From Eledone cirrhosa (Eukaryota): a stretch of 64,000 nucleotides of DNA. Below the pieces are notes generated by a model. That model ran no database searches, was not told where the DNA came from, and saw only the letters and a program-made list of their open reading frames with translations. A program made the position numbers and the translations under genes. This document shows positions 1 through 64,000 of this stretch, one piece after another. The DNA is taken from contig OZ024745.1 in assembly GCA_964016885.1 (NCBI GenBank), forward strand, positions 120,280,001 to 120,344,000, given 5' to 3'. Positions within the stretch are counted from its first letter, which is position 1. Each line of letters starts with the position of its first letter.

Positions 1-44
1 AATTGTACCTAAAGTAGAAACATTCATTAGTGTTTTATTACTAA

Positions 45-230
45 TAATTGTTGCTACTTTTGGCACAAGGCCAGCAATTACCCCAGTGTATTACTGGTGC
101 TTTGTTTTATCGACCCCGTAAGTATGAAAGGCAAAGTTAACTTCGGAAAGATTTCAACTCTGAACGCAAAGGGCCATAACTCTATGTGCAAAGAATGGTG
201 TCTAACACTGCCAATTCTGTCAATCCGCTG
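45..230 (-). mobile_element. tRNA-derived SINE (window-dominant family), diverged copy
   Basis: Matches the consensus seen about 20 times in the window. Sense strand: ggattggcagtatcggtagagggtcggacgcc...gagttcaaatccc (B-box-like)...gcctttcatccttacggggtcgataaaataaagtaccag...ggccttgtgccaaaagtagaaacaattatta. Confidence 0.8.
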
Positions 231-429
231 CGATTGTAATCGTGTTTTATTACTATTAATATAGCGTGTTTACACTAACCAGAAGAGATGTGACCAATTC
301 AATGTTTAAAATAATGGAATCTAAAATATGTTTGGTCCGAATTTGTTCATCTATATTTGAGATCGGCAATAAAATAATTTTTATGATCTTTAACTGTTAT
401 GTGTGTTTCCTGTTATGCCATACATTTAT

Positions 430-1020
430 CGTCTATTTCTAAGGTGGTAGTTTCAGGTATAGAATGGTATTGCATCTGATATCAATAGTTGAGTAATATA
501 GATAATAAACACCATTGTCAAATTATGCAATTCTTCACAATAGACATTTGTTCGTCTGTAATCAAAACCCTTTTCCAGAACGCTTTAAAATTCTGTGTAA
601 GATTGTCACAATTAGGGATTAGGATAATAAGACTATTGTGCATGTTAGGAAATCTTTACTATTGTAAGCTAATTGTTTGGGTGAATTAGACGTTGAGATG
701 AAATATTGTTTCATGCAGTTATGAGTTCATACAGTTAATAGGCTTGTACAGATTAGACTTACTTCCGAATAGATCTTGTAATGATGAACTATCCATTTTG
801 CATATTATAAAGGACAATAAAATAAATGCTATAATAAATATTTTCATTAAGATATTCAAAGGGTTAGATTTAAAGATCACGGCTGATACGTATTTAACCT
901 TAGTTTCCGAGATAAAATTTGAGATTTAGGCTATCATTATCATAAACCCCAAAACAAACGTCTATATATGAATTCCTATCATGTTTCTAATTAATAATCT
1001 AGAGAGGCCTTATCCTCTAG
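430..1020 (+). pseudogene. Degenerate Penelope-like RT fragment (same lineage as 33.8-37 kb element)
   Basis: Fragments NKHHCQIMQF, GLYRLDLL and KIFKGLDLKITADT align by eye, in the same order, to NKEHCRFIQF, GLYRDDGLL and AFFKGFNLSIQVET of the 34-35 kb element; many stops. Confidence 0.6.
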
Positions 1021-1044
1021 TGAAGAATCAACAGTAAAGGTCAT

Positions 1045-1432
1045 TATTATGGATAAGCAGTATCGGCAGAGGGACGGACGCCATGCTTTGCAGCATAGAG
1101 TTACAGCCCTTTACGGTCTGAGTTCAAATCCCGCCGAGGTCAACTTTGCCTTTCATCCTTACGGGGTCGATAAAATAAAGTACCAGTAATGTACTGGATT
1201 AATTGCTGGGCTTGTGCCAAAAGTAGAAACAATTATTACAATGGCACAATGTTGGATGGATTAACAGTAACTCTATTCCTTGCAGCATAGAGTTATGACC
1301 CTTTATGTTATGAGTTCAAAGCCCGCCGAGGTTGGCTTTGCCTTTTATCCTTACGGGATCGATAAAATAAAGTACCAGTAATGCACTGGGATAATTGCTG
1401 GCCTTGTGCCAAAAGTGGAAACAATTATTACA
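1045..1432 (+). mobile_element. Two tandem tRNA-SINE copies (about 1045-1240 and 1280-1432)
   Basis: Both contain gagttcaaa..cccgccgaggt, the central gcctttcatccttacggggtcgataaaataaagtaccag block and the gaaacaattatta tail. Confidence 0.85.
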
Positions 1433-1662
1433 ATGGCGACAATAAGCGACAATGGCATCAAACATAAAATCTATCACAAACACATATAATATTCTGAAAC
1501 GCAAAGGTAGGAAACAAAATAATATACAATAATAGACCACCTCTGACCCCTTGTGTCACGTTCACTTCAAAATATTTTTTTAAATCATTTTCACAAAAAA
1601 TAATTTTTAAATAATTAAAATATACACAAACATTTATATAATGTGAAATGAAACTGGAAGGC

Positions 1663-1664
<2 letters not shown>

Positions 1665-1740
<76 letters not shown>

Positions 1741-1795
1741 GTGTGTACACATATATATATAAATGTATGTGTGTATATACATATACATATATATC
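1665..1795. repeat. (TA)n microsatellite
   Basis: Direct observation. Confidence 0.95.
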
Positions 1796-2129
1796 GCAAT
1801 GTTCAATTTGTCAAGGTATTTAAACGTATGTTATTACTGTAAGTACTTATTGAGTGCTTTGCTAGTCAGCTAATTTACAGTTAAAACTAAAAATCCCAGC
1901 AGAGGGCACAAATAAATTGCTACGGTTGTCGCTTGTGGGGCTCCTTTGTGGGAGGGAATATTGTACTCTTAGTCGTTTAATGCCATGGAAACCGGGAAGA
2001 GGATCAGCCTGATGAATCTCCGGGTTTGAGATAGACTCTGAGTTCAAATCTCGCCGCCGAGATCAACTTTACTTTTCATCTTTCCTGGGTCAATGGATCG
2101 ATAAAATAAAGTATCAGTTAAGTAGAGGG

Positions 2130-2301
2130 GTGGTGGTGATGGTGGTGATAGTAGTGGTTCTGGTGGTGATGGTGGTAGTGGTGGTAGTGGTGATGGTGGT
2201 GGTAGTGGTGATGGTGGTACTGGTGGTGGTAGTGGTGGTGATGGTGGTGGTGGTGATGGTGGTGCTAGTGGTAGTAATAGTAATAGTCGTGGTGCTGGTG
2301 C

Positions 2302-2372
<71 letters not shown>

Positions 2373-2373
2373 A
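2130..2373. repeat. (GGT/GAT)n then (TAG)n trinucleotide microsatellite
   Basis: Direct observation. Confidence 0.95.
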
Positions 2374-2375
2374 TA

Positions 2376-2530
2376 GAAACGTAGAACAACCACGTCTATG
2401 CAATGATACACGTTTTACAGTCAGGCAGAAGATGAACCATCTCCTAGGGGTCACTATTCTAGGTGGGAGCACCTAGAATTGTTCATTTACTATGCACAAA
2501 CGGTACAACGAAGAATCTGCTATTTATGGA
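2376..2530 (+). pseudogene. Helitron Pif1-type helicase fragment
   Basis: Translates EQPRLCNDTRFTVRQKMNHLLGVTILGG, resembling the Helitron/Pif1 motif PRLCNGTRL...ATILTG. A second copy lies at 32700-32850 (-) inside an element with Helitron ends. Confidence 0.65.
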
Positions 2531-2799
2531 AGATATGCCCTTTCTAGCAGCTCGTCCCTCAGACACCACTGGTTCACTGCCTAAACACGCTGTGACATCT
2601 CTCTCCCGTGTGTAGCTGGACGGTCGCTTTAGATTCTCTTAGAGTTGTCTGAAATGTATAGCCTTACACACGATGATGAACCATGGGCTATTTCATTTCA
2701 GTCAACAACTTATTGGCGAAACAGATCTCTTTGGATTTGTACGCGTGTGTTATATAGTTATAGAGGTACGTATGTAGACTTTAATTTATGTACACTTTA

Positions 2800-3955
<1,156 letters not shown>

Positions 3956-3956
3956 T

Positions 3957-4028
3957 GAGTTTCAGAAGATCCCGTTAAGGGTGAAAGCAGCGGTTATTTG
4001 CTTAAACTTTAATCTTTTATTTTAATAA

Positions 4029-4030
<2 letters not shown>
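3957..4030 (+). mobile_element. Isolated 3' terminus of the 33.8-37 kb PLE, consisting almost only of the HHR-like motif
   Basis: Near-identical to 36968-37040 and 63729-63800; flanked by (TA)n on both sides. Confidence 0.8.
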
Positions 4031-4074
<44 letters not shown>

Positions 4075-4136
4075 GACCGCTCTACAAAATCAGTTCCTGA
4101 TTGTTACTGGAATTCTATAAGAATCCAACACACATA

Positions 4137-4231
4137 ACTTTCGGTAGACAGGGAGAGTAGTGAGTTTTGATAAGTACCAAAAAGTACGAAACAGAGCTGT
4201 CAACTTATCTCCCCCTGTCTGCCGAAAATTT
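4137..4231 (+). ncRNA. Hammerhead ribozyme, U3-A8 core variant (copy 1)
   Basis: agtt-TTGATAA-gtac caaaaa gtac-GAAA-cag ag ctg-TC-aact; extended stem I ttcggtagacaggg/ccctgtctgccgaa. Confidence 0.7.
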
Positions 4232-4475
4232 AAGTAAGCGACAATGTCGCTACTTGAAAACAATAGCGTATTGTCTGCAATTATAACTGATTATTATAAC
4301 TGATTATAACTGATTATTACTGGAAATCTAAGTAATAATCAGTTATATGAATATATCAGTCATATATATATCGCTATCCAGAGCACCAATTCTAATTTTC
4401 AATTTCTGCTTGACAACCGCTCTGTATAATCAGTTCCTGATTATTACTGGAATTCTATAAGAGTCAAACATTCAT

Positions 4476-4572
4476 AATTTTCAGCAAACAGGCAGAGTAG
4501 TTAGCTTTGATAAGCACCAAAAAGTGCGAAACAGAGCTCTGTCAGCTTTATCTCCCCTGTTTGCTGAAAATT
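4476..4572 (+). ncRNA. Hammerhead ribozyme, U3-A8 core variant (copy 2)
   Basis: agct-TTGATAA-gcac caaaaa gtgc-GAAA-cagagctctg-TC-agct; extended stem I aattttcagcaaacagg/cctgtttgctgaaaatt; compensatory changes relative to copy 1. Confidence 0.75.
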
Positions 4573-4707
4573 GAAGTAAATGAGACTGTCACTACTCTAA
4601 AACAATAGCGTAAGGTCTTCGAAATGCTTTGAATTAAGCATACAGTGTATTGCAAAATACACTATATATACATTCATATATATATCGCTATTCCAGAGCA
4701 CCAATTC

Positions 4708-4753
<46 letters not shown>

Positions 4754-5077
4754 GATACATTGCGTGTATTTGTGATGTGTGTATGTGTGTGTGGTCATCG
4801 TTGATGGATGTGTGTTTGCGTGTGTGTTTGCGTGCGCCTGTGATTTTTTTATCTAGCTTTTGTGTGTCTGTGTGTGTACATGTTTGTGTGTGTATGTGTA
4901 TGTGAATATACACGAGTGTGTTTGTGGATTCTTTATGCACAACTGTACTACACACACTCACACTCATATATATATGTGTGTGTGTGTTTATACATGTATT
5001 TATGTATGTATCTATATATATATATATACATACATATAAATATATAAATATTTATATATAATGTCTTTATATATATA

Positions 5078-5266
5078 TAATTGTTTCTACTTTTGGCACA
5101 AGGCCAGTAATTACTCAGTGTATTACTGGTACTTTATTTTATCGACCCCGTAAGGATGAAAGGCAAAGTTAACCTCGGCGGGATTTGAACTCAGAATGGC
5201 AAGGGTCGTAACTCTATGCGTCAAAGCATGGCGTCCGACCCTCTACCGATACTGCCAATCCACCGT
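5078..5266 (-). mobile_element. tRNA-derived SINE, full length
   Basis: Consensus match; flanked by repeated gtctttatatatata (putative TSD). Confidence 0.9.
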
Positions 5267-5438
5267 CTTTATATATATAATGTCTTTTAATAATGTCTTC
5301 GTTGTGAAATATGTGGTCTTGTTTTGCTTAACTAATGAATATATATATTTATATTTATATATATATATATGTGTGTGTGTGTGTGCGTGAGTGTGTGTGT
5401 ACACCCACATATATATTTATTTATTTATTTATATACTT

Positions 5439-5768
5439 ATACGATATTAATAAATGGAAACTATATTTATAAAACCATATTTATTTCATTATACATATTT
5501 CAGGGATACCAAATTAAATTATGGTATGCCTTCATCAGACAAAATACAATATATAACAGTTTTACAAATAAGCTTTGACGTACCCTTTTAAAATGCAACC
5601 ATTATTTTTGGAAGCCATCCGGATAGTGAGTTGTTTATATTATTTTAATAAGTCATAGTGTATTTTGTCTGATGAAGGCATACCATAATTTAATTTAGTA
5701 TCCCTGAAATATGTATAATGAAATAAATATGGTTTTATAAATATAGTTTCCATTTATTAATATCGTAT
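5439..5768. repeat. Inverted repeat (arms about 5439-5552 and 5656-5768), one HHR per arm
   Basis: Arms are near-perfect reverse complements. Plus-strand HHR 5663-5723: ttttgt-CTGATGA-aggcatacc..gtatccct-GAAA-tatgta-TA-atgaaa. Mirror copy at 5484-5544 (-). Confidence 0.85.
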
Positions 5769-5853
5769 ATCTACTCCAAATACTTGTCGAGTGCTTTATA
5801 TCAGTTATAAAAATATTTACTTGTTGTATCCCAACAATTTTAAATAGAACTTT

Positions 5854-5879
<26 letters not shown>

Positions 5880-5889
<10 letters not shown>

Positions 5890-6739
5890 TGTGGTTGTCT
5901 GTCTGTCTATCGATTTTTGGCACACATCTCCTCTTAGAATCTCTCACGGAATTGCACCGAAATTGCTATACTTGTACATTGAGCCCTAGCGAAGACATCG
6001 GAAAAAAAATATTTCAAATTGACCCACCCTATGTGACGAAATCGAATATAATGTATCGATTTTTGAGCGTAAGTTATCAGTTATTTCCCTTTGTTCTGTT
6101 TACATTGAGCGTCTTACGTAAAAAATTACGCTGGCTTTCTCACACGAACAGTTGTCGAGCCAGCAAAATATTGACCTGCAAAATTCATCAGTTCGAACAC
6201 TAAGCTTCCGTTTTGCTTCATTTCCATTTAAAAGCATTTTAAAACAATATTTTTACTTGAAAACAAGTCTATTTAAAGACTACGTAAAACAAGCAAATAT
6301 TTCAGGCGTGCAGACAGACAGTCGTGCAGAGAGGTGATATAGGCGTGCAGACAGACAGTCGTGCAGAGAGGTGATATAGGCGTGCAGACAGACAGTCGTG
6401 CAGAGAGGTGATATAGGCGTGCAGACAGACATAATAACTGATAATTTGGTTACGCTAATGTTTTTCTCTGCGTTGCAGTGTTTACATTTTCGATCTTTGT
6501 TAATAAATAACCAGTGCAGTTTCTATCCCCAACATCCTCTTTTGTTATAACATTCGGGTTATCGTTATGTTTTCTTAACTTCATAAGGCATATTGTTGGT
6601 TGAGGGAATATTAATCAAAAACACTACATGCAAGTCTGCACAGTAGACACTACAGTTTTTAAGCCAAAAAAGAAACTTAACATTGTAACTTTAACACAGC
6701 TACTGAGCGACCCCGAGCAACGCCGGGCTTTACTGCTAG
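5880..6739 (+). mobile_element. Non-autonomous Helitron-like element with internal 37-bp minisatellite (6304-6430)
   Basis: 5' tatataaaactg..tgtctgtctgtc; 3' GC hairpin cccgagcaacgccggg then CTAG|T; about 3.5 copies of aggcgtgcagacagacagtcgtgcagagaggtgatat. Confidence 0.75.
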
Positions 6740-7216
6740 TATTTTATAAAGAAGAGCTGCTTTAGAGCCTAGTTTTCTATCATACTGCCCCTATATCTGA
6801 AAGACAGTCCTCTGGAGTGGTTTCCTTTGGCTTTTTCCAAGTATGATAATCAACGATGAGAAAATGGAAATGAAAACTGCTAACAACATTCTCTTTCTAG
6901 AGGCGGTAGATGTATGAATGTTGTTTAGCTTGCCTGATAAATAGATATGTTCACACACACACACACATAAGCACACACATACACAAACGTATATACATGC
7001 ACACGCTCACACAAATACATGCAGACACTCACTCGTCTGTACATACGTACATAAGCATTCGTGCACACACATAGACAAACATGCATGTAGATATATAGCA
7101 GTTACACACACACACATACAGAGTTACACACACACACACACATATATATAACTTTCACTAAACTGACTCTTTGTCAACAGACTAACTTGTTATTATAACT
7201 TGTATTCTAATGATTT

Positions 7217-7253
<37 letters not shown>

Positions 7254-7337
7254 GTATATATATATACACTATATTGTATAAAATATATGTATGAATATAT
7301 ATATATATTGTTATACTTGGGGAGGGTTATATTGTAA

Positions 7338-7458
7338 TAATTGTTTCTACTTTCGACACAAGGCCAGTAATTACCCAGTACGTTACAGGTACTTTATTTT
7401 ATCGACCCCGTAAGGATGAAAGGCAAAATTAACCTCGACGGGATTTGAACTCAGAATG
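7338..7458 (-). mobile_element. 5'-truncated tRNA-SINE with target-site duplication
   Basis: Consensus match; gttatattgtaataat is repeated at both ends. Confidence 0.85.
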
Positions 7459-7564
7459 TTATATTGTAATAATATTGCTAGAAATAATTACAGAACATAC
7501 TCACTGTTTGGTTGGTTTTCGCTTCTGTATCTTTTATATCTCCATAGTTAATTTATTTGGCAAT

Positions 7565-9976
7565 CAATAAAAAACGGATACCCAAATAAAAAATGGTTCA
7601 ACAAATAACGGGAGCCCCCCCCCCCAATAAAAAATGCATCCCCAAATAAAAGACGGATCCCCCCAAATAAGAAACGGAGCCCCCCAATAAAAAAATGGAT
7701 TCCCCCAAATAAAAAACGGATCACCCCCAGATAAAGAGCGGACACCAAATTAAAACGGATCCGCCAAATAAAAAACGGAGACCCCAAATAAAAATAGATC
7801 ACAAAATAAAAAACGGGACCCCTCCCCCCCAAAAAATAAAAAAATGGATCGCCAAATAAAAAACGGATCCCCCCCAAATAAAAAACGGATCCCCCCAAAT
7901 AAAAAACGGATACCCCAAATAAAAAACTAACCCCAAATAAGAAACGGATCCGCCCAAATAAAAATGGATCACAAAATAAAAAACGCGACCCCCCCAAATA
8001 AAAAATGGATCGCCAAATAAAAATCGGAGCCCCCGAAAAAACGGATCCCCCCAAATAAAAAACGAATCCACCCCCAATAAAATATGGATCCCCCAAATAA
8101 AAAAAGGAACCCAATAAAAAAGGTATCCTCCCCAAATAAAAAACGAATGTCCCCAAATTAAAAACAGATCCCCCCCCCCCAAATAAAATCGGAGCTCATC
8201 CCCCATAAAAAAAGGATACCCCCCAATAGAAAATGGATTCCCCAAATAAAAAACGGATCCCCCAAATAAAAAACGGATCCCCCAAATAAAAAATGGACAC
8301 CCAAATAAAAAACGGACCCCTCCAAATAAAAAAATGAATCACCAAATAAAAAAGGGAACCCTCCCCAATAAAAAAGGATACCCCAAATAAAAAAACGGAT
8401 CCACCCATATAAAAAACGGACCCCGCCCAATAAAAATGGACCCCCAAATAACAAACGCATCACCCAAATAAGAAACGGACCCCCAAATAAAAAACGGATC
8501 CCCCCAAATAAAAAAGGAGCCCTCCCCAATAAAAAAGGATACCGCCCCAATATAAAAGGTTCCTCCAAATGAAAAACGGATCCCTCCCAAATATAAAATG
8601 GACCCCCAAATAAAAAACGGCCCCTCCAAATAAAAAATGGATCACAAATAAACCCCCTGCCCACCCTAAACAAAAAACTGAGCCCCCCAATAAAAAATGG
8701 ATCGCCCCAAATAAAAAACGGTTCACCCAAATAAAAAACGGATGCCCCCAAATAAAAAACCGATCTCCCCGAATAAAAAACGGACCCCAAATAAAAAACG
8801 GAAGCCCCCCAAATAAAAAACGGACCCCACCCAATAAAAAAAGGACCCCCAAATGAAAAACGAATCCCCCCAAATATAAAACGGATGCCCCCAAATAAAA
8901 ATCGGACCCCCCTCAAAAAATGGATCCCCCCCAAATAAAAATGGGATCCCCAAATAAAAACGGATCCGCCCCGAATAAAAAACGGACCCAGCCCCCAATA
9001 AAAAACGCACCCCCAAATAAAAAACGGATCTCCCCCAAATGAAAAACGGACCCCCATATAAAAGCCGGATGGCCCCAAATAAAAAACGGATCCACCCCCC
9101 AAAAAAAAACCGGATCCCCCAAATAAAAAACGGACCACCAAATAAAAAACGGATCCGCCCAAATAAAAAACGGACCCCCCCCCCCCCCAAATAAAAAACG
9201 ATATCCCTTCCAAATAAAAAATGTATCACCAAATACAAAACGGATCCCTCCGAAATAAAAAACGGAACCCCAATTAAAAAACGGATCCTCCCCAAATAAA
9301 AAACGGATCTCCCCCAAATGAAAAACGGACCCCAAATAAAAAACGGATGCCCCCCCCAATAAAAAGGATCCCCCCCAAATGAAAAACGCATCCGCCAAAT
9401 AAAAAACGGATACCCCAAATAAAAAATGGATCACAAAATAAAAAACGGGACCCCTCCCAAATAAAAATTGGATCCCCAAATAAAAACGGATCCCCTCCAA
9501 ATAAAAACGGATCCCCCCAAATAATAATCTGACCCACCCCAAAAAACGCATCCCCCAAATCAAAAGCGGACCCCCAAATAAAAAACGGATCCCCAAAGAA
9601 AAAACGGATCCCCCAAAATAAAAAAGGATCCCCCCAAATAAAAAACGGATCCCTCCAAATAAAAATCTGACCCACCTCAAAAAACGCATCCCCCAAATCA
9701 AAAACGGACCCCCAAATAAAAAACGGATCCCCAAATAAAAAACGGATCCCCAAATAAAAAACGGATCCCCCCAAATAAAAAAAGGATCCCTCCAAATAAA
9801 AAACGGAGCCCCAAATAAAAACGGATCCTCCCCAAATAAAAAACGGATCTCCCCCAAATGAAAAACGGACCCCCAAATAAAAACCGGATCCCCCCCCCCC
9901 CCCAATAAAAAACAGGCACCCAAATAAAAAACGAATCCCCCAAATAAAAAAAAAACGGATTCCCCCCAAATAAAAA
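7565..9976. repeat. Degenerate 18-21-bp minisatellite, about 2.4 kb, consensus CCCCAAATAAAAAACGGAT
   Basis: Direct observation; variable C-run and A-run lengths; strongly strand-skewed. Confidence 0.95.
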
Positions 9977-10009
9977 GTAAAGACGTGATGCTGCAAATGT
10001 CTAGTAATA

Positions 10010-10620
10010 ATAATTGTTTCTACTTTAGGCACAAGGCCAGCAATGACCCAGTACATTACTGGTACTTTATTTTATCGACCCCGTAAGGATGAAAGGCAAA
10101 GTTAACCTGGCGGGATTTGAACTCAGATCGTAAAGGGCCGTAACTCTATGCTAGAAAGCATGGCGTCCAACCCTCTATCGATACTGCCAATTCACCGCCC
10201 TTTCTAGTAATAATAATGATTTCTGATTTAAGCACAAGGCCAGCAATTTTGGGGCGAGGGGAAAATCGATTAACTCGACCCCAGTGCGTGACTGATACTT
10301 TATTTTACCGACCCTGTAAGGATGAAAGGCAAAGTTAACCTCGGCGGGATTTTATCTCAGTTCGTAAAGGGGGCCGTAACTCTATGCTGGAAAGCGTGGC
10401 GTCCGACCATCTACCGATACTGCCAATAGTAATTGTTTCTACTTTTGGCACAAGACCAGCAATTACCCATTACATTACTGGTACTTTATTTTATCGACCC
10501 TGTAAGGATGAATGGCAAAGTTAACCTCGGCGGGATTTGAACTCAGAATGGCGAGGGCCGTAACTCGATGCTGCAAAGCATGGTGTCCGTCCCTCTACCA
10601 ATACTGCCAATCCACCGCCC
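10010..10620 (-). mobile_element. Three tandem tRNA-SINE copies (about 10010-10200, 10215-10428, 10430-10620)
   Basis: Three consecutive consensus matches; the middle copy is the longer subfamily with ggggaaaatcgatt..cgaccccagtgcgtg. Confidence 0.9.
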
Positions 10621-11289
10621 CTTCACATAGACATTCATACAAACGTGTATACATCTCTCTTCTATTTATGTTTTAGAGTTAGAACGAAAATTGTCAGTAG
10701 AATTAAGGACAAATATTCTGAATTATTTCTTTAAATATATTTCAGAATTATTTCAAGATTTCCTTCCACCCTTCAACCTACAGACGCCTTATTTTTTTTA
10801 TCACTGCAACCTTTCGGGTATTAAAGTATTTCTTAATTTCTCTAACATATGTGAAAGTTTTAAGTGATAAGATTTTAAAATTTTTATTTTCTTATTTTTT
10901 TATTTTCCTATTCTTATAACGAAAGTAAAATCTAAGAGAATTCGTGTCGCGAAAGACTAGCTTGGAAATTTAACATAAGTAAATATTAAATCGTTAAGTA
11001 GTTTTACAGACGGCATAGATCAGTGTTAGACAGACTAAGTAGATATTAAAATTGCCTCGTATTTGTCGATAAGGCTCAACAGATCGATAAATATTGTACA
11101 CGATTAGAAATCTTTAATTAATCCATGAAGAAACTTAAAAAGAAATTTTAGGATTTTTAGCCGTTTAAATCTAATCATAACTTATTCTTTAATGCTTAAA
11201 AAATATATACATATGTGTACATATACACACACGTGTGTGTATATGTACACGTATATACATAAACACAAACACGGTACAGTGGCATATAC

Positions 11290-11535
11290 CAGTGTATTAC
11301 TGGTGCATTATTTTATGGATCCCGTAAGGATGAAAGGCAAAGTTAACCTCGGCTAGATTTGAACACAGAACGTAAAGGGCCATAACTCTATGCTTCAAAG
11401 CATGCTGTCAGACGCTCTACTGATACTGCCAATCCACATCTAAATTAATTTTTTCTACTTTAGGCACAAGGCCAGTAATTTTTTTAAGGGGAGGGGAAAG
11501 TCGATTTAATCGATCCCAGTGCGTTTCTGGTGCTT
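11290..11535 (-). mobile_element. tRNA-SINE copy plus adjacent partial copy
   Basis: Consensus match. Confidence 0.8.
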
Positions 11536-11864
11536 CAATAGACTAACAGCAAGGTATACGATGCTGATGACAGCTAATAAGCTAGAAACTAGTTCATTGT
11601 TCTTTTGTCAGTGTTGAACAAAAGGACAACGATGGTTGCCGAACACTGTACGGCTTAATTCGCACTGTTTGTTTACAAACAAACCGAACATTATAATAAA
11701 TGTTCAGTAAACCCATACGTACATATATATATATGTGTGTGCATGTATGTATATACATACTACTGTACGTCTGTATACATTTATGTATGTACGTATACAT
11801 ACTTACATATATATATATATATATAAATGACAAAATAAGATGATGAGGTTATATATATCATTTG

Positions 11865-11941
11865 ATCATTATAAATATTTCCACGGTTCTCCATGCAATC
11901 GAGATGCATTTGCTGTTATGAGAACGGTATCCTCAGATGAT
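11865..11941 (-). ncRNA. Minimal type I hammerhead ribozyme
   Basis: Reverse complement: atcat-CTGAGGA-taccgttctc..gagaaccgtg-GAAA-tattta-TA-atgat. Confidence 0.7.
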
Positions 11942-12074
11942 AACCGATATGTTTGATATGTCGCTGGAAGGAAAAAACACACGTCCTAATGTATGTAACT
12001 CCATCGTAACTAATAAGTACGATTGTTGAGAGCTTTCTCCTGCTTACTCTTGTTTTTACCAAAACAATCTCTTC

Positions 12075-12160
<86 letters not shown>

Positions 12161-12165
<5 letters not shown>

Positions 12166-12493
12166 AGATCAAAAGATGGTTAAAGGAGTTCCATGTATTT
12201 TATTATGCGCATTTCAAAAACAAACATCATCATGCAATAATATTTGTGTTTTCATCAGATAAAACAGGAGAACATGATATGAAGGCTAAAAAACACTTGT
12301 GGATAGTGCAGTTTTAAATCTACATATCTAGATTTAAAACTGCACTATCATCCACAAGTGTTTTTTAGCCTTCATATCATGTTCTCCTGTTTTATCTGAT
12401 GAAAACACAAATATTATTGCATGATGATGTTTGTTTTTGAAATGCGCATAATAAAATACATGGAACTCCTTTAACCATCTTTTGATCTTATAT
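12161..12493. repeat. Near-perfect palindrome (arms about 160 bp), one HHR per arm
   Basis: Plus-strand HHR 12390-12456: ttttat-CTGATGA-aaacacaaat..gtttgttttt-GAAA-tgcgca-TA-ataaaa; mirror at 12198-12264 (-). Other family copies at 12727-12890 (core mutated to cttatga) and 41658-41820. Confidence 0.9.
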
Positions 12494-12514
12494 TATGCAT
12501 ACTCCAGTCCTACA

Positions 12515-12582
12515 AACTGTAGAGTGCTTCTTATCCGATATCTGCATTGCTTTATTGTACTACAATAAAACTCACCTCCTAC

Positions 12583-12659
<77 letters not shown>

Positions 12660-12727
12660 GTAGGAGGTGAGTTTTATTGTAGTACAATAAAGCAATGCAG
12701 ATATCGGATAAGAAGCACTCTACAGTT
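12515..12727. repeat. 69-bp inverted repeat enclosing a (TA)n tract
   Basis: aactgtagagtgcttc..cacctcctaca (TA)n tgtaggaggtg..gaagcactctacagtt. Confidence 0.9.
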
Positions 12728-12881
12728 GATTTAAAACTGCACTATCCACAAGTGTTTTTTAACCTTCATATCATGTCTTCCTATTTTATCTTATGAAAAC
12801 ACAAATATTATTGCATGATGATATTTGTTTTTGAAATGCGCATAATAAAATACATGGAACTCTATTTAACCATCTTTTGTT

Positions 12882-12944
<63 letters not shown>

Positions 12945-12947
<3 letters not shown>

Positions 12948-13082
12948 TCCAGAATTAGCCGTCGAAACGGCTTGAGCTCAGCCGTCGGGGTCCTACTCGT
13001 TCCTATTACCCACTCTACTACCCTAAGTATTGAGTACTTTGGTGCGTTATGGTCCACCTGGTTCCTTACCACATTTCCTTCG

Positions 13083-13086
<4 letters not shown>
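12945..13086 (+). mobile_element. About 140-bp (TA)n-inserted hairpin module (dispersed family)
   Basis: tagtccagaa.tagccgtcgaaacggcttgag...ccttaccaca; other copies at 38046-38249, 38780-38860, 49623-49747 and 57545-57630. Confidence 0.75.
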
Positions 13087-13123
<37 letters not shown>

Positions 13124-13395
13124 GAAGAGATTGGTAAAAACCATTATGTAAAAACCATTTGGTAAAAACCATTATTACGATACACCACGTGGTATGCTGG
13201 GAAACTTAGGATTGCATGGAATCACAACCCCACAGATATGATACGGAGGTATTGATCACGGCAGGAGACTGGAGTAGATGGTATTGTAATCGTAAGGGGT
13301 AACACGGACGAATGGAACACGTAGATACATGTATGTATGTACATATTATATATATATATCTGTGTGTGCGTGTGTACTTGGGTCTATGTAGACTT

Positions 13396-13454
<59 letters not shown>

Positions 13455-13779
13455 CAAACGTTATATTCTATTGATATCTATGATGATTGCTTTCACCTGC
13501 TTCCACTACACTTTGCTTTAGCGACCTCTATGTTCTGTGAACCACACAGATAAATTGCATTTGAACGCCACCTATAAAACTTGTTGCCATACTGTGATGG
13601 ATACATGGAGTTCCACGATATGATCGCTTTATCTGGCTCCCGCTATATCTGACTCTGCTTACATTCACGTTGGTTGATACTATTCTTAAACTGTCACCTC
13701 TGAAATCCTTTACTGTCCACAACCATATTTACTTGCATTTATTTGCATTGCTTATATAATGTGTTATCTTTTATGTTTC

Positions 13780-13920
13780 ATTTTTATTTTTATTTTTATT
13801 TTTATTTTTATTTTTATTTTTATTTTTATTTTTATTTTTATTTTTATTTTTATTTTTATTTTTATTTTTATTTTTATTTTTATTTTTATTTTTATTTTTA
13901 TTTTTATTTTTATTTTTATC
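13780..13920. repeat. (TTTTTA)n hexanucleotide microsatellite
   Basis: Direct observation. Confidence 0.95.
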
Positions 13921-14277
13921 ACTCCTATTTTTTATTCTCATGTTTATTTTTATTTTTATTATTTGTTATTATTTTTTTATATTTCCTTATATTATCATCA
14001 TTTTATTGTTATCTTTATTTTATCCTTACTCTAGACTCTACCCTTTACGTTTTATCTCTTATCCTTAATTTCCTTATCTTTTATTTTTCCTTATTTTTCC
14101 TTATTTTTCCTTATATTTAATTATTGTAACTGATTTTGGTCTTAATATGTATCGGCTTCTAGCGGTGACGCGTCGTCCAAGCACCCCACTCTTCTTAATC
14201 CTCTGTGCTACATATGGATCGTTCTTGTGATATAGGTCGGTAGAGTTTAAACTATTGATCTCATTCCTCTTTATAAC

Positions 14278-14322
14278 GCTCTGATGAGTCCTGCAATTAT
14301 GCAAGGACGAAACAATATCAGT
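14278..14322 (+). ncRNA. Minimal hammerhead ribozyme
   Basis: gct-CTGATGA-gtcctgca attatgca aggac-GAAA-caata-TC-agt, about 45 bp upstream of a (TA)n tract; stems I and III are weak. Confidence 0.6.
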
Positions 14323-14367
14323 ACATAAAGATTAATTGATGATGTAAGCGCTCTTTGTTTTTGTTCC

Positions 14368-14401
<34 letters not shown>

Positions 14402-14517
14402 ATGTGTATGTGTGTGTGTGTGTATGTATGTATGTATTAATGGAAATTATTTTAAAGATATATCAGACAAATAACTCGAGTGGAGGCACACAACTGCTCT
14501 TGAATTTACAGACTAGA

Positions 14518-14560
<43 letters not shown>

Positions 14561-14719
14561 GATAATCAAACCCACTAAGATATTAAACGTCCATGTCAAT
14601 CTTGTTCAGCAGGCTCCAACTTTTTTTATACCACAGACCGGCTTCATGCCGGACAGTCTTTCCGCTGACCGGTAGTTGTACATATGTGTTATTTATGTGT
14701 ATTTCGATAAAGAGAACAA

Positions 14720-14941
14720 TAATGGTTTCTTATACAGGTACAAGGCCAGCAATTTTGGTGGGAAGGGAAAGTCGATTAAATCGACTCTAGTGCGTGACTG
14801 GTACTTTATTTTATCGACCCCGTATGGGTGAAAGGCAAAGTTAACCTAGGTGGGATTTGAACTCAGGCCTTAAATAGGCGTAACTCTATGCTGTAAAGCA
14901 TAGCGTCCGACCCTCTACCGATACTGCCAATCCACCGCCCT
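14720..14941 (-). mobile_element. tRNA-derived SINE, long subfamily
   Basis: Consensus match. Confidence 0.9.
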
Positions 14942-15048
14942 CAAAGATAGCAATAATAAAAAGAGCAATTTATTAAAAGTAAGAAAAAGTGTATAATCTT
15001 TTGACTCTCATGTAAATATGTTTAAATTAAAGTCCAATATTCAATTTA

Positions 15049-15698
15049 TCTATATATATAAAACTGAGGATGTCTGTGTGTGTGGGGGGGGGGGGAGTTT
15101 GAATCACTAAAACTCGAGAAGTACCCAACCGATTTTTTTCAAACTTTATATGTGTATTACTTATGTGTCAGGGAGTGTTATGCACATAAAAAATTCAACT
15201 CTTTGATCCCCTAGGGGAAATATGCATTAGGGGAAAACTGCGTTTTTCAGGGGTTTTTTGAGGCGTTACGTCAGACCGATTTCCTTGAAATTGTAACTAT
15301 GTATTAGTCAGTCTCTTCTTCATACCGTGAGCAAAGAAAATTCAACTTTTTTATGGCCTAGGTGAAAAACTTTTTTATGGCATTAGGTGAAAAACTTCAT
15401 TTTTTCAGCTTTTTATGGCTTTTTGGAGGCGTTACGTCTAGCCAATTTTCCCGAAATTTCAAGGCATATTATGCACATAAAAAAATTCATTTTCTTGATC
15501 CCCTAGGGCCCGCATTAGGTGAACACCTGCCTTTTTACTGCTTTATCGAGGAAAATCTTAAAGATTATCCAGCCATCAGAGTATTCGGTTTATATACTTT
15601 ACATATTGTCCAGGCATGCAGTTTTTCCACGATTAGGTCTTTTGGCGGCTCACGTTCCAAAATATCTAATCCCGTGCAACGCAGGGTACCACTTCTAG
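15049..15698 (+). mobile_element. Non-autonomous Helitron
   Basis: A|TC tatatatataaaactg 5' end; 3' hairpin cccgtgcaacgcaggg then CTAG|T. A homologous 5' part lies at 41175-41330 (-). Confidence 0.85.
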
Positions 15699-16603
15699 TC
15701 TATTATATAATTTTAACAAGTTAATTATTTCTTTGCGGTCCGGTAGTAAATAATCCACGGACCAGTACCGGTCCACGGCGTAGTGTTTGGGGACATCTGA
15801 TTTAAGTGATTTAACTCGCCATACTAGAAAGGTTTACACCTGGTGTCAGCTACTGAGAGAAGATAAGTTCGTTTCTTGTTGGTTACTTCCTTTATATGGT
15901 CTTCCATATGTCTGTTGTTAAAGCACCTACAATTCTTCTAAGTCAGAAGTTCTGAAAGTAGATGCTACCACCCGCCACCCAGGGGAACGCTGCGACCTAA
16001 AGGGACGGTGGGGGCAGTAGAGATGATATAATAGTATATTAAATATCAAATAATACATATTATATATAAATATAGTAAAATAAAAAATATATATATTTAT
16101 TTATACATAGTATATATTATATTATTTCTTAGGGAGATGGATTGGTCGGACGCCCTGCTTGTGCCTTAAGTAGAAACAATTATATATTATTTACAATTTC
16201 CGTGTAGGCAGGTCTGTCTGGAAATAGGGTTGGAGGGCGCTGAGGGTATTACATGGCCTTGCGGGGGAGATCGGTGGTCCAAAGATTTTTGAGAACATTT
16301 GATCTAAAATTTAGATTCGAAATAAACGAACGTATCCGTCTAAAACATTTGACGAAAATCTTCGTTATTCTTGATAGCGTAAACAGTCTGAAGTTTTCGC
16401 CATATATTTATATACTAAGAATAATTATCTGTTCTCAAGAAACCAAGACATCATTCAATATTTAATATTTGTAATTTCATCTGGAACTGACATGTTATAT
16501 ATATTCTTTTAATTATTTACTTATCATTCGCCTATTTCTTCTTGTTTCATAACGGCCTCGAACTACACACACACATACACTATATATAAGGAGAGAGAGG
16601 GTG

Positions 16604-16606
<3 letters not shown>

Positions 16607-16663
<57 letters not shown>

Positions 16664-16836
16664 TGTATATATATGTGTATATATATATATGTATATATGT
16701 GTATATACACATATATACATATATATATGCACTTACATATTCATACACACATACATATATAAATACACACATACTTATATACATTACATACATGCACACA
16801 TATATACATACATACATTCATTCAAACATACATACG

Positions 16837-16868
<32 letters not shown>

Positions 16869-17073
16869 TTCACATACATTCATACATACATACACACATA
16901 CATGCATGCATGCATACATACATACATACATACATACATACATACATACATACATACATACATACATACATACATACATACATACATACATACATACATA
17001 CATACATACATACATTCATACATACATACATACATACATACATACATACATACATACATACATACATACATAC
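16607..17073. repeat. (TA)n then (CATA)n microsatellite
   Basis: Direct observation. Confidence 0.95.
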
Positions 17074-17559
17074 TTACTTACAGCTTGTAAATTTTTCTAA
17101 ACAAAGTCAAAAATTGTAAATTTGTATGTTCAAGCTTTTAGACGTCTCACAGACAGACAAGCTGTTTGTGCTATGTAAGAGGGGGCAACTTGTTGATTAT
17201 TAACTTAATAAAAACACCTAGATGTCAACAATATGAATTCACACAAGCTGTAGACAGCTAATGTGATAGCTGCAGTCATTAGATTGTATGGTAAATTGTT
17301 ACAGTCAGAATCACACGTGTTCGGATCGATTAAACGATGAACTACCACCTGAGGGTTTCAGGTTTCGTAAACTCTCATTGGTCCTCATTATCATCATCAT
17401 CATCATCATCCGACGGCCTCAGCTGAAATGAACTCAACAATTGATCTCCACGTAGGTCTGTCGTTCATTGCCGTTGCCAAGTCCTAGATTTCAATAACAG
17501 AATCTCTGGAGATGACATCGGAGTAGGATAGCTTGCGCCTCCTGTTATTAGTGACTGCT

Positions 17560-17790
17560 TGCGGTTTCCAAAGCACTAATGGGGACACAGCCTCGTACGT
17601 GGCGTTTCCCCGGAGGATGGTAACGGAGATGCGCTGAAAGAGCCATTCCATCTCGCGAGGCTCACACTTGCGGCTGGCCAGCTCAGCATCTATGGTGGTG
17701 AGTAGGGAGCCAAGTACACCAGAAGTCTCCACTGCCAAGGGCACGACCGCAAACCTATCGGAGAACGACCAGTATTTGTAGAACACTCTT
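17560..17790 (-). pseudogene. C-terminal restriction-like endonuclease fragment of a CRE-like non-LTR retrotransposon
   Basis: KY...FAVVPLAVETSGVLG...EPREMEWLFQRISVTILRGNA resembles the typical CRE-clade C-terminus. Confidence 0.7.
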
Positions 17791-17947
17791 AACCTTTCAT
17801 CATTCAGAGATAGTTGAAATATACGTGAGAATCTAAGTGTATGTTGTAACTAAGATATCTGATGATCAAATGATTGAAGTACCTGCTGGACCATTTCATG
17901 AACTTGATTTGGAACAAGGCCAGCGATTACCTTGAACTGTTTCTGGC

Positions 17948-18337
17948 TTAACCCTTTAGTATTTACATTACTCTATATTTACTATTCTATTTTCACAGTA
18001 AAGGCTTTACCTCACATAGGTGTGTAAAACAAACAACTAAACAGTCGATTGATGGCTGCGCTACCGGGAGTTTAAGAGCTGCCTGGGTGGGATAAACCCC
18101 GAAAACAAGGAAGTACCATCAGCCAGGCGTTTTCGAGATCGCCACACTGCAATGAAACCTTCTTTTACGCAATTATCTCACATAATATCGAATCTACGAG
18201 ATTTTTATATTATTTATTTTGAGAACAATAGAACAATACCTTAACATCAGTATAAGCAGTCGGTTACAGCCAGTTTGAACAGAAAAAGGTGAGAACATTC
18301 TGGCCGGATACAGCTGGTTTAAATGCTAAAGTGTTAC
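17948..18337. mobile_element. piggyBac-like MITE
   Basis: ttaaccctttagtattta at the left end, imperfect inverse taaatgctaaagtgtta at the right end; TTAA-CCC start. Confidence 0.55.
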
Positions 18338-18697
18338 GTAATACATTTATATACTACCGACTAGTGACATGTGCTAGAAAATTGTGTGTAATTCATTCGC
18401 TTATTTCTATAGAATCACTTATAAACATTAGTTTCATTATCTGCCTGGCTAAAATAGTGAATACAAGAAATTGATAGTTGTGATAAATCCCGCAGATATT
18501 CTAATAAACATTAATTTCATTAATTTTCTGAACGAAATACTAAAACAGAAATTGATTTCTTGTACAGATAAAATAACACATATGTATACGGCAAGGCTAC
18601 TTAGGCAGTGTGATATTCATGGTAGTATTATGTGATATACGCATGTTTCAGTCAAAAATTGAATTCAAATATCGGAACTCATTCCGCGGAGAGTTAT

Positions 18698-19153
18698 GTA
18701 ACTGAATTCTTCTATGTTTTGCCTGGCGGAGGTGGTTTCTGTAGCAGCGATAGTTCAACTCTCTAATTCACTGTCTGTCTGTCGAGCGAGTAAGAAATGT
18801 GAGAGAATAGTAGATAGAAGACTGTATTCGTGAAGAGAATCCATAGTGTTAGTAGAACGGTTCTTCTTTCGTCTGTGTTAGCCACTATCTCTGATTCGGT
18901 TCTCGAAGCGCTTGTATTTATAAGAATACATTAGCTAAAAGGATGTGTATATGGTTTTTGAGGCAGTAGCGGCCATCTGCCTATCGTCTGTCAAGTGTCT
19001 GGGGTCACAGATCAAGTGGTATATAACATTTATCATAGTTGTCTTTTGATAGGACAATGGTAAGAACACCTAACAATAGGTGGTTTTAGAGGCGAGAATT
19101 CTTAGATTCAATTTCGAATCTCCGCTAGGCAAAACATAGAAGAATTCAGTTAC
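18698..19153. mobile_element. MITE-like element with 34-bp terminal inverted repeats
   Basis: gtaactgaattcttctatgttttgcctggcggag / ctccgctaggcaaaacatagaagaattcagttac (1 mismatch). Confidence 0.7.
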
Positions 19154-19339
19154 AGTTACTTGTCCCCTTTCTTTTGTTTGAGTCGATAAAACGTGAATAT
19201 ACGAATTTCAGCTACAATAAATGACATTACATTACTCTACTTCATTGTATTGAGTACTTTCTCGGTATATTCTTTCTACTGTTGTGTATTTCCTTCCTCT
19301 CTCTCTCTTTATATACTCATATATCTACATTCTAGAACT

Positions 19340-19660
19340 ACATGAGACTGGCAAGCAGCTCAGTGACCGTATCTGTATCAGATACCAGACTTACACCAAT
19401 TACATCAATTGTCAAGTCAAGAGTACTCAAACTAGACGGTCATATGAAAAGATCAACTCGTGGTGGGGGTAGGTTATGCCTGGAAGGAAGGTTGGCTGTT
19501 AAGAGAAGCAGAGGCCGGCAACCAAAACAATGGCTTGATAATGTCAACCTTTGGACAGGACTTGACCTTTGCTCTTTGAACTCTGCTGCTGGTGATCGAA
19601 CTTTGTGGAGAGAGATATCACATGTTAATGTGCAGTCTGCAACTGGCGGAGTTTAGCGTC
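19340..19660 (+). pseudogene. RTE-clade LINE C-terminal fragment
   Basis: LKLDGHMKR...LEGRLAVKRSRGRQPKQWLDNV...AAGDRTLWR, a typical RTE ORF end. Confidence 0.75.
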
Positions 19661-19784
19661 ACAAGAGATATATATTTATGTATGTGTATGTGCGTGTGTG
19701 CGTGTATGCATATATTTGTATCCATGTCTATATGCATATATATATATGTATGCGTGTGTATGTGTGAGTATGTGTGCGTGTTTT

Positions 19785-20130
19785 GGTAGTATCAGTAGAG
19801 CGTCGAACACCATGCTTAGAAGCATAGAATTATGGCCCTTTAAGTCCTGAGTTCAAATCCCGCCGAGGTTAACTTTGCCTTTCATCCCTACGGGATCGAT
19901 AAAATAAAGTACCATCACGCACTGGGGTCGATTTAATCGACTTTCCCCTCCCCAAAAATTGCTGGCCTTGTGCCTATATAAGAAACAATTATTATTATCG
20001 ACCCTTTACGATCTGAGTTCAAATCCCGCCGAGGTTGACTTTGCCTTTCGTGCTTGCGGGGTCGATAAAATAAAGTACCAGTAATGCACTGGGTAATTAC
20101 TGGCCTTGTGCCTGAAGTAGAAACAATTAT
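19785..20130 (+). mobile_element. Two tandem tRNA-SINE copies
   Basis: Consensus matches at about 19785-19995 and 20000-20130. Confidence 0.85.
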
Positions 20131-20149
20131 TATATTAAAAAAAAACTAC

Positions 20150-20570
20150 ATTTCTACAGTCGGGTCTCACCAAGGCTCTGAGATTGGCAGTAGTTTCCTA
20201 GATATATGTGCAGTGCCCAACGAGGCAGTCTTTTGTAGGATTACAGCTTGTGATTTGAGGTCTAGTTAAGACACTACCAATTTTAGTAGTATCGAGGCAA
20301 ATCTTCTGGTGATAACCGAAATTATTATGTTGGTATTAACCACATTCGTGCAATTTCCATCTTCAATTTATTTCTGTGATATCTTTCAACTTCTTTCAAG
20401 ACTATGATATGGTTTTCTGGGATGGTAACATCAATAATCTCGTATTTGCGTCTGGGCATAACTAGATCAAGTTTATTGTGTTCAAGTCTGCGGTCCGTTC
20501 GAATAGTGAAGATCCAGAATATCTTGGGTTTGTCTATCTTGGGACATTCTGGTACCACTTATCGAACACC
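20150..20570 (-). pseudogene. R4/Dong-like non-LTR retrotransposon 3' fragment (restriction-like endonuclease)
   Basis: KIFWIFTIRTDRRLEHNKLDLV...IIDVTIP...KEVERY...LKMEIARMW resembles the R4 pattern W-D..TD..HNRPD..IIDV..P..KE.EK..L..EI.R.W. Confidence 0.7.
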
Positions 20571-20585
20571 TTATAGTCATATGAA

Positions 20586-20800
20586 GGTGCGTGGCTGATT
20601 GGTTAGGGAACTGGCTTCGCAATCATGAGGTTATCAGTTCGGTTCCTGGACCAGACGATGCGTTATGTCCTTGAGAAAGACACTTTATTTCACGTTGTTC
20701 CTTCTACCTGGAGTTGGAACGATAGATAGTATTAACAATTGGAATGACCAATGGGAACATTGTTTCCTCGGTCCGATTTGACGAAAGTAGATCGAATCCC
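20586..20800 (+). mobile_element. Second tRNA-derived SINE head joined to a module also found next to the 5S copy
   Basis: A/B-box-like tggctgattggtt and agttcggttcct, then tgtccttgagaaagacacttta; 20700-20800 is homologous to 31875-31980 (-). Confidence 0.55.
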
Positions 20801-20899
20801 TTATGGCACATTGATCAGCGAAGCTACATACAGACATTATCGTCACTTCTATATTCTTTTCGAGCCAGCATTTTGCACTCACTCACTATGTTGGTGACA

Positions 20900-21770
20900 C
20901 TTTCTTTATTAATTCTAAACGGATGGCATTTCACTCTTCCACCAAAATGATACTTCACTTTAGTTACCAACTTCGTCTTCGGTTGATATCAGCAGTACAT
21001 GCGTTGTGTTTCGCTTTTTAGATCACTGCGGAAGAGTCAATCCTAAGAACTTTCATTCTAATTCACAGATTTGTCGTTCAAATCAGCCATGTAATGTATT
21101 TCCAAAGACTATTTCTTTGTCAGCATATCCGGATGCTGTCACCGTAGTAATGTCAAACACCAAACTCATCGAGGTGATGGACATCACTCTAAAAGGAAGT
21201 GAGGTAGCGATAAGAACAATTAATCAGGAAAAGTCGTTGAGCTTGCCGCTCGGTACCTAGAAAGCCAAGTCCATGCCACCCCACAGTGCCATAGGGCGAT
21301 AGACGAACAGAATGATTAGACTGTTCGGTGTCTGGTTTTGTCCAGCTCTTCAGGTGAACAAGAACAAGGATGAGGTAACGAGCATGGTTGCATGTATCCC
21401 TTAGAGATGGGCCAAGATGAAGCTATCCCCCAAAGTACGGACTGGGGTGGCGAATGTAAACATCGCTTTCGTCATCAATTAACCTTTGACCAATTTGCCT
21501 TGACCCAGTTCACGTCTGATTGAACAGAAGCGTCTTATTTTTTTGTTTTATTTTTTTGTGGAAAGAATGCGTTCTACTGATCAGCTGATCAGGTGAAGCA
21601 TTTGCTGTCAACACCTGCTACATAGAGCACTAAGCCTGTCCTGGCTGATATTCTGGGGCTGCGACATCTTTCACGTTTTCTTGGCGGTGAACCGATGTAG
21701 TCGACGTCTGTCAGAAACGTCCTCCCCCAGTTCGTCTCTTTAACAGGGCTGTAATCCTATCATTTGCTTC
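20900..21770 (-). pseudogene. Highly degenerate Gypsy-like integrase fragment
   Basis: Broken minus-strand peptides (DITTVTA..., FERQICE..KFLG) resemble the DITAETVA...GRQFES..LG region of LTR integrases; weak. Confidence 0.35.
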
Positions 21771-21819
21771 TCAACTATGATATGCGAAAGTTCTAAAGCT
21801 AGGAAGTTGAATGTTTTTG

Positions 21820-21864
<45 letters not shown>

Positions 21865-22824
21865 AACATGTATATATATAATATATATACATACACACAA
21901 ACATGTGTGTGTATATATATATATATATATATACACAAACATGTGTGTATATATATATATATATTACCCTTTCTAAGCCCCAGTGTCCTTCTCTGTCTAC
22001 ATGTTGGACTATAGTCCTTATTCCCTTCTGTTTTACTATTTCTCTCCTTTCTATATTTTTCTCCTTTGGCTAACCCCTTGCACACTCTACATTTGTGTAA
22101 TTTGCCCAAAGGCATAACTTGTCTCTACCTGTTTTGTTATATCCCAGTGTTCACTAGAATGAATGGTATCGACCAAAATAAACCGAAATCGTAGTGATTT
22201 CCCGAGGTTGACTGAGGAGATGGGACTGTCCATCATTCCGTTGTTTTTCCATTGTCTTTCTCCTGTGCGCTCCCTATTTTCGATATCTAGATATATATAC
22301 AAGAGAGAGTCAGTTTGTAACATATACTGCCGACGTCTACATTCTCTGTCTTCTTCTCACCCTAACCCTTATCTCTTTCTGTATTTTAATTCTTTTAATT
22401 TTCGATTAATTATATTTAGTATATCTCTGTTTATACAAGGTGGCCCAAAAGTCACACAGGGGTCGCAACTGTTTATATTTTTTTTTCCATAAGTAATGTA
22501 GAGGTGTGACAAGGATTGATGAGTGCAAAATAATTTCCATTATGTCCTTTAAGTTATATCAAACGTCCTTCCAAAATAACTACCGACTGACTGAAAATAT
22601 CCAAAGGAGACGTCTTCGCAAACCTGCACTCTGATTGGGGGAGTTAGACCGATGAATATAAACGAAGAGACAAAAAAACAGAGACACATGGAAAGGTAAA
22701 TCATAAGGTTTCCTAGACCCATATGTCGATAGAAATTTTTCAATACTCCATAACATGAGAGTGAGAAAAGTATAAGGAAATAATGTCGTGGCATTTATTA
22801 CTAATTTATTGCCGCTACAAACTG

Positions 22825-22878
<54 letters not shown>

Positions 22879-22885
<7 letters not shown>

Positions 22886-23060
22886 TGTAATAAACAACAT
22901 AAGGCAATTATTCCATTTACCAGTGGTTTCTTAAAAGCAAAAAATTTTGCTTTCAATCCTCAGAATGAAAAAATCCTGAGGATTGAAAGCAACATTTTTT
23001 GCTTTTAAGAAACCACTGGTAAATGGAATAATTGCCTTATGTTGTTTATTACATAACTAT
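22879..23060. repeat. Palindrome (85-bp arms), one HHR per arm
   Basis: Minus-strand HHR 22911-22970: tttcatt-CTGAGGA-ttgaaagcaa..ttgcttttaa-GAAA-ccactgg-TA-aatggaa. The plus copy (22976-23028) lacks the 5' strand of stem I. Confidence 0.85.
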
Positions 23061-23124
23061 TAAACTCTGTTACCTACATAGAGCACTCTTTTTTCCTGGA
23101 CTTTTCCGACGGAATTACTTCATT

Positions 23125-23470
<346 letters not shown>

Positions 23471-23562
23471 TTATATTTGAAGAGCCCAGGATTCTTTTTC
23501 CTCTGAGCTCATGAATTCCAGGGACTAACGCGAGTTTCTGACTCCGTTACTACATTTTGATA

Positions 23563-23893
<331 letters not shown>

Positions 23894-24035
23894 TAATTGT
23901 TTTGTGAATAATGTGCATCAATGTGCTAACTGCATCAGACTGCACGTCAGCCACAGAACATCAGTGATATGTATAGGAACTAATGCAGATGTAGAAATGC
24001 TGCAACAAGCTATATGGTATTAATAATGTTAGGAA

Positions 24036-24168
24036 AATGTTGCATATGGCTGCAAAAGACAACTTAAAGCGTCTAATGTTGTCAATGAGTAAAACAAGAA
24101 AAGAAGAATTCGGCTGAGCTTTCATTAGCTTTCTCTATTTATTTCCTACTCTACCTCTCTCTCTCTAC

Positions 24169-24249
<81 letters not shown>

Positions 24250-24365
24250 GAGTAGGAAATAAATAGAGAAAGCTAATGAAAGCTCAGCCGAATTCTTCTT
24301 TTCTTGTTTTACTCATTGACAACATTAGACGCTTTAAGTTGTCTTTTGCAGCCATATGCAACATT
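24036..24365. repeat. Perfect inverted repeat (about 120-bp unique arms) centred on (TC)n(TA)n(GA)n
   Basis: aatgttgcatatggctgc...cctactctacctc / gaggtagagtagg...gcagccatatgcaacatt. Confidence 0.9.
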
Positions 24366-24411
24366 CACACCCTCTCTTGTTCTATTCTTTCCATTTATAT
24401 ATATATATATA

Positions 24412-24462
<51 letters not shown>

Positions 24463-24539
24463 GTGTGTATATATATATACATATAAATATATAGATATAG
24501 ATATATATATATCTGTGTGTGTATGTGTGTATGTGTATG

Positions 24540-24603
<64 letters not shown>

Positions 24604-24689
24604 GATACACAGAATTATCTGCGGTATGCAATATGAAAGCATATTACCCGTGATTTAAGTCTTTAGATTGCATAAACATTTCCCCAGCA

Positions 24690-25370
<681 letters not shown>

Positions 25371-25904
25371 TGTGTGTAAATATTACCAGAAATACTTTTT
25401 TTTTCGTCTTAATACTTGCTCAGATACGCAGGTATGTACAGTTGACATATATGTGCAAGATATGTATGCAACAATATTATGCAGATGCATAAAAGAGTAT
25501 GCTAGTTCTGAATAGCTGAGTCAAGCTGTTCGTTTTACTGGTGAGGTAGGGGGTCTTTATTTTGATTTTTCTTTGTTGATCATCCAATTTCGCTTTTTTG
25601 TAAATGATCTGGATTTTTGTTTCCGTTTTTTTTTTTTCTTTCTCCATTTTGTTTTAACGTGAATCTTGTTTTTGTAACCAGTCTGAGCCATAAAGTGATC
25701 CAAGAGTGTTTTTTCTTGTTTGTACATCTATATTTTTTCGTCCTTCACTTTCTCTTTAATTTCTCTATATATAAACATATATGTATACGCATATATATAT
25801 GTATATAATACCAATGACCGTTGGCAAATCACTGATGAGGGACTCATTTTATAACATGTTATCCATGTGCAACCATGCAGTATTCTTCTCCCCATATTTT
25901 TCAC

Positions 25905-25939
<35 letters not shown>

Positions 25940-25998
25940 TATTTATATATGTACATATATATATATATATATATATATTATTAATGTATATATATATA

Positions 25999-26070
<72 letters not shown>

Positions 26071-26099
26071 TATATATATATATATATAATATTATATAG

Positions 26100-26371
26100 C
26101 TGAGTGTCGTGTGTATGTATTATGTATGTATCCTACACACCTCCCTATAGTTTTTTAGCTTTACTCTTTCCGTCGCTCTTATCTCTCTCTATAATAGATC
26201 ATTACCCCCTCTCTATAATTTAACTGCTTTACTCTCTCTGTCGCTCTTCACTCCGTCGCTCTTCCCTCTCTCTATAATCACACACACATCTACAGAGAGA
26301 GACAGAAAAACCGAGGGAGGGAGAGAGAGATAGGCTGTTAGACAGAGAGAGATACAATTAAAGTGTTAGTT

Positions 26372-26411
<40 letters not shown>

Positions 26412-26492
26412 AAGGACAATGTGACACGGGAGGGTCTGTGGAATGGTGGGGGCAGGTATACCTAGCCGGGTGCAAGCCGGACGGGCCAGCTA

Positions 26493-26493
<1 letters not shown>
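26100..26493 (+). mobile_element. Helitron-like element 3' part
   Basis: Ends with hairpin ccgggtgcaagccgg followed by CTAG|T; 5' boundary uncertain. Confidence 0.5.
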
Positions 26494-26534
<41 letters not shown>

Positions 26535-26561
26535 CCTCAATCTATTTTATTTCTCAATCTT

Positions 26562-26597
26562 TCTTCCGATGAAGGACTGGCGTCCGAAACGTTAAGA
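26562..26597 (+). ncRNA. Ultra-minimal hammerhead-like motif (CCGAUGA core)
   Basis: tctt-CCGATGA-a ggac tggc gtcc-GAAA-cg-TT-aaga, inside a 150-bp insert between (TA)n tracts; U4 is replaced by C. Confidence 0.55.
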
Positions 26598-26681
26598 CCC
26601 TCTTCCTGCTATATCAAGCGTCAACCTAATATATACCTTCCATATACTGTATCGATTGTGTTGTTATTTCTGTTTACCTTT

Positions 26682-26743
<62 letters not shown>

Positions 26744-26984
26744 TACATACATACATATATATATATACATTATAAAGTGAAATGTCAGGAGGCCAAATAT
26801 GTTGAATTTCCTTCATTTTTCATTACTGTAAACATTACATTTACTCCGTTCCCACATCACCAACATGATTCACAACATTGAAGATGGATGAGTTGCAGAA
26901 CGTCGAATGCTTTTCTCATATTGCGTCATGATTAACATTGCACAACAACCAATTCTACTCAGTGGTAAACCACTAAATTTAAAC

Positions 26985-27046
<62 letters not shown>

Positions 27047-27143
27047 GCGTGTGTGTGTGTGTGCGTGTGTGTGTGTGTGTACGTGCGTGTGTGTATGAGT
27101 GCGTGTGTGTGTGCGCGCGTGTGTTTCCATGTGTATGTACGTA

Positions 27144-27620
27144 TGTCAGGTCGCTCGTCATCACTACTGGTAACATGTAGCCCAGTACAACTTGTGTTTG
27201 GTTGGGTCGTCGACAACTAAACCGGCAACCCCCAGCGAGCTACTTGGTGAGGAAGGTGATTTTGGAGACCTTGCAGCATGAAAAACAAAACCCGCCAAAG
27301 GGTGGAGGAACTCAGGAGAGTAACGGCCATCCAATAAAGTTTTTGTAGAGCAAGAGACTAGTCTTCATTAAGACATCCCTCTAGGAGAAGGTCAGTCTCA
27401 TATAAAACCTGTGACTTCGTTTGCGTCCAGTGATGTAGACCAGTTCTACTTTTTGGGGGTTAATGCACCACAGTGAGTGAGGTTGATCCTGTGCAAACCT
27501 TTTCCTCACTTAAAAAAGCTTGAAACACAGGCATCGCTTGATATGTGATATTTTTGGCGATGTATGGTATTGCTGGCCATAGGCAAGACCCTAGCAGGAC
27601 TATAATGCCACCTCTGTGAT
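27144..27620 (+). mobile_element. Dispersed repeat, probably a LINE 5' UTR-derived element
   Basis: Homologous to 44380-44646 (-) and 50545-50735 (+); all three begin at tgtcaggtc. The class is an inference. Confidence 0.55.
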
Positions 27621-28004
27621 GCTCATGCTTAAGTATCAAGCGATGGCATTACTCGAAATTGAGTTGTAGCTATCATCAATGTATGTATAGACATCTCTGT
27701 CGATATAGATTACCGTATTAGATATTCAGAAATCTTGGTTTTTGGCACCCATCACAGATACTAACAGCGAAACAAAATAGCTTGGAATGCTCACCACTCT
27801 TCAACAATTAGCATAATACCCTATATGTATCCCTGACCAGCATATATATCCCACATTCTCTTTATATTTCTCTCACATCTACATCTAGCTCCCACTAAAC
27901 TATCACTGTCTTTACACCGATGAGATGGCCGAACCACTGACTAATCCGGCTACTCACCACACGTCTATATACTACGCAGAACCTCCAATATTCCAGACAT
28001 TATA

Positions 28005-28192
28005 GTGGATTGGCAGTATCGGTAGAGGGTCAGACGCCATGCTTTGCAGCAAAGAGTTACGGCCCTTTATGGTCTGAGTTCAAATCCCGTCGAGGTTAAC
28101 TTTGCCTTTCATCCTTACGGGGTCGAAAATATAAAGTACCAGTAATACACTGGGATAATTGCTGGCCTTGTGCCAAAAGTAGAAACAATTAT
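28005..28192 (+). mobile_element. tRNA-derived SINE, full length
   Basis: Consensus match. Confidence 0.9.
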
Positions 28193-29125
28193 AACACCTC
28201 ATGTCAGTTAACTCGATAAGTTTATGTTATCCCGCTCATCAACAGTTACTTTTCCTTGATTCATCTGAGACAGTTTAGCAACTGATCAAAACCACTAGGC
28301 ATATCATTGTATATCCTTTACACAACCAAAGCTCACAATACCAAATCTTTCAGCATAAGCTAAAAGCACAGACTTACATAAAATCGTCCGCCTTTTCAAC
28401 TGAATATATTTTACTTGTTACTGTGACTCGTGCAAAATTAAAATCTCTAAAGCAAAATAAATCTTCGCGCATTGCACAGCTTGGAGGCCTTCCTGTTTCC
28501 GAAATTACAGTCATCCATTATCTTGCCAGAAGGATAACTACCAATTATGTGGAATCCTACTATTCATTTCTCTTTAACCGTCATACCTCCATAAGTAGTA
28601 TTTCAGCAGAAAGAAATTTCACGTCTGCCGTCTGATGGACATCCAACTTCACACTGCAAATATTCCATCTAAACTTTTCTTTACCATTTCACCAGCTCAG
28701 CATCTAGCCGAGCTGACTCGTGTGTCGGGTGGCCTGAATCTCTGAAAAAGCACAGATCAAAAAAACAAGAGCTGTTAAAAGGGTGGATGAACTCCTCAGA
28801 GTCAACACCCATCCACCACAACTATGTGTTAAATAACCTCACCAACCCGCAATTGATCAAACGTGGTGAGTACGGCTACACCCCTGATATGACCAAAACC
28901 AAACAGAAAGCGGTGGAGGTCAACGAGGAAAGGGTTCATCCAACAGGAGTGAGATGCTTTTCATTGGACTTCACTATTACTCATTTCCGATCCTTGGAAA
29001 TATAAAAGCCTCATAAATGTAGCAAACATTTCCAGTCAGATTGTAAAGAAATATAATTAACTAGAATTGTTTCCATGCGTTAACGCGTATGTGTGTATAT
29101 ATATATATATATAAATGTGTGTGTG

Positions 29126-29254
<129 letters not shown>

Positions 29255-29974
29255 ATATGCTTACATTTATAGGTAAGAATATAAATAATAATAATAATAA
29301 TATTTATACTTATATATGAATTATTATAAATATGGAGGGTAGTACGAAGCACTAGACAATTAGGTAAAAATATAGAAATAAAAGCGCGCAAACACAGACG
29401 CACTTACAAAAATACACATTCAGACACTCACACACACACACACACTTCTAACTCTCTTTCACACAGACACACACGGCATACTTCTACTGATGACCAATCC
29501 CCTTTGTTTTCCTTTTACACACACATACATCCACACAGACAACAGGTGTAAAGAGAGAGGAGTAGTATGAGGTAGTCAAACTACTCCTCTCTCTCTTTAC
29601 GTCTTGTGACAGAATCGCAGAAATTTATATATAGGTAGAAGCAAATGGTTGAGGTCAGTAATTCTTCTACTCTGTCGGTTCTCACAACGCAATAACTCTG
29701 TGATCATTTCCAAAATATTACGGATTTTTTCCTAAATTTAAACATTATTCAACGACAATTAGTTAATATAATAATCCAACGGAGATAATACTATTGCTTT
29801 TTGAGGGTTTTGTCTTTGCTTTTTGTTGTGTGGAGATCGTATATTTTTTTGTTCTGTTTTCTATTATATTTATTATATTTCTTTATGTTTTTACTCTACT
29901 AGCAAATTCGTTAGCATTCCATTAAGTTTTATCAAATAATCTTCACTGCGATTGTTATTAGGTATTAAAGAGAG

Positions 29975-30055
<81 letters not shown>

Positions 30056-30056
30056 T

Positions 30057-30130
<74 letters not shown>

Positions 30131-30131
30131 T

Positions 30132-30185
<54 letters not shown>

Positions 30186-30370
30186 GGGGAGGAGGAGGAG
30201 GAGGAGGGAATGATAAAGAAAAGGTGTTAAAACAGTGTTGATAGGAAAGAAGAAAATAATGATGATGACGATGAAGAAGAAGAAGAAGAAGAAGAAGAAG
30301 AAGAAGAAGAAGAAGAAGAAGAAGAAGAAGAAGAAGAAGAAGAAGAAGAAGAAGAAGAAGAAGAAGAAGA
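29975..30370. repeat. Compound (TAG)n/(CAG)n/(GGA)n/(GAA)n microsatellites
   Basis: Direct observation. Confidence 0.95.
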
Positions 30371-31065
30371 CATGCTGCACATTAAGTTGACTGATAGCAG
30401 CAGATATTACGCCGATCGCTGCTGCCTCCAAAGACAAAAATGGTGATAACCACTGCAGATACATTAACAGAGAGAAGAAGTAGAAGAGATTCGATCTAAC
30501 TTTACATAATTTCAATTTTGGTTTTGGTTGTTATACTTTGGGGAGAGTGTATGGACGTGTGTCAGAGAGAGAAGGGGAGAGGGGGAGAGAGAGAGAGAGA
30601 GAGAAAGGGTTGAAGTTTTATGCGCCATCTTCTTCATCTAATCTGCAACCCGGCAAAATATTCCTAAGTTTAGTTATTTAATTATTATTCATTTAAATTT
30701 CCATACTATATCATAGTATTCCATACCATGCCACCTCGTATGCAAATTTGTCTTTTTTAGGGGGGAGGGTGATGATTTCTAAGAATGGAAACTCAGAAGC
30801 TGTATTTTACATGATATTCTTAAGTTAATATAGTATATAGTAACTATATATATATATATATATATACAGGTAGAAGCTTAGTAAAATCGAAGCTTTGGCT
30901 GTGACCAAGCAAAACGACCTACAATTAGGAATGAGCAGCAAAGCACTCAATATGGTAGCCCCTTAGAGTAATAACATACGTTTAGACAGCCTTTCATATT
31001 GAAAATTGCGGCAGGTAGACCTAGCCACACAATACCAAAAGCAACGAAAAAACTAATCAGGTTAG

Positions 31066-31127
<62 letters not shown>

Positions 31128-31239
31128 TAATTTAATATATCTACTAACATAAGCGCACAGATGTACGCTAATGCCAGCAAATACACAGGTTATGTCATAG
31201 TACCTAGGTGGTTCAATGCAGGAGGATGCAGAACAATAA

Positions 31240-31813
31240 TATAAAAGACGTAAAATAAGAAAATTTTTAAAAAAAGTTTTTTAAAAAAATTTTAACTTAC
31301 TTACTTAAATTTTCACTCCAACTAATTAGTTTCTGCAATGGGATAAAGACAGTTACGTAATCTAACTGTCGAGAATTCATTGCGTCATCAGGGAGTCTAT
31401 TCTCAGCTAAGTCTCCAGGCAATGCGCGGACACTGGGGACTCATATAAAAATAATAATAATTCGGTAGATGGAACAGCTAGCGGGGACTGAATTCCATGC
31501 ACTGAAATCCTCGCTGCCCCTGGTCAAATGGCCGATTCTAAAGAATCAATCACGTGACACAGTTCAGTGCATGGAATTCAGTCCCCGCTTGCTGTTCCAT
31601 CTACCGAATTATTATTATTTTTATATGAGTCCCCAGTGTCCGCGCATTGCCTGGAGACTTAGCTGAGAATAGACTCCCTGATGACGCAATGAATTCTCGA
31701 CAGTTAGATTACGTAACTGTCTTTATCCCATTGCAGAAACTAATTAGTTGGAGTGAAAATTTAAGTAAGTTAAAAATTTTTTTAAAAACTTTTTTTAATT
31801 TTCTTATTTTACG

Positions 31814-31820
<7 letters not shown>
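31240..31820. repeat. Near-perfect inverted repeat (arms about 260 bp, 55-bp spacer), one HHR per arm
   Basis: Plus-strand HHR 31673-31754: actcc-CTGATGA-cgcaatg..gacagtta/taactgtc..cattgca-GAAA-ctaattag-TT-ggagt; mirror at 31315-31396 (-). Confidence 0.9.
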
Positions 31821-31876
<56 letters not shown>

Positions 31877-31985
31877 CAGTCGATCGACTTTTCGTCAAAT
31901 CGGACCGAGGAAACAGTGTTTCCGTTGGTCTTTCCAATTGTTAATAGTATGTATCCGTCGCAACTTCAGGTAGAAGATGAAGTAA

Positions 31986-32095
31986 ATGCTTACAGCACCT
32001 AGGTTTCCCAAGCGGTCACCCATCTAAGTACTAACTAGGCTCGACGTTGCTTAACTTCAGTGATCGGACGAGAACCGTTGTTTTCAGCGTGATAT
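31986..32095 (-). rRNA. 5S rRNA, solitary copy lacking about the first 10 nt (probable pseudogene)
   Basis: Reverse complement atatcacgctgaaaacaacggttctcgtccgatcactgaagttaagcaacgtcgagcctagttagtacttagatgggtgaccgcttgggaaacctaggtgctgtaagc is recognisably eukaryotic 5S (box A agttaagc, box C gatgggtgacc). Confidence 0.9.
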
Positions 32096-32542
32096 ATATA
32101 TATATATATTGTTATGTTTGGGGAAGATCATCTTGTTATAATATTGCCAGAAGTATATAGTAAAACACACTCACTGTTTGGTTTGGGTTGGTTTTCGCTT
32201 CAGTATATTTTAGATTTCTATAATTAATTCAGCTGGCAATCAATGTTTATCATTGATTAACCAACAGTTAAAACTATAGATATAAATATAGTCTCTCAGA
32301 GTTCTTTCGTTACAAACCTGTGACATCATTAGATGTATATTTATATATATATATGTGTGTGGGGGGGGGGGGGGGGGCTTATGTGTATATATGTTTGTGC
32401 GTATGTGTGCATTATTAATTACTAATAGAAAGTGTATTTTGAGTTCACACCTATTTCAACTTCTTATCATGTGACTATGCAAATGCAAGACAGCTTGAAG
32501 AACCTATTATTTGCGAAACTCTGAAGTAAACATTAATAAGTA

Positions 32543-32903
32543 CTAGCTGACGTACCCAGCTTCGCCCGGGTAAACAGATGATAAGAGAAGACAGGTAAAA
32601 GAGAAAATGACTGTATTGAATGTTTGCTGGTTACAGTATGAAGGGAGTCCGCGGTGTCTGTGTGATGCAGAAAACAGTAAAAAAAAAACATTTCCAGATA
32701 TACCAGATTCTTCGTTGTACCGTTTGTGCAAAGTATATGAAGAATTCTATGTGCTCCCACCTAGAATAGTGACCTCTATGAGATGGTTCATCTTCTGCCT
32801 GACTGTAAACCGTGTATCATTGCATAGACGTGGTTGTTCCACGTTTCTCAAAAGGATGATGGAAGTTCCAATCTTTTATATTATATGTAGATATAGATAT
32901 AGA
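32543..32903 (-). mobile_element. Non-autonomous Helitron carrying a Pif1 helicase fragment
   Basis: Minus strand: TC 5' end, 3' hairpin cccgggcgaagctggg then CTAG|T; internal EQPRLCNDTRFTV. Confidence 0.75.
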
Positions 32904-32906
32904 TAA

Positions 32907-33597
32907 TTAATATAAAAGATGATGCTCAGCCAATTCGTCTTCAACCATCGCAGCACGCCGTCGCTGCTTGGCTCCAGTGTTTCGTTGGCGTTGTTCAGCC
33001 AGCTCCTCTTCATTCCTGGCTGCACGTCGCCGCTGTAGTTCACTGCTTGATAAAGTCGAATTGCTTTTATTATCAGTATTCATTTCGAGCAATTGTCAAA
33101 AAATGACACAATAATAAATATAAAAGATGTCTGTCAATGTAAAATAATGTTCCTATTTACTACCTTCACAACTCTGTATATGTTAGACTGACAGACAGGC
33201 ACACAGACAGATAAACTGATGGCGATTGTGGAATGCCCCACGTACACACACATACACGCATGGAAACACGCACACGCACACAAACTTACACACGCACCCG
33301 TGCACTTACACTTACACACTCACACATGTTGATAGTTTTTACTTTCTGTGGAACGCTGCACGCACACACACATAAACATACGCGCACGTACATACACACG
33401 CACACATGGTAATAGTTACAGCGTTCACTTTGCCTCTCTGTTTCTTACTCTCCCCTCTCACTCCCTCATTGGCATTATGCGTATTAATTTAAGTTTGGCG
33501 TCGTTGAGGTGGGCGGAGTCGTTTGAAACCTATGAACCAATGATAATCGAGAATTATGACACACGGGATACTGACGTTGTTGAAATTAATATATAGA
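32907..33597 (-). mobile_element. Helitron 5' portion with RepHel N-terminal-like Arg/Glu repeats
   Basis: Minus strand starts atctatatattaa; peptide QRRRAARNEEELAEQRQRNTGAKQRRRAA. Confidence 0.45.
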
Positions 33598-33738
33598 TTA
33601 TTTTGACTCTACGAACAAATAGTATTGAGAACATATTCAACATATGCTTAGTGTGGAAGGACGTGCACGTGCCTATAATAGTCATCATCATCATCACCAC
33701 TGCTGGACGTCTATTTATTTTTACATACCTAATATATA

Positions 33739-33787
<49 letters not shown>

Positions 33788-33791
<4 letters not shown>

Positions 33792-36700
33792 CGGTTGAGC
33801 ACTCTATTGACTTATATTCATCATGCAGAAACAACATCTGAATATTTCTACAAAGAACATACCCGTACCAAGCAGGAAAACATGCCTAAAACTCCTGATA
33901 CAGAAAACAGACGCGTTGGCGTGCCTTTTATTTCGATAATCAGGAAAAGGCAGACAACAAACAGGATAAATTTGGGTTTAAAACCTATAATAACCCTCCG
34001 AGTAACCCAACATTGCTACCCTTCGAAAATGATGTCTTGGAACTCATACGGAGTATCAAATTTCGGAATAGGAGCAATTCCTTCCAGCAGAACCTGAAGA
34101 ATAGAATTCGTTCTATTAAGGATTCTAACGCCGTGCACGTCCATTCCGACAAAACTGGCAATCTATATCAAGTGGAGCGCAGTTCTTACCATCAACTGCT
34201 ACATAATGATGTAACTAAGGATTACCGTAAAACTAATCGCAGCGTCATTAATGAAATCAACGATGCTGGGTTTAATATCACCTCTGATCTCAACATCCTG
34301 GACCGGACTGAACCTCTGGACCCTATTTCTCGCCACTTTACCCTGAAGGATCACAAATCCAATTTTCCGAAAAAAAACCTCTATTCGGCTTATTAACCCT
34401 ACGAAGTCTGATTTAGGTAGACTTAGTAAAAGGATTCTTGATAGAATTATACCTGAAATTAGTAGTTTGGCCCCTCTTGCACTGTGGAACAATTCTTTCG
34501 CGGTGATTGATTGGTTCAACGGCATATGTAACAAGGAACATTGCCGTTTTATCCAATTCGATATCAATAATTACTACTCCTCCATCACTTTACCACTTCT
34601 CCTTAGAGCTATCAATTTCGCTAAAACATTCACAGTGGTTAAGGATTTCGAAGTTGATATCATCCTCAATGCCCGTAAGTCGGTGATTTATTTCGACGAC
34701 TCTATTTGGATTAAAAAATCTAATAGTACCCCATTCGACGTGAGAATCGGCGCCAACGATTCTGCGGAGGTTACTGATCTTATCGGCCTTTTCCTTCTTT
34801 TCTCTATCAAGGAAGAATTCATTACCCAACGTGGGAGGTGGTTTGTACCGCGATGATGGGCTTTTGACCATGACTAAGTGCGGCCCACGTGCTTGCGACA
34901 GGTTCAGAAAAGAACTTACAGCCTTCTTTAAAGGCTTTAACCTCTCCATACAGGTTGAGACCAACCTCTCGGTCGTTAATTATCTCGACGTTACCCTCAA
35001 TTTATCGAATGGCTTGCATTACCCGTATAGAAAGCCGAATGATACGCTTAATTACATAAGTAAGCATTCTAACCATCCTGCCAGCATAACCAAGACCCTG
35101 GTAAGAAACGTTTCTTTGCGGCTTTCCCGTCTATCTACTAACAAGCATAATTTCAACGACCATTCCACATATTACAATGAAGCTCTTGCTCGGAGTGGAT
35201 TTGTCGATAAGGTAGCATATACAGAGTACGAGAATAGACCTAGAAGAAATAGATCCCGACGCATTATATGGTATAACCCACCATATAATATGGAGGTGGC
35301 CACACCATTAGTTAAGATCTTTCTCTCCCTTATTATGAAACATTTTCCCCCTACACATAAATATAGTAACATTTTTCATAGAAATACTATTAAAATTTCT
35401 TACTCTACGACTCCTAACCTTGCACATAACATCACAGCTTCAATTTAGCTAAACTACCTAGCCGTAGGAACACGTGCAACCCTGTAGTTAGTACTAACTG
35501 TAATTGTAGGAATCGGGTTGACTGCCCCCTATCCGGGAAATGCCTCTCTAGTAACATTGTCTACAAATGTAAGGTTGTAACACCCACATCCCGTAGGGCC
35601 TACATAGGGTTAACCGCCAATAGATTCAAGCAGCGTCTTTACATGCATACCCATTCTTTTCGTTACCCTTTAAGAAGGAATATGAGGTCACTTTCAGCTT
35701 ATATCTGGAGTCTAAAAGACAACCACACGCAATATAAGTTACACTGGGAGATCGTAGCTAAGGCTAGATCGTATAACGGAAATAAAAGACCATGTGACCT
35801 CTGAGCCGCTGAGGCCCTAGAAATACTCTACGCCAAAGACCACATCTTAAACAAAAAATCTGAGGCAATTTCGGCTTGTAAACATAAATTGCACAAAACT
35901 TTCCTGTATTACATCCCCACATTATACCCTAACAAATAGTACGAACTATACGCGGATATTTTACGTCTTGATGTGGTAGCTAAGTATATGTTATGTTTAT
36001 ACTATTACTTATTTGTATAGGTAAGTATATATTACCTGTATGTTTTGTGAAGGTACGTATACTTTCTCGTACGTATATTTGATTGTATATGTTATGGCGT
36101 ATATATTATATATTCTGGTACATATGCTTTTGGTTATGTGTATACGTGAGTTTTGCGTCTGTGTGAGTATGCGAGTTCGTACGTATGTAGGGTGTGTGTA
36201 TATGTGTACTTTGTGTTTTGGTCGACCTACGTCTCCGAACATATGTGTATTTACATGTAGGTATGTGTGTGCGCTTGTTATATACGTATTTATTTATATA
36301 CGTTTATTTAATAATATGTATACACGCACACACACACACATATATATATTTTTTTTTAATATATTTTTATGTGTATTTGGTGTATACATTCGTATGCGTG
36401 CGGGTACAGGCGTTGCGTGGGTTCTGTATGTGCGTGCGGGGTTTTTTTGTGTACGTGCGTGTATTTGTATATCTATGGTGAGTGTTTTCGCGTATGGTTG
36501 TGTATGTACGTTTATGGATGCGTGTACGTATATATTTAATTTCAATTACCTCTGTATTCTATTTACTTTATTCTTAACTCTGAAGCAGAGAATCATTCGG
36601 TTTCCTAGTTAGAATTCTAGTCTACGACTTCAGTTATACCATTTACGTGGTTTTGTATTTGCGTGCATTTGTTCTCCCCGCTCCACATATGACGTATTTT

Positions 36701-37033
36701 CTTTGACTTTTGCGTTCATTGCCAGAGAACGTCTCTATGAACCACCTAATAGAATATTAGTCTACGACTCCTTTTATACCATAAACGTGGTTTTGTCTTT
36801 GCGTGTAATTTTTTTTCACCGCTCCAAATAATGACGTAATATATTCGTTTTTTTTTCGTTCTTTGCCAGGGAACGTTTCCACAAACCAAAGTATCGTCTT
36901 CCTGTCTTCCTCCGGTTGCAACGTTTTTTTAAATATTCACTTCTGCGTTCACAGATTGACTTTGTTAGCTTCAGAAGTTCCCGTTAAGGGTGAAACCAGC
37001 GATTCCTTGCTTAAACTTTAATCTGTTATTTTA

Positions 37034-37040
<7 letters not shown>
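33788..37040 (+). mobile_element. Penelope-like retroelement (RT plus C-terminal GIY-YIG; Hydra-clade-like), near complete, frameshifted
   Basis: Consecutive ORF pieces 34013-34396, 34467-34856 (QFDINNYYSSI) and 34831-35448 (GLYRDDGL, NYLDVTL, YRKP, SNHP), then CNC..CPLSGKC-IVYK..YIG..FKQR endonuclease ending at 35939; about 1.1-kb 3' UTR ending in an HHR-like motif; (TA)n on both flanks. Confidence 0.9.
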
Positions 37041-37087
<47 letters not shown>

Positions 37088-37902
37088 ATATATCTATATA
37101 TACATATATTTATATATGCATATTCATATAATCTGACATGTGGCTCGAATGATAATTTCTGCGTCATCGAATCACAGATCAGAATATATTCGGGTGGTTT
37201 TCTGCTAGCATGTGTAGTGTGCATATTGATATTATATGTAAATCTATATGCATGTAGATATGATACGTCAAATAAAATCGTAATTGACAATATACACAGA
37301 AATTGAAGAGAGACTGTGTTACACTCTTTTCTGTAATCAGTAAAGTAAGTAATCCATGATACAATTAAAAAAGACGATATTATATATAAACTGCATTACG
37401 GCAAAATTTTAAGAAAACGAAAAAGCAGAAAATTAGAGACGGAAATATAAACTTTATATAACGATGTAAATATGTGAACGTTTATATAAGAGATGGGATA
37501 TAGCGTCCATTATATCATAACCGGAAGTATTAACATTAGAAAATTTAAAAAGAAGTGAATCTTGAAATAAGCAATGAAATTATTCATATTTAATCAAGAG
37601 TTACGAAATTTAGTACATAAATTATGTAATATTCATTCATTATTTATTCAAATTAATTCAACTTATTTTACTACCGAGATAAAAGAATATATTCAAGACA
37701 CAGTCCCGCACTCCTCTCTTTATTATATTATGATTTTGCTCTGCACCATCACATTCATGCAGCATATCCAATATACTTGCATGAAGACGGATTTTTAACC
37801 AAATTCACGAAATATACCACTGATAGGCAGATGTCTTATTTGCGGAGTGGGGATGTACATTGAACTCGAAATATTATCGGCCAAACTCTATATTACCTTG
37901 AG

Positions 37903-38368
<466 letters not shown>

Positions 38369-38510
38369 AGAAGCGTAAGACAACAGATTAAAATTAAATT
38401 ACACTTCTTGTTTTTAAATTACTCCGGAGTAAAGAGACCCACCTGGACACGTTGAGTTCTCCACCCTGTATACTTCAGAAGTGACGGTCACTAACCAACA
38501 CATACTCGAA

Positions 38511-38546
<36 letters not shown>

Positions 38547-38867
38547 TTAATATATATATATAGCTGAAGACGGCGTATATATGTGTTGGTATGTATATTT
38601 AATCTTGATAGTTTGTATAATTTTGTATAATTTTGTACATAGATCTGTTGAATATGCATGCCAACTCTAACACATATATATCCTAGAAACGATCGTTAAA
38701 TAATGAACTTTTTTTGTTTAATATAAGGAATTGTTTATTCATTATTTGTTTAATATTTTATATATATATATATATATATAGGAAAATGTATGACCCCCAC
38801 GGCAGAGCCTTTGCCGTTTCGACGGCTATTTCTGGACTCTTACCACAACTTCTTCGTTATATATATA

Positions 38868-39290
38868 TATTAATAAAAGTAATTCCAACTGTCTCTGAAT
38901 TACTCGTTTCTTTACAGTCCTTTAAAAAATTATAATGATATTATAATGAAATAGTATGGTAGAATATTAAATGTTAAATGTTAATTGAACAAGTACTTTC
39001 ATGCTTTCGCAATCTTCAGATTAATACTCAGTGGTGACAGTCAAGTTGGCAATTTTCAAATTGCCAACTTGACTGTCACCACTGAGTATGAACCTGAAGA
39101 TTTCGAAAGCATGAAAGTACTTGTTCAATTAACATTTAACATTTAATATTCTACCATACTATTTCATTATAATATCATTATAATTTTAAAGGACTGTAAA
39201 GAAACGAGTAATTCAGAGACAGTTGGAATTCCTTTTATTAATATAATCTTCTATACACAATCATACACACCCGTGTATATTTATTTATAT
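38868..39290. repeat. Palindrome (arms about 185 bp) made of a PLE 3' terminus with HHR
   Basis: Plus-strand HHR 39089-39127: tgaac-CTGAAGA-tttc gaaa gcat-GAAA-gtac-TT-gttca. The same module occurs at 40295-40520 (+) and 43530-43755 (-). Confidence 0.9.
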
Positions 39291-39293
39291 ATC

Positions 39294-39382
<89 letters not shown>

Positions 39383-39659
39383 GGTGGTGGCTGCCAACTC
39401 GTTTTCGAGTACGGCCACTACTTTATATCCATGTAGGATAACTCCTACCGATGCGCTGAACGAGTGTGACTTTTTAGTCCAGCCAGCGACTTGAAAACTC
39501 TGGTACAAACACTACACTTGTGACAATTATTGTCACATAGTGCTGGGCCCATGGTACCATAACTTTTTGAAAGTTAATGTTTGGCCTAACATTAGTATTA
39601 CGTCTAAGAGGAAATTTAGACAGGATATCAATGTATTGGTCGAGATAGATATTTCTTCC

Positions 39660-40522
39660 TTTACTGCATTAAATGCCCGAATTGTGAAGAACTATATGTC
39701 AGTCAAACTGGAAATGCACTATCGGAACGTGCACGGGTGCAGCGACAACAAATCAGAAATGCAAATGTCCGTCAGATACCCCTGAGTAACCATCTGGCAA
39801 CATGTGGTCAGAGAATATTTATAATATTTCCATTCTACAATCTACACAGCCCAAGTGAAATCAAGAGAAAAATTAAAGAAAAGAATTTTATTGATAAATT
39901 CCAACCCAAGCTAAATGAACAATAATAATGCTTAGGGTATTAGACCTACTATGATTACGCCTACGACCATGTCGGCTACCACCACTAACAACAACAACAA
40001 TAATAAAAATAAAAGTGATGTTGATGTTGATGATTACTGAAGACCTTTTTTAAAAACCCTAGAAAATGCTATTTTCATCATTTCTAAAAATAGCAAAACA
40101 ATTGATGCTCTGGATAGGGTCAAATAGAAGTCGTTAGACTTGCTCAACCAACCGTGACGCCTAAACCAATCAGTTTTAGTAATCTAGTGAAACCACACAC
40201 CGATTGGTCGAAATACAGTTTGCAAAACCTAGCATTCTGTAGCCCCTTTTTACTGTATATAAGGCACAGATTTTAGCCATCTCATTACAGTTGAAAATTG
40301 CAAATTGACTGTCACCACTGAATATGAACCTGAAGATTGCGAAAGCATGAAAGTACTTGTTCAATTAACATTTCACATTTAATATTCTACGATACTATTT
40401 CATTATAATATCATTATAATTTTAAAGGATTGTAAATAAAACGAGTAAATCAGACAAAGTTGGAATTCCTTTTATTAATGTAATCTTCTATACACAATCA
40501 TACACAACCGTGTATATTTATT

Positions 40523-40525
<3 letters not shown>
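39660..40525 (+). mobile_element. 5'-truncated Penelope-like element: GIY-YIG end, 3' UTR and HHR
   Basis: CIKCPNCEELYVSQTGNALSERARVQRQQIR...PLSNHLATCG...FPFY...KEKNFIDKFQPKLN* (stop 39925); HHR at 40325-40363 (tgaac-CTGAAGA-ttgc gaaa gcat-GAAA-gtac-TT-gttca); ends in (TA)n. Confidence 0.8.
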
Positions 40526-40593
<68 letters not shown>

Positions 40594-40744
40594 ACATATA
40601 TATATATATATACACATATATACATATACACATGTATACATATACACATATAAATATACACACTCACACACACATATATATATATACTATATGCTTGGCA
40701 TTTGCTCTAGGGTTCTTATATATTTGATATATATTTATCCTTCT

Positions 40745-40817
40745 CGAGCCTCGTGAAGTAATTACGTTTGTTTATATTTTGTTATTGTGTATGCAAAAAT
40801 ATCTGTACACGAATATA

Positions 40818-40867
<50 letters not shown>

Positions 40868-41327
40868 TAACAGATTAAAGTTTAAGCAAAGAATCGCTAC
40901 TTTCACTCTTAACGGGATCTTCTGAAACTAAAATAATAAATCTGTGAACGCAGAAGTAAATTTTGCGAAAAACGTTACACACTATATAATACGCACATAC
41001 ACTATATATACATATATACACACACACACACACACCGCGTCATAATGACGTAATGCAGACAGCCAGGCATACAGACAGATATTATAAAGGCACAACGTAA
41101 TATCTATGTATCTATATAAAAAGAGAAAGACTAAGAGAGAAAGAAAGAGATCACTAAATCGCCTAATGCGAACCCTAGGGCATTGAAAATGTGAATTTGT
41201 TTTTGCTCAGAACACCCAATAGGACCATAAGTATTACATGTGTAAAGTTTGAAAACAATCGGTTGGGTGGTTCTCGAGTTTTAGTGATTGTACAGACAGA
41301 CAGGTAAACAGGCATTCTCTGTTTAAG

Positions 41328-41330
<3 letters not shown>
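40745..41330 (-). mobile_element. Helitron-like element containing a PLE 3' terminus and (TA)n
   Basis: 5' part homologous to the 15049 Helitron; internal part homologous, inverted, to 63480-63915. Confidence 0.6.
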
Positions 41331-41385
<55 letters not shown>

Positions 41386-41563
41386 ATCTCAACTCTACTT
41401 TTGAAAAGCAAAACTGCGAAACCGGTAAAGGAACCAAATAAATATATATATATTTTTTTAAATAAGACTCCAGTTGCATTTCCGATTTCATCTTTTTTCT
41501 TTATACATTCACTCGTGTAGGACACCTCGGTTATTTTTCATTTTGTAAAAACACCTACTTTCT

Positions 41564-41659
<96 letters not shown>

Positions 41660-41717
41660 TTGATTTAAAACTGAACTATCCACAAGCGTTTTTTAACCTT
41701 CATATCATGTCTTCCTG

Positions 41718-41784
41718 TTTTATCTGATGAAAACACAAATATTATTGCATGGTGATATTTGTTTTTGAAATGCGCATAATAAAA
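41718..41784 (+). ncRNA. Hammerhead ribozyme (12.4-kb family)
   Basis: ttttat-CTGATGA-aaacacaaatatta..tgatatttgttttt-GAAA-tgcgca-TA-ataaaa. Confidence 0.8.
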
Positions 41785-41814
41785 TACATGGAACTCTTTT
41801 AACCATCTTTTGTT

Positions 41815-41854
<40 letters not shown>

Positions 41855-41857
<3 letters not shown>

Positions 41858-42686
41858 TTATTAAAATAACAGATTAAAGTTTAAGCAAAGGATCGCTGCT
41901 TTCACCCTTAACGGGATCTTCTGAAACTAACAAAGTCAATCTGTGAACGCAGAAGTGAATATTTCAAAAATCGTTGCAACCGGAGTAAGACAGGTAGACG
42001 ATACTTTGGTTCGTGGAAACGTTCCCTAGCAGAGAACGGGAAAAAACGAATATATTACGTCATTAATAGGAGCAGTGAAAAACAATTACGCGCAAAGACA
42101 AAACCACGCTTATGGTATAAAAGAAGTCGTAGACTTCTATTAGGTGGTTCATAGAGACGTTCTCTGGCAATGAAAGGAAAAAACGAAGAAAATACGTCAT
42201 ACGTGGAGCGGGGAGAACAAATGCACGCAAATACAAAACCACGTAAATGGTATAACTGAAGTCGTAGACTAAAATTATATTTAGGAAACCGAATGATTCT
42301 AGGCTTCAGAGTTAAGAATAATGTAAATAAATTAGAATGGTAATTGAAATCGACAAAAATTAAATATATGCATGCACGCATCCATATACGTACATACACA
42401 TGCACACGCGAAAACACCCGCCACGGGTATGCAAATACAAGCAGGTACACAAAAAACACGCACGCACATACATAATCCAGGCAACGCCTGTACCCGCATA
42501 CATACGAACGTATACACCAAACACACATAAAAATATATATATATATGTGTGTGTGTGTGCGTGTATACATATAATTATTTAAACGTATATAAATATACAC
42601 ACATAAATACGTATATAACGCGCGCAAACACATACCTACAAGTAAATACACATATGTTCGCAAAACTACGTCAACCAAAACACAAC
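41855..42686 (-). mobile_element. 3' UTR fragment of the 33.8-37 kb PLE
   Basis: Reverse complement of about 36210-37040. Confidence 0.9.
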
Positions 42687-43511
42687 CGCCACCGCGAAGG
42701 GGCCGCTTACGGTTATCTGTCGGAAATTTCTTCATAGGAGCCTTTATTCTTATAGCTTGGTCTAATTGATTTTTTATATGGTTAATTATGCTAATTGGGA
42801 GAGGAAATGCTATATATTTTATCTAATAATTCAAAGGACATGATTTATGATATATTGCTCTGATTATTTAATTTATTAATTCTTCATAGAGCCACATCGT
42901 GACCGGTTGTAACATATATATCTATGACTTTATGTATATGTAAACCTTTATATTTAATAATCTCCCGTTAGGTTGAGATACAATTGGGCGATATTTGGCT
43001 GCGCTTTCTAGCAGCAAGCCTACCCGCCGTAAGCAACTAATCACATTCTTTCTAACTTGACCACTGCCACGTCACGATTCTTAGCCATTTTGAATCTATT
43101 TTTGGCGCGATCACTTTGGAAAACTAAATATCTAATTTTGAGTTTGTCTCCTGATGAATACGATACTCTGGACATATCCTGTTAATTGGATGTCTAAAAA
43201 TACGGATGAAGCCATAATAGAGATATAATTACGGTATGTACACATTTCTTCTAAGTTTGAATTTACACCTAATTGTGTATGGTTGATGGTATATTTAGTC
43301 AGTTTCTACATGCTGTTAAAATGTTGGATAAATACTCTATTGGGGCCACCGCGAAGAGGCCGCTTTCGGTTATTTGTCGGAAATTTCTTCATAGGAGCCT
43401 TTATTCTTATAGCTTGGTCTAATTGATTTTTTTATATGGTTAATTATGCTAATTGTGAGAGGAAATGGTATATATTTTATCTAATAATTCTAAGGACATG
43501 ATTTATGATAT
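42687..43511 (+). mobile_element. About 658-bp unit with 165-bp terminal direct repeat (pseudo-LTR-like) and degenerate HHR
   Basis: gccaccgcgaag...ggacatgatttatgatata at 42687-42853 and 43345-43511; internal tctc-CTGATGA...GAAG..TA-gaga at about 43147-43224. Confidence 0.65.
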
Positions 43512-43771
43512 ATATATATATATATATACACGGGTGTGTATGATTATGTATAGAAGATTATATTAATAAAAGGAATTCCAACTTTGTCGGATTTACTCGT
43601 TTTATTTACAAACCTTTTAAATTATAATGATATTATAATGAAATAGTATGGTATAATATGGTATAAATGTTAAGTGTTAATTGAACAAGTACTTTCATGC
43701 TTTCGCAATTTTCAGGTTCATATTCACTGGTGACAGTCAAGTTTGCAATTTTCACAGTCGAAAATTACAAA

Positions 43772-43957
43772 CACCGTATTTCCCTGCATTGAAGACGCTA
43801 TCTTTTTCCTAAAATAAGTCTCAAAAATCTACCACGCGTCCTGGAGGCCGAAGGTTGTTTATTATTTTAAAGTTTGTTTATTATTTCAAATATTTGATTG
43901 TTAAAATTAGGGTGCGTCCTCGATAACGAAGCGTCTTCGGCACCGGGAAATATGGTA
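43772..43957. mobile_element. Tc1/mariner (pogo/Tigger-like) MITE
   Basis: Imperfect TIRs ccgtatttccc..gaagacgc / gcgtcttc..gggaaatatgg-ta. Confidence 0.65.
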
Positions 43958-43989
43958 TATACCCCCCCCCTCTCTCTCTCACTCTCTCT

Positions 43990-44033
<44 letters not shown>

Positions 44034-44037
<4 letters not shown>

Positions 44038-44646
44038 TGGCTGCCAACTCGTTTTCGAGTACGGCCACTACTTTATATCCATGTAGGAGAACCCCTACCG
44101 ATGCGCTGAACGAGTGTGACTTTTTAGTCCAGCCAGCGACTTGAAAACTCTGGTACAAACACTACACTTGTAACAATTATTGACCCATAGTGCTGGGCCC
44201 ATGGTACCATGTGACGGCAAGTGCAGAGAGATCTCCAGATATAAAGCAATGCCTGTGCCGTGAAGCTTTTATAGTGAGCAAAGGCACTGCACAAAGCCAG
44301 TCCCACTCTCTTAATCAAGATGATATTTACCAAAAAGAAGAACAAGTCAACATCATTGGATACCATCAGGGTTGCAGGTGTTATATCAGAGTTTTCCTTC
44401 TCCTAGAATTCTGCCTTGACAAAGGCTAAGGGGTCATCTCTCCCAGTGATTTTGGATGGCCATTGACTCTTAAGAGCTCCTTTTCCCTTTGACAGGTTTT
44501 GTTTTTAGTCCTGCAGGATGTCCAAAGTCACCCTCCTCACCAAGAAACCTTGGTGAGGTTGCCAGTTTAGTCGCCAACGACCCGACCATGAGACAGGTTG
44601 TACTGGGATACATGTTACCAGTAGCACCAAGTGGTGACCTGACATA
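44034..44646 (-). mobile_element. Dispersed repeat, probable LINE 5' region
   Basis: 44034-44210 duplicates 39384-39560; 44380-44646 is the inverse of 27144-27400 and 50545-50735. Confidence 0.6.
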
Positions 44647-44656
44647 TATATATACA

Positions 44657-44805
<149 letters not shown>

Positions 44806-44899
44806 CTTTTCTGAATCTGAAAACGCGTGTATTTCTTTATCTGAAAACGTGTGTTGAAACCGATATTGTTATGCTTTGGGAGGGTCATGTTGCCAATAA

Positions 44900-47095
44900 G
44901 AAACACATGCACCAGTTGCTTTCACTCTAATTTATTATAAATTAAATTTATAAATTTCCGGTTGGTTGGTTGGTTCCAAAACCGGACGGTTGTTCATATA
45001 TTGTCAAATTTCTTTCGTCACACATTCTGTGACCTCTTCAGTGACTGAGGATTCTTTTCTTTGTTTTGTGCCTCTCCTTTGTTCTGTCCTACGCCATCTT
45101 GTTTTTGTGTGTGTTGTGTGCTTAGTTTGCGCATGTGTTACATCCGGGTGTCTGTGTGTGTTTTTTTATTTGTTTATTTATTTGTTTATTTATTTGTTTA
45201 TTTATATGTTATTGGTTGATTGTTTGTTTTATGTGTGTGTGTGTTTTCATTTTGTCCTTAATTGTAAGTTGTGATGTTGCTATTCCATTCATGTTTTCTA
45301 TTTAATTTTGGTTGGAGTTCATTTATATTTATTGCCTCTGTGATTTGTCTAAACATTGTGTCTTTTCTGTGTGTAGATTCTATTTTTATTTCTATTTTCT
45401 CTAATTTGCCCTTATGTTCTATTTTAGCATGTTAGTGGAGTATTGATGATTCTTTTTTTATCTTGAAGTTCTCGCCAGTGTTCATTTAACGGTTCTCCTA
45501 TACTACGAGCTGTCTCACCTATGTACACTATATTCTTATCTTTACATTGTCCTTCAGTACATCTTATGCTATATACTACATTTCTAGTTTTACACTTAAT
45601 ATGAGGGCTTAGTTTACAGATTATGCATTTCTTACCTATACAGGGAGGTATTTGAAAAGAGTATGTATTGCTAATAAGTGTTTTTATGGAGGTACCTGGT
45701 CTTTCTACTATCTTAATATTAAGTTTATGTTTATCTAGGGCCCTTCTAAATTTGTAAGCTAATTCACCTCTAGGGGTTGTATTGATGAACATTACACTCT
45801 CGTATTTATTGCTATCATACCATGAGTTTATTCTATTAACCTTATTCCTAGTTCTTTCTATTCTATTCCAAAATGTGCCCCTATACAAGGGGCCGGTCCC
45901 ATTTGTATCATTATTTACCATTTTTTCCCATTTGGTTCTGGCTCCTCTATATACCCTGATTTTATCTCTCTGATTGTAACCAGAGAACTGCATACGGTGG
46001 ATGAAGTGTTGTATGTGCCTCTCTAGTTCTTTGGGGTTGCACATGCGGGACACATTTCTCATCACCCGTACCAAATCCGCAATCAGTATGTTGATTTTGG
46101 TGTGATCCGAAACAGCTGAGTTTCGGTGGATCAGATATTTGGAAGTCATGGGTTTGGCATAATGGGAATGGAAGATTTGTTTTTTGTTATTAATTGTTTC
46201 TAACCAGAGCTCTGTGTCTAGTACAGGTAATCGATGGTTGAGTGTTTGCTTGAGTAGTCTATAGTAGCTCTAATACTCTGGTGGATGGAGTTAGCTATTT
46301 TCTGGATGCTTTCCATGGTGTTTTTCTCTAATTCCTGACTGTTCTCTAGTGGGGGTGTTTTTACTACGATGTTTATATCATCAACATAGCGGGAGTACAT
46401 TATCAGGGTTAAGAGGTTGCTGTCTTCTAATTGTTCTTTAAGTTTAAGTTTAAGTTTATTGTCCCACCATACCATGAATAGGTTAGCTATGTCACCTGCA
46501 ATGCTAACACCAATGGCTGCTCCCTCCTCTTGGGCATATGTTTTTCCATTAAATTTGAACATATGTTCCTTAAGGGTTAATTTTATACTGGCCCTCACCG
46601 CATTTGCAATCATTTTCTTTAGTTCATCGTGGTTTTCGGGGGTCCGTATTGCTCTGGTCCACCCGTTCCATCTTTCTGTGTGGGTTTTCTTGGCCATTGA
46701 GGTAATGGTAAGTGGTCTGCCTCTTGCTGGTCTTGTAGGGCACAGGTTGCTAAGGTCATATGTATCTAGATAATCATTACTATAGGTAAGTTTAAGTACG
46801 AGTCCCAGCTCACTGGTATCAATCCCACGGAATTCAACATTGCTCTCACTAATCATTTCTACACATTTCTCCACAGCAAAATGCACGTCAATGGATGGAT
46901 ACATGGACACAACATTATACAGTCTGTTAGGTCCCTAGATCGGTTATTTTCGCTGATTCTGCTGAGAAGGTCTTCCGTGCTGTCACATATATCTAGGGAC
47001 ATTTCAATGATGGGGAGTATGATCAGGGAGAGGATGTAGGAAAGTCTGTAGTTACTAGCAATGTTAGTTCCACAGACTGTTCTGATTTTTTTAAC
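44900..47095 (-). mobile_element. Penelope-like retroelement of a different lineage (possibly Nematis-like), 5'-truncated and frameshifted
   Basis: ORF 46910-46218: SMYPSI, GAAIGVSIAGDIANLFM, YSRYVDDINI. ORF 46149-45424: CIIC..CKTRNVVYSIRC..YIGETARSIGE..NEH (GIY-YIG). HHR in the 3' UTR. Confidence 0.88.
45003..45045 (-). ncRNA. Minimal hammerhead ribozyme in the PLE 3' UTR
   Basis: Reverse complement: gtca-CTGAAGA-ggtcaca gaatg tgtgac-GAAA-gaaa-TT-tgac. Confidence 0.75.
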
Positions 47096-47218
47096 AAGTA
47101 TCGACTTGCTACACGCGTCTCGCTGATGATTGGCTCATGGTCAACTCTTGAAGCTATGGACCCGACTTAAGCCTCGATCTGCTCGTCAGATTCTTGAATA
47201 AACACAACCTCACATTAG

Positions 47219-47250
<32 letters not shown>

Positions 47251-47467
47251 CATATGCTTTCTCTCCTTATAGCCTCTTGGATTGTGTTTACCATTATTCC
47301 TTTATTATATAACTATTATGGAATAAAGACCTGATGATGTCACCAGGATCTTACGTAACCTAGCCACTGAAATGTACATAATGTTTGCTAAAATAAATCT
47401 TTGAAGGAATTTCATCAGTCCCGCCTCCTGTCGTTTTACTTAATAATATATATAGAGAGAGAGAGAG

Positions 47468-49591
47468 AGAAGTGTATCCGAAATGATAAAGGTGAGCTTG
47501 CCCTCACAAGTGCTAAGAAGAAAGATGCGTGGAAGAGCCATTATGATAGATTACTAAATAAGGAGAATGCATGGGAAGAAGAGACCCTACCACAAGTAGA
47601 CCCTATAGAGGGGCCAGCAGTATAAGTCAGCAGCAGCGTAGTAAGTAAGGCAATCAAAGATATGAAGACAGGGAAGGCAACCGGTCCATCGAGTATAGCT
47701 GACAATATGCTGAAGGCGTCTGGGTCGGTACGTCACACCATAACCACACGTATTGTTAACCAGGTAATACTAGAAGGTATCATACCAAAGGATTGGTGCA
47801 GCAGCATCATTGTCAACTGCTACAAAGGCAAAGGTGATGCACTAGATAGAGGAAACTACAGAGGTATAAAGCTGATGGACCAGGTCATGAATGTAACAGA
47901 AAGAGTTATAGCACAGTTGATTAGGGACCGGGTGAAACTAGATGAGATGCAATTTGGGTTTGTGCCAGGGAGAGGCACCACTGATGCCCTCTTCCTTATG
48001 AGGCAGTTACAGGAAAAGTACCTAGCTAAAAGTAAGCCACTCGACCTGGCATTCGTCGATCTCGAGAAAGCCTTTGACAGAGTTCCCCGTGCTACAATCT
48101 GGTGGGCTCTTATAAAACTAGGAGTAGATGAATGGCTTGTGAAAGCTGTACAAGCCATGTATAGGGGAGCAGTCAGCGAAGTTAGGATTAGCAATGAGTA
48201 TAGCGGGGAATTTAGCATACAGGTCGGTGTCCACCAGGGCTCCGTTGTTAGCCCTCTCATGTTCATCATAGTCCTGCAAGCAATAACGGAAGAGTTTAAG
48301 ACCGGATGCCCATGGGAACTCCTATATGCAGATGACCTCGCACTTATAGCTGAATCTATGGTAGAACTAGAGAAGAAATTCCAAACTTGGAAGCAGGGAC
48401 TAGAAAGAAAGGGTCTCAAAGTCAACCTGATAAAGACTAAGGTCCTTGTAAGTAGACGAGAAAACAGAACCCAGATCCCCTCAGGGAAATGGCCTTGCTC
48501 AGTATGTAGGAAAGGTGTAGGTAGGAACTCCATTCTCTGCCCCAAATGCAAACAATGGGTACACAAGAGATGTAGCGGGATCTCAGGAAGCTTAACTAAG
48601 TATGTAGGCTTCACATGTTGCAGCTGTGCTGGGACAGCAAGCAGCAAACAGCCACAGGAAACAAGTACCACAAAACTCTGGGAGGGCTCTATAGAAACAG
48701 TAGATAGCTTCTGCTACCTAGGTGACCGAATTAGCAGCGGAGGTGGGTGTTCGGAAAGTACAATAACTAGGGTAAGAACGGGATGGAAGAAGTTCAGGGA
48801 GCTACTGCCACTGCTAGCTGCAAAAGGCTTTTCCCTCAAAATGAAAGGCAGACTGTATGATGCGTGTATACGAACAGCAATGTTACATGGTAGTGAGACC
48901 TGGGTGCTGTCTGTGGAAGACTTGCGTAGATTAGAAACGAAGCCTGCATGATCCGATGGATGTGTAATAGTAATATACGCGAACGGCAAAGCATAAATGA
49001 ATTGAGAGAGAGACTGAGCATACGATGAATCAAATGCTGCGTGCAGGAGAGGAAGTTGCGTTGGTTTGGACATGTGATGCGTATGAAGGATGACAGCTGC
49101 ATAAAAAGGTGCAGAGCACTAGAAGTCGATGGAAACCGGAGTGGGGAGACCCAAGAAGACCTGGGATGAGGTGATAAAAGCCGACCTTACCCAATTACAC
49201 CTCTCAAAGGCGATGACACACGACCGTGATCTCTGACGTCACGCAGTAATACAGAAGACCCGACCCCCCACGGGTACAAGCCGAAGCTGAAGCATATAAA
49301 CAATATGCCCCCACACCCTCCCACTGCAAAGTGGTCGTGGAGGTGCCACGGCAAAAAAGCACCCAGCCCACACTGTAAAGTGGTTGTGTAGGTGCCACGG
49401 AAAAAGCACCCAGCACTCACTGTAAATGAGGTTGGTGTTAGGAAGGGCATCCAGCTGTAGAAATCAAGCCAGAATCAGTTCCCGTATGAGCAAGACAAGG
49501 TCAGCCGACCGGACACTGCCCACAACAGGACAACCCGTCTAACCCATGCTAGCGTGGAAGAACAGACGTAAAACGGTGATGATGACGATGA

Positions 49592-49595
<4 letters not shown>
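47468..49595 (+). mobile_element. RTE-clade LINE, 5'-truncated, with (GAT)n tail
   Basis: RT ORF, C-terminal LRWFGHVMR..GRP region, 3' UTR with a 50-bp tandem duplication, tail gatgatgacgatgatgat followed by (TA)n. Confidence 0.92.
47662..48951 (+). CDS. Non-LTR reverse transcriptase (RTE) with embedded PHD-like zinc finger
   Basis: NYRGIKL, QFGFVPGRGTTDA, FVDLEKAFDRV, GVHQGSVVSP, LLYADDL, FCYLGD; CSVC..CPKC..WVHKRC..CCSC insert. Upstream stop and downstream frameshift, so the copy is not autonomous. Confidence 0.85.
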   Translation: MKTGKATGPSSIADNMLKASGSVRHTITTRIVNQVILEGIIPKDWCSSIIVNCYKGKGDALDRGNYRGIKLMDQVMNVTERVIAQLIRDRVKLDEMQFGFVPGRGTTDALFLMRQLQEKYLAKSKPLDLAFVDLEKAFDRVPRATIWWALIKLGVDEWLVKAVQAMYRGAVSEVRISNEYSGEFSIQVGVHQGSVVSPLMFIIVLQAITEEFKTGCPWELLYADDLALIAESMVELEKKFQTWKQGLERKGLKVNLIKTKVLVSRRENRTQIPSGKWPCSVCRKGVGRNSILCPKCKQWVHKRCSGISGSLTKYVGFTCCSCAGTASSKQPQETSTTKLWEGSIETVDSFCYLGDRISSGGGCSESTITRVRTGWKKFRELLPLLAAKGFSLKMKGRLYDACIRTAMLHGSETWVLSVEDLRRLETKPA

Positions 49596-49625
<30 letters not shown>

Positions 49626-49899
49626 CAAAGGAATTGTGGTAAGGAACCAGATGGACCATAACACACCTGAGTACTCAATACTTAGGGTAGTAGAGTTGGA
49701 AATAGGAAACGGCTTGAGTTCCGCCGTCGGGGTCATACTTTTTCCTATATATATATATATATATATATCAAATTTATAGATATATGTATATATAGATAGA
49801 TAGAAAGAAACACAGTATTTTGTACACACACAAAAGACATATATATCTAGGAAGAATACGTACTTCAGATGCAAAAAGTTCTTATTCCTCATGACCATA

Positions 49900-50480
49900 T
49901 CATTTTTCGAGGAGAACCATAACTAAAAATAGCTCTAAGCAATCAATCATCGATCACTAACTATCGATTTTTGTTACGTTATGGGAGACGCGAATCAATC
50001 ACCAGAGGAATTACGTCAATTAAATAAATCAATTAGATATAGTTGCAATAATGTATATAATACAAAATACCTGTCTATATCTGGTATGGCTCACGAGCTA
50101 TCCCACCGCGAAAAGCAACATGGTGTAAGACCTTTTAACCGAAGGCTACAAATACAAACAAAACTAGACGTCATTTCCGTTAGAAAGAGTTGCGAAATTT
50201 TAGTCACAGCAGCTCAACAAATAAAGAATTTGAAGCTGTTATATACACATTAAAATATCATAACATCAACTGTCTGATATTTGTGCTTCTCAATGGAAAA
50301 GCTTAATAGACATAGAGTGAAATTCGGTTATTACTGTGCGAAAAATATGAAAGCCCACATCACGAACAATCCCAAGATCTCACATCCACGTGGATGCTCT
50401 TGTAGAAGGCCAGAAACCTTCCCCCTTCAACAACAGTGTAAAATACTTTCAATAGTCTATGAGGCTGAAGTTACAAATTA
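49900..50480 (+). pseudogene. Degenerate PLE linker/GIY-YIG fragment
   Basis: RVKFGYYCAKNMKAHIT...CSCRRPETFPLQQQCKILSIVYEAEV aligns to IKISYS..NLAHNIT...CNCRNR.DCPLSGKCLSSNIVYKCKV. Confidence 0.6.
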
Positions 50481-51019
50481 ATTGTTTCTACTTTTGGCAT
50501 AAGGCCAACACTTACCCCTGTGCATTATTGGTGCTTTATTTTACTGTCAGGTCACCCTTGAGTGCTACTAGTAGCATGTAACCCAGTACAACCTGTCGCA
50601 TAGTCGGGTCGTCGGTGATTAAACCGGCAACCCCACTAAGTTTATTTGGTGAGGAGGGTGATTTTGGACACCCTGCAGGATAAAAAACAAAACCTGACAA
50701 AGGGCGGAAGAACTCATAAGAATCAACGGCCATCTAAAAAAAAAGAAAAAATATCCTACCAAATCAATGGGTGGCAGTAGTTCCAGCTGAACGCATTGAA
50801 AGACTGGTGTAGTCGTTCTGAGAACAATGCGGCTTTGCAGATAATCAATGTAAATTGGCAATGGAACGGAACTCCCGCTCGAGTTAGAAGAGAACTATTG
50901 ACCTTCAGGAGAACCAGCGACTCCTGATTGTATTCAGCAACCGAAACAAATATGAAGTACACCAAATCCTAGGGGCAGCCCTGGTTCTTCTTATTTGCGA
51001 GTGTAAACTTGGCCAGATT

Positions 51020-51160
51020 AGATTAGATATTTTATCGACCCCGTAAGGATGAAATATGAAGTTACAAATTAATAATTGTTTCTACTTTTGGCACAAGGCC
51101 AGCAATCATACCAGTGTATTACTGGTACTTTATTTTATCGACCCCGTAAGTATGAAGGAT
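51020..51160 (-). mobile_element. Partial tRNA-SINE pieces
   Basis: Consensus 3' half. Confidence 0.7.
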
Positions 51161-51409
51161 TCGATACAGATTTTGAAATATGTTGAACTCTATAGTAGCT
51201 ATTGTGATCTTTACATTCGATTATGACAAAATAAAGGATTATAAGGGCAGGAACAAAAGCATCTACTTGAGTTCAGTTACGTCAAATGTTTTATTATTGG
51301 CGGTCATTTCTAAGAAAACACAGATAATATCGACTTCCTTTTATTTTAATGAATTTCTAGAAATGTATTCATATCAATGAGGTTTTGTTCGTTTGTTGTC
51401 TTTTTTGTC

Positions 51410-51413
51410 TGTT

Positions 51414-51462
<49 letters not shown>

Positions 51463-52270
51463 AAGAGAGAGAAAGTGTGTATATATGTATGTGTGTATAT
51501 GTATGTGTGTGTGTGTGCTTGTGTGTAAGGCAAAGTGTATATATATATATATATATGTGTGTGTGTACGTGTGTGTGTGTGTGTAAGAGAGAGAAAGTGT
51601 GTATATATGTATGTGTGTATATGTATGTGTGTGTGTGTGCTTGTGTGTAAGGGAAAGTGTATATATATATATATATGTGTGTGCGCGCTTCAGCAAGACA
51701 GAGAGAGAGTGTGTACGTGTGTGTGTGTGTGTGTGTGCTTGTGTAAGAAAGAGAGTGTGTATGTGTATGTCTGTGTGTGCTTGTGTAAGAGAGAGTGTGT
51801 ATGTGTATGTGTATATATGTATGTGTAAGAGGGAAGAGTGTATATGTATGTGTGTATATGTGTGTGTATCTGTGTGTACATGTATGTGTATACGTACGTA
51901 TCTGTTGTTATATGTGTTTGTATATCTGCGTGTTTCTATGAGTATATGTGTGTGTATATGTGTGTATATCTGTTGCTATATATGTGTGTATGTGTGTGTG
52001 TTTCTATGAGTATATGTGTGTGTATATATGTGTGTATATATGTTGCTATATGTTTGTATATGTGTGTGTATATGTGTGTATATCTGTTGCTATATATGTG
52101 TGTATATGTGTGTGTTTCTATGAGTATATGTGTGTGTATATATGTGTGTATATATGTTGCTATAATTTTGTATATGTGTGTGTATATGTGTGTATATGTG
52201 TGTGTTTCTATGAGTATATGGGTGTGTATGTCTGTATATACGTGTGCTATGTATGTATGTGTGTTTCTAT
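51410..52270. repeat. TG/TA-rich compound repeat with higher-order duplications of about 120 bp
   Basis: Recurring gtaagagagagaaagtgtgt and gtttctatgagtatatgtg blocks. Confidence 0.8.
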
Positions 52271-52393
52271 GCGGGTCGATACATTGTTTAAGTTCAATTT
52301 AAAATCCTTCAAAATCCTTTGTAAATTGATTTATTGAAAATACCTTTTCAACAAGACGTAGCTCGATAATAGAATTATAAGTGTATATAGCGT

Positions 52394-52706
52394 GTGTATA
52401 TATCATGTGTATATATGTTGGTGTATATATCGTGTGTATATATGTTGGTGTATATATCATGTGTATATATGTTGGTGTATATATCGTGTGTATATGTGTT
52501 GGTGTATATATCATATGTATATATGTTGGTGTATATATCGTGTGTATATGTGTTGGTGTATATATCATATGTATATATGTTGGTGTATATATCGTGTGTA
52601 TATGTGTTGGTGTATATATCGTGTGTATATGTGTTGGTGTATATATCGTGTGTATATGTGTTGGTGTATAGAAAGTGTGTATATGTGTTGGTGTATATAT
52701 CGTGTG
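52394..52706. repeat. 27-bp minisatellite (gtgtatatatcgtgtgtatatgtgttg), about 11-12 copies
   Basis: Direct observation. Confidence 0.92.
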
Positions 52707-52763
52707 TCAGTATAAGTGTGCATGATTATATGTATTATTAGACGTGCAGAGATTTATGTATGC

Positions 52764-53088
<325 letters not shown>

Positions 53089-53220
53089 TATATATGTGAA
53101 TATAGACATAGAATATTCGAAAATATTCTGTATGTTTATAATAAACATTTTGAAGACCTAATCGCTATAGAATAGAATACGTCACGTATTACAATTAGAT
53201 TCTCGATAAAAGCAAGGGAA

Positions 53221-53263
53221 GTAATCTACGCGTTTCATTCTTGTTAGAAATCATCAGGACTAC
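53221..53263 (-). ncRNA. Hammerhead ribozyme (first of 5 minus-strand copies, 310-bp spacing)
   Basis: Reverse complement: gtagtc-CTGATGA-tttct aaca agaat-GAAA-cgcg-TA-gattac. Confidence 0.85.
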
Positions 53264-54967
53264 ATATCCAGTGCTTTTATCGAGAATGACACAGCTAGAG
53301 ACTTATAGAATACTTAGCTGTGTACAGGAACTGGTTTGAAAGAGCGGTTGCCGGTCCGGCAGAAATTAGAAATTGGAATAAATGCTCTGAAATAGCGATA
53401 TATATGTGAATATAGACATAGAATATTCGAAAATATTCTGTATGTTTATAATAAACATTTTGAAGACCTAATCGCTATAGAATAGAATACGTCACGTATT
53501 ACAATTAGATTCTCGATAAAAGCAAGGGAAGTAATCTACGCGTTTCATTCTTGTTAGAAATCATCAGGACTACATATCCAGTGCTTTTATCGAGAATGAC
53601 ACAGCTAGAGACTTATAGAATACTTAGCTGTGTACAGGAACTGGTTTGAAAGAGCGGTTGCCGGTCCGGCAGAAATTAGAAATTGGAATAAATGCTCTGA
53701 AATAGCGATATATATGTGAATATAGACATAGAATATTCGAAAATATTCTGTATGTTTATAATAAACATTTTGAAGACCTAATCGCTATAGAATAGAATAC
53801 GTCACGTATTACAATTAGATTCTCGATAAAAGCAAGGGAAGTAATCTACGCGTTTCATTCTTGTTAGAAATCATCAGGACTACATATCCAGTGCTTTTAT
53901 CGAGAATGACACAGCTAGAGACTTATAGAATACTTAGCTGTGTACAGGAACTGGTTTGAAAGAGCGGTTGCCGGTCCGGCAGAAATTAGAAATTGGAATA
54001 AATGCTCTGAAATAGCGATATATATGTGAATATAGACATAGAATATTCGAAAATATTCTGTATGTTTATAATAAACATTTTGAAGACCTAATCGCTATAG
54101 AATAGAATACGTCACGTATTACAATTAGATTCTCGATAAAAGCAAGGGAAGTAATCTACGCGTTTCATTCTTGTTAGAAATCATCAGGACTACATATCCA
54201 GTGCTTTTATCGAGAATGACACAGCTAGAGACTTATAGAATACTTAGCTGTGTACAGGAACTGGTTTGAAAGAGCGGTTGCCGGTCCGGCAGAAATTAGA
54301 AATTGGAATAAATGCTCTGAAATAGCGATATATATGTGAATATAGACATAGAATATTCGAAAATATTCTGTATGTTTATAATAAACATTTTGAAGACCTA
54401 ATCGCTATAGAATAGAATACGTCACGTATTACAATTAGATTCTCGATAAAAGCAAGGGAAGTAATCTACGCGTTTCATTCTTGTTAGAAATCATCAGGAC
54501 TACATATCCAGTGCTTTTATCGAGAATGACACAGCTAGAGACTTATAGAATACTTAGCTGTGTACAGGAACTGGTTTGAAAGAGCGGTTGCCGGTCCGGC
54601 AGAAATTAGAAATTGGAATAAATGCTCTGAAATAGCGATATATATGTGAATATAGACATAGAATATTCGAAAATATTCTGTATGTTTATAATAAACATTT
54701 TGAAGACCTAATCGCTATAGAATAGAATACGTCACGTATTACAATTAGATTCTCGATAAAAGCAAGGGAAGTAGGTTTATTATAAACATACAGAATATTT
54801 TCGAATATTCTATGTCTATATTCACATATATATCGCTATTTCAGAGCATTTATTCCAATTTCTAATTTCTGCCGGACCGGCAACCGCTCTTTCAAACCAG
54901 TTCCTGTACACAGCTAAGTATTCTATAAGTCTCTAGCTGTGTCATTCTCGATAAAAGCACTGGATAT

Positions 54968-55010
54968 GTAGTCCTGATGATTTCTAACAAGAATGAAACG
55001 CGTAGATTAC
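54968..55010 (+). ncRNA. Hammerhead ribozyme (first of 8 plus-strand copies; last at 57138-57180)
   Basis: gtagtc-CTGATGA-tttct aaca agaat-GAAA-cgcg-TA-gattac; stem I extended by attctcgataaaagca/tgcttttatcgagaat. Confidence 0.85.
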
Positions 55011-57333
55011 TTCCCTTGCTTTTATCGAGAATCTAATTGTAATACGTGACGTATTCTATTCTATAGCGATTAGGTCTTCAAAATGTTTATTATAAACATA
55101 CAGAATATTTTCGAATATTCTATGTCTATATTCACATATATATCGCTATTTCAGAGCATTTATTCCAATTTCTAATTTCTGCCGGACCGGCAACCGCTCT
55201 TTCAAACCAGTTCCTGTACACAGCTAAGTATTCTATAAGTCTCTAGCTGTGTCATTCTCGATAAAAGCACTGGATATGTAGTCCTGATGATTTCTAACAA
55301 GAATGAAACGCGTAGATTACTTCCCTTGCTTTTATCGAGAATCTAATTGTAATACGTGACGTATTCTATTCTATAGCGATTAGGTCTTCAAAATGTTTAT
55401 TATAAACATACAGAATATTTTCGAATATTCTATGTCTATATTCACATATATATCGCTATTTCAGAGCATTTATTCCAATTTCTAATTTCTGCCGGACCGG
55501 CAACCGCTCTTTCAAACCAGTTCCTGTACACAGCTAAGTATTCTATAAGTCTCTAGCTGTGTCATTCTCGATAAAAGCACTGGATATGTAGTCCTGATGA
55601 TTTCTAACAAGAATGAAACGCGTAGATTACTTCCCTTGCTTTTATCGAGAATCTAATTGTAATACGTGACGTATTCTATTCTATAGCGATTAGGTCTTCA
55701 AAATGTTTATTATAAACATACAGAATATTTTCGAATATTCTATGTCTATATTCACATATATATCGCTATTTCAGAGCATTTATTCCAATTTCTAATTTCT
55801 GCCGGACCGGCAACCGCTCTTTCAAACCAGTTCCTGTACACAGCTAAGTATTCTATAAGTCTCTAGCTGTGTCATTCTCGATAAAAGCACTGGATATGTA
55901 GTCCTGATGATTTCTAACAAGAATGAAACGCGTAGATTACTTCCCTTGCTTTTATCGAGAATCTAATTGTAATACGTGACGTATTCTATTCTATAGCGAT
56001 TAGGTCTTCAAAATGTTTATTATAAACATACAGAATATTTTCGAATATTCTATGTCTATATTCACATATATATCGCTATTTCAGAGCATTTATTCCAATT
56101 TCTAATTTCTGCCGGACCGGCAACCGCTCTTTCAAACCAGTTCCTGTACACAGCTAAGTATTCTATAAGTCTCTAGCTGTGTCATTCTCGATAAAAGCAC
56201 TGGATATGTAGTCCTGATGATTTCTAACAAGAATGAAACGCGTAGATTACTTCCCTTGCTTTTATCGAGAATCTAATTGTAATACGTGACGTATTCTATT
56301 CTACAGCGATTAGGTCTTCAAAATGTTTATTATAAACATACAGAATATTTTCGAATATTCTATGTCTATATTCACATATATATCGCTATTTCAGAGCATT
56401 TATTCCAATTTCTAATTTCTGCCGGACCGGCAACCGCTCTTTCAAACCAGTTCCTGTACACAGCTAAGTATTCTATAAGTCTCTAGCTGTGTCATTCTCG
56501 ATAAAAGCACTGGATATGTAGTCCTGATGATTTCTAACAAGAATGAAACGCGTAGATTACTTCCCTTGCTTTTATCGAGAATCTAATTGTAATACGTGAC
56601 GTATTCTATTCTATAGCGATTAGGTCTTCAAAATGTTTATTATAAACATACAGAATATTTTCGAATATTCTATGTCTATATTCACATATATATCGCTATT
56701 TCAGAGCATTTATTCCAATTTCTAATTTCTGCCGGACCGGCAACCGCTCTTTCAAACCAGTTCCTGTACACAGCTAAGTATTCTATAAGTCTCTAGCTGT
56801 GTCATTCTCGATAAAAGCACTGGATATGTAGTCCTGATGATTTCTAACAAGAATGAAACGCGTAGATTACTTCCCTTGCTTTTATCGAGAATCTAATTGT
56901 AATACGTGACGTATTCTATTCTATAGCGATTAGGTCTTCAAAATGTTTATTATAAACATACAGAATATTTTCGAATATTCTATGTCTATATTCACATATA
57001 TATCGCTATTTCAGAGCATTTATTCCAATTTCTAATTTCTGCCGGACCGGCAACCGCTCTTTCAAACCAGTTCCTGTACACAGCTAAGTATTCTATAAGT
57101 CTCTAGCTGTGTCATTCTCGATAAAAGCACTGGATATGTAGTCCTGATGATTTCTAACAAGAATGAAACGCGTAGATTACTTCCCTTGCTTTTATCGAGA
57201 ATCTAATTGTAACACGTGACGTATTCTATTCTATAGCGATTAGGTCTTCAAAATGTTTATTATAAACATACAGAATATTTTCGAATATTCTATGTCTATA
57301 TTCACATATATATCGCTATTTCAGAGCATTTAT

Positions 57334-57543
<210 letters not shown>

Positions 57544-57657
57544 TAGAGCTCAAGCCGTTTCGACGGCTATTTCAGTCCAGAAATAGCCGTCGAAACGGCT
57601 TGAGGTCTGCCGTCGGGGTCATACTTTTTTGTGTATATATATATATATATATATGTA

Positions 57658-57786
<129 letters not shown>

Positions 57787-57792
57787 ATGTAT

Positions 57793-57843
<51 letters not shown>

Positions 57844-58234
57844 ATAGTACAGCATATTCGAAGTTCGAGCAGCAGCCAAGCCAACGAATGCCTTCAGCAG
57901 TGCAGCCAAGCACTCGACAAGGTATGGACCTCAGAGTAATGACACACAGTTTAAAGGGCTTTGCAAATTGAAGATAGCGACCGCTAATTCAGCCGCGTGA
58001 TCTGTAGCAACGAAAGAACTGACTAGTGAGAAAAAAATACATACACACACATATATATATATATACACATACACCTATTTGTATATATAACAAAACTGAA
58101 TCGTCATTTCGAAATTATTGAATATCTAAGTGAGGTTTCTATAAATCCGAAATCAACAAAATCCGTGTATACAAGTTAGGTTTCTGGAAGATCGAACAGA
58201 GGATTTACGTTCTCAACAGTATATATAATGGGAT

Positions 58235-58583
58235 ATATGAGAGGGATGAACACATATATAATTATACATGTGTTGCAATTGCAAATGACCAAGTTAGCTA
58301 GGTTGAAAAATACTAATTTAAAACAATATGGTTTGCCTTACTCGATTTAACGTAATAAATCAATAAAAATAACAAACCTATATTGGGCAAATAGCCTGAT
58401 ACCCGGACAGACGTAAATCTGTTGCGCAAGAATTATTAGGTTTGTTATTTTTATTGATTTATTACGTTAAATCGAGTAAGGCAAACCATATTGTTTTAAA
58501 TTAGTATTTTTCAACCTAGCTAACTTGGTCATTTGCAATTGGAACACATGTATACTTGTATCGTGTTCATCCCTCTCATATAT
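58235..58583. repeat. Inverted repeat (arms about 145 bp, spacer about 57 bp), no HHR seen
   Basis: atgagagggatgaacac..aataacaaaccta / taggtttgttatt..gtgttcatccctctcat. Confidence 0.85.
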
Positions 58584-58668
58584 TCAATTGTATTACACGG
58601 CTCGGAAAGATTCCCTTCTTTGAGCTATTTAATTGTAAAAGACTATTTTGAGTTTCTCACTCAATCTA

Positions 58669-58709
<41 letters not shown>

Positions 58710-58799
58710 AAGTTGTTAAACAATATTCAATGATTATGTCAAAGAATGAGTTTTACAGTAGATTGGAAGCACTCAACGGAAAATAATTTGCAGGAGTTA

Positions 58800-60915
58800 T
58801 TAATATTAAAATATAAGTATTAATAAAATAGATGTTCTTTTGATCAATTACATTTTATTATACATATTTCGGATGTACAACAGTACGTCCTCATCAGACA
58901 AAATATAATTGTTTCTACGTTAGGCACAAGGCCAGCAAATTACCCAGTGCATTACTGGTACTTTATTTTATCGACCCCGTAAGGATGAAAGGCAAAGTCA
59001 ACCTCGGCGGGATTTGAACTCAGATCGTAAAGGGACGTAACTATGCTGGAAAGCATGGCGTCCGACCCTCTACCGATACTGCCAATCCACACCCTGAGAT
59101 GTTATATGGTTAAGATTTAATCAAGGTAGTGATTAACCTAAGAGAAGATTTTATTTATATCCCGTCTATGAGAGAATGCGAAAAGGTAATAAATTCATTA
59201 GAGAATGTGTGAGTAAGAAAAACGTTGCATACTGTAACTGTTCTAAAGGTTTTAAAGTGTATGATACTACGATATATCTAGGAGAACGTCTCATGAATCA
59301 TAACAGCCAGTGATAGCCACTGGAAAAGGATTTATAAAGAGGGAAAAATAATTAACAAAAAAAGTGAATTATTCTCTAGTTGCCTCCATAAAGCTACGTC
59401 CACTTTTTTAGCCTCACATAAAACGAGAAAGAAATAAACAATTACACCAAACCAATAACAACTCGTTTACCAGGAATATATAATCAGTAGTAAAAAACAT
59501 TAACGGCCTCTAATATTGCTTTATTTTATAACTATCTATAGAAGACACAACGCTAGAATGAATGACAATATTTCAATTAACAAGCCTAAACTTTGATACA
59601 CACAACATTATTTGTTAACTTTGATCAATACCTTCATTTCTTTATCTCCTTATTTCTACCTTCCTATATATGCTTATAATTTAGTAGTATAATGCCTAAT
59701 CCTTACATATTTATGGAATTTATTTAACTGCGAATTTTTAATACATTTGTGATCTCTTTTAAATTTTAGTTTAATACCCAATCCATAAATTTTTATCAAA
59801 CTTATCTATAACTCTAAATTTTTAGTGAGTTTTTGATCTATTATTTATAGTATAATATAGAATATATTTCTTGTAAATATTTTTACTACACTATGAAATC
59901 TAAAATTTGAGACGAATTCAAACTTATATATAAATGTGGTTTTTTCGTTTTTTTTCGCTGCGCTTTCGATCTCTTATTTACTTATAATATAATTATAATA
60001 TGTATGTAGTTATATATTATATTTTGTATATTTTAAATATACCTACCACATTTCTATATATATGATTCAAATATAGAAAAAATATCCAAATTAAAAATTA
60101 TTATAGACATTATTTTGAACTCTGAATTATCCATACAATATATATGTAGTTATATATTATATTTTATATATTTTTAAATATTGTTAAATATACCTACCAC
60201 ATTTCTATATATATGATTCAAATATAGAGAAAATATCCAAATTAAAAATTATTACAGAATTATTTTGAACTCTGTATTATCCATGCACTCATTGTTTTTC
60301 TTATATATATATATATATGTATTTGAATGTGATACGTTGATAAAATTGTAAGCGTTATCATTTACCTAAAGTATACTACACTAATAATTGTTTCTACTTG
60401 AGGCACAAGGCCAGCAATTGCCCGGTTCATTACTGGTAAATGCCTAATATATATCTATATATACACATCCATATATCTAATAATATGTAGGTATATATTT
60501 ATCCTTAACATCCTTCAATATATTATCTTATTTTATTTTTATATTCGTCGTTATTATTTACCTCAAACATACTGGATCATTAATATATACCTATATACAT
60601 AATAGTTATTTAAATATTTATAACAATAAATACCTCAAAAGCTTTACATACCTAATATGTTGGTATATTTGTTAAAGTTTGAATTTAGGTAAATAATCAA
60701 CAGTATATTATTTCATCCTTTATGTGCCAGCTAAATCCCTTAAATGTTACTCTTAAGATTCAGAAATATAGAAATAACACACTTATCGAATTTATATAAA
60801 TAATATATAAATAACCAGCAAATAATCCTTAAATCTGGAGTCTTTACACTAATATTATGAATTAAATATTTTCAAATTTAACCGTTTAACTTTCGAAAAA
60901 ACCTCCTTCTACATA

Positions 60916-60949
<34 letters not shown>

Positions 60950-61332
60950 ACACTTTATTTTTCCCTCTTTATAAATCCTTTTCCAGTGGCTATCACTGGC
61001 TGTTATGATACATGAGACGTTTTCCTAGATATATCGTAGTATCATACACTTTAAAACCTTTAGAACAGTTACAGTAAGCAACGTTTTTCTTACTCACACA
61101 TTCTCTAATGAATTTATTACGTTTTCGCATTCTCTCATAGACGGGATATAAATAAAATCTTCTCTTAGGTTAATCACTACCTTGATTAAATCTTAACCAT
61201 ATAACATCTCAGGGTATGTCATGTATCATTATATTTTGTCTGATGAGGACGTACTGTTGTACATCCGAAATATGTATAATAAAATGTAATTGATAAAAAG
61301 AACATCTATTTTATTAATACTTATATTTTAAT
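58800..61332. mobile_element. Large head-to-head element: inverted arms 58800-59350 and 60957-61332, one HHR per arm
   Basis: Arms are near-identical inverses. Plus-strand HHR 61234-61284: ttttgt-CTGATGA-ggacgtac tgtt gtacatcc-GAAA-tatgta-TA-ataaaa; mirror at 58853-58903. AT-rich 1.6-kb spacer with an internal duplication of about 145 bp. Confidence 0.8.
58907..59092 (-). mobile_element. tRNA-derived SINE inserted in the left arm
   Basis: Consensus match; absent from the right arm. Confidence 0.9.
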
Positions 61333-61346
61333 ATATATATATATAT

Positions 61347-61929
61347 ATTTATTAAAATAACAGATTAAAGTTTAAGCAAAGAATCGCTGCTTTCGCCTTA
61401 ACGGGATCTTCTGAAACTAACAAAGTCAATCTGTGAACGCAGAAGTGAATATTTCAAAAAACGTTGCAACCGGAGGAAGACAGGAAGACGATACTTTGGT
61501 TCGTGGAAACGTTCCCTGGCAAAGAACGGGAAAAACCGAATATAATACGTCATTATTTGGAGCGGTGAAAAACAATTACACGCAAAGACAAAACCACGTT
61601 TATGGTATAAAAGAAGTCGTAGACTAATATTCTATTAGGTGGTTTATAGAGACGTTCTCTGGCAATGAACGTAAAAAACGAAGATAATACGTCATATGTG
61701 AAGCGTGGAGAACAATTGCACGCAAAGAAAAAACCACGTAAATGGTATAACTGAAGTCGTAGACTAAAATTCTAACTAGGAAACCCAATGATTCTCGGCT
61801 TCAGAGTTAAGAATAAAGTAAATAAAATACAGAGGTAATTGAAATTAATTAAATATATACACGCATCCATATACGTACATACACAAGCATACGCGAACAC
61901 ACTCGCCATAGGTATACAAATACACGCAC

Positions 61930-61962
<33 letters not shown>

Positions 61963-62830
61963 CGTGTATACAAATAATTAGATAAACGTATATAAATAAA
62001 TAAATACGTATATAACAAGCGCACACACATACCTACATGTAAATACACATATGTTCGGAGACGTACGTCAACCAAAACACGAAATACACATATACACACA
62101 CCCTACATACGTACGAATCTACATACTCATGCAGACGCAAAACTCACGTATACACATAACCAAAAGCATATGTACCAGAATATATAAAAATATACGCCAT
62201 AACATAAACAATCAAATATACGTACGAGAAAGTATACGTACCTTCACAAAACATACAGGTAATATATACTTACCTATACAAATAAGTAATGGTATAAACA
62301 TAACATATACTTAGCTACCACATCAAGACGTAAAATATCCGCGTATAGATCGTACTATCCGTTAGGGTATAATGTTTGGCTGTAATACAGGAAAGTTTTG
62401 TGCAATTTATGTTTACAAGCCGAAATTGCCTCAGATCTTTTGTTTAAGATGTGGTCTTTGGCGTAGAGTATTACCAGGGCCTCAGCGCCGCAGAGGTCAC
62501 ATGGTCTTTTATTTCCGTTATACGATCTAGCCTTAGCTACGATCTCCCAGTGTAACTTATATTGCGTGTGGTTGTCTTTTAGACTCCAGATATAAGCTGA
62601 AAGTGACGTCATATTCCTTCTTAAAGGGTAAAGAAAAGAATGGGTATGCATGTAAAGACGCTGCTTGAATCTATTAGCGATTAACCCTATGTAGACCCTA
62701 CGGGACGTGGGTGTTTCAACCTTACATTTGTAGACAATGTTACTAGAGAGGCATTTCCCGGATAGGGGGCAGTCACCCCGATTCCTACAATTACAGTTAG
62801 TACTAACTACAGGGTTGCACGTGTTCCTAC
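61347..62830 (-). mobile_element. 5'-truncated copy of the 33.8-37 kb PLE (open GIY-YIG frame plus 3' UTR)
   Basis: [57 protein letters not shown], stop at 62355; (TA)n on both flanks. Confidence 0.92.
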
Positions 62831-62854
62831 ATGTATGTATGTATATATGTATAC

Positions 62855-62932
<78 letters not shown>

Positions 62933-63219
62933 TCCGACATAGCATGATTCATACGTGACTGAAGTTATATATTGAATAATATACAAAATGTTCATGTATA
63001 TAAACATTAAATAAAACCAGCCAGCTTTTACTCTGTATGCGAATGAGCTTCATCAATCGATGTTCATAAAAAGGAATACTATAAGATTTTAGCTTCTTTA
63101 TGTCTGAGAAGACGATTAAAGAACCAGAAACGACCGTTAGGATGTTTTGTCTTGGGTGCCAAGACCAGCGGTGAATTTCACCACTCTTAAAATTCATAGC
63201 AAGGCGGTAATATTGTCTA

Positions 63220-63401
63220 TCTATACATATATATAAAACTGAAATTGTCTATCTGTGTGTCCTAAGTGTTGCAAAGTCTATACAAATCTACATTTCTACT
63301 CCGATTAACTTCAAACTTGCATTTATATATTCCTTGCTGTCTAAAGATATTAACTGCAGCTTTTATTTTTTAATTTTCTGTTGTTAAAGGGTGTTAGGCG
63401 C

Positions 63402-63492
<91 letters not shown>

Positions 63493-63800
63493 CTTTCTTA
63501 GTCTGTCTTTTTGGATAGATACATAGCTATAACGCCGCGCCCTTATAATATCTGTCTGTATGTATGATTGTCTGCATTACGACAAACGTTTTTCTCATTG
63601 GTGACGTATTATCTTCGTTATTTTCCGTTCAGGGAACGTCTTTACGAACCAAAGTATCGTCTTCCTGCTTTCCTTTGGTTGCGACATTTTTCGAAATATT
63701 TACTTCTGCTTTCACAGATTGATTTTTTAGTTTCAGAAGATCCCGTTAAGGGCGAAAGCAGTGATTCTTTGCTTAAACTTTAATCTGTTATTTTAATATA

Positions 63801-63844
<44 letters not shown>

Positions 63845-63915
63845 TATATTCGTGTACAGATATTTTTGCATACACAAAAACAAAATTTAAACAAACTTAT
63901 TTATTTCACGAAAGC
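63220..63915 (+). mobile_element. Helitron-like element with (CT)n and an embedded PLE 3' terminus
   Basis: 5' tctatacatatatataaaactg; homologous to 40745-41150 (-); HHR-like motif at 63729-63779. Confidence 0.6.
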
Positions 63916-64000
63916 ACAGACGGCTTATCGTCATTGTTACTGCCGATGTGCCACCCAAAATATCCCACTACTTTTGGCACAAGGCCACCAATTACATAGT

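Follow-up and report, generated by a model that had tools for sequence, protein, structure and literature searches.

Positions 4075-4713 of the window, by which we mean the whole 64,000-nucleotide stretch of Eledone cirrhosa DNA analysed here, hold two adjacent hammerhead-bearing units that are joined by a scrambled junction and flanked by TA microsatellites, in a host genome that is AT-rich and measures 3.0 Gb. No open reading frame of at least 100 aa is listed within 4075-4712. We read the locus, with a probability of roughly 0.8, as a chimeric insertion of two subfamilies (A and B) of a dispersed, non-coding family of ~320 bp, one bearing a type I hammerhead motif with U3-A8 in its core and likely to be a non-autonomous retrozyme copied by a Penelope-like element (PLE). 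The features are as follows, the last being a sister family that serves as outgroup:

4075..4276, + strand: unit 1, a subfamily-A retrozyme fragment; its 5' end abuts a TA microsatellite and its 3' part is missing
4140..4226, + strand: long hairpin embedding hammerhead 1, distal stem 4140-4152/4214-4226
4161..4207, + strand: type I hammerhead 1; stem I 4161-4166/4202-4207, core UUGAUAA 4167-4173, stem II GUAC/GUAC, GAAA 4188-4191, predicted cut after C4201
4277..4361, no strand assigned: private scrambled snap-back junction of ~85 nt, built partly from B-type upstream pieces
4362..4371, + strand: internal TA site opening the full B unit
4372..4685, + strand: unit 2, a complete subfamily-B retrozyme unit from TA site to TA site, by sequence comparison
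4480..4568, + strand: long hairpin embedding hammerhead 2, by folding
4503..4547, + strand: type I hammerhead 2; core UUGAUAA 4507-4513, stem II GCAC/GUGC, GAAA 4528-4531, 12-nt palindromic helix III 4531-4542, predicted cut after C4543
4686..4713, + strand: Penelope-type 3' tail of ~27 nt lying past the TA site and running into (TA)n; of the family's 69 tail-type ends, 68 abut a microsatellite
53088..57339, two opposed arrays: sister 310-bp retrozyme with a C3-G8 core and the same TA-site and tail ends; 5.4 and 8.3 units, 99-100% identical

Both ends of unit 1 are truncated, which makes it a fragment: its query positions 1-205 are 93-97% identical to 29 other fetched loci, and the 3' part of the family is absent from it. 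Unit 2 is 95-96% identical to 29 other fetched loci. The junction at 4277-4361 contains a 21-nt match to unit B and is left uncovered by the contigs of both runs examined. A unit length of 340 bp, given by the first-pass annotation, does not hold for the family, in which 19 of 27 tandem spacings give a period of 319-321 bp; the 340-bp spacing at this locus comes from unit 1 breaking off at ~4276, with ~85 nt of scrambled snap-back sequence lying beyond it. The same annotation had taken the two units for different variants rather than a local duplication, and indeed they belong to distinct subfamilies. A template switch, or else the insertion of B at the terminus of an A copy, is the likely origin of the A-then-B pair at 4075-4713.

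Both units hold the UUGAUAA core that had been reported for them (4167-4173 and 4507-4513) and retain the GUC cleavage triplet, with predicted cuts after 4201 and 4543. The layout is common to the two motifs: the core leads into a 4-bp stem II closed by the loop CAAAAA, after which come GAAA, a short stem III and GUC. The residues expected of a type I core are in place, namely a Watson-Crick 3-8 pair, G5, A6, A9, G12-A14, A15.1-U16.1 and H17, and the motifs depart from the minimal hammerhead of PLEs (Cercyon type) in having a 4-bp helix II, no inserted base and a helix III of 3-4 bp. The best ribozyme match in Rfam is Hammerhead_HH9 (RF02275), which has a loop II CAAAAA, a 4-bp stem II and a bulged stem I as well; an HH9-like loop II and stem I bulge are present in both units. 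HH9 differs in having C3-G8, and it aligns units 1 and 2 at 24.1 and 23.4 bits (E values of 0.0014 and 0.0024 in a scan of 651 bases), far below its gathering score of 52. A scan of the whole window against Rfam gave no hammerhead among the 150 of 249 matches listed. The embedding hairpins fold at z scores of -7.5 and -7.7. The differences between the units had been described as compensatory, and four pairs are fully so (stem II 10.2-11.2, stem I pair 2 and two distal pairs), but one distal position in unit 1 is a private, one-sided U.G where family copies carry C. Judged from sequence, each unit carries a type I hammerhead with an open-ended stem I and three helices backed by covariation, and self-cleavage is predicted.

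The units belong to a retrozyme-type family that is sister to the 310-bp C3-G8 arrays at 53088-57339, as had been proposed, and that shows the size and layout of non-LTR retrozymes: a non-coding unit within 150-450 bp, one type I hammerhead per unit, and tandem as well as dispersed copies. The arrays at 53088-57339 themselves look young and two-armed, with a palindromic 6-nt helix III and, in this copy, a U.U at the base of stem II. Searched with a core pattern that includes the CAAAAA loop, the genome gave 729 exact matches against 0 for the control; these comprise 715 U3-A8 (by subtraction), 7 U3.G8, 7 C3.A8 and no C3-G8 cores. The warning that a plain CUGANGA search would miss such elements is thus correct for copies with the CAAAAA loop II, for which there is no exact C3-G8 match. 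A second pattern with a 5-nt loop II gave 1,201 matches, of which the 100 listed divide into 91 C3-G8, 3 U3-A8 and 6 mismatched. An upstream anchor matches 1,827 times genome-wide; most of the first 100 of these places, fetched as 70 loci, yielded 81 distinct anchor copies, among which 32 are U3-A8, 29 C3-G8, 6 mismatched and 14 not callable. A shared 3' motif has 21,122 matches, those listed being largely arrays of the 310-bp sister family. Family copies show a median of 95% identity to their nearest sampled neighbour and, by this divergence, are older than the 99-100% identical 310-bp arrays. Eight canonical HH9-like matches, considered as possible family members, were set aside, as they belong to an unrelated element (7 of the 8 examined). 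We found no published description of the ~320-bp family in the main text of mostly open-access papers.

Other hammerheads and repeats came to light alongside this family. The unrelated element behind the eight HH9-like matches (at L121-L123, L128, L129, L133 and L137, for example L123:1501-1600) has a type I hammerhead motif of canonical C3-G8 form, its helix III being long, ~33 nt past the stop of a frameshifted superfamily-1 helicase frame whose Pfam helicase matches are below cut-off; we take this frame to be Helitron/PIF1-like, and it may be unusual for an element resembling a Helitron to end in a hammerhead. Families of minimal-type hammerheads with a long stem II and a palindromic helix III also lie in the window at 5538/5669, 12258/12396, 41724 and 58897/61240, and two of these form close inverted pairs. 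Another frequent element, short and TA-targeting (about 12978, 38223, 49720 and 57606 in the window, and many loci elsewhere), opens with a long hairpin and the GAAA half of a hammerhead; the second core strand was not found. The window also holds a 5S rRNA-like copy at 31987-32105 (-; 84 bits), a reverse transcriptase frame with a PHD-like finger at 47626-48951 (+) and a 20/21-bp GC-skewed minisatellite at 7619-9976.

The covariation of the 3-8 pair was followed in an alignment of 68 distinct rows (67 callable copies and the two window units, with one duplicate collapsed). It is kept in this larger set, with 33 U-A, 29 C-G, 2 U.G and 4 unpaired rows. The named structure is paired in 90.6% of cells across the 68 rows, and 16 of its 30 pairs show two-sided changes, cells not being independent of one another; slid controls are 34-45% paired. 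Shuffling never reached the observed value on four of five measures (0/500), and did so in 183 of 500 trials on the fifth (pair types). Two-sided changes occur in all four stem II pairs and in none of stem III, and stem I is 76.7% paired, its distal pairs being weak in subfamily B. A tree of 85 rows from which the core columns had been removed places one change between C3-G8 and U3-A8. In a second tree, built from 50 full units with the 310-bp family as root, U3-A8 forms a clade (100/99) inside a paraphyletic C3-G8 group; this tree keeps the core columns, has a long outgroup branch (about 0.5) and samples 35 of 96 U3-A8 units. The natural covariation claimed for these elements is thus real at the 3-8 pair, but both trees make it a single evolutionary event and not many independent ones, and we infer that U3-A8 is the derived state.

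After the switch, the U3-A8 clade split into several subfamilies with compensated stems. Within it, a shared second allele is found in none of the 12 core columns and in 22 of 81 other hairpin columns (Fisher p=0.06), a conservation that is consistent with selection for a working ribozyme without proving one. We saw no excess of A>G among private changes of the kind that RNA editing would leave as scars.

The insertions of the family resemble those of PLEs, which are described as forming partial tandems, inverted truncated arms and a one-sided tail of 30-40 bp (PMC8557442, in its accessible text). Arms lie on both strands in 71 of 101 de-duplicated insertions, 35 of 69 double-3' insertions pair a TA-site end with a tail end, and all but one of the 69 tail ends adjoin a microsatellite; the family thus shows partial tandems, an inverted 5'-truncated arm, a tail at one end and microsatellite targets. 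The 310-bp arrays in the window end in the same way. The genome holds several PLE families, including uninterrupted 775-aa frames with RT and GIY-YIG, and direct retrozyme-PLE junctions were found at five loci (L112, L146, L209, L032 and L184), with several PLE families involved. Such junctions could also reflect deletions between neighbouring insertions. No significant match indicative of pLTR homology was found to PLE2 or PLE3 copies. Since the junctions involve several families and PLE2 and PLE3 show no pLTR homology, we name no single PLE partner.

Several observations on individual loci belong here. At L209:958-6456, ~17 tandem B-type units are joined directly to Penelope-family sequence, an array explained either by rolling-circle copying that followed a template switch or by subsequent insertion. 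L112:1489-2038 is a single two-armed insertion in which a Neptune-like PLE 3' UTR arm and a retrozyme arm meet at a 3-nt microhomology joint. Remnants of three PLE families with RT and GIY-YIG-like frames lie in the window at 33788-37034 (+), 39000-40512, 44700-46934 (-) and 61430-62830 (-), two of them carrying minimal hammerheads in the 3' UTR (about 45041, -, and about 40340, +). The start of PLE1 (window 33788) bears a faint likeness, by eye, to the retrozyme tail.

In unit 2, helix III forms a 12-nt palindrome, predicted to pair with a second copy of itself at -20.1 kcal/mol, versus -12.2 kcal/mol for the C3-G8 type. A perfect palindrome is present in 18 of 26 U3-A8 rows and in 1 of 16 C3-G8 rows, and an AGCU loop occurs in 0 of 29 C3-G8 rows; the combination of C3-G8 with the palindrome is absent from these 29. 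One branch saw the origin of both U3-A8 and the palindromic helix III, together with the lengthening of loop II from 5 to 6 nt; in subfamily A, to which unit 1 belongs, helix III has since become shorter and is no longer a perfect palindrome. When folded as circles, natural 321-nt units are highly self-paired (z scores of -6.1 and -3.6, with 60-62% of bases paired). The monomer is predicted to have its core blocked (median P 0.98), the preferred fold of a single hammerhead pairing the core strand with the 5' strand of helix III, and the active fold costs a median of 3.7 kcal/mol, or 4.6-4.7 kcal/mol in window units 1 and 2, all without tertiary contacts. In silico, this cost is 5.5-6.6 kcal/mol for C3-G8 with the palindrome, 3.0-3.6 kcal/mol for U3-A8 with the palindrome and 2.0-2.8 kcal/mol for C3-G8 without it. 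Among natural copies, U3-A8 and C3-G8 do not differ in cost (medians 3.7 and 3.85 kcal/mol, p=0.92), and U3-A8 therefore does not free the monomer overall.

That U3-A8 with the palindrome is cheaper than C3-G8 with the palindrome suggests why the switch was fixed. The palindrome would make the core strand mimic a helix III strand, and U3 would turn a C-G pair of this trap into U.G. We tentatively propose, from nearest-neighbour energies and a single branch, that the switch may have been an epistatic fix, in which the palindrome strengthens dimer pairing while trapping the core and U3 saves ~3 kcal/mol; the outcome would be a monomer-locked, dimer-activated ribozyme that shields its RNA circle by self-pairing. 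We regard this as possible, and as considerably less secure than the assignment of the family itself.

Two lines of inquiry into expression led elsewhere. In run X4, whose kind is unrecorded, the dominant family contig matches a single genomic copy, L295:1390-1690, which lies antisense in what looks like the 3' UTR of a transglutaminase-like transcript with high coverage (a weak Transglut_C match, below cut-off). X4 covers the L295 region evenly and leaves it at an exon border, and its signal therefore behaves like host mRNA; we rejected this contig as retrozyme RNA, and it is uninformative on retrozyme expression. A U6-type promoter was also rejected: the conserved upstream boxes are only loosely like the upstream element of the genome's U6 genes, and they stand 20-21 nt from a TATA-like motif versus 31-33 nt in U6. 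In the U6 gene array on C19, two of the copies examined (L216 and L219) have SINE-like sequence in place of the upstream element.

By analogy with characterised animal retrozymes (PMC7229834, in its accessible text), we envisage that tandem transcripts would self-cleave after GUC, that unit-length RNAs would possibly be circularised by a host ligase, and that a Penelope RT/GIY-YIG protein would reverse-transcribe unit RNAs at TA microsatellites, leaving tandem and inverted arms with a tail at one end. The pairing of the helix III palindrome with a second copy favours cleavage in tandems as a double hammerhead, the most likely form of this putative step. A different history would leave the U3-A8 motif as a dead relic, in a lineage retrotransposed from its Penelope-recognised ends with no need for cleavage. 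The blocked monomer, a clade-wide core conservation that reaches only p=0.06 and the singularity of the switch would all sit well with such a relic; we nevertheless consider it improbable, since a double change restoring a Watson-Crick pair became fixed, later subfamilies made compensated changes in stem II, stem I and the distal stem without any shared second allele appearing in a core column, and mismatched 3-8 states are scattered and amount to ~1% each.

The place of the family as an independent retrozyme has likewise to be weighed against the reading that its copies are fragments, namely solo 3' pLTRs, left by an autonomous PLE of which the full copy lies outside the sample. The end structure is PLE-like, retrozymes resemble pLTRs in Xenopus (10.64898/2026.07.22.740005, in its accessible text), and the three families examined cover part of the genome's PLE diversity. 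Head-to-tail units of 319-321 bp, up to ~17 of them in L209, speak against such fragments, however, as does a flank survey with the library of three PLE families, in which no retrozyme cluster ran sense-wise into a PLE ORF of its own; we judge this reading slightly less probable still than the relic. That the A-B heterodimer is the functional unit or, as the first-pass annotation had suggested checking, the repeating unit is very improbable and largely refuted. A second clean A-then-B pair does exist at L048, and pairing between the helix III strands of A and B is possible (-12.5 kcal/mol), but the 27 tandem pairs include 20 B-B and only 2 A-B pairs (this locus and L048), and the A-B dimer is therefore not the repeat unit; moreover, unit 1 is truncated and joined through a private scrambled segment. 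We thus retain the view of a dispersed retrozyme family, likely mobilised by PLEs, of which this locus is a chimeric insertion.

The U3-A8 core cannot be claimed as new, natural examples having been published, one of them in an animal retroelement. In several natural hammerheads C3-G8 covaries to U3-A8, and such ribozymes are stated to be active in vitro (Perreault et al., 2011, PMC3088659); as presented in the accessible text, those variants are scattered and come without a within-family phylogeny. In Schistosoma mansoni, the Cercyon PLEs contain about 1,300 U3-A8 minimal hammerheads that a standard descriptor misses (Cervera and de la Pena, 2014, PMC4209133); this animal retroelement shows the 3-8 covariation seen here. 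According to the accessible text, the Cercyon ribozymes are minimal, with a long helix II and no helix III, and are tied to PLE pLTRs, whereas the family described here is canonical, with a 4-bp helix II, a 6-nt loop II, a bulged helix I and a real helix III in an ORF-less unit.

In its genomic copies our family resembles the metazoan non-LTR retrozymes (Cervera and de la Pena, 2020, PMC7229834), which are tandem or dispersed non-coding repeats of 150-450 bp with a canonical type I hammerhead, low GC and co-existing PLEs. It differs from the retrozymes in the accessible text of that paper by its U3-A8 core, by the presence of C3-G8 and U3-A8 subfamilies in one family, and by occurring mostly as monomers and short two-armed insertions. 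Self-blocking of the core is predicted in the monomer here, whereas the ribozyme is predicted to be free in most animal circles (PMC7229834, same text); dimer-dependent cleavage is described there for axolotl retrozyme families. A dependence of retrozymes on PLEs was proposed in 2020 and is supported by a 2026 preprint (Li, Clavereau and Pollet, 2026, bioRxiv 10.64898/2026.07.22.740005), with which our family shares the proposed PLE mobilisation and similar unit sizes. In its accessible text, that work deals mostly with vertebrates and shows pLTR homology, whereas none was found here for the PLE families tested. It also reports that one of nine predicted Xenopus retrozyme dimers cleaved in vitro (10.64898/2026.07.22.740005).

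With both the U3-A8 variant and the element class already published, the finding itself is modest. Its value lies in a natural series within one family, from C3-G8 ancestors through a derived U3-A8 clade with later subfamilies to rare mismatched copies. Counts based on CUGANGA miss roughly half of such a family. The series lets one test why a near-invariant catalytic pair changes, and it bears on what keeps animal retrozyme circles from self-cleaving, which PMC7229834 leaves as an open question. If the tentative epistatic account is true, the E. cirrhosa family would offer a natural, testable fitness path through a catalytic core.

What the first reader, a model, noticed from the sequence alone, without database searches (positions are those of the whole stretch)
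4360..4465. Conserved non-ribozyme block shared by two retrozyme families; insertions end in it
Seen: catatatatcgctat..cagagca..ccaatt..aatttctgc..caaccgctct..cagttcctg..attctataag is shared by the 340-bp and 310-bp units although their hammerheads differ. All three 3' ends (4712; 53091 on -; 57338) fall within about 50 nt of this block and merge into (TA)n through short AT overlaps. Inference: this block is the cis signal for RT recognition or target priming, or an internal promoter, and the ribozyme is an exchangeable module.
Basis: inference. Interest (0 to 1): 0.72.

Follow-up and report, generated by a model that had tools for sequence, protein, structure and literature searches.

The report
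Copy-start signal of a ribozyme retroelement
The shared stretch is the best-conserved part of one family of small non-coding mobile repeats whose genomic copies nearly all end at two fixed points inside it; it likely marks where a borrowed Penelope-type enzyme starts copying the RNA and may also hold a promoter, while the self-cutting ribozyme appears to have diverged in place rather than been swapped.

Summary
The block is real (79% identical between the units, 61% elsewhere), but the units are colinear homologs of one non-LTR retrozyme family (subfamilies of 319, 318 and 310 bp; the '340-bp unit' is one damaged copy). The ribozyme region differs by compensatory changes (19 of 30 pairs), so 'exchangeable module' is not supported. 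In three subfamilies 93 of 109 arms end at two homologous sites about 26-35 nt apart; two-armed insertions carry one short and one long end in 22 of 25 classifiable pairs. This is the Penelope 'tail', known to mark two internal reverse-transcription starts. The block's 3' half keeps the spacing of this genome's U1/U2/U5 promoter boxes but scores weakly (8-11 bits against 22-30). No autonomous Penelope-like element sharing the block was found. The scan already reported the two-end footprint and snRNA-type promoters for other retrozymes in this genome. Known kind, with a usefully precise, testable map.

The parts
4076..4714 (+). Single-armed insertion of retrozyme subfamily A in (TA)n: a 5'-truncated A1-type unit, a private filler, one full A2-type unit and a long-class tail
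4275..4360 (+). Private filler of short repeats that replaces the 3' third of the first unit; cause of the apparent 340-bp period
   Evidence: found only at this locus among loci held
4361..4396 (+). Block part 1: the 'tail' between the short (unit 2-11) and long (unit 36-37) end sites; holds TCGCTAT (4371-4377) and CAGAGC (4379-4384), predicted helix strands
4397..4424 (+). Block part 2: segment just 3' of the long end site; small hairpin (this copy lacks 4 nt of it) and GCTCTG (4419-4424), predicted to pair with CAGAGC and so to enclose the long start site in a loop
4401..4461 (+). Block part 3: candidate U1/U2/U5-type promoter boxes AATTT (4401-4405), ATCAGT (4429-4434), TATAAG (4456-4461); predicted start near 4486; first spacing shortened by the 4-nt deletion in this copy
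4477..4573 (+). Type I hammerhead (core UUGAUAA at 4507, U3:A8 variant; GAAA at 4528; predicted cut after 4543) on a long covarying stem I
   Evidence: Hammerhead_HH9 4493-4562, 24.1 bits, below gathering 52
4149..4224 (+). Hammerhead of the first (A1-type) unit
   Evidence: 23.4 bits, below gathering
4605..4684 (+). Second conserved island: ATAGCG (pairs with TCGCTAT of the next tail), GGTCTTC, two covarying hairpins and the AU hairpin whose loop holds the short end site
4675..4714 (+). Terminal tail; long-class 3' end joined to (TA)n
53088..54773 (-). Subfamily B arm, 5.4 units of 310 bp, short-class end (junction 53088-53095) in (TA)n
54775..57339 (+). Subfamily B arm, 8.3 units, long-class end in (TA)n; joined head to head with the other arm
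55133..55239 (+). The same block in one B unit
55269..55334 (+). B hammerhead (CUGAUGA at 55284, C3:G8; palindromic CGCG stem III)
   Evidence: 19.2 bits, below gathering

Best explanation
The two units are subfamilies of one non-coding hammerhead-bearing repeat whose copies end at two fixed sites in the block, and the block is likely the 3' half of a folded RNA domain where a Penelope-like element's reverse transcriptase starts copying, followed by a possible snRNA-type promoter. Shown: whole-unit homology, two fixed end sites, random 5' ends, head-to-head arms with one short and one long end, (TA)n targets, covarying helices. Inferred steps: (1) an array is transcribed, possibly from the U1/U2-like boxes, start near unit 131; (2) hammerheads cut it to ~310-320-nt monomers that may circularise; (3) a Hydra- or Neptune-type PLE protein binds the domain from unit ~250 round to ~70, cuts both strands of a (TA)n tract, and primes one cDNA at the short site and the other at the long site; (4) each cDNA runs over several units (circle or multimer), stops at random, and the two are joined head to head. 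Sequence 3' of the long site is conserved because it would be part of the binding site on the RNA, as for the anole Poseidon element.
For: Ends: 38 of 43 A arms, 22 of 23 B arms, 33 of 43 E arms in two windows covering about 11% of the unit; 5' ends uniform in A and B (KS p 0.68, 0.52). Head-to-head pairs with one short and one long end: B 10 of 10, A 7 of 10, E 5 of 5 where both ends could be classed (10 further pairs had an unclassed end). Same two-end pattern in autonomous PLE families of this genome. PMC8557442 (passages): 30-40-bp tail often at one end only, inverted 5'-truncated arm, (TA)n targets. PMC11167929 (parts 1-2 of 4): tail equals the sequence between two internal RT start sites in an AC-rich stem loop, and the minimal RNA extends 3' of them. 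Fold: domain z = -3.2, -2.6, -2.9 in B, A, E with the same long-range helices; 94.5% of cells paired, 3 compensated pairs in the named structure plus one in the hairpin at the short site. Ribozyme domain 19 of 30 pairs compensated, covariation 0.569 against 0.306 +/- 0.026. Both arms usually share private variants (variant in all listed units of both arms). Promoter: 12 of 12 U1/U2/U5 upstream regions have AATTA at -91..-88, 11 of 12 TCAGT at -58..-55; the block site ranks 1, 1, 2, 3 of ~630 in B, E, A, V; column-shuffle p 2/1000 (three boxes), 29/1000 (two boxes).
Against: No autonomous element sharing the domain was found in about a dozen PLE end families examined by BLAST, nhmmer and a covariance model. 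The two long-range helices that involve the block are almost invariant, so covariation says nothing for them. Promoter scores are 8-11 bits against 21.8-30.0 for held-out host promoters, single-unit shuffle tests are not significant (B 63 of 400; window A 172 of 400; in one A copy another site scored higher), and the first box reads AATTT, not AATTA. Three A pairs break the short+long rule (2 long-long, 1 short-short), and in L031 the two arms are of different subfamilies. E 5' ends are not uniform (KS p 0.0005; the query selected for near-full units). No expression, cleavage or circle data.
Confidence: 0.7

Rival explanations
1. The block is conserved mainly as a DNA promoter (snRNA type); the fixed ends are set by signals upstream in the unit, and the block's 5' half is conserved only because it is the spacer of that promoter.
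For: No indel among A, E and B over unit 1-72 and one over 73-107; spacings 33 and 26-27 match the host's 32-34 and 25-28; predicted start falls on pyrimidine-A in all four subfamilies; newt satellite 2 has an snRNA promoter (as cited in PMC2220036).
Against: The most invariant letters lie between and upstream of the boxes, where host promoters are not conserved; weak box scores; it does not explain the complementarity of the conserved islands.
Confidence: 0.12
2. One reading: the block is a stand-alone cis module and the ribozyme was exchanged between unrelated families; subfamily B took its hammerhead from another TA-targeted element.
For: Identity drops to 49-57% over the ribozyme region. 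B's stem II matches that of another element family in 25-26 of 27-28 letters, and B 98-177 aligns at 74% to inverted junctions of that family. A's U3:A8 core and stem II resemble a Neptune family's hammerhead.
Against: Whole-unit colinearity; B's inner stem I is identical to E's, and E joins an A-like core to a B-like stem; 19 of 30 pairs compensated in register; the 470-480-bp retrozymes held do not carry the block.
Confidence: 0.08
3. Ends cluster only because the unit has an internal TA run and AAT words that anneal to, or recombine with, (TA)n tracts; no special RT signal is involved.
For: The short site contains a TA run and every end shows 1-10 letters of possible overlap.
Against: 64-74 positions per unit end in AT/TA but only two zones are used; half of B short ends drop the TA run altogether; nearby AAT words are skipped in favour of position 36-37; it does not predict one short plus one long end per insertion.
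Confidence: 0.05
4. The arrays are ordinary DNA-level satellites or recombination products seeded by dead PLE ends.
For: Proposed as a route in bioRxiv 10.64898/2026.07.22.740005 (discussion).
Against: Dispersed young insertions with fixed ends, head-to-head arms and subfamily-specific compensated RNA helices.
Confidence: 0.05

Closest known systems
Metazoan non-LTR retrozymes (Cervera and de la Pena 2020, PMC7229834, passages and section 17; Li, Clavereau and Pollet, bioRxiv 10.64898/2026.07.22.740005, parts 1-3 of 5)
   Same: Non-coding ~300-bp head-to-tail units, one type I hammerhead each, low GC, thousands of copies, PLEs in the same genome proposed as the enzyme source.
   Different: In the parts read, neither paper maps insertion ends, an RT-start domain or an internal promoter; the preprint links retrozymes to known PLE pseudo-LTRs by sequence, which could not be done here.
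Penelope-like element tail and internal RT initiation (Craig et al. 2021, PMC8557442, passages and section 11; Frangieh et al. 2024, PMC11167929, parts 1-2 of 4)
   Same: Optional 30-40-bp tail at one end, inverted 5'-truncated arm, AT-rich or (TA)n target, two start sites downstream of a hammerhead in a stem loop, little homology to the target.
   Different: Here the element has no ORF, arms run over many units, and the partner enzyme is unidentified; local PLE tails are 40-95 nt and share no significant sequence with this one.
Newt satellite 2 (Coats, Zhang and Epstein 1994; seen only as cited in PMC2220036; paper not held)
   Same: Hammerhead repeat with an internal snRNA-type Pol II promoter.
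   Different: The promoter here is a weak computational match, untested; boxes are this genome's own (AATTA, ATCAGT, TATA).

Membership tests
Non-LTR retrozyme | Short (150-500 bp) head-to-tail non-coding units, dimers to multimers | tested here: met
   310-bp arrays of 5.4 and 8.3 units; A periods 319-320
Non-LTR retrozyme | One type I hammerhead per unit | tested here: met
   Core motifs and helices in A, B, E, V with covariation; Rfam Hammerhead_HH9 matches at E 0.0015-0.031 but below the gathering score (none at gathering)
Non-LTR retrozyme | Dispersed, many copies | tested here: met
   17,231 exact matches to the block core pattern; 4,200 to a B hammerhead 38-mer
Non-LTR retrozyme | Self-cleavage and circular RNA in vivo | not testable with these tools
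   No RNA holder listed; contigs cannot show it
PLE-mobilised element | Two fixed 3' ends (optional tail), random 5' truncation, inverted arm, microsatellite target | tested here: met
PLE-mobilised element | Sequence shared with the pseudo-LTR of an autonomous PLE | tested here: inconclusive
   None found in about a dozen families sampled; best hints p = 11/500 and 19/2000 among 18 and 12 tests; sampling incomplete
U1/U2/U5-type (Pol II snRNA) promoter of this genome | AATTA, ATCAGT and TATA boxes at spacings 32-34 and 25-28 | tested here: inconclusive
   Spacing met, box 1 mismatched, scores 8-11 against 22-30 bits; column shuffle 2/1000
U6-type promoter of this genome | Octamer about 40 nt before a TATA box | tested here: not met
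   No octamer within one mismatch on either strand of A, B, E, V; U6 upstream regions

The most novel reading that the evidence does not exclude
A 310-nt retrozyme is a complete minimal parasite of Penelope-like elements: one conserved ~140-nt fold presents two start loops so that a PLE enzyme copies one RNA circle into both strands of a cut, and an overlapping U1/U2-type promoter makes every array self-transcribing. The helix that encloses the long start site may be a general PLE recognition architecture (seen by folding in two Neptune families and one Hydra family here), recognised by shape rather than sequence.
Probability: 0.35. Interest if true: 0.72.

Novelty: new member of a known kind. 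Interest (0 to 1): 0.45.

Why it matters
How animal retrozymes are copied and transcribed is proposed but, in the papers read, not shown. This family gives nucleotide-level predictions: two start sites, the helices around them and three promoter boxes, in a genome that holds young PLEs with intact ORFs (713 and 821 aa). That makes the PLE-retrozyme partnership testable in the in vitro system of PMC11167929. It also corrects the finding: the ribozyme is not a swapped module.

Tried and rejected
U6-type promoter: rejected. DNA search of the genome with a B stretch returned nothing, even the own copy, so it was uninformative; a pattern worked. Partner search: the PLE fragment next to the finding (3957-4030) is the 3' end of a Hydra-type family with a 92-nt tail of other sequence; GIY-YIG family search (Neptune-type hits), three further Hydra-type peptides, and a pattern for block hairpin followed by ATG gave no partner (30 or 25 loci read of 150 listed per search, 30 of 373 for the pattern). 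Covariance-model hits above 55 bits were family members only; the three next hits inspected were TA-rich noise. Pfam gave nothing for the window's PLE peptides. Expression: no RNA holder listed; 340-nt looped contigs are expected from tandem DNA. Resemblance of the tail to a Neptune tail failed its shuffle test. A fifth PLE junction (H5) did not fold with a helix enclosing its long end, so the 'common architecture' stands at 3 of 4. PMC13652810 had nothing on cephalopod snRNA promoters. Paper searches showed no description of this family; supplements were not read and could hold Repbase-type consensus entries that match it.

Full report
Observation. The block lies at 4361-4461 and recurs in each 310-bp unit at 53-57 kb. 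A local alignment of the two units scores 172 against 44.7 +/- 7.1 in 1000 shuffles, but it runs over the whole unit, and the part outside the block alone scores 81 against 31.2 +/- 5.4, 0 of 1000. Using a majority sequence of A copies, identity to B is 79% in the block, 49-57% around the hammerhead, 75% at unit 236-290. Tandem A arrays elsewhere have periods of 319-320; the 340 spacing comes from a filler at 4275-4360 found only here, which joins an A1-type unit to an A2-type unit. The window's A2 copy also lacks 4 nt of the block. The genome (2.996 Gb; an animal, cephalopod by my recall of its SINEs and by earlier notes, not tested) holds 17,231 exact matches to the block core.

One family. 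A motif from laid contigs led to a third subfamily E (318 bp; 75% to A, 68% to B); single copies of two more variants turned up (V in L124, F in L334). All are colinear. Over the ribozyme and its long stem, 19 of 30 pairs carry compensatory changes among 9 natural copies (covariation 0.569 against 0.306 +/- 0.026; slid controls at most 0.144; related rows inflate such counts). The core pair alternates between U3:A8 (A, E) and C3:G8 (B, V, F), and B's inner stem I is identical to E's. The ribozyme therefore most likely diverged in place. Against this: B's stem II also matches another element family over 27-28 letters, which I cannot fully exclude as a patch.

Ends. With queries that avoid the block, 38 of 43 A arms (28 loci), 22 of 23 B arms (12 loci) and 33 of 43 E arms (29 loci, one arm counted twice through a local duplication) end in two zones: unit 2-11 and 36-44, mostly 36-38 (A and E queries disfavour ends inside the queried middle part). 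5' ends are uniform in A and B. Of 35 head-to-head pairs, 25 had both ends classed, and 22 of these have one short and one long end. The window's B insertion is such a pair; the A insertion is a single long-ended arm. AT overlap does not explain the choice: 64-74 positions per unit end in AT/TA, and of 18 B short junctions 9 break at position 2, 3 earlier and 6 within the TA run. Craig et al. (PMC8557442, passages) describe a 30-40-bp tail often at one end only, with an inverted truncated arm; Frangieh et al. (PMC11167929, parts 1-2 of 4) show that the tail is the stretch between two internal RT start sites and that the RNA needed extends past them. Autonomous Hydra- and Neptune-type PLEs of this genome show the same two-end pattern (Hydra features from section 11). 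Both arms of an insertion usually share private variants, as expected from one template, with one exception (L031).

What the block is. Folding B, A and E copies from unit ~250 round to ~70 gives the same frame with z of -3.2, -2.6 and -2.9: ATAGCG of the second island pairs with the block's CGCTAT and encloses two or three hairpins; CAGAGC pairs with GCTCT and encloses a ~22-nt unpaired AU/C-rich stretch and a small hairpin. The long end site lies in that stretch; the short site lies at the loop of an AU hairpin (in the A, E and alignment folds, not in B's own minimum-energy fold). Hairpins upstream covary (3 pairs; one more at the short-site hairpin); the two long-range helices are nearly invariant and thus unproven. 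In two Neptune families and one Hydra family a helix likewise encloses the long end; in a second Hydra family it does not.

Promoter. U6 genes here have octamer plus TATA; the units have no octamer. U1, U2 and U5 genes share AATTA near -90 (12 of 12), TCAGT near -57 (11 of 12) and TATA near -30. But scores are 8-11 bits against 21.8-30.0 for held-out promoters, and per-unit shuffles are not significant. I put a working snRNA-type promoter at about 50%. A precedent, newt satellite 2, I saw only as cited in PMC2220036.

Partner. None found: BLAST, nhmmer and a covariance model over PLE loci and 400 kb of random genome returned only family members. Weak hints point to Hydra-type elements (11 of 500 and 19 of 2000 shuffles, not significant after 18 and 12 tests); one such family is as young as B, with identical copies and 821-aa open frames.

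Verdict. A non-LTR retrozyme (PMC7229834; bioRxiv 10.64898/2026.07.22.740005) with the PLE tail footprint. Earlier notes of this scan report the two-end footprint and snRNA-like promoters for other retrozymes of this genome; they are not independent support and they lower the surprise. What this report adds is the dissection of the block and the predicted fold around the two start sites. Searches found no paper on this family; supplements were not read.

Noticed in passing
window 33790-37040 (+) and about 61340-62830 (-); 3' ends alone at 3957-4030 and near 63700-63810: Hydra-type Penelope-like element (RWR, DKT, CxCx5C motifs; GIY-YIG); the window copies are broken or truncated, other copies have 713-aa open frames; 92-nt tail.
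   Followed up: partly
L190 1-3728; L071; L141 2250-2720; window near 11563: Unrelated 470-482-bp retrozymes carry an octamer, a TCAG-like box about 25-27 nt before TATA, and TATA about 46 nt before the hammerhead core; they do not share the block.
   Followed up: partly
L333-L362, L393-L412: Several Neptune-type PLE families target (TA)n and use U3:A8 hammerhead variants; two share a helix that encloses the long end just before the ATG.
   Followed up: partly
L463-L490: A very young Hydra-type family with many identical copies and 821-aa open frames; shares a hairpin after its long end with the window's Hydra family; one copy abuts a B retrozyme (L489).
   Followed up: partly
L205-L257 (U1, U2, U5 loci): This genome's Pol II snRNA promoters have three boxes including a TATA box near -30, unlike the TATA-less vertebrate type (recalled); U6 promoters lack the ATCAGT box.
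   Followed up: partly
window 31987-32105 (-): 5S rRNA copy lacking its 5' end, fused to a (TA)n tract; several U6 copies are likewise next to (TA)n (L014, L260, L261), suggesting capture by the same machinery.
   Followed up: no
window 4076-4360; L031: Units or arms of two different A subfamilies joined in one locus, hinting at template switching or nested insertion.
   Followed up: partly
L007, L008, L010-L013: In a tandem U6 cluster some genes have a SINE inserted just upstream of the TATA box, displacing the octamer.
   Followed up: no
window 7619-9976: About 115 copies of a 20-21-bp C/A-rich repeat.
   Followed up: no
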